32,000 nt of DNA from Candidatus Saccharimonadota bacterium. Its GTDB lineage: Bacteria > Bacillota_I > Bacilli_A > Mycoplasmatales > Hepatoplasmataceae. Within the stretch, counting starts at the first letter, position 1. The number at the start of each line of letters is the position of its first letter. Location of the stretch: positions 390,001 to 422,000 of the forward strand of contig NZ_CP006932.1 in the NCBI RefSeq assembly GCF_000582535.1, in the 5' to 3' direction. The position numbers were made by a program, and so were the translations under genes. Below the pieces are notes generated by a model, which saw nothing but the letters and a program-made list of their open reading frames with translations, searched no databases and was not told where the DNA came from. This document shows positions 1 to 32,000 of this stretch, in pieces.

Positions 1-50
1 GCCGCAAGATTAAAATAAGGATTATTTGTTTTTGATAAAATATATTTCAT
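1..50 (-). CDS. lplA: Lipoate-protein ligase A, first 16 codons only (gene runs off the left edge)
   Basis: The reverse complement of 1-50 reads MKYILSKTNNPYFNLA(A). The NPxxNLA N-terminus is typical of LplA-type ligases. GGAG (rc of 60-63) lies 9 nt upstream of the ATG at 50-48. The gene sits directly downstream of the PDH genes. Only a tiny fragment is visible. Confidence 0.5.
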   Translation of the reverse strand, partial: MKYILSKTNNPYFNLA

Positions 51-76
51 TTCTTCTTTCTCCTATAAAATAAAAT

Positions 77-2560
77 TTAAACACCGTATTTTGCTCTACG
101 TTTATACTCTACTACTGTATTTATTTTTTTTGCTTGATAATCTTTTAATTTCATAATTTTACCATCAATTGTAGAAAGAATATCATCAATTTGTGGATAG
201 ATATATTTCTCATAATCTGCTCCTGGCATAATTCAATTTCTTGCTCCTAAAACTGCAGGAGGAGAATCAAGATAATCAAAAGCAAATTCTGTAATATTTG
301 AAGCAACAGCTTTCATAAAATTCATTCTTTCAAATCCTTCGTTTATAAAAATTACTTTTCCTGTTTTTTTTATAGAATTTATAATAATATCATAATCAAA
401 AGGAACTGCTGATCGCATATCAATTATTTCTGCTTTAATATTATATTTTTCTCTTAAAATCTTTGCAGCATCAATTGCGGTATAAAGAGATGCTCCTAAA
501 GTAACAATTGTAAGATCATCTCCTTGTTCACGAATAACACCTTCACCAAAAGGAATTTCATAATAATCTTTGGGAACACCTTCTTTTACAAAAAATTCTC
601 CCTTATCATAAAGTTTTTGTGTTTCTATAAAAAAAGTTGGATCTTCAGAATTTAAAGCTGTATTCATAAGACCTTTTGCATCATAAGGAGTAACAGGAGC
701 AACAAGATTTATTCCGGTAATTGAAGCTAATACTGAAGTATAATCTTGTGAATGTTGGACTCCATATTGACTTCCAATATTTGTTCTTACAACAACAGGT
801 AATTTTAATTGTCCTCCCGACATTGCTCTTCATTTTGAAAGTTGATTTGAAAGTTCATCTCCGGCACGAAATAAGAAATCAAAATATTCAAGTTCAACAA
901 TTGCTTGTCCTCCAGCAATTGCATAACCGCAAGCAGTTCCAACAATTGCTGCTTCTGTAATTGGCGAATTAAATAAGCGATGATAAGGGAGAGATTCTGT
1001 AAGACCATTATAAACTCCATAAGCTCCTCCTCAATCTCTTAATTCTTCTCCTCATCCTGCAAAAGTTGGTTCTTTATAATAATGATCAAGAATTGCTTCA
1101 AAAATTCCATCTCTTATTTGATAAGATTTCATTTTTGAAAGTTTATTTCCATTTTTATCAAAAGCATAACGCTCACGCTTGCTTATTCTTTGAACACGTG
1201 GATTTTCTTCTTTTTTAAGCTCTACTTCTACTTTTTTATCTGTTGTATAAGTAAATTTTTTTCTTGAAAACATCAAATTATCAAGAACTTGATTATCATT
1301 ATCTCAATCTAATTCCTTTGTTACTTTTGGATCAATTGATAATTTATAAATTTGAAAATAGAGATCTTCAATTTTTTTACGAATTTCTTTAAGATCATCT
1401 AATCCTTTTAATAATTTACTTTCAATCATTTGCTTTGCGAATAGTTCAATTGGATCAATTTTTCTTCATAATTCAATTTCTTGTGGTGTTCGATAAGATT
1501 CTAAATCTCCAGAAGAATGACCATTATAACGATAAGTAACTATTTCATTTAGAACTGGACCGTCACCTTTTAAAACAATCTCTTTTTTTCTTCTAATAAG
1601 ATCAATTGTTGCTAAAACATCTTGTCCATTTACTCGTTCTGCAAACATATTGTCAGGATTAATTCCAGCTGCTAATCGTGCAGGAATATGATATCCCATT
1701 GTTTCACCAACAGTTTGTCCTCCCATTCCATATTGATTATTCATTAAATTAACCATAAAAGGAGGTCTTTTATTATAAGGAGAAGATCATAAATTTTTAT
1801 ATTGATCCATTGTTGCAAAATTTAAAGTTTCTCAAAAGGGTCCGGTTGAAACACCCCCATCACCGATATTTGCAATTGAAATACCTTTTTTTTGCTGTGT
1901 TAATTTAAATAATGCTGCTCCTAAAGCAAGAGAAGCAGAAGCACCAACAATTGCATTATTAGGATAAATTCCAAAAGGTGTAAAGAAAAGGTGCATTGAG
2001 CCAGCAAGACCAAGATTAAATCCTTGTTCTTTTCCTCAAATTTCTGCTAAAAATCCATACATAAAGAAAAATATTGCTTTTTCTTTTGTGCTTTTAAATT
2101 TATAAGTTGTTTGATTTATTGCTTTAAGAATCTTTCCATCATTATATTTTTCCATAATTTCTAAAAGTTCTTTATCTTCCATTTTATAAATTGTTGATAA
2201 TCCTTTTGAAATTACTTCAGCATGATTTCGATGTGTCCCAAAGATAAAATCATCTTTATCTAATAGAAAATGTAAACCAACAGTTGCTGCTTCTTGTCCT
2301 GTAGCCATATGTGCTGGTCCATTATATTGATAAGGTAATCCCTTTCATTCTCCCTTAATTTTGATTGTATCTAAAAATTCCTCGCTAACTCTGATTCAAA
2401 TCATTTCTTTTAAAATTTCAAATGCATCTTCTTTTGTAATATTTTTTTCTGTAAATTCATCTTCTAAAGTTTTATTATATTGAAACTCTAAAATCTTTCC
2501 TAAATCTGTCTCTTTTTTTACAAACACATCTTTTGGATTAATAAATAATTTTTTAACCAT
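77..2560 (-). CDS. pdhAB: 2-oxoacid (pyruvate) dehydrogenase E1 component, alpha and beta subunits fused in one 827-codon ORF
   Basis: ORF-track fragments 233-823, 1052-1276, 1466-1756 and 2036-2308 share one frame. Hand translation of the gaps shows only TGA interruptions. The ATG at 2560 is preceded by AGGAG (rc 2568-2572), and the stop is TAA at 79-77. The N-half has E1-alpha/TPP motifs ([34 protein letters not shown]). The C-half has E1-beta motifs ([35 protein letters not shown]). Confidence 0.85.
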
Positions 2561-2577
2561 AATTTTTCTCCTTCTAA

Positions 2578-3957
2578 TTATTCAAGTATTGCTGTTTTGA
2601 TAATTTCCCCTACTGTTGGATGAGCAAATACAACATCTTTTAAAGATTTTGAATTATATCTTTTATTAATTAAAACTGAAGCCATATTAATAATTTCAGA
2701 AGAGTAATTTCCTAATAATGAAATACCAATTATCTCATCAGTTGATTTTTTTAAGATTATTTTTAATAAACCATCAAAATTTTTTCCAGCATAATTTCCG
2801 ACTTCAATTACAAATCTTCCTGAATATAACATTGGAATTTTTTTTGTTCTAATTTCAATTCCTTGTTTTTTTGCTAAATCTTCATTTATTCCAATTTCTC
2901 CAACTTCAGGAGTGCAATAAATAACAGATGGAATTTGATCATAATTGATTTTTATTTTATTACCTAAAATATTTTCAAGAACAATCTCTCCTTCGCGATA
3001 AGCAGTATGAGCAAGCATTGATTTACCATTTACATCGCCAATCGCATAAAGTCCAGGAACATTTGTTTTTAAATTTTCATCAGTTACAATTGCCCCTTTT
3101 TCAATATAAACTCTTAAATTTTCTAATCCAAAATCTTTTATAAATGGTTTTCTTCCTGCTGCTACAAGTAATTTATCAAAAGGTAATTTAATCTTTTTAT
3201 CATTTTTATCTACACAAATAACTTCCTTGTTTAAAACTTCAGAAACTTTATGTTCTAATAAAAATTTTATTTTTTTCTTTGCTTCTAATTCTTGTTGTAA
3301 TTTTAAAGAAATTTCATAATCAAAAGGTCCAGCAATTTTTGGTGCCAATTCTACAATTGTAACTTCGGAACCAATTCCTGCAAAAAAAGTTCCAAGTTCA
3401 AGACCAATAACTCCTCCACCCATAATTACAAGTTTTTTAGGAATTTCAAAAAGCGCAAGAGCCTTTTCTGAATCAATTACTGTTTTATCATTTTTATTTA
3501 ATCCAGGAATTGGTGGATAAAAAACTTCTGATCCTGTTGCAATAACAAGATTTTTTCCACTAATTTCTTCTTGATCATTAATCAAAATTTTAAAATCTTG
3601 TGCTTTTGAAGTTTCTTTAATCTTTCCAAAACCTTTATAAATTTTTGCTCCTGATCTTTTTACTTTCATTTCTGCTGCTTGTGTTAAAAATGTAACTTTT
3701 TGATCTTTATATTTAACTAATTGTTTTTGATCAAAACTTATTTCTTTTAAATTAATTCCAATATTTTTTCCTTCTTTTGCTTCTGAAAAAACCTTTTCTG
3801 CATGTAAAAATGCTTTGGAAGGAATACATCCAACAGTAACGCAAGTTCCTCCGAATCTACCTTTTTCAACTATTGCTGTTTTAAGACCTTTTCTTGCAGC
3901 ATTAGAGGCAAGCTCATAGCCACCAGGTCCTCCTCCTAAGATAATTAAATCAAACAT
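2578..3957 (-). CDS. pdhD: Dihydrolipoamide dehydrogenase (E3)
   Basis: Intact 459-aa ORF with an FAD-binding N-terminus (ILGGGPGGYELA) and the redox-active disulfide motif GGTCVTVGCIPSK. It has a C-terminal interface-domain HP motif (FAHPTVGE). Confidence 0.93.
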   Translation of the reverse strand: MFDLIILGGGPGGYELASNAARKGLKTAIVEKGRFGGTCVTVGCIPSKAFLHAEKVFSEAKEGKNIGINLKEISFDQKQLVKYKDQKVTFLTQAAEMKVKRSGAKIYKGFGKIKETSKAQDFKILINDQEEISGKNLVIATGSEVFYPPIPGLNKNDKTVIDSEKALALFEIPKKLVIMGGGVIGLELGTFFAGIGSEVTIVELAPKIAGPFDYEISLKLQQELEAKKKIKFLLEHKVSEVLNKEVICVDKNDKKIKLPFDKLLVAAGRKPFIKDFGLENLRVYIEKGAIVTDENLKTNVPGLYAIGDVNGKSMLAHTAYREGEIVLENILGNKIKINYDQIPSVIYCTPEVGEIGINEDLAKKQGIEIRTKKIPMLYSGRFVIEVGNYAGKNFDGLLKIILKKSTDEIIGISLLGNYSSEIINMASVLINKRYNSKSLKDVVFAHPTVGEIIKTAILE

Positions 3958-3969
3958 ATTCTAAACCTC

Positions 3970-5220
3970 CTATTTAAATTGATCATATGAAACATTTTCT
4001 AATCTTTGTTTTAATTCTTTTAAAAATTCCGCTCCTTTAGCACCATCAAAAGGACGATGATCCATAGTAAGTGATAATATAATTTCACTATATTCCACTA
4101 TTCCATTTTTCACCATTTTTAACCGTTTAATTGGTGATCCTACTCCTAAAAGTGCTGCTTGCGGTGGATTTAAAATTGGTGTAAACGCAGTTACACCTGA
4201 AAGTCCTAAATTACTAATTGTAAATGTCCCTCCACTTTGATCTTTTGGTGATAATTTCCCTTCTTTTGTTTTAATAATTAATTCTTTTGATATTCTTGTA
4301 AGTTCATTCAATGAAATTTCTGATGCATTTCGAACAACAGGAACAAAAAGCCCTTTTGGTGCATCAACAGCAATTGCAACATGAGCAACACTATAAGCAT
4401 CATAATAATCAGGTCCAATTAAAGAATTAATATGAGGAAATTCTATTAATGTTCTTGCAAGAACATAAACAATAAGATCATTTATTGATGAATTTTCAAT
4501 TCCTACTTCTTTTTCTTCTACTTTTGCTTTAATAATACTACGAACTTTTAATAAATTTGTTGCATCAAAAGGAGCCATCAATGTTAATTGAGCACCATGT
4601 TGCAATGAATCTTCCATTGATTTTGCAATTGCTTTTCTTACAGGTGTAAATTTAGTATGGAAAAATTCTTGTCCGATATTTTTTTTGTCTATATCTTCAT
4701 AATAATTCTGAATAATATCTTTTTCCATTATTCGATTATTTACACCAGAAATATGATCGACATTTTTTAAATTAATATCAAGTGATTTTGCAATCATTTT
4801 TGCTCGTGGAGAAACAAATATTTTTTGATTTTCGCTTTGGTTTTGCTGCCCTTGAATTTTTTCTTTTATTGAAGTATCATTAGATAATTGTTGCTCTTGT
4901 TTTATTTCTGAAGTATTCTCTTCTTTTTTAGGAGAAATTTCTTCATTTTTACTAATTTTTTCTCATTCTGAAATATCTTCCCCTTTTTTACCAATAAGAA
5001 TAACTGGTTCAAGAACTTTAACTTCATCTCCCGCTTCATAAAATATTTTTAAAACTTCACCACTATCTTCTGATTTAAATTCCGTAGTTGATTTATCAGT
5101 TTCATATTCAAAAAGAACATCTCCATTTTTAATTGTATCTCCAACTTTAACTTTGATATCCCCTAAAATTATTGATTCTACGGTATTCCCCATTTTTGGT
5201 GCTTTTATTGCTTTTGCCAT
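3970..5220 (-). CDS. pdhC: Dihydrolipoamide acyltransferase (E2)
   Basis: Fragments 3970-4797 and 4963-5220 are in frame and joined through TGA at 4963-4965. The protein has a lipoyl domain with lipoyl-lysine motif EYETDKSTTEF and a low-complexity linker. It also has an E3-binding segment VSPRAKMIAKSLDINL and the catalytic motif DHRPFDGA. Confidence 0.92.
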
Positions 5221-5246
5221 ATATTGATATCTAAATTTTACTCCTT

Positions 5247-6194
5247 TTAATTATTATTTATAACCTGTAAAGCTGTAATGATTACTAGATCAACAATTTC
5301 TTCAACTTTTGCTCCACGACTTAAATCATTTACTGGTTTTTTGATATTTTGTAGTAAAGGTCCAATCGCTTTAAAATCTCCTAAAGTAGCAGCAATTTTA
5401 TATCCAATATTACCACTATTTAAATCAGGAAAAATAAATATATTCGGTAATGTTTCAAAATTAGGATCATTTACTTTTATTTTAAAAATATTAGGATCAT
5501 AAGCTGCATCTCATTGAATCTCACCAATTACCTTATAATTACTATCTTTTTTAACAATATCTGTTGCTTCTCTTATTTTTAAAACTAATGGATTGTCTCC
5601 CCCTGAACCTAATGTTGAAAATGAAAGCATTGCAATTATTGGTTCAATTTTAAAGATATTTTTTACAGAATTAGCTGTTTGAATTGCAATATTTGCCAAT
5701 TCTAAACTAGAAGGATTAGGATTAACAGAGATATCTGCAAAAAATAAATCTTTAGTATTTTCTCTTTCTAATCACATAAAAGATGAAACAGGAACATCTG
5801 GTATTTTTGTTTTTAAAATTTGAAAACTTGGTCTTAAAATTTCTGAAGTAGGATGAGTAGAACCAGAAACTATTCCATCAGCTCTATTTTCTCTAAGTAG
5901 TAAATTAGCAAAATAATTTGGATTACTAAAATTTTTCTCTAATTTTTCTAAATCTTCTTTTCCATTTCTTAAATCTTTGTAAAGATTAAATAATCTTTCT
6001 TTTTCATTTTGACTATAATTTTTTATAAAATTATCATCTATTTTAATATATTTAAGATTATCAAAATTTTTCTCAATTATTTTTTTTGCTTCAAAAAATC
6101 TTTGATCATTATCTGTTGATAAAATAATGATTTCTTTTTGATATCTTTTTATTTTCTCTTTTAAATCTTTAAAATTAATTTTTTCTTTAATCAT
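5247..6194 (-). CDS. pta: Phosphate acetyltransferase
   Basis: Fragments 5772-6194 and 5511-5699 plus an unlisted C-terminal piece are in one frame, with TAA at 5249-5247. Pta-like motifs are SGSTHPTSEILRPSFQILKT and a C-terminal PVNDLSRGAKVEEIVDLVIITALQ. The length is 315 aa. AAGGAG for the next gene follows immediately. Confidence 0.88.
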
Positions 6195-6215
6195 TTAAAT
6201 CCTTCTTTTAAATTT

Positions 6216-7400
6216 TTATAATTCTTTTAATAAAATTTTTGCTATTTTAGCCATTTGTAATTCTTCATTTGTTTTAATTATATAAATAGGAATTTCTGAA
6301 TCTTTTTCAGATAATAAATTAATATCTAAATTTCGATCAAACTTATCTTGTTTTATTTTAATTTTCTTAAGATGAAAATTTTTAAACACTCGTTTAATCA
6401 AATCAAGATCATTTTCCCCTATTCCTCCTGTAAAAGTAATCGCCTCCACTTTTTCAACTTCATTTAAATAAGTTGCAATATAATCATTTATTCTTTTGAT
6501 AAATAACTCTCTTGCTAAAATTGCTCTTTTTTCCTTTTTTTCTTCTCCTGATATAACATCACGCATATCAGAAGATTTTCCATAAATACCCAAAAGTCCT
6601 GATTTTTTAATAAAAATATTTTCAACATCATTAGGGTCTAATTTTTTTTGATTAATTAAATAAAAAACAATTGATGGATCAAGATCTCCTGATCTTGTTC
6701 CCATCATAAGTCCTCCAAGAGGAGTAAGACCCATTGATGTATCATATGATTTAGAATCTTTTATTAAGCAAACACTAGCACCATTTCCTAAATGTAAATT
6801 AATAAATGTAACATTTTTTTTATTAAGGAAATTAGATAATCTTTCTGTAATGTATTGATGACTTGTTCCATGTGCTCCATATCTTCTAATTTTATAATTT
6901 TTATAAAATTGATAAGGTATTGTAAAAATAAAATTTTTTTCAGGAATTGTAGAGTGAAAAGTTGTATCAAAACAAACAACATGTTTAGTATCCTTATATT
7001 TTCCAAAAAACTCTTTTAATGCGATTACATTATAAGGTTGATGGAGAGGAGCTAAAGGAGTTAATTTTTCTATTTTTTCAATTGTTTTTCAGTCTTTTAC
7101 AATGATATTTTCCGGAAATACTTCCGATCCCATTACTACGCGATGAACCATTAAATAAAATTCTTCAAATTTACAAATATTATTATCGTTAATAAATCTT
7201 TTAAATTCTTCTGCAAAGTCTTTATATTCAAAATCTTTCTTTTCTTTAATTTGTTTATTATTAATGTCTTTATAAAAAAAACTTGTTCCTGTAATTCCAA
7301 TTCTATCAATCAAACCTTTTCCTAATAATTTTAATTCTTTTGTAAAAATTTGAAATTTACATGAGGAACTACCAACATTTAAAATTAGTATTTTCTTCAT
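6216..7400 (-). CDS. ackA: Acetate kinase
   Basis: Fragments 7089-7400 and 6216-6734 are in frame, and I hand-translated the gap (a single TGA at 7089-7091). Motifs: LNVGSSSCKFQIF, HLGNGASVC, DTSMGLTPLGGLMMGTRSGDLDP, FTGGIGEN. AGGAAAAG lies upstream of the ATG. Confidence 0.93.
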
Positions 7401-7486
7401 TATTTTCTTCTTTTCCTAGTATTTTTAATCTCAATATAAATATAACTAAATTATAATTAAATTATTATAATTTATAATAATTAACA

Positions 7487-8104
7487 ATGAAAAAATGTTT
7501 GATAACAACAAAAAAATTACATAAAAGAAAAATAAATTGGGATGACTATGATTTTTTTATTGGTGTGGAAAGAGGAGCAAAATTTATTTATAATCAAAAG
7601 GGTTTAAAAAATAAATATTATATTTCTGATTTTGATAGTTTGTTAGATTATCAAAAAAAATTAAAAAAAACAGGTAATTTAATTCTTTTAGAAAAAAATA
7701 AAAATTTTGCTGACACCGAAGAAGCAATTAAATATGCTCTTAAAATTGGATATCAAAAAAAAGGTTTAGAAATATTTGTAAATGAAGATCTTGGACGAAA
7801 AGATCATTTAATAAATATTTTTAATATTAGCAGAAAATATCAAGTTTTAATTTATGGAAATAAATTTAAAATTACACCGATTTTAGAAAATGAAAATGTA
7901 ATTATTAAAAAAGAAAATTATAAATATTTTTCTATTTTTGTATTTGAAAAAACAGAAATTACAACAAAGGGATTAAAATGAGATTTAAACAAAAAAGAAT
8001 TTAACTTAGAAAGCACAACAAATTTAATATCAAATCAAATAATTGCTGAGCAATGTAAAGTTAAATTCTCTAAATTAAGTTTAATAATACAAGCAAATGA
8101 TTAA
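7487..8104 (+). CDS. thiN: Thiamine pyrophosphokinase
   Basis: ORF 7487-7981 continues through TGA (7979-7981) to TAA at 8102-8104, giving 205 aa. TPK-like motifs are IGVERGA, SDFDS, NFADTEEAIKYA and GRKDHLIN. No obvious Shine-Dalgarno is present. Confidence 0.7.
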
Positions 8105-8120
8105 TAATTAATCATTTTTT
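8095..8120. terminator. Palindrome spanning two convergent stop codons; possible weak bidirectional terminator
   Basis: 8095-8117 (aaatgattaataattaatcattt) is a perfect 23-nt palindrome with 11 pairing positions and only one G:C pair. It contains the thiN TAA (8102-8104) and the nox stop (8108-8110), and a T-run follows on the + strand. It is almost all A/T, so it is thermodynamically weak. Confidence 0.25.
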
Positions 8121-9469
8121 GTTTTTAAAGCAAGATCATTTATATAATTAAATGGCTGATTGAATCTTGGTAAAAAGAAAAAGTCAAGATATTTAAGTTC
8201 TTCAATTGTTGTTTTCTTTGCAATTGCTAATGAAAACATATGAATTCCCATAGAAATATCATAAGTAGAAGCCATTTGTGCTCCTAAAATAAGTTTTGTT
8301 TTTTTATCATAGATTACTTTTACTTTTACTTTATGTGGTTCATTCATAAAAGCAGGTTTTTGCTCAGAAATAATATGTGATTCTTCTGGATCAAATCCTG
8401 CTCTTTTAGCAGCTTCAAAATTGAGACCAGTTGAAACCATATTTAAACCATAAATAGAAATTGCATTTGAACCAGAAGCCCCATCAATTTTATCTTTTCT
8501 TCCTAAAATATTATATGCTACAACTTTTCCTGTTCTTACAGCATTAGAAGCAAGAGCAATATAATCAACTTTATCTGTTACAGTATTATAAATAGTTGCA
8601 CAATCACCAATTGCATAAACATTATCAATATTTGTTTTTTGATATTTATCAACAATAATTGCTCCATTTGGTAACATTTTTAAATTACTATTTTTGAAAA
8701 GTCCTGTATTTGGTAAAGCTCCGATTGCAAAAATTACAAGATCAGTAGGAATTTCAATTTTATTTGTTTTAATTTTTTCAACTTTTCCATTTTTTCCAAT
8801 TAAATCTTGTACTAATTGATTAAGTTCAATTTTGATTTCTTGCTGTTTTAATCTTTTATCCATTAATTCTGTAAAATCTTTGTCATAATATCTTTGTAAG
8901 ATACGTTCTAATGCATCAATCATTGTTGTTTCTTTACCATATATTCTTACAGCTTCAGCAAGTTCAACTCCAATATATCCAGCACCAATTATTGAAACTT
9001 TTTTAATATCTTCTCTTTTTAACATATCAATAATTCATTGAGCATTTTGATATGTTTTTACAGTAATAACATTTGATCAATCTTGAAAATTAGAAGATTG
9101 AAATTTTGGGACAAATGGTTTTGAACCAATCGAGATTACTAATTTATCATAAATAACTTCTTTTGCTTGATTTGTTTTAAGATCTTTAAAAGAAACTTTT
9201 TTTGCTTTAAAATCTACATTTGTAACTTCATGTTTTAAATAGATTTTTGCTCCTTGTTTTTCTAATTGTTCTTTTGAAGAATAAAATAAACCTTTTGGAT
9301 CTTTTACAACATCACTAATTCAAAGTGCTATACCACATCCTAAAAATGAACAATTGTCATTTTTTTCTATTGCAACAACTTCATAATCTTTATTATTCTC
9401 TAAAAGTGTGCTTATTGCAATAGTTCCGGCATGATTAACACCTAAAAAAACTATTTTTTCTTTATTCAA
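8108..9469 (-). CDS. nox: NADH oxidase (H2O-forming, CoA-disulfide-reductase family flavoprotein)
   Basis: ORF 8108-9025 extends upstream through 3 TGA codons (hand translated) to a TTG at 9469-9467. That TTG sits 6 nt downstream of AAGAAGGGG (rc 9476-9484), and no in-frame ATG lies upstream. The N-terminus is (M)NKEKIVFLGVNHAGT, the redox cysteine motif is NCSFLGCGIALW, and a second dinucleotide fold reads VSIIGAGYIGVELAE. Confidence 0.88.
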
Positions 9470-9557
9470 AATATACCCCTTCTTTAATTTGTTTTAATAT
9501 AAAATAATTATATTATTTTAAATTTAAAATTCTCATTTTTATTAATTAATATATAAA

Positions 9558-11426
9558 TTAATCTCATATTTGCAATGCTATTTCGGTTAATTCTTTTGTT
9601 CTTTTATTTATTTTTTCAAAATCTCAATGATCATATTCAGCAATTTTTCGATTTATTTCTAAAATGCTTTCTTTATAATTTTTTTTCTTTTCTGGAAATG
9701 ACTTGTTACTTATACTGCTATTATCAGCAGTAATTGTAAGGTTGCCTAATTTATTCAAAAATTTCTTATGATTAATAATATTTTCAACCCCCAAACTTCT
9801 TTCTCAAATCTTATTTAATTTTTTTGGCATTATATGTTCGATTGTAAATTTCTCTTTACGATTATGATTGATTATTGTTTCATAACTATTTTTTATATTT
9901 CTTTTATTAAGTTCAATTTTTCAAAAAAATCCTTTTAAAATATCATTGCCTTTTTCCCCATAAACATCCATTTTATTTAATCCTTCTTTAAACTCATCAT
10001 TTTCTGGAATAAAATCATATTTTTCCACAAATTCTTCTAAAAGATCATTATAATTATTAATTTTTATTTTATTAATTGTTCTTGTTAAAAGTCTTGTTCC
10101 TTTACCTACAAATTGTCTTTTAATAATCATTTTTTCTAATAAAAAAATTGAATTTTCAAAATCTTTTGTAACTTTTTCAATTTTTGAATAATCTTTTGCT
10201 AATGTTACTTCATTTTCATTTTCTAATAATTGAATTATTATTGGAAAAAATTGTGATCCTGTATATAAATCATTAAAAATCATCAAAGAAACTTCATAAT
10301 CTTTTAAATTACTTTTCTTTGAGATATTTTTATATTTTTTAACCATATCTTTAATCAGTAAAAACTTATTAAAATCTTTAATTGATAATGAAATATCATC
10401 AATTGTTTTAAAACCATTAAATTCTCATTCTACAATTAATTTAAATTTATAATATAAATCTTGAGGATCTTTTTCTTTTGGTAATTTAATTGTTTTTAAA
10501 TAATTATTATTACTTTTTATTGATTTATAAATAATATATTCTTTTACAATTTTTGTAAACTCAATATTACTTTTTTTACCTCATTCAGAAATTTTTTCGA
10601 ATAATAAATCTTCAAAAAATAATTTAATTTCATCTTCTATTTCTATTATTTTCTTTTTATCAGAATTTTTCTCCTTTTCAAGTTCATGTAATTTCATGAA
10701 ATAAATATTTTTGATTAAATCTATTGAATTTAAAGGAGTCCCTTTAGAATTCAAAGTTTCAAATATTTTTAATTCATTATCATTTTCTTGTAAATTAATT
10801 TGAATTATCCAAATATTTTTAAAAATTTTTATAATATCGTAAATATTTTCCTCTTCTAAAAATTCTCTAATTAATTCACGGAAACAAATATAATTATTAA
10901 AAAAAATATTATCTTTATTTTTTGCTTTAATTTTTTTTAATTCCTTGTTATTATTAAAAATATTTATATATTCATTACTATCTATTAATTTTTCAAATTT
11001 CTCTCTATTATTAATTTCACTTATTTTTAATCTAATTTTATTTTTATTTGGTTCATCTGAATCTTGCATATAAATTAATTTATTTAAATTAAATTTATAT
11101 TTCTCAAAATGTGAATAAGAATGATAATCAACAATCTCATTTTCCATTGAATCAATTAAAGCTTTAAAAAATAAAATAAAAGTTGTTATTCTTTGTTGAC
11201 CATCAACAATTCATTTTTTATTATTTTTATCATTATTAATTAAAATATTTCCTAAATATAAAGTTTTTTCTGGATTATTTTCATCTTCTAAATCTTTAAT
11301 ATCCTCAAAAAGAGATTTAATATTATTTTCGTTTCAAACATATTTTCTTTGATATACAGGAACACTATATATTGACCCATAATTAAAAAAATCTAATAAT
11401 TTTATTCTTTGTACAGAATCATTCAT
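9558..11426 (-). CDS. GmrSD-like type IV restriction/defence nuclease (N-terminal DUF262, C-terminal DUF1524 His-Me finger)
   Basis: Fragments 10581-11147 and 9921-10346 plus the flanks form one 622-codon frame. I hand-translated 10346-10581 and 11147-11426 and found only TGA interruptions. DUF262 motifs are VPVYQRKYVW and IVDGQQRITT (about 11190-11204). DUF1524 motifs are FTIEHIMPKK (about 9826-9839), LGNLTITADN and SNKSF. The ATG is at 11426 and TAA at 9560-9558. Confidence 0.75.
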
Positions 11427-11465
11427 CTTATTATTTATTTCCTTTGTGCATTGATTAAATTTAAT

Positions 11466-13265
11466 CTATTTTGTTTTCAAAACATCTATAAAAGCATTTT
11501 TAGGAAGAGTTACTGATCCAATCTGTTTCATTTTTTTCTTTCCTTTTTTTTGCTTTTCTAGTAATTTTTTCTTTCTTGAGACATCTCCTCCATAAAGATA
11601 ACCTGTTACATCTTTACGATAAGCTTTTACAGTCTCTCGCGCAATTACTTTCCCCCCAATTACAGCTTGAATTGCAATTTCAAAATTTTGTCTAGGAACG
11701 ATCTCTTTTAATTTTTCAACCATTACTTTTGCAATTTGATAAGCATTTTTACGATCAACAATTCGAGAAAAAGCATCAACTTGTTCTTTTGCAATTAAGA
11801 AATCTAATTTTACAAGATCACCTTTTTGATATCCGATTTGTTCATAATCAAAAGAAGCATAACCTTTTGAAATTGATTTTACTGCATTAAAAAAATCAAA
11901 AACAATTTCACCAAGTGGAAGATGATAAATTAATGCATTCATCTTTTCACTATAGATTTCAAGATTCTGATAAATCCCTCTTTTACTATGAACATATTCA
12001 ATTAATTTTCCCATATAATTTTCAGGAGAATAAATTGTGACTTTTACATAGGGTTCTTCAATTTGCAAAATATAAGATTTATCAGGAAAATCAACAGGAT
12101 TTTGAATATATTTTATTTTTTTATTTGTAAGTGTAACTTTATAGATTACAGAAGGGATTGTTGCAATTACAGGAATTTTAAATTCTCGTTCAATTCTTTC
12201 TTGGATAATTTCAAGATGTAATAATCCAAGAAAACCAACTCTAAATCCAAATCCTAATGCTTTTGAATTTTCTTTTTCATAGCTAAGAGAAGAATCGGAA
12301 AGAGAAATTTTATCTAGTGCTTCTTCCAATCCTTGATATTTTTCTGTATCAAGTGGATAAAATCCGGAAAAAACCATTGGCTTTGATGGTCTATAACCAG
12401 GAAGTGCTTTTATTTTATCTTTATTTTCTCTTGTAGTAAGAGTATCTCCGATTGATATTTTTTTAATATCTTTAATATTTGTAATAATTCAACCGGTTTC
12501 TCCAGCATTTAGCTTTTCTTTAACTTTTTCTTTTGGAGTATTAACACCAACACTTATTACATCAAGATCTGTTTTTGATTGAATAAAAGTTAATTTTTGA
12601 TTTTTTGTAATAAATCCTTGAAAGATCTTTACAAATAAAATAACACCTTGATAACTATCAAAATAAGCATCAAATACTAATCCTTTTAATGGTAGATTAT
12701 CATCTGCATTTAATGGAGGTGGAATATCATTTATTATTTTTATTAATACTTCTTCGATATTCTTTCCTGTTTTTGCAGAAATAAGTGGAGCATCAGAAGC
12801 ATCAATTCCTAGAATTTCTTTTATCTCTTGTTTTGTTTTTAAAATATTGGCATTTTCACTATCAATTTTATTAATTACAGGAATAATTTTTAAATCATTT
12901 TCGATTGCAAGATAAAGATTAGCAATTGTTTGGGGCTGGACACCTTGTGTTGCATCAACTAAAAGAATTGCTCCTTCTGAAGCTGCAAGTGAACGAGAAA
13001 CTTCATATGTAAAATCAACATGACCAGGAGTATCAATTAAATTTAATTGATAAATCTGGTTTTGATATTGATACTCAATTTGTACAGCATTTAATTTAAT
13101 TGTAATTCCACGTTCTCTTTCAAGATCCATTGTATCTAACATTTGATTATGAATTTCTCTTTTTGTAACAGAATGAGTAAACTCTAAAATACGATCAGCA
13201 AGAGTTGATTTTCCATGATCGATATGTGCAATAATTGCAAAATTACGGATGTTTTCTTTTTTCAT
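11466..13265 (-). CDS. lepA: Elongation factor 4 (LepA)
   Basis: Fragments 12489-13265 and 11466-12377 are in frame via TGA at 12489-12491, giving 599 aa. G-domain motifs are [24 protein letters not shown] and NKID. The C-terminus is LepA-typical ([18 protein letters not shown]). Confidence 0.95.
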
Positions 13266-13299
13266 AAAAAATAATAAATATTTAATTTATTATAAATTA

Positions 13300-14094
13300 T
13301 TAATTATATTCTTTTATTTTTTTTTCAATGATTTGATCGCAATAAATTTTGTAAATTTCAAAATTTTTTGCAAAATAAGGATCAAGATTTTTTCAATTGA
13401 ATCAAATTGTAGGAAATGGATTTTTTCCTTGTTTTAAATTGTTTTCAATTGTTTTAAATTGTCTACTATATTCATTTTTAAGAATATTTTCAATAGTATC
13501 AATTTTCTCCTGATAAATGTTTAAATTGTTTGCTTCATTTCTTTTCAAACTTTTTTTTACTTTTTCGATTAATTTCTGATTAGAAAAAAGCTCATTTACA
13601 GATAATTTTTTATCTTTTACTTTATCTGGATTTGTTTTTAAATATTGATCAAATAAAATTTTATTATATTGATATTTTGCTTCTGTAAGTGAACGAATAT
13701 ATTTAAATTGTTTTGCATGTGGACCATTAAATCCTTCTCATTCACTATTGTATTTTTCAATATAATCAATTTCTAATGCTTCGATTTCTTCAATTTTAAA
13801 AAATTCTTTTTCCTCTAAGATTTCTAATTTTAAATCACTTATTTTTAAATTATTATCAATCATAAAAAGTGCAATTTTATAGTATGAAGCTCCTTTTGCT
13901 GGAACTGTATATGATTGCAAAGATCTTAATAATAAATTGTCTTTATTTTTAAGCATCTTTCTTATCATCATTTTATGTGCACTAAAACGACTATTGATAT
14001 TTTTCGAAGCACCTATGTAACTTCATTCTTTGTTATTTTCATCTTTTAAGTAAATTCGATATATCCCTGATATTTTTTTTACATTATTATTCAT
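13300..14094 (-). CDS. Free-standing GIY-YIG nuclease-domain protein (homing-endonuclease-like), 264 aa
   Basis: Fragment 13738-13971 extends both ways through 4 TGA codons, and I hand-translated the whole 13300-13740 stretch. The N-terminus is MNNNVKKISGIYRIYLKDENNKEWSYIGASKNINSRFSAHK (GIY ... YIG ... R ... H), followed by ALEIDYIEKYNSEWEGFNG (the E and N of the GIY-YIG core). The roughly 150-aa C-terminal region is unrecognised. Confidence 0.65.
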
Positions 14095-14217
14095 TAATGT
14101 TTTTTCATCCCAATTTTAATTTTTTATTAATTTCTTCTCTTATTATTAATTTGAAATTAATAATCCCTCTTAAATTAATTTTATAATTAAAATTGATAAA
14201 AATGAAATATTTTAATT

Positions 14218-15738
14218 TTAACCAAATTTTCCTTTTAGATAATTTTTAGTTTCTTGTTCTTTTGGATTATTAAATAATTCTTCTGTCCGTGCAAACTCAA
14301 TAAGTCTTCCTTGGTAAAAAAATGCTGTATAATCAGAAACTCTTTGTGCTTGTTGCATTGAATGAGTTACGATTATAATTGTATAATTCTTTTTTAACTC
14401 TAAAATTAAATTCTCGATTGCAGCACTTGATTTTGGATCTAGTGCTGAAGTAGGTTCATCCATAAGTAAAACTTCTGGTTGTTGAATAATCGCTCTTGCA
14501 ATACATAATCTTTGTTGTTGTCCTCCCGAAAGAGAAGTTGCAATTGCTTTTAAATTTGATTTAACTTCATCTCAAAGATTTGCTTTTTTTAATGCTTTTT
14601 TTACCAATTTTTCTGTAAGTGCGCGATCTTTAAATCCAGAAATTTTAAGAGAAAAAGCAACATTTTTACGAATTGACATCGGAAAAGGATTTGGTTGTTG
14701 AAAAATCATTCCAATCTTTGTTCTAAGATCAGTAAGATCAATTTTTTTATAATGATTATAAATTGATCTTAATTTATAAATATCATATTCATCATCGAAA
14801 ATAATTTTTCCATGCATTCTAAATTTTGGAATATTATCATTTATTCTATTAAGAGTTCTTAAAAAAGTTGACTTTCCACAACCAGAAGGACCAATAATTG
14901 CAATTATTTTGTTTTTGGGAATTTTAATATCAACATCATACAATGCATGTTTTTGATCATATCAAACATTTAGATTTTTAACATCAAATGAATATTTATC
15001 ATCTACTTTTTTATCAATACTTGTATTTAAAGTATTATCAATTCTTTGATTTAATTTTTGATAAAATTTATTTTCATTTTTTATTTTATTTTTAAAATCT
15101 TGATAATTTTTTAATTTATCTTGTAATTTTCTAATTTTATTTTTATAATTGCTTGTAAATTTTTTACTTTTATGAAGATTTAATTTTTGCTTTTTTGCTT
15201 TACGAATATCTTCTTTTATGTAATATTTTTTAATTTGATTATTTTTTGGTATTGCTTTTAAATCTTCTTTTAATTTTTTAATTTTCTCATTTTCGATAGC
15301 AACTGAATCTTTATAATCATTTACCAATTTTTCCAAATCATTTAAAAAATTTAATTTATCTTTTAATTTATAAATTTCCTCACTAATAAAAGCAATTTCT
15401 CGTTTATTTTTAATAATTACATTTTCATTTTTATTAAAAATCTTAAATAATTCTTTTTGCTTATTATTTAAATTTGTAAATTTTGCTTGATTTTTTGCCT
15501 TTTTTTGTTCTAGTTTCTTGATTTTTTTTTCAAAATTAATAATTTCTTGATCATTTAATAAATCTTTTTTAAGACTACTATTATGACCCTCTTTTAATTT
15601 TTTTAGATCATTATTTAAATTATGAAGTATATCTATTATTGATTGATAATTAATTTCTTTTTTGATATCATCAATCTCTTTAATTTTTCCTAAAACTTGT
15701 TCTTGATAATTTTTTAAATTATTTTTGTTCTGATTCAT
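14218..15738 (-). CDS. pstB: Phosphate ABC transporter ATP-binding protein PstB with a roughly 258-aa Lys/Asn-rich coiled-coil N-terminal extension
   Basis: Fragments 14962-15738, 14572-14943 and 14218-14463 are all in one frame, joined by TGA at 14962-14964 and 14572-14574. The PstB core begins ...[24 protein letters not shown]. It has Walker [10 protein letters not shown], signature LSGGQQQR and Walker [12 protein letters not shown]. The ATG at 15738 has GGAG 7 nt upstream (rc 15746-15749). Confidence 0.85.
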
Positions 15739-15741
15739 AAG

Positions 15742-17919
15742 CTACTCCATTAAAATCCTTATATTAAGAAAATGGTATTTTTTATTTAAGTAAATAAGAA
15801 GAGGATAAATAAGCATTCCAAATACAATGATTCCTAAACTAATAAAAAACACTATTTTCCAAGCAAAATAAACTGAAGCAAAGAAAAGAATAAAACCAGC
15901 AAAAATAATTGTAACTTCTTTAAATTTCTTCTCACGAACAAGCCCTGCAGAAATTGAAAGAATAATAATTAAAAAAACTATTAATAATCCAATTGCTTTT
16001 ACTTGATCTCAAGGGACAATTCCACCTCTTGACATTGCATACATTTCAAGTGCTAAAGTAGGTCCACCTTGATTAATTCAATCACCGACATCATTTCCAT
16101 CAAAAGCTGTACCATAAAGAATAAAAAAGATTGCAGAATCAGCAAGAACAATTCCGGTTGCAACAACAGCAGAAGAGATAATTTGCGGATAAACTTGTTT
16201 TAATAAAACTTTTGTTGATGTTTTATATTTTGTTGCTCCAAGGGCATAAGATCCTTCTTTTTGTCCTTTATCAACATCATTTAAAGCTTGCTCTGTTGTT
16301 TTTACGATTGTTGGTAATAAAACAATTGCCATTATAAAAACTCCTGAAAGAGAAACAACATTTAAACTTTCAAGGCGCATCAATTGTAAAAACAAAATAC
16401 TTGCAATTATTCCATATACAATTGAAGGAATACTTGTTAATAATTGAATAGATAATGAAAATATTTTTGCTCGTTTACTTGTTTTTTGTAAATAAATTGA
16501 AAAATAGATTGCAATTAAAACACCAAAAGGAATCGCAATTAAAAGTGAAAATACAATTGTAAAAAGTGTTCCTATTAATGGGATAGCTAATCCATCAACC
16601 GTAAAGGTCGTTCCTGTATCATTAACAAAAGTGTATTTTCCTTTAGTTGTAAGATATTCTCAATTTAAAGCACTAATTCCTCCAATCATTAAAAAGATAA
16701 TAATTGCTCCTAATAAAATAAATCCAACCGAAGCAAATAATCCAAGCATTATATTGTTTTTTGTTTCTTTTGTTTTTTTGTAATTACGAATTTTCTTTAT
16801 TACAAGAGCATCACTAAAATTTATTCCTTTTGTAACAGAATAATTCTCATTGCTTACCTTTTTCTTTTCATATTTTTTAATCAGTTGTCCCTCGAGGTAT
16901 TTTCTTTGATCTTTGAGGGAGAGATTATCAATTCCATATTTTTGAATATTACTATTCAATTGATTTTCTTTACTAATTTTTTTAATATTTCTTTTTTCAA
17001 TACTTTCAATTGAATAATAACTTTCAAAAACTTTAAGAATAATGAAAACAAGAATAACAACGATAAAAAGCAAAGTACACATTGCAAGAGAAGAAGCTCT
17101 TTCAATTGTTCCGGGCCCACCTTCTCCTCACTGTGACATCATTGTCGCTGTAATTAAACGAATATTCCCTAAAAGATTAAAAGTTGGTCCAACATTTGTT
17201 TGGCTAGCAACCATTGATACAGCAGTTGCCTCTCCTAGTGCTCTTGCAATTCCTAATAAAATTCCAACAATAATTCCACCTTTTGCTGCGCGCAAAGTTA
17301 CATAAAGAGAAGTTTGTGTTTTTGTTGCTCCTAAGGCATAAGCTGATTCTTCTAATTTGCGATCAGTTGAATTAATTGCTGTAATTGAAAGAAGTGTAAT
17401 TGTTGGCATTATCATAAATGCAAGTGTAAAAATTACAGCAAGCATTGTTCCTGCTTGAACATTAAAAATTGCTGTAATCACATCATTTATAATAATTGCT
17501 CCAAATGCTCCATAAACAACCGAAGGAATTGCAGCTAATATTGCAATAATTGCAAACATAAAATTAGAAAATTTTTTGGGTAGTACTTTTGCAATAAAAA
17601 CAGCAGTAAATACCGAAACAGGAACAGCAATTAAAATTGCAAAAAAGGAAACAAGCAAAGTATTTACAATCATAAATCCTGCTGCAAAAAGTTCAGAAGC
17701 AGGATTATATTCATTTCCAAAAAGAAAATAACTAAAACTCATTTCTGGATGAGAAACAAAACCATTAATACTTGCTGCAATTAAAAAAACTAAAGCAAAA
17801 ATAATAAAGAAAGCTGTAAAAAGAAATAAGATCAACAAAAATGATCGATAAAAACTATCTTTTTTACGATTTTTCTTTGCTGTTTTTTTCTGTGTATAAA
17901 TTATGCTTTTATCCATCAT
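15742..17919 (-). CDS. pstA: Fused phosphate ABC transporter permease (PstC-like half + PstA-like half), 725 aa
   Basis: Fragments 17128-17919, 16660-17082 and 16078-16395 plus the tail are in one frame, with TGA at 17128, 16660 and 16078; the 16395-16660 gap was hand translated. Each half carries a permease EAA-type loop (EESAYALGATKTQTS and KEGSYALGATKYKTS). A Lys-rich soluble linker separates the halves. The stop is TAG at 15744-15742, 3 nt before the pstB ATG. Confidence 0.85.
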
Positions 17920-17931
17920 AAACCTCTTTTA

Positions 17932-19428
17932 TTAAATTTCTTCTGCAGTAAGCAAAGGAATTTCTTCACTATTTGATAAATATAATCATTCTCATGATCT
18001 TCCATCGAATGAATAAATATATTTTAAAGCAGATGCACTAATTCCTGTTGGGCGATAATTAATACCATCTACTGTAAATGATGTATCTTTTCCAGTATAA
18101 ACTAAAATTGGATCAGTAGCAAAAGTATAGTAAAGAGGTTCAACAGTACTATCATTTGTTTCAACATCAGGAAGATAATATAAACCAATTGGATCAATAT
18201 CATCCTCAGTTACTTGATCATAACCTCAAGTTAAAGTTTGTCCATTGCTATTTTTTTCTTCTCTTGTAATATCACTAATTCCATATCCACGAGATTGTGT
18301 TCCTAAAAAAGAATTAGGATTTGCGTTATTACTTACAAGAGCAAAAGCTTGTCCAGAACCATGATTATTAAGTGTAAGATTTAATTCAAATGTTCATTCT
18401 GGATCATTATAATAATCTTGCAATCAAGTTGAAAAATAATAATTAAATCCATTATACTCAGCATTACCATTTGTTAATGCATCCAAAGTTGGTTGATCTG
18501 TTCCTGTTCCTTCAATTGTTAAAATTAAATTTACTTCTTTTCCATTACTATTATTATTTACAAAATTATCAATTGTTCAATTAGGATTAACAGATTCTAA
18601 ATTATTAGCAAAATTTAAAAGATAAACTTCAAATTCTTCTGATGATAATAAAAAAGGATTATCATAAGGCTGATAATATTTTGCAATACTATTTATAATT
18701 AATTGAGCATCTTCTGAAAAAGTAATTCAATTAAAGAAAATAAAAGAAAAAACAAAATATTTAAGATATCCCGGACTAATTACATAATTATCAAAATAAG
18801 CTTCCTGTTCTTCTGTAAGTGTTCTTGATGGTGATCCTTGAATTCAATTTGTTCCTCAAATTGTATTATCTATATCAATTCCTGTAGTATTACTAAACAT
18901 AATATTATTATTAAGAATTGGAGCTACTGAAGCCGGAACACGAAAGAAAATATTTAAAGTAGAAAACATTGGATAATAATCGGAATTATAATCAACATAA
19001 CCAGGAGTATTATTCCCATCACTATCTAATACATAAAGATCTAAAGGTGTTAATTCTCCACTTGGATTTGTTTCTGGATCATAAATTTCAAAAGAGCTAA
19101 CACTTTTCCCTAAGTAACCAACAGAATTTTTTGATTGTTCTACTCCATTTAACATCTGTTCTTCATTTTGTGCTCATACTAAATCTTCATTTCAATGATT
19201 GTAATCTTTCGGAACTCCGATGTAATCGTCAAATTTTTCTCCTGTTCCCGTAATATTTGCATCAAATCCATATACATAAATTGCTTCGGCTTTTCCTAAT
19301 CCTGCTAGTACAATTGGTAAAAATATTAATAATAAAATTGCCACCGTAAGAACAACTGTAATAAATATATGTCCTCAACTTGAGGAAAAAAAATATTTTA
19401 TTTTTAAGCTAATTTCTTTAAATTTCAT
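17932..19428 (-). CDS. Membrane-anchored Trp-rich extracellular protein, putative diverged phosphate-binding protein (PstS-like by position), paralog 1
   Basis: This is a 498-codon frame containing fragment 18856-19155, with about a dozen TGA-encoded Trp. The N-terminal hydrophobic anchor is HIFITVVLTVAILLLIFLPIVLAGLG, with no lipobox Cys. It lies immediately upstream of the pst permease gene. Loose PBP-like segments are ITGTGEKF, MLNGVEQSKNSVGYLGKS and LGTQSRGYG. The function is inferred from context only. Confidence 0.45.
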
Positions 19429-19440
19429 AATTTTTCTCTG

Positions 19441-20403
19441 CTAATTTATACCTAATATCTCTAATTCTTTTATCAATTCTTTTAATTCTTTTTTTGTTTT
19501 AATTCTTACTCCTGCTGCTAATTTATGTCCACCTCCACCAAATTTTTCTGCTATTTTATTAATTGTAATTTCTTTTGATCTAAGCGAAACACGAAATATT
19601 TTTTCTTTTTGATCAAAAATTGCATATAATGCAATTTTAATATTTTTACTAATCATAAGAGTTGAAACAAAATGTGTTATCTCTTCAAATTGCAATTTGA
19701 ATTTTTTCTCAATTCCTTTTTTTGCAACAAAAAAAGCAAAAGAATCTTTTTTCTTATAATGATTAATTACATAAGCTTGATATTTTAATTCTTTTTCTGT
19801 ATATGTATTTAATAATTTATAAATATTTTTTGCTTCAAAACCTTTTATACTATAAATTAAAGATAAAACTCTAAAAGTATCTTTATTTACAGAAGGAAAA
19901 GAAAAACGACCAGTATCTGTTACTATTCCTAAAAAAAGATAATTTACAGTTTTAGTCGTAATTTTAAAATTATTTTTAATACTAAGATAATTTATAAGAT
20001 CGAAAATTATCTCGGAACAAGATGATCTCTCTGCATTTACATATTTTAAACTTGCATTATAATCATCAATTTTAGGGTGATGATCAATTTTAATTATTTC
20101 TTTTCCTAATTTATAATTATTATTTGCAATTCTTTCCTTATTTGCAGTATCAACTATAATTATTAAAGAATCATTAAAATCATCTTCTGTTGGATTATTA
20201 TTTTTAACAAAAAAATCTGATAATCATCTAATATCATCAGCATGTCCAATCATAATTTTCTTATCTTTAAAATTAGTTTGCAAGAAATTAAAAAGACCAT
20301 ATTGACTACCTAAAGCATCTCCATCTGGATTTTGATGTCTTAAAATAATAATTTTTTGATATCTTTTAATTTTATTCAGGAAATTATCAGCAAATTTTTC
20401 CAC
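19441..20403 (-). CDS. nrnA: DHH/DHHA1 phosphoesterase, NrnA-type nanoRNase/pAp phosphatase
   Basis: Fragment 19441-19695 extends upstream to an in-frame GTG at 20403-20401. A TAG lies 2 codons further up and no in-frame ATG is near. Motifs: RHQNPDGDALGS, IIIVDTAN, KIDHHP, GIVTDTGRF, GGGGHKLAAG. Confidence 0.85.
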
Positions 20404-20469
20404 AATTTTCTAATTAATTTTTCAAATTTATTATAAATAATAATAAATTTTTTTGCTCTTTTTTTTAAA

Positions 20470-21981
20470 TTAATTCTCTTCTACTTCTATTAATGAGCCT
20501 TGAATTAAATTTTCATTCATTGCATAAAGTCATTCTCATGATCTTCCATCAAATGAATAAATATATTTTAATCCCTCTGAACTAATCCCTTTTGGATGAT
20601 AAGTATTACCATCAACTTTAAATGATGTATTTTTTTCTGTTAATACTAAAACAGGATCAGTAGCAAGCGTATAGTATAAAGGTTGTGTAAAATCAGTAGT
20701 TGTTTGAGTATCAGGAAGATAATAAAAACCATTAGGATCTAAATCATCTTCGGTAATTTGATCATATCCTCAAGTAACATTTTCTCCTGTATTTGCTCTC
20801 TCTTCTCTTGTAATATCATCAATATCATATCCACGAGATTGAGTTCCTAAAAATGCATTTGCACTTGCTCCATTATCTTTAATTGCAAATGCTTGTCCTG
20901 AATCATGATTATTTAAAGTAAGTGTTAATTCAAATGTTCATTCTGGATCATCATAATAATCTTGTAATCAACTTGAAAGATAAAAACTAAATCCATCATA
21001 ATTTTCATTTCCAATACTTAAGGCATTTAATGTAGGTTGAACTGTTCCCGATCCTTCTAATGTTAAAATTAAATTTACATCTTTTCCATCACTATTATTA
21101 TTTACAAAATTATCTATTGTTCAATTAGAATTAATAGATTCTAAATTGATAGTAAAATTTAAAAGATATTCTTCAAATTCTTGTTCTGATAATAAATAAA
21201 GATCATCATATGGTTGATAGTGTTTGGAAATACTATCAATTATAACTTGTGCATCTTCTGAAAAGGCAATTCAATTAAAAAAAATAAAAGAGAAAACAAA
21301 ATATTTAAGATATCCGGGGTTAATCACATAATTAGTAAAATATTCTTGTTGTTCTTCTGTAAGTGTTCTTGATGGGGATCCTATTATTCAATTGGTTCCT
21401 CAAATTGTATTATCTATATCAATTCCTGTAGTATTGCTAAACATAATATTATTATTAATAATTGGAGCAACAGAAGCAGGAACACGAAATCAGATGTTTA
21501 AGGAAGCAAGCATTGGATAAGCATCGGAATCATAAGAAACATAACCAGGAGTTAAAGTATCATCTTCAAGATTTGTATCATTTGTATAGAGTTCTAATGC
21601 TTTTAAATTTCCTGAAGGATTTAAAATTGGATCATAGACATCAAAAAAACTAACACTTTTCCCTAAATAACCAATAGAATCTTTTGATTGCTCAATTCCA
21701 TTCAACATTTGTTCTTGATTTTGTGCTCAAACAATATCATCATTTCAATATTTATAGTCTTTATCAACACCTATATAATTATCAAAATTAGTTCCTGTTC
21801 CTGTAAAATTAGCATCAAATCCGAAAACATAAATTGCTTTTGCTTTTCCTTCTCCCAAAAAAGCAATCGGAAGAATAATTGAAAGAAAAATTGCTGCAAT
21901 TAAAAAAAAGGAAATAAAAATTTTCCCTCAATTAGAGGAAAAAAAATATTTAATTCTAAAAGTAAGATCTCTTAATTTCAT
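20470..21981 (-). CDS. Membrane-anchored Trp-rich extracellular protein, PstS-like paralog 2
   Basis: This is a 503-codon frame containing fragment 21490-21708. By eye it is roughly two-thirds to three-quarters identical in protein to 17932-19428, with long identical runs (for example RVPASVAPI.NNNIMFSNTTGIDIDNTIWGTNWI and YIYSFDGRSWEWLY). The N-terminal anchor architecture is the same. Confidence 0.45.
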
Positions 21982-22064
21982 ATATTATCTTTATTAGTAA
22001 AATTATTATTTAAGATAAATAATTTTTTCAAATTTAATTATAAATAATATTTAAAAAAATAAAA

Positions 22065-23000
22065 TTAATTTTTAAATAATGAATTTCCATTTAAAATTTC
22101 TTTTGCACTTTGGATTTTTTTACCCGGAATTATGATTCTTTTAAAAATAATTTCTCCATCTATTGTTTGGAAAAAAATTCCTTCTTTATTTATTTTTAAA
22201 AATGTTCCTGGGGCTTTTTTAATTTGTTTTTTTTTAAGTAATTGATAATTTGCTTCCAATACAAAAATTTCTTGATTTTTAAAAATTAATTTTGCTTTTG
22301 GTTTAGGATTAAGAGCACGAATTTTATTATAAATGTCAATTGATTTTAAATTAAAATCAATTATTTGTTCTTCAGGCAAGATTTTTTTTCAAAATGAAAC
22401 TTTATTTTTATCTTGTTTTATTCTAATTAATTTATCATCTACAAATTTATTTAAAACATCAATTATATTATTTGTAATTAAAAGATATATTTTATCCTCG
22501 AGTGTTTTATATGTATCAAAAATTGTAATTGGTAATTTCTTTTGATAAAAATAATCACCAGCATCCATTTCTTCGATCATTTCCATTAATGTAAATCCTG
22601 TTTCTTTTTCTCCTTCAAGAATCGCTCTTTGAATAGGATTTGCTCCTCTTCCTTTTGGAAGTAATGATGTATGAATATTAAGAGAATCTTTTTTTGCTAA
22701 TTTTAAAATTTGTTTAGAAAGAATTTGACCAAATGAACAAGTTATAAGTAAATCAAAATTTAAATCTTTAATTTTATTAATATCTTTATTAATGCTTTCT
22801 GTTTTAATTACATTTAAATTATGCTCTTTTGCAAAAAGAGCAACAGGAGAAGGAATAAGTTCAGAGTGGCTTCTTCCTACTTTTTGATCCTTAGTAGTAA
22901 CAACACCAATAATTTCGAATTGTTTTGCATCAATTAATGGTTTTAATACAGATAGAGAAATATCAGAATTCCCTAAAAATAATATTTTTATATTATTCAT
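22065..23000 (-). CDS. fmt: Methionyl-tRNA formyltransferase
   Basis: Fragments 22389-23000 and 22065-22379 are in frame via TGA at 22389-22391, giving 311 aa. The formyltransferase motif is NIHTSLLPKGRGANPIQRAILEG, and a C-terminal Fmt domain is present. Confidence 0.92.
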
Positions 23001-23011
23001 TTTGTTATCCT

Positions 23012-24253
23012 TTAACTTTTAATTAACTTTAAAAATTCTACAATTTTTAAAATATCTGTTTTTTTGCTTTGATATCTTCGATAAGATATTTTATCGTTTT
23101 TTACTTCTTCATCACCAATTATAATTTGATATTTGTATTTTTGTGTTTGATATAATCTAACTTTATGTCCTAATCTTTCATTTGAAAAATCAAGTTTTAC
23201 TCTTATTTTATTATCTAATAAAAATTGATAGATTTTTTTTGCATATTCTAAATGATATTTATTATTAATTGGTAATATTACAACTTGATTTGGTGCTAAT
23301 CAAAAAGGAAGATTTCCTTTTGTTTGTTCTAATAAAACAGCAATAAATCTTTCATAAGTACCAATTAATCCACGATGAATCATAATTGGTCTAATTTTAT
23401 TTAAATCTTTATCAAAATATTCTAATTCAAATCTTTCTGGTAAGAAAAAATCCAATTGAATTGTAGAAACTGTAATGATATGACCTAATAATGTTTTTAT
23501 TTGAACATCGATTTTTGGACCATAAAAAGCTGCTTCTCCGATTTTTTCAATAAATTTAATCTTGTTTTTTTGTAAAAAATTTCTTAATATAGATTCAGAT
23601 TGATCTCATTTTTTACTATCACCATGATATTTTTTTAGATCTTTTTTATCTCTTAATGCAAGTTCGATATAATCAATTTTAATATTAAATTTTGCTAATG
23701 TTTTTTCTACTAAATTTAAAACAAGTTTAATTTCTGATTCTAATTGATCGTCTCGTAAAAAAATATGAGAATCAGTAAGTTCCATTGCTCTTGTTCTTTC
23801 CAGTCCAAGAAGTGATCCTGAAGGTTCAAAGCGAAATTGATTTACATGTTCTGCAAGTCTTAATGGTAATTCTTTATATGATCTTTTTTTATGCTTATAA
23901 ATCATTATATGATGAGGACAAGCCATTGGTCTTAAAACAAAGCTTTCTTCATCTTTAAATTTCATTTCTGGAAACATATTATTTTTATAAAGTTGATAGT
24001 GACCAGAAGTTTTATATAAATTTAAAAGTCCAACTTCAGGTGTTTCTACATGAATAAAATTATATTTTTCCTCTTGTTCATAAATATAATCATGAATCGC
24101 TTTTTTTAATTTAACACCATTTTCTAATCATATTGGAAATCCTTTTCCAATATTTTCATCAATATAAAAAATTTCTAATTCTTTTGCAATTTTGCGATGA
24201 TCTACTTCAATTTCTTTATTATCATTTAAATTTTGCTTGTGGATTTTTTCCAT
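23012..24253 (-). CDS. thrS: Threonyl-tRNA synthetase, catalytic + anticodon-binding domains only (413 aa; no TGS/editing region)
   Basis: Fragment 23606-23977 extends in frame both ways, with the ATG at 24253 and TAA at 23014-23012. The protein starts [29 protein letters not shown], and DHRKxxKELxxF marks the start of the class II core in full-length ThrRS. Other motifs: [65 protein letters not shown]. Confidence 0.9.
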
Positions 24254-24268
24254 ATAAACTTTCCAAAA

Positions 24269-25045
24269 TTAGTTTTGATCATATGTTAATAATTTAACAA
24301 ATGATTTTACATCAAGTGAAGCACCACCGACTAAAGCTCCATCAATATCTTCTTGTTCCATAAGTTCTTTAATATTTTCCGGTTTTACAGATCCGCCATA
24401 TTGAATTCTTATTTTTGAAGCAATACTTTTATCAAATAATTCAGCAATAATTCCTCGTGCTTTTTTGATTGTATCTTGTGCTTGTTTTGCTGTTGCTGTT
24501 TTTCCTGTTCCGATTGCTCAGATTGGTTCATAAGCTAAAATTACTCTTTCAATCTGTCCTTTTTTAATTCCGGCTAATCCTTCTTTTAATTGTCTTTCAA
24601 TTACAGAAATTGTTTTATTATCTTCAAATTCTTTTAATGATTCACCAAAAGCCATAATCGGAATAATTGAAGAATTTAAGCAAGCTTTAAGTTTTAAATT
24701 AACAGTATGATCTGTTTCATTAAAATATTGACGACGTTCAGAATGTCCTATTATTCCATATCTAATTCCTAATTGTTCAAGCATTGGAAGTGATACTTCA
24801 CCAGTAAATGCTCCTTCTTTTTCATAATGAAAATTTTGTGCAGCAAGATCAAGATCAAGACCTTTTTTTGATCCATGATCATGTGGCATTATAAATGGTA
24901 ATGTAACAAAAGGTGCAGCAATTGCAAAATCACAATTTATTTTTTTATCACTAAGTTCATCTTCTAAATGATGTAAAAAATGATGTCCTTGTTCTGGGCC
25001 ATTATACATTTTTCAATTTCCGACGATTATTTTTTTTCTTTTCAT
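24269..25045 (-). CDS. tpiA: Triosephosphate isomerase
   Basis: Fragment 24518-25009 extends through TGA codons, giving 258 aa. Motifs: N-terminal [38 protein letters not shown]. Confidence 0.94.
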
Positions 25046-25059
25046 ATTATTTTTCTTTC

Positions 25060-26262
25060 TTAATTAATATTATTTATTGCAGCAATTCCTGGTAATTCTT
25101 TTCCTTCTAAAAATTCCATACTTGCTCCACCACCTGTAGAGATATGACTAATTTTCCCTTCGATTCCCATTTTAATTGCCATTGCAGCTGAATCTCCACC
25201 ACCAATAATTGTAATTGCATCTTTTAAATTAATTAATTCATGAGCAATTGCTTTTGAACCTTCTTGATAATTTTTAAATTCAGTAACACCAAAAGGACCA
25301 TTTCAAATTACTGTTTTCGCTCCTTTTAATTCTTTTTTAATTACTTTAATTGTTTTAGGACCAATATCAAGCCCCATTAAATCATCAGGGATATTTTCAT
25401 ATACTTTCCCCTTTACATCTTTATATTCTTTTGTGCAAATTGAATCAGAAGCAATTACTAGTTTATCTTGATATTTTTTCATAAGTTTTTTTGCTAAATC
25501 AACTTTTTCTGGTTCTGCTAATGATTTACCTATTTTTTTACCCATTGCAAGATGAAATGTATAACACATTGCTGTTCCGATAATTACCTTATCTGCTTTC
25601 TTTGCAAGAGCATCAATTACATTTATTTTATCAGAAACCTTAGCTCCTCCCAATAAAGCAATGAAAGGTCTTTTTGGTTCAGAAATAGCATCATGTAAAA
25701 ATTTAATTTCTTTTTCAATTAAAAAACCAATTGCAGATTCTTTAATATATTTTGCAATACCAACATTTGAAGCATGAGCACGATGAGCTGTTCCAAATGC
25801 ATCATTTACAAATAAATCACCAAGTGATGCTCAATATTTTCCTAATTTTTCATCATTTTTGGATTCATAATTTACTAATATATTATTTTTTACATCTTCA
25901 AAACGAGTATTTTCAATCATCATAATTGAACCGTTTTCCATATTATTAATTGCTTCTTCTACTTTTTTTCCACGTGTAGCAGCAACAAAATTAATTGCAT
26001 GTGTAGATGCTTTTGTAAATTCCATTGCAACAGATTTTAATGATTTTGTTTTTTTATCTTCCTCTGTTTTTATTCTTCCAAGATGAGATAAAAGAATAAC
26101 TTTTGCTTCATTTTTAATTAAATATTCAATTGTTGGTAATGCTGCAACAATTCTAGCATTATTTGTTACTTTTCCATTCTCAATTGGAACATTAAAATCA
26201 ACACGAACAAGGACAATTTTACCCTTTAAATCTTTAAGATCATGTAATGTTTTTTTTCTCAT
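25060..26262 (-). CDS. pgk: Phosphoglycerate kinase
   Basis: Fragments 25831-26262 and 25303-25653 plus the tail are in one frame via TGA at 25831 and 25303, giving 400 aa. Motifs: [61 protein letters not shown]. Confidence 0.95.
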
Positions 26263-26330
26263 TATTTTCCTTATTTTTTATTTTATATCTTTAAATTTTA
26301 AAATTAAATAAACAATTTAAAGTTATTATA

Positions 26331-26365
26331 TCAAATAAAAAACAGCATTTATTTAAATGCTGTTT
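26331..26365 (-). terminator. Rho-independent terminator downstream of gap
   Basis: There is a perfect 10-bp stem (26341-26350 aacagcattt pairing with 26355-26364 aaatgctgtt, including 3 G:C pairs) and a 4-nt loop. On the minus strand it is followed by UUUUAUUU (rc of 26333-26340). It starts 11 nt after the gap stop codon. Confidence 0.8.
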
Positions 26366-26375
26366 AAACTTCTAT

Positions 26376-27368
<993 letters not shown>

Positions 27369-27567
27369 TTAAAATTTCTCCTTATTATTTATTTTAAAAT
27401 GTATTTAAAAAAATTTTACAAACTTATTATATAATTTTTAGCATTTAAAAAATAATTATCAAGCGAAGAAATTTTAATTTTACACTTTACATTCTAATTT
27501 ACATTTTTAAATTAAATTAACTAATTTGATAAAATAAAATTAGTGTAAAACACGAAACGGAGAAAAT

Positions 27568-27750
27568 ATGGCACAAATAGCTATAGCTAAAGGAAGAAAT
27601 AGAGATGCTTTAGCAAGAGAAGTATTAGACATTATAAATAGAATTGGCCAAGATAAAATTATTTCAGTAATGTTAGATGAAACAGGTAGACTTGCTAACC
27701 GTGGTGGTTTAATTTCTCAATCAAAAGCATATATCTTTTATAAAGATTAA
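27568..27750 (+). CDS. Small hypothetical protein, 60 aa
   Basis: The ORF is uninterrupted, and GGAG lies 8 nt upstream of the ATG (acggagaaaatATG). A good intrinsic terminator follows. By eye it is noticeably less AT-rich than the neighbouring + strand genes, and its amino-acid composition (R, A, G) is unlike the low-complexity K/N-rich sequence around it. I did not recognise a family. Confidence 0.55.
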   Translation: MAQIAIAKGRNRDALAREVLDIINRIGQDKIISVMLDETGRLANRGGLISQSKAYIFYKD

Positions 27751-27779
27751 AAGAAAAATAAGAATAAAATAATATTTAA

Positions 27780-27811
27780 AAATAGTGATTTTTATAATCG
27801 CTATTTTTTTA
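27780..27811 (+). terminator. Rho-independent terminator after the 60-aa ORF
   Basis: The stem 27782-27790 (atagtgatt) pairs with 27796-27804 (aatcgctat): 9 bp including one G:U. The loop is 5 nt (tttat), followed by TTTTTTT at 27804-27810. Confidence 0.65.
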
Positions 27812-27887
27812 TAATTAATCTTGATTAAACATTATATTAATTTAATATAATTAGTAAATTTTACTATAAAGATTTAAAGGAGAAAAA

Positions 27888-28964
27888 ATGATAAATTTAA
27901 GTTGATCAAATGAATCGCAAAATCAAAATGCAAAAAATATAAAAGATAAAATTTATGAAATTTTAAAAAATGAAGAAATTACAATAAATTTTAATAGTGA
28001 AAGAAAATATAATTATAAACTTCATATTTATTTGCAAGGTTCATATAAAAAAAATATAGATTTAAAAGATAGCGATATAGATATTTTAGTTACTGTTGCA
28101 AGATTACCACATCCAAATGACTTAGAATTTAATGATTTTTTAGAAAATAAAAAATGACAAGAAAATTATAAAGTTGGATTTGCTGATGGAAATTTTGAAA
28201 TATGAGGAAATTCAACTTCATCTTATGAAATTTTGAAAAATTTAGGAAATAGATCTATATATGGAAAAACAATAGAAACCGGAAAACAAGAAGTAACTAA
28301 TATATTAATTAAATTAAAAAATGAAATAAGAAAAATTTTAAAAAAATCAAATGAATTTAATATTATTGAAAATACTGAAAAAAGAAAAAGAAAAGGATTA
28401 AGAATAAAATTAAATAACGAAGAATTTGATATTATTCCATCAATAATATATTTTAATGTTAATAAAGATAATAATTTAAAAGGTATTGGTATTACAATAT
28501 ATGATCAAACAAAAGGAAAAAGAATAACTAACTATCCTACTTATGATTGAGAAAATACAAATTTAAAACATAAAAATACAGATCAAAAATATAAAAAAAT
28601 AATAAGAATAATAAAAGGGTATGTTCGTAATTATAATATTGATATTAAAGGATTTGCAATTGAACAATTTTTATATAATGTTCCTAATAATATTTTTATA
28701 AAAAACTACGAATTAATAGAAACATTGTATGATGTTTTAAGTTGAATTTATACTAATATAAATTTATTAAATGCAAATAATTTTAAATGTACAAATGAAA
28801 TCAAAGAAAAATGTAATGAAGATTATAAAAAAATTGAAATTTCAAAACAAAAATTTAAAAATTTAGTAAATTTAATGATGGAAGATTTTAGAAAATTAAA
28901 ATTTAAAAATATAAGTGATCAAAATATAAATATAATAAAAAATAAATTTAATAGTCTAATTTAA
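27888..28964 (+). CDS. Pol-beta-superfamily nucleotidyltransferase, CD-NTase/SMODS-like (candidate cyclic oligonucleotide synthase), 358 aa
   Basis: AAAGGAG lies 6 nt upstream of the ATG at 27888. Fragment 28233-28550 plus the flanks are in one frame with 5 in-frame TGA codons (hand translated, no TAA/TAG). The motifs are LQGSYKKNIDLKDSDIDILV (G51-S52, D63-x-D65; nt 28038-28082), a third acidic residue in EEFDIIPS (D181, nt 28428-28430), and then ITNYPTYDWENTNLKHKNTDQKYKKIIRIIKGY. That last segment matches the P..h ... iRllK pattern that follows the core in CD-NTases. Confidence 0.6.
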
Positions 28965-29575
28965 TGTTAGAATCAAAATTTATAAATAAATTAACTAAAT
29001 TAATAATTTTTATTAATTTTATTTCAATTATAATTTCAATATTTTCTTTTATATTTAAAAATAATTCTTTATCAGTTTTTGCAATTGCTTTAAGTATATT
29101 TACTATTCTAGCTGATTTATTTTTATATTTTTATATTAAAAAAATAATAATTCATCATAATTTAAAAAAATATGGATTTGAAAAAAACAAAATACATAAA
29201 TTTATTTTAGAAAGTACATATATAAAATCTGAAGATAAAGAGTTATTAGAAAACAAAATTCAAATTAATGGATTTTTTTATTTTTCCTGAAAAAAGAAAA
29301 ACTTACAAATTAATTTATTTTTTTTTAATGAAAAAAATAATAAAATTTCAAAATCAACAAATATTCAATTACTTGAAAGAAATACATACGATTTTAGAGA
29401 AAAAAATAAAAAATTAATTATTTATGAATATAAAAATAACGGAAAAGGAAATAACGGATATGATCATCTAGGAATAGCTTATTTTAATTTAAATAAAAAA
29501 GAAATAAGTTATTATAATAAATATCCAAAATTAAGCAAAGGAATCATATATTTTAATAAAGATAATTTAAATTAA
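28964..29575 (+). CDS. 2-TM membrane protein with beta-strand-rich C-terminal domain (candidate S-2TMbeta-type CBASS effector), 203 aa
   Basis: Its ATG overlaps the NTase stop codon (TAATG at 28962-28966). The predicted TM helices are LTKLIIFINFISIIISIFSFIF and LSVFAIALSIFTILADLFLYFYI. The C-terminal roughly 145 aa has repeated alternating hydrophobic beta-like segments (IQINGFFYFSW, LQINLFFF, KLIIYEYK, LGIAYFNL, GIIYFNK). One in-frame TGA is present. Confidence 0.5.
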
Positions 29576-29621
29576 TAAGTTTATAATTTTATTTCTTTTA
29601 TAATTTTATTAATTTTTAAAT

Positions 29622-30827
29622 ATGGAATCATTAGGAAATGTATTACTTGATACAAGTGGGGAAATTCTTTATTTTATTTTTGGATGATTATTTTTAGCAA
29701 TCATAGTTTTTCAATTTTTGAATTACTTTTTCGAAGATAAATGAGAAATAATGATCCAAGAAAAAAATAAAAGCGATGTCTTAATTGGAGGTATATTTGG
29801 ATTTATCCCCGGTTGTGGAGGAACAATTTTTTTAATCAATCTTTTTAAAGAAGAAAAGATTGGATTAGGAACTTTAATTGCAGCTTTTATTACAACAATT
29901 GGTGAAGTATCATTTATATTAATTGTAATTGATCCTTTACTTTTAATTTATATTTCAATCATAAGTTATATTTCTGCAATTATTGTAGGTTATTTTGTTA
30001 AATATTTAAAAATTCAAGAAAAATATAGTCTTTATGCAACAGCAGAAACAAAAAAGAAAAAATTACATAATCATCAAAAAGAATCAAAAAAAGCATTAGA
30101 AATATTTGGTTTTTCTGATCATTTTATAATTCCAATATTTTTTACAATTTTATTTTTGTTTGTATTTCCTTTTACAATAATTGCTTCATTTATTCCTGAA
30201 GGTCCAGAAAATTTTCCTAATTACTTATCAGCTATTCAATGAACTTCGATTGTTATATTACCTTTAATTGTAATTTACTATCTTATAAGAACATATTTTA
30301 TAAGAAGTGAACATGATGAAGATCATTCCCATGAAAATATCCACGATAAAGGAAAAGAAGGAATTAAACATCAGATAAATCATATTTCTTATAATTTAAT
30401 TTTAATATTATCTTGAGTATCAATTACTTTATTAATTATCAATTTAATAGTATATGCGATTGTTTATTATTCAAATCTTTATCAAAATATTAATGATCTT
30501 CAAGATAATGTTGATCAATTTAAAAATGATTGATGATATTTAATTTTGCTTGTAATAATTGGAGCTTTAATTGGTCTTATTCCAACATGTGGTCCACAAA
30601 TTGCTTTTACTCTTTTAATGATTGGTGAAATTGGCGGAAGTGAAGCAATTGCATTTGGGGGAATAAGTGCACTTATTGCAAATTCAATTTCACAAGATGG
30701 ACATGCCGGAATTGTTTATTTTACATTTGATAAAAAAGGATATGGAATTGTAAAATTAATTGAAATTATAAGTGCAGTAATTTTTGGATTAATCTTTATT
30801 CCATTAGATAAATATACTAATTTATAA
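29622..30827 (+). CDS. Polytopic membrane protein with internal two-fold repeat and His-rich loop; putative metal-ion transporter (resembles the putative 10TM heavy-metal exporter / ArsP_2-type family)
   Basis: Fragments 29751-30242 and 30546-30827 plus the flanks are in one frame, giving 401 aa. The repeated motif is GGIFGFIPGCGGTIF in the N-half and GALIGLIPTCGPQIAF in the C-half. The central loop is SEHDEDHSHENIHDKGKEGIKHQINH. No clear Shine-Dalgarno is present, so the start is uncertain. Confidence 0.5.
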
Positions 30828-31487
30828 TTAATTTAATGTTTCTTTTAATTCTAAATTAGTATTTAAATCAATATTTTTTATTTTAAATTGACTATTATAA
30901 TGTCCGGGATAAATAACATAATTATTTTTTTTACATAAATCATAAAGAAATCTTATTGATTCAAAAAATCTATCAAGATCAGTACCAATTTCTTTTCTAT
31001 GCATTCCAATACTTTTTAAAAAGATTGTATCACCAATAAAAATATCTTTTTTATTAAAAAGATAAAATGTAGATCCTTTTGTATGTCCTCCAAAAGGAAT
31101 TATTTTAATATCAATTCCTAATAGTTTTAATTCTTGTTCTTCATTTCCCAAAAAAGTAATAATATTTTTTTGTTTTTTGTCTAATTGTCAATTTAAATTA
31201 GATAATGCTGATCTATTTATATTTGCATCAAAAAGACCTTCTTGGTCTTTTTGATTAATATAAATTACTGGATTAAATTTTTCAATAATTTTTTCTAATC
31301 CCATAAGATGATCTAAATGATTATGAGTTAATAATACATATTTTATTTTAATATTATTATTTATACAATAATTAATTATTTTATCTTCTGATGTAGCGGT
31401 ATCAATCAAGATTGCTTCTTTATTATCTTTGATATATAGATATGAGTTTGTAAAATTAAAGTTTTTGTTTTGAAATTTTTTGATCAT
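30828..31487 (-). CDS. Metallo-beta-lactamase-fold hydrolase (glyoxalase II-like), 219 aa
   Basis: Fragments 31188-31487 and 30828-31151 are in frame via TGA at 31188-31190. Motifs: LLTHNHLDHLMG (HxHxDH), FGGHTKGS, IGDTIF, YPGH. Its stop codon abuts the stop of the convergent transporter gene with a 0-nt spacer. Confidence 0.8.
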
Positions 31488-31589
31488 AATTTTTTTCTTT
31501 ATATTATTTAAAAAATAAATACAATAACATTATAAGAAAAAACAATTTTTTATTCTAATATATAAATATAATAAAAACAATGAAAAATT

Positions 31590-32000
31590 ATGAACGAAAA
31601 ATACGAAATTTTAACTATAAAATTTGGAAATTTTTTAACACTTTGTTTTACTGTTTCTTTCAAAAAATTAAAAGATAATACTTATGTTTTAAAAAACGAA
31701 AAAATGAATTATGAGTATTATTCAGAAGAAAAAGATGAAAACATAGCAAAAAAAGATTTTGCAGAAGCGATTTTAACATTTTTAGTATCTGGTATAAAAG
31801 AAAGAAAAATTTTTAAATGATTAGAAAATTGAGGATTTAAACAAAAAATAAATGACAAAGAAGCATTTAATTCAGCTTGAAAAGATATAAAAGAAAAAAT
31901 GAATGAACAAAAAAGTAATTTTAAAAAATATAATAATTTTTCTGTAAATAATGAAGGATTACTTTCTAAAGATAGTTTAAATAATTTACAAAATAATCAA
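31590..32000 (+). CDS. Hypothetical protein, 3' end outside the window
   Basis: ORF 31590-31820 continues through 3 TGA codons (KIFKWLENWGFKQ...SAWKD) to the window edge without TAA/TAG. No motif was recognised, the composition is K/N/E-rich, and the start codon choice is uncertain. Confidence 0.4.

What the first reader, a model, noticed from the sequence alone, without database searches (positions are those of the whole stretch)
27888..29575. Minimal CBASS-like pair (CD-NTase-like nucleotidyltransferase + 2-TM beta-rich effector) written in Mycoplasma genetic code
**Seen in the sequence**
- The first gene has the full Pol-beta NTase catalytic signature: G51-S52, D63-x-D65, and a third Asp (D181) in FDIIPS.
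- After the core comes the post-core pattern YP..DW...N..H........YKKIIRIIKGY, which is characteristic of cGAS/DncV-like (SMODS) enzymes rather than antibiotic or tRNA nucleotidyltransferases.
- Its stop codon overlaps the start of the next gene (TAATG), implying translational coupling.
- The second protein has two N-terminal TM helices followed by a beta-strand-rich soluble domain. This is the architecture described for SMODS-associated S-2TMbeta effectors.

**Established knowledge**
- Cyclase plus TM effector is the type I CBASS layout. On phage sensing the cyclase makes a cyclic oligonucleotide, which triggers membrane disruption.

**Inference**
- This is a two-gene abortive-infection module.
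- It carries 6 in-frame TGA-Trp codons (5 + 1), so it is adapted to code 4 rather than freshly imported from a code-11 host.
- By eye it is more AT-rich than the housekeeping genes, and it sits at a strand switch immediately after the conserved glycolytic block.
- To my knowledge such signalling defence systems are essentially uncharacterised in wall-less, minimal-genome Mollicutes, and both proteins look highly diverged.
Basis: partly seen in the sequence, partly recalled or inferred. Interest (0 to 1): 0.82.

Follow-up and report, generated by a model that had tools for sequence, protein, structure and literature searches.

The report
Divergent two-gene CBASS in a mollicute
This is a real but very diverged copy of a known two-gene anti-phage alarm system (a CdnE-type cyclic-nucleotide synthase plus a Cap15-type membrane-disrupting receptor), written in the Mycoplasma genetic code in the isopod gut symbiont Candidatus Hepatoplasma crinochetorum; it extends a known system to a minimal wall-less bacterium and is not a new kind of system.

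Summary
Read with code 4, 27888-28964 encodes a 358-aa nucleotidyltransferase with G51-S52, D63xD65 and D181. Overlapping it by one base (TAATG), 28964-29575 encodes a 203-aa protein with two TM helices and a beta-rich domain.

The window is Ca. Hepatoplasma crinochetorum Av.

**Gene 1** is a CD-NTase closest to clade E:
- PADLOC cyclase model, E = 6.5e-23. This is also the best model for Rhodothermus CdnE.
- Best solved structures are CdnE 6E0K and 6E0M.
- hhalign to Cap15-linked cyclases: 98.9%.

**Gene 2** passes no curated threshold, but is very probably a diverged Cap15:
- Relatives hit PF18153 below threshold.
- hhalign to bona fide Cap15: about 76%, E = 2e-5.
- AlphaFold barrel against Cap15 7N35: TM 0.58.

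**Context**
- The pair recurs in two other code-4 contigs, each in a different neighbourhood.
- The nearest plasmid homologues of gene 1 each sit before a true Cap15.
- The closest sequenced relative, Ca. H. scabrum, lacks exactly this 1.84-kb segment. The pair is therefore accessory cargo.

**Verdict:** a type I CBASS (CdnE + Cap15), a new and highly diverged member of a known kind. It was missed by the published Hepatoplasmataceae defence inventory. Function is inferred, not shown. Interest is moderate.

The parts
27778..27812 (+). Intrinsic terminator hairpin plus U-run of the upstream 60-aa ORF. It separates the CBASS pair into its own transcription unit.
   Evidence: RNA fold of 27770-27820: dG -13.2 kcal/mol, z -5.75, 0 of 200 shuffles fold as well. 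The consensus scan missed it because the stem has fewer than 3 G-C pairs.
27878..27882 (+). Shine-Dalgarno AGGAG, 5 nt upstream of the gene 1 ATG.
   Evidence: Read directly from the sequence. Gene 2 has no such site, which fits translational coupling through the TAATG overlap.
27888..28964 (+). CdnE-like CD-NTase (cyclic oligonucleotide synthase), 358 aa in code 4, with 5 TGA-Trp codons. Catalytic residues are G51-S52, D63, D65 and D181. It carries two lineage-specific insertions, about residues 107-130 and about 146-160.
   Evidence: PADLOC Cyclase PDLC00788, E = 6.5e-23, which is also the best model for Rhodothermus CdnE. PDB hits to CdnE 6e0k and 6e0m at about 5e-10. hhalign 98.9%, E = 1.7e-17. 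Alignment A9. PF26305 CD_NTase_C is on record for this exact product.
28964..29575 (+). Cap15-like effector, 203 aa, with 1 TGA-Trp codon. Two N-terminal TM helices (about 6-33 and 34-59/69) are followed by a C-terminal beta-barrel (about 78-197), the presumed cyclic-dinucleotide receptor.
   Evidence: Hydropathy. AlphaFold pLDDT 76.6, pTM 0.65. Foldseek to Cap15 7n35_B: prob 1.00, TMt 0.58, rmsd 4.0, but E = 0.032. Relatives P0004 and P0003 hit PF18153 at 4.4e-6 and 1.3e-4, below the gathering score. hhalign to bona fide Cap15: 75-77%, E = 2e-5.
27751..29586 (.). 1,836-bp segment present in Ca. H. crinochetorum Av but replaced by about 49 bp in the collinear genome of Ca. H. scabrum Ps-JP. 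It holds exactly the promoter region and the two genes.
   Evidence: blastn of window 20000-32000 against L004. The flanks align at 78-83% identity up to 27750 and from 29587 onward. Junction alignment.

Best explanation
This is a type I (I-B) CBASS abortive-infection operon made of a clade-E-like CD-NTase and a Cap15-type effector. It is carried as accessory cargo in the chromosome of Ca. Hepatoplasma crinochetorum.

**Shown here**
- Two intact, translationally coupled code-4 genes.
- A complete Pol-beta catalytic triad.
- Homology of gene 1 to CdnE cyclases.
- A 2-TM plus beta-barrel architecture for gene 2, with probable homology to Cap15.
- Conserved pairing in other code-4 organisms.
- Absence of the pair from the sister species.

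**Inferred from characterised CdnE-Cap15 systems**
- The cyclase stays inactive until phage infection. The trigger may be a phage RNA, as for staphylococcal CdnE03.
- It then makes a cyclic dinucleotide. Cap15-linked CdnE enzymes make uracil-containing CDNs or cGAMP.
- The cytoplasmic beta-barrel of the effector binds that nucleotide.
- The membrane-anchored protein assembles into a higher-order complex and breaches the cell's only membrane, killing the cell before phage progeny are released.

The topology (N-terminus in, C-terminal barrel in the cytoplasm) is inferred from the positive-inside rule: K5, K9 and K12 precede TM1, and KK..HH..KK follows TM2.
For: **Gene 1**
- PADLOC oligonucleotide-cyclase models, 13 of them, best E = 6.5e-23.
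- Its three top models (PDLC00788, 00801, 00794) are the same three, in the same order, as for Rhodothermus marinus CdnE.
- The best solved structures are CdnE 6e0k, 6e0m and 7x4f, with GS, DxD and the third Asp aligned.
- hhalign to cyclases that sit next to true Cap15: 98.9%, E = 1.7e-17, 241 columns.
- The NCBIfam anti-phage nucleotidyltransferase model NF053871 is the top hit both for gene 1 and for the bona fide CdnE enzymes.

**Gene 2**
- Family members hit Pfam Cap15_CD_rec at 4.4e-6 and 1.3e-4, and a PADLOC 2TM effector model at 1.5e-5.
- Cap15 7n34 was the top PDB hit of the three-sequence profile, E = 0.21.
- hhalign to 7 and to 9 verified Cap15 proteins gives 75% and 77%, E = 2e-5. 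The YxYxN, HxG and YxN...G motifs line up with columns invariant in Cap15.
- In the AlphaFold model Cap15 7n35 has the best target-normalised TM (0.58) and the lowest rmsd (4.0 A) of the 50 matches listed in the Foldseek output.

**Pairing**
- The same cyclase-then-effector order, with overlapping or abutting genes, is seen in L001 and L003. Both are code-4 contigs of 22-26% GC with different neighbours.
- The only plasmid homologues of gene 1 (Staphylococcus epidermidis, Sporosarcina) are each followed by a protein passing PF18153 at 9e-24 and 4e-22.

**Accessory status and defence context**
- There is a clean 1.84-kb indel against Ca. H. scabrum. That genome instead carries a GmrSD-like gene plus a C5-methylase on the other side of the same ArsP_2 gene.
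- In L003 the pair abuts an Eco57I-type methylase.

**Known mechanism.** The mechanism of CdnE-Cap15 systems is taken from PMC10686824 and PMC10419184.
Against: - Gene 2 itself matches no Pfam, PADLOC or NCBIfam model, and neither does P0005.
- The Cap15 PDB hit disappeared when a fourth sequence was added to the profile.
- No Foldseek match reaches E <= 0.001. Other eight-stranded barrels (NHBA, nitrobindin, LolA, lipocalins) score similarly.
- hhalign covers only the C-terminal 80-84 columns. The first strands of the barrel and the TM helices are not aligned.
- Gene 1 is far below the NCBIfam equivalog cut-offs (62 against 350 bits) and does not hit Pfam SMODS.
- Gene 1 carries two insertions of unknown effect between the DxD motif and the third Asp.
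- No phage of Hepatoplasma is known to me, and no enzymatic, toxicity or defence data exist.
- With only two genomes compared, insertion in Av cannot be told apart from deletion in H. scabrum.
Confidence: 0.8

Rival explanations
1. The genes are CBASS-derived but are no longer a working defence. They would be a relic drifting under AT pressure in a reduced genome, retained by chance or as an addiction-like module.
For: - The pair has the lowest GC (16.9% and 13.9%) and lowest GC3 in the window, and is about 42-43% Lys+Asn+Ile.
- Gene 2 has diverged beyond every curated threshold.
- The sister species does without the pair.
Against: - Both ORFs are intact over 358 and 203 codons in DNA where TAA and TAG are frequent.
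- All catalytic and CdnE-invariant residues are kept.
- 27 columns are invariant across four effector sequences that share only 32-44% identity, including the Cap15-like motifs.
- Identical copies are seen in four contigs from independent runs.
- Homologues at 38-45% identity keep the same coupling. This pattern indicates purifying selection.
Confidence: 0.08
2. The pair uses inverse (guard-type) signalling. The cyclase would make its nucleotide constitutively and the bound effector would be held off. Phage sponges or nucleases that deplete the nucleotide would then release the effector, as described for Panoptes and miniature Cas10 systems.
For: - Such systems pair a small nucleotide synthase with a 2-TM effector, and they appear in the same literature as Cap15.
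- Nothing in the sequence fixes the sign of regulation.
Against: - The synthase here is a CdnE-type CD-NTase, not an mCpol, Cas10 or DAC enzyme.
- Its closest characterised relatives with Cap15 signal in the forward direction.
Confidence: 0.05
3. The pair is nucleotide signalling unrelated to phage defence, for example a housekeeping second-messenger pathway or a symbiont-to-host signal that the isopod reads through its own cyclic-dinucleotide sensors.
For: - Ca. Hepatoplasma lives extracellularly on the host hepatopancreas epithelium.
- A cyclic dinucleotide released on lysis could in principle be sensed by the host.
Against: - The pair is absent from the collinear sister species.
- It sits among defence cargo.
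- All its detectable relatives are CBASS pairs.
Confidence: 0.04
4. Gene 1 is a minimal MNT, aminoglycoside or tRNA nucleotidyltransferase, and gene 2 is an unrelated small membrane protein.
For: Pfam reports only the generic NTP_transf_2 domain at 4.8e-5. There are weak MntA (0.016) and, for P0001, ANT(9) (9e-5) hits over the GS/DxD core.
Against: - Those hits cover about 30 residues of the shared core.
- The CD-NTase-specific C-terminal half (residues 130-344) drives the PADLOC, PDB and hhalign matches.
- PF26305 CD_NTase_C is on record for the product.
Confidence: 0.02

Closest known systems
Type I-B CBASS of Staphylococcus schleiferi (Ssc-CdnE03 + Cap15; PMC10686824)
   Same: - A two-gene operon in the order cyclase then 2-TM Cap15 effector, with no Cap2/Cap3 or HORMA/TRIP13 genes.
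- A clade-E-type cyclase, in a low-GC relative of the Mollicutes (Bacillota).
- It sits next to restriction-type defence genes.
- The only plasmid homologues of gene 1 I found are staphylococcal and Sporosarcina cyclase-Cap15 pairs.
   Different: - Only about 25% identity to the staphylococcal and Sporosarcina plasmid cyclases that stand in for this class (I did not align Ssc-CdnE03 itself).
- Two insertions (about 24 and 15 aa) and a roughly 50-aa C-terminal extension in the cyclase.
- The effector is too diverged to pass PF18153 or PF23471.
- Written in code 4.
- The product (cGAMP in the Ssc system) and the trigger (cabRNA in the Ssc system) are unknown here.
Rhodothermus marinus CdnE (PDB 6E0K/6E0L) and its adjacent Cap15 gene on plasmid pRHOM17201
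   Same: - It is the best solved-structure match to gene 1.
- It shares the same best PADLOC model, PDLC00788.
- It has the same gene order, with a 2-nt gap between cyclase and Cap15.
- GS, DxD, the third Asp, the NYP...K...T..YK..IR..K motif and the Trp equivalent to W286 are all conserved.
   Different: - RmCdnE is 288 aa against 358 aa here, with 25% identity.
- RmCap15 passes PF18153 at 4.9e-35 and PF23471 at 2.9e-14. Gene 2 hits neither.
Yersinia aleksiciae Cap15 (PDB 7N34/7N35), the structurally defined S-2TMbeta / Cap15 effector
   Same: [quoted passage not shown]
- The model superposes on 7n35 at TM 0.58 and rmsd 4.0 A.
- The YxYxN, HxG and YxN...G motifs are shared.
   Different: - Sequence identity is about 13-20%.
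- In the proteobacterial operons fetched here the gene order is usually Cap15 then cyclase.
- Ligand specificity is unknown.
- The target is the sole membrane of a wall-less cell, not the inner membrane of a didermic cell.

Membership tests
CD-NTase (CBASS oligonucleotide cyclase) | Pol-beta-type catalytic core: GS motif, [DE]x[DE], and a third acidic residue on a later strand. | tested here: met
   G51-S52, D63, D65 and D181 align with the corresponding residues of CdnE 6e0k and 6e0m, and of the Rhodothermus, Staphylococcus and Sporosarcina enzymes.
CD-NTase (CBASS oligonucleotide cyclase) | Significant similarity to CD-NTase-specific models beyond the generic NTase core. | tested here: met
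   PADLOC Cyclase, E = 6.5e-23, over residues 142-330. hhalign 98.9%, E = 1.7e-17, 241 columns. PF26305 CD_NTase_C is on record for the product.
CD-NTase (CBASS oligonucleotide cyclase) | Passes a curated family threshold (Pfam SMODS PF18144, or the NCBIfam CBASS cyclase or NF053871 equivalogs). | tested here: not met
   No SMODS hit. NF053871 scores 62 bits against a cut-off of 350, and CBASS_cyclase_b 19 against 200. The bona fide Rhodothermus CdnE also fails these cut-offs (287 bits), and the Staphylococcus and Sporosarcina cyclases hit SMODS only at about 1e-3. This test therefore discriminates poorly.
CD-NTase (CBASS oligonucleotide cyclase) | Synthesises a cyclic di- or oligonucleotide. 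| not testable with these tools
   Needs the purified, recoded protein and LC-MS or TLC of the products.
Cap15 (S-2TMbeta effector; PF23471 + PF18153) | Two N-terminal transmembrane helices. | tested here: met
   Kyte-Doolittle windows 6-33 and 34-59, with peaks of 2.76 and 2.35. AlphaFold helices 2-30 and 34-69. There is no hit to the Cap15_TM profile itself.
Cap15 (S-2TMbeta effector; PF23471 + PF18153) | C-terminal beta-barrel of the Cap15 cyclic-dinucleotide-receptor fold. | tested here: inconclusive
   The model has pLDDT 76.6 and an all-beta C-terminal domain. Against 7n35_B it gives prob 1.00, TMt 0.58 and rmsd 4.0, the best TMt in the list. However E = 0.032, and other small barrels score alike.
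Cap15 (S-2TMbeta effector; PF23471 + PF18153) | Sequence-profile membership (PF18153 at the gathering score). | tested here: not met
   Gene 2 and P0005 give no hit. P0004 scores 27.4 bits and P0003 22.7 bits against a cut-off of 31.2. The profile-profile link exists: hhalign 75-77%, E = 2e-5. I therefore call it Cap15-like, a diverged homologue, not a threshold-passing member.
Cap15 (S-2TMbeta effector; PF23471 + PF18153) | Binds the cognate cyclic dinucleotide and oligomerises to disrupt the membrane. | not testable with these tools
   Needs binding assays and propidium-iodide or toxicity assays.
Type I CBASS operon | Cyclase plus effector only, adjacent and co-oriented, with no Cap2/Cap3, HORMA/TRIP13 or other ancillary genes. 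| tested here: met
   The genes overlap by one base. The flanks are a 60-aa ORF with its own terminator and an ArsP_2 transporter. The same two-gene layout is seen in L001 and L003.
Type I CBASS operon | Protects against phage by abortive infection. | not testable with these tools
   No phage of the host is known to me. It would need heterologous tests.

The most novel reading that the evidence does not exclude
The Mollicute pair could be a functionally distinct branch of CdnE-Cap15. Under this reading the two conserved cyclase insertions (invariant DGNF..W and RSI motifs) form a new sensor surface. The strongly diverged barrel would read a nucleotide not yet seen in CBASS, or would work by inverse signalling. 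The effector would be adapted to kill a wall-less cell with a single membrane. The pair would then be a naturally code-4 CBASS usable in minimal-cell chassis.
Probability: 0.1. Interest if true: 0.6.

Novelty: new member of a known kind. Interest (0 to 1): 0.36.

Why it matters
- It adds a signalling-based abortive-infection system to the defence repertoire of a 657-kb, wall-less, code-4 symbiont. The published inventory for this family lists only restriction-modification and CRISPR-Cas9.
- It shows that threshold-based annotation can miss CBASS effectors in extremely AT-rich genomes. The effector fails every curated model and was recovered only through intermediates, profile-profile comparison and context.
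- The locus around the ArsP_2 gene carries different defence cargo in two sister species, which marks a small defence hotspot in a reduced genome.
- Practically, it offers a CdnE-Cap15 pair already adapted to the Mycoplasma code, for work in mollicute or minimal-cell hosts.
- It does not change how CBASS is understood.

Tried and rejected
- **Collection scans for more relatives.** The gene 1 alignment against genome contigs, metagenome contigs and viral contigs found nothing. The gene 2 alignment against metagenome contigs and viral contigs also found nothing. The source genome itself appears to be absent from genome contigs.
- **Exhaustive phmmer of gene 2** against 1.84 billion representatives found only itself and one relative, P0005.
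- **tblastn of gene 1** against phages gave no match.
The code-4 translation is not an exact table-11 product of the window. I used both prediction jobs on gene 2 instead.
- **Four-sequence gene 2 profile against PDB sequences** lost the weak Cap15 hit that the three-sequence profile had given. P0004 alone gave only a spurious hit.
- **Flanking direct repeat or target-site duplication.** Both junctions carry T-rich TATAAT stretches like the single copy in H. scabrum. A pattern built from them did not recover the two sites within 2 mismatches, and repeats in this 14-17% GC DNA are not distinguishable from chance. I rejected this as evidence.
- **Promoter scan** was uninformative: 25 sites found against 29 expected.
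- **No tRNA or integrase** lies nearby.
- **The Apyc1 label** on record for the nearby MBL-fold gene was not reproduced by my Pfam scan, which gave only Lactamase_B.
Full report

The window has 24.4% GC and only makes sense in translation table 4. The gene 2 product is identical to hypothetical protein X271_00379 of Candidatus Hepatoplasma crinochetorum Av, on a 657-kb contig.

With table 4, 27888-28964 gives a 358-aa protein with five in-frame TGA codons. 28964-29575 gives a 203-aa protein with one. The genes share one base (TAATG). Gene 1 has an AGGAG five bases upstream of its start, and gene 2 has no such site.

The pair is the most AT-rich coding DNA in the window. GC is 16.9% and 13.9%, and GC3 is 4.5% and 5.9%. 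All six Trp codons are TGA, in line with 82 TGA: 5 TGG in the other genes.

The upstream 60-aa ORF (27568-27750) ends in a strong hairpin plus U-run (dG -13.2, z -5.75). The pair is therefore its own transcription unit.

**Gene 1 is a CD-NTase nearest clade E**

Pfam reports only the generic NTP_transf_2 domain. PADLOC's oligonucleotide-cyclase models match 13 times, with a best E of 6.5e-23 over the CD-NTase-specific C-terminal half.

The best solved structures by sequence are the CdnE enzymes 6E0K/6E0L, 6E0M and 7X4F. GS, DxD and the third Asp are aligned with them.

I fetched the natural Rhodothermus marinus locus. Its cyclase has the same three best PADLOC models in the same order as gene 1. 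It is followed, two bases later, by a protein that passes both Cap15 Pfam models.

A profile of gene 1 and its two relatives aligns to six cyclases that sit next to verified Cap15 genes with 98.9% probability, E = 1.7e-17, over 241 columns.

In a joint alignment, 26 positions are invariant between the Mollicute proteins and the Rhodothermus, Staphylococcus and Sporosarcina enzymes. These include W106 and W286, which are TGA codons here. That is direct evidence both for TGA = Trp and for constraint.

Hits to MntA and ANT(9) models are marginal and limited to the shared core. I reject those families.

The Mollicute proteins carry two shared insertions, of about 24 and 15 residues, between the DxD motif and the third Asp. 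These contain invariant DGNF..W and RSI motifs. The window protein also has a roughly 50-residue C-terminal extension. Their role is unknown.

I could not predict a structure for gene 1.

**Gene 2 is very probably a diverged Cap15**

Gene 2 itself hits nothing in Pfam, PADLOC or NCBIfam. The chain of evidence for Cap15 homology runs as follows.

- Its relatives P0004 and P0003 (32-33% identical) hit PF18153 Cap15_CD_rec at 4.4e-6 and 1.3e-4, over most of the profile but below the gathering score. P0004 also hits a PADLOC 2TM-effector model at 1.5e-5.
- I assembled seven, then nine, bona fide Cap15 proteins from plasmids. All seven of the first set and both added Bacillota proteins pass PF18153.
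- hhalign between the gene 2 family and those sets gives 75% and 77% probability, E = 2e-5. The family's invariant Y154-x-Y156-x-N158, H168-x-G170 and Y183-x-N185...G193 fall on columns that are invariant in Cap15.
- The better AlphaFold model (pLDDT 76.6, pTM 0.65) matches Yersinia Cap15 7N35 with probability 1.00, target-normalised TM 0.58 and rmsd 4.0 A. These are the best TM and rmsd in the list.

Three weaknesses remain.

- No Foldseek match is significant by E-value, and other small barrels score similarly.
- The weak Cap15 hit in PDB sequence space (E = 0.21) vanished with a four-sequence profile.
- hhalign aligns only the last 80-84 columns.

I therefore call it Cap15-like, with about 85% confidence in homology. 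It is not a threshold-passing member.

**The two genes travel together and are accessory**

The gene 1 relative P0001 (38% identity) lies on a code-4 contig immediately upstream of the gene 2 relative P0003, again with a one-base overlap, and next to a PIF1/AAA_30-type helicase.

A second pair (45% and 44% identity) lies on another code-4 contig, next to an Eco57I-type methyltransferase. A third effector relative sits on a 913-bp contig that is cut just upstream.

The only plasmid homologues of gene 1 come from Staphylococcus epidermidis and Sporosarcina, at 25-26% identity. Each is followed by a true Cap15.

No relatives were found in phage genomes, viral contigs or JGI metagenomes. An exhaustive HMMER pass over 1.84 billion representatives found only one further effector relative. 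The lineage is therefore narrow and so far confined to code-4, AT-rich organisms.

The collinear genome of Ca. Hepatoplasma scabrum aligns to the window up to 27750 and again from 29587, with about 49 bp in between. The 1,836 bp that differ are exactly the pair and its upstream region.

H. scabrum instead carries a GmrSD-like gene and a C5 cytosine methylase on the other side of the same ArsP_2 transporter gene. The interval thus behaves as a small defence hotspot.

I cannot tell gain from loss with two genomes. An apparent flanking repeat did not survive a test. The identical effector is seen in four contigs from independent runs, in the same context.

**How it most likely works**

The steps shown here are these: intact coupled genes, a complete catalytic triad, CdnE homology, Cap15-like architecture, conserved pairing, and accessory status.

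The steps inferred come from the characterised CdnE-Cap15 systems (PMC10686824; PMC10419184).

- The cyclase is activated during phage infection. In staphylococci the activator is a structured phage RNA.
- It makes a cyclic dinucleotide.
- The cytoplasmic barrel of the effector binds that nucleotide.
- The membrane-anchored protein forms a higher-order assembly that breaches the membrane and kills the cell before the phage matures.

In a wall-less cell this is the only envelope layer.

The rivals I considered are a decaying relic, inverse (guard-type) signalling, non-defence signalling, and a non-CBASS nucleotidyltransferase. They are weighed in their own section of this report, and none is favoured by the data.

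**Comparison with what is known, and novelty**

This is the type I-B CBASS layout (CdnE + Cap15), a well-studied kind.

What is new is the host and the degree of divergence. The host is a minimal, code-4 mollicute. The effector escapes every curated model, and the cyclase has lineage-specific insertions.

In the held literature I found no description of CBASS in any mollicute. The 2024 Hepatoplasmataceae genome paper lists only restriction-modification and CRISPR-Cas9. It mentions CBASS only in passing, in connection with a patatin-like lipase.

The DefenseFinder survey states that CBASS is spread across all phyla. I also could not check the supplementary lists of the large CD-NTase censuses. 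For these reasons I rate it a new member of a known kind.

**Verdict**

Interest is moderate (0.36). It is a useful annotation and a possible tool for code-4 hosts, but it is not a surprise to specialists, and no function has been tested.

Noticed in passing
window 9558-11465 (-): A 622-aa protein with GmrSD_N (1.4e-35) and GmrSD_C (6e-26) domains, i.e. a type IV (modification-dependent) restriction endonuclease. GC is 18.2%. It is a second defence gene in the window, and the type is not listed in the published Hepatoplasmataceae defence table.
   Followed up: partly
L004 11248-15189 (Ca. Hepatoplasma scabrum Ps-JP, AP027133.1): Between the ArsP_2 gene and the MBL-fold gene, H. scabrum carries an 888-aa GmrSD-like protein and a 424-aa C5 cytosine methylase that Av lacks. 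Av in turn carries the CBASS pair on the other side of ArsP_2. This is variable defence cargo around one core gene.
   Followed up: partly
window 30828-31487 (-): A 219-aa metallo-beta-lactamase-fold protein, one gene downstream of the pair. Precomputed Pfam hits on record include PF23023 Anti-Pycsar_Apyc1. My own scan gave only Lactamase_B at 7e-19. It is also present in H. scabrum, so it is a core gene and not part of the insert. Whether it can hydrolyse cyclic nucleotides is untested.
   Followed up: partly
window 27568-27750 (+): A conserved 60-aa ORF (MAQIAIAKGRNRDALAREV...) with housekeeping-like GC (29.5%) and a strong terminator. It is also present in H. scabrum and in other H. crinochetorum contigs, and has no family match.
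   Followed up: partly
window 13300-14115 (-): A 264-aa ORF whose N-terminus (ISGIYRIYL...YIGAS) looks by eye like a GIY-YIG nuclease motif. There was no Pfam hit at 1e-3, so this is unverified.
   Followed up: partly
window 17932-19440 (-) and 20470-21984 (-): Two paralogous proteins of about 500 aa with near-identical N-termini (MKFKEISLKIKYFFSSSWG... and MKLRDLTFRIKYFFSSNWG...), each with 12-13 TGA-Trp codons. They are separated by a DHH-like gene. Similar copies exist in H. scabrum.
   Followed up: no
L003 2408-4544 and L001 2139-4526: In the two other code-4 contigs, the CBASS pair is followed by an N6_Mtase/Eco57I-type protein plus a 237-aa ORF of unknown family (L003), or by a 795-aa AAA_30/PIF1-like helicase (L001). 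The cassette thus sits in different, partly defence-like neighbourhoods.
   Followed up: partly
L006, L008, L009 (proteobacterial plasmids): In the proteobacterial plasmid operons fetched as Cap15 references, the effector gene precedes the cyclase, which is a longer 372-380-aa form. In Rhodothermus, the Bacillota and the Mollicute loci, the cyclase comes first.
   Followed up: no
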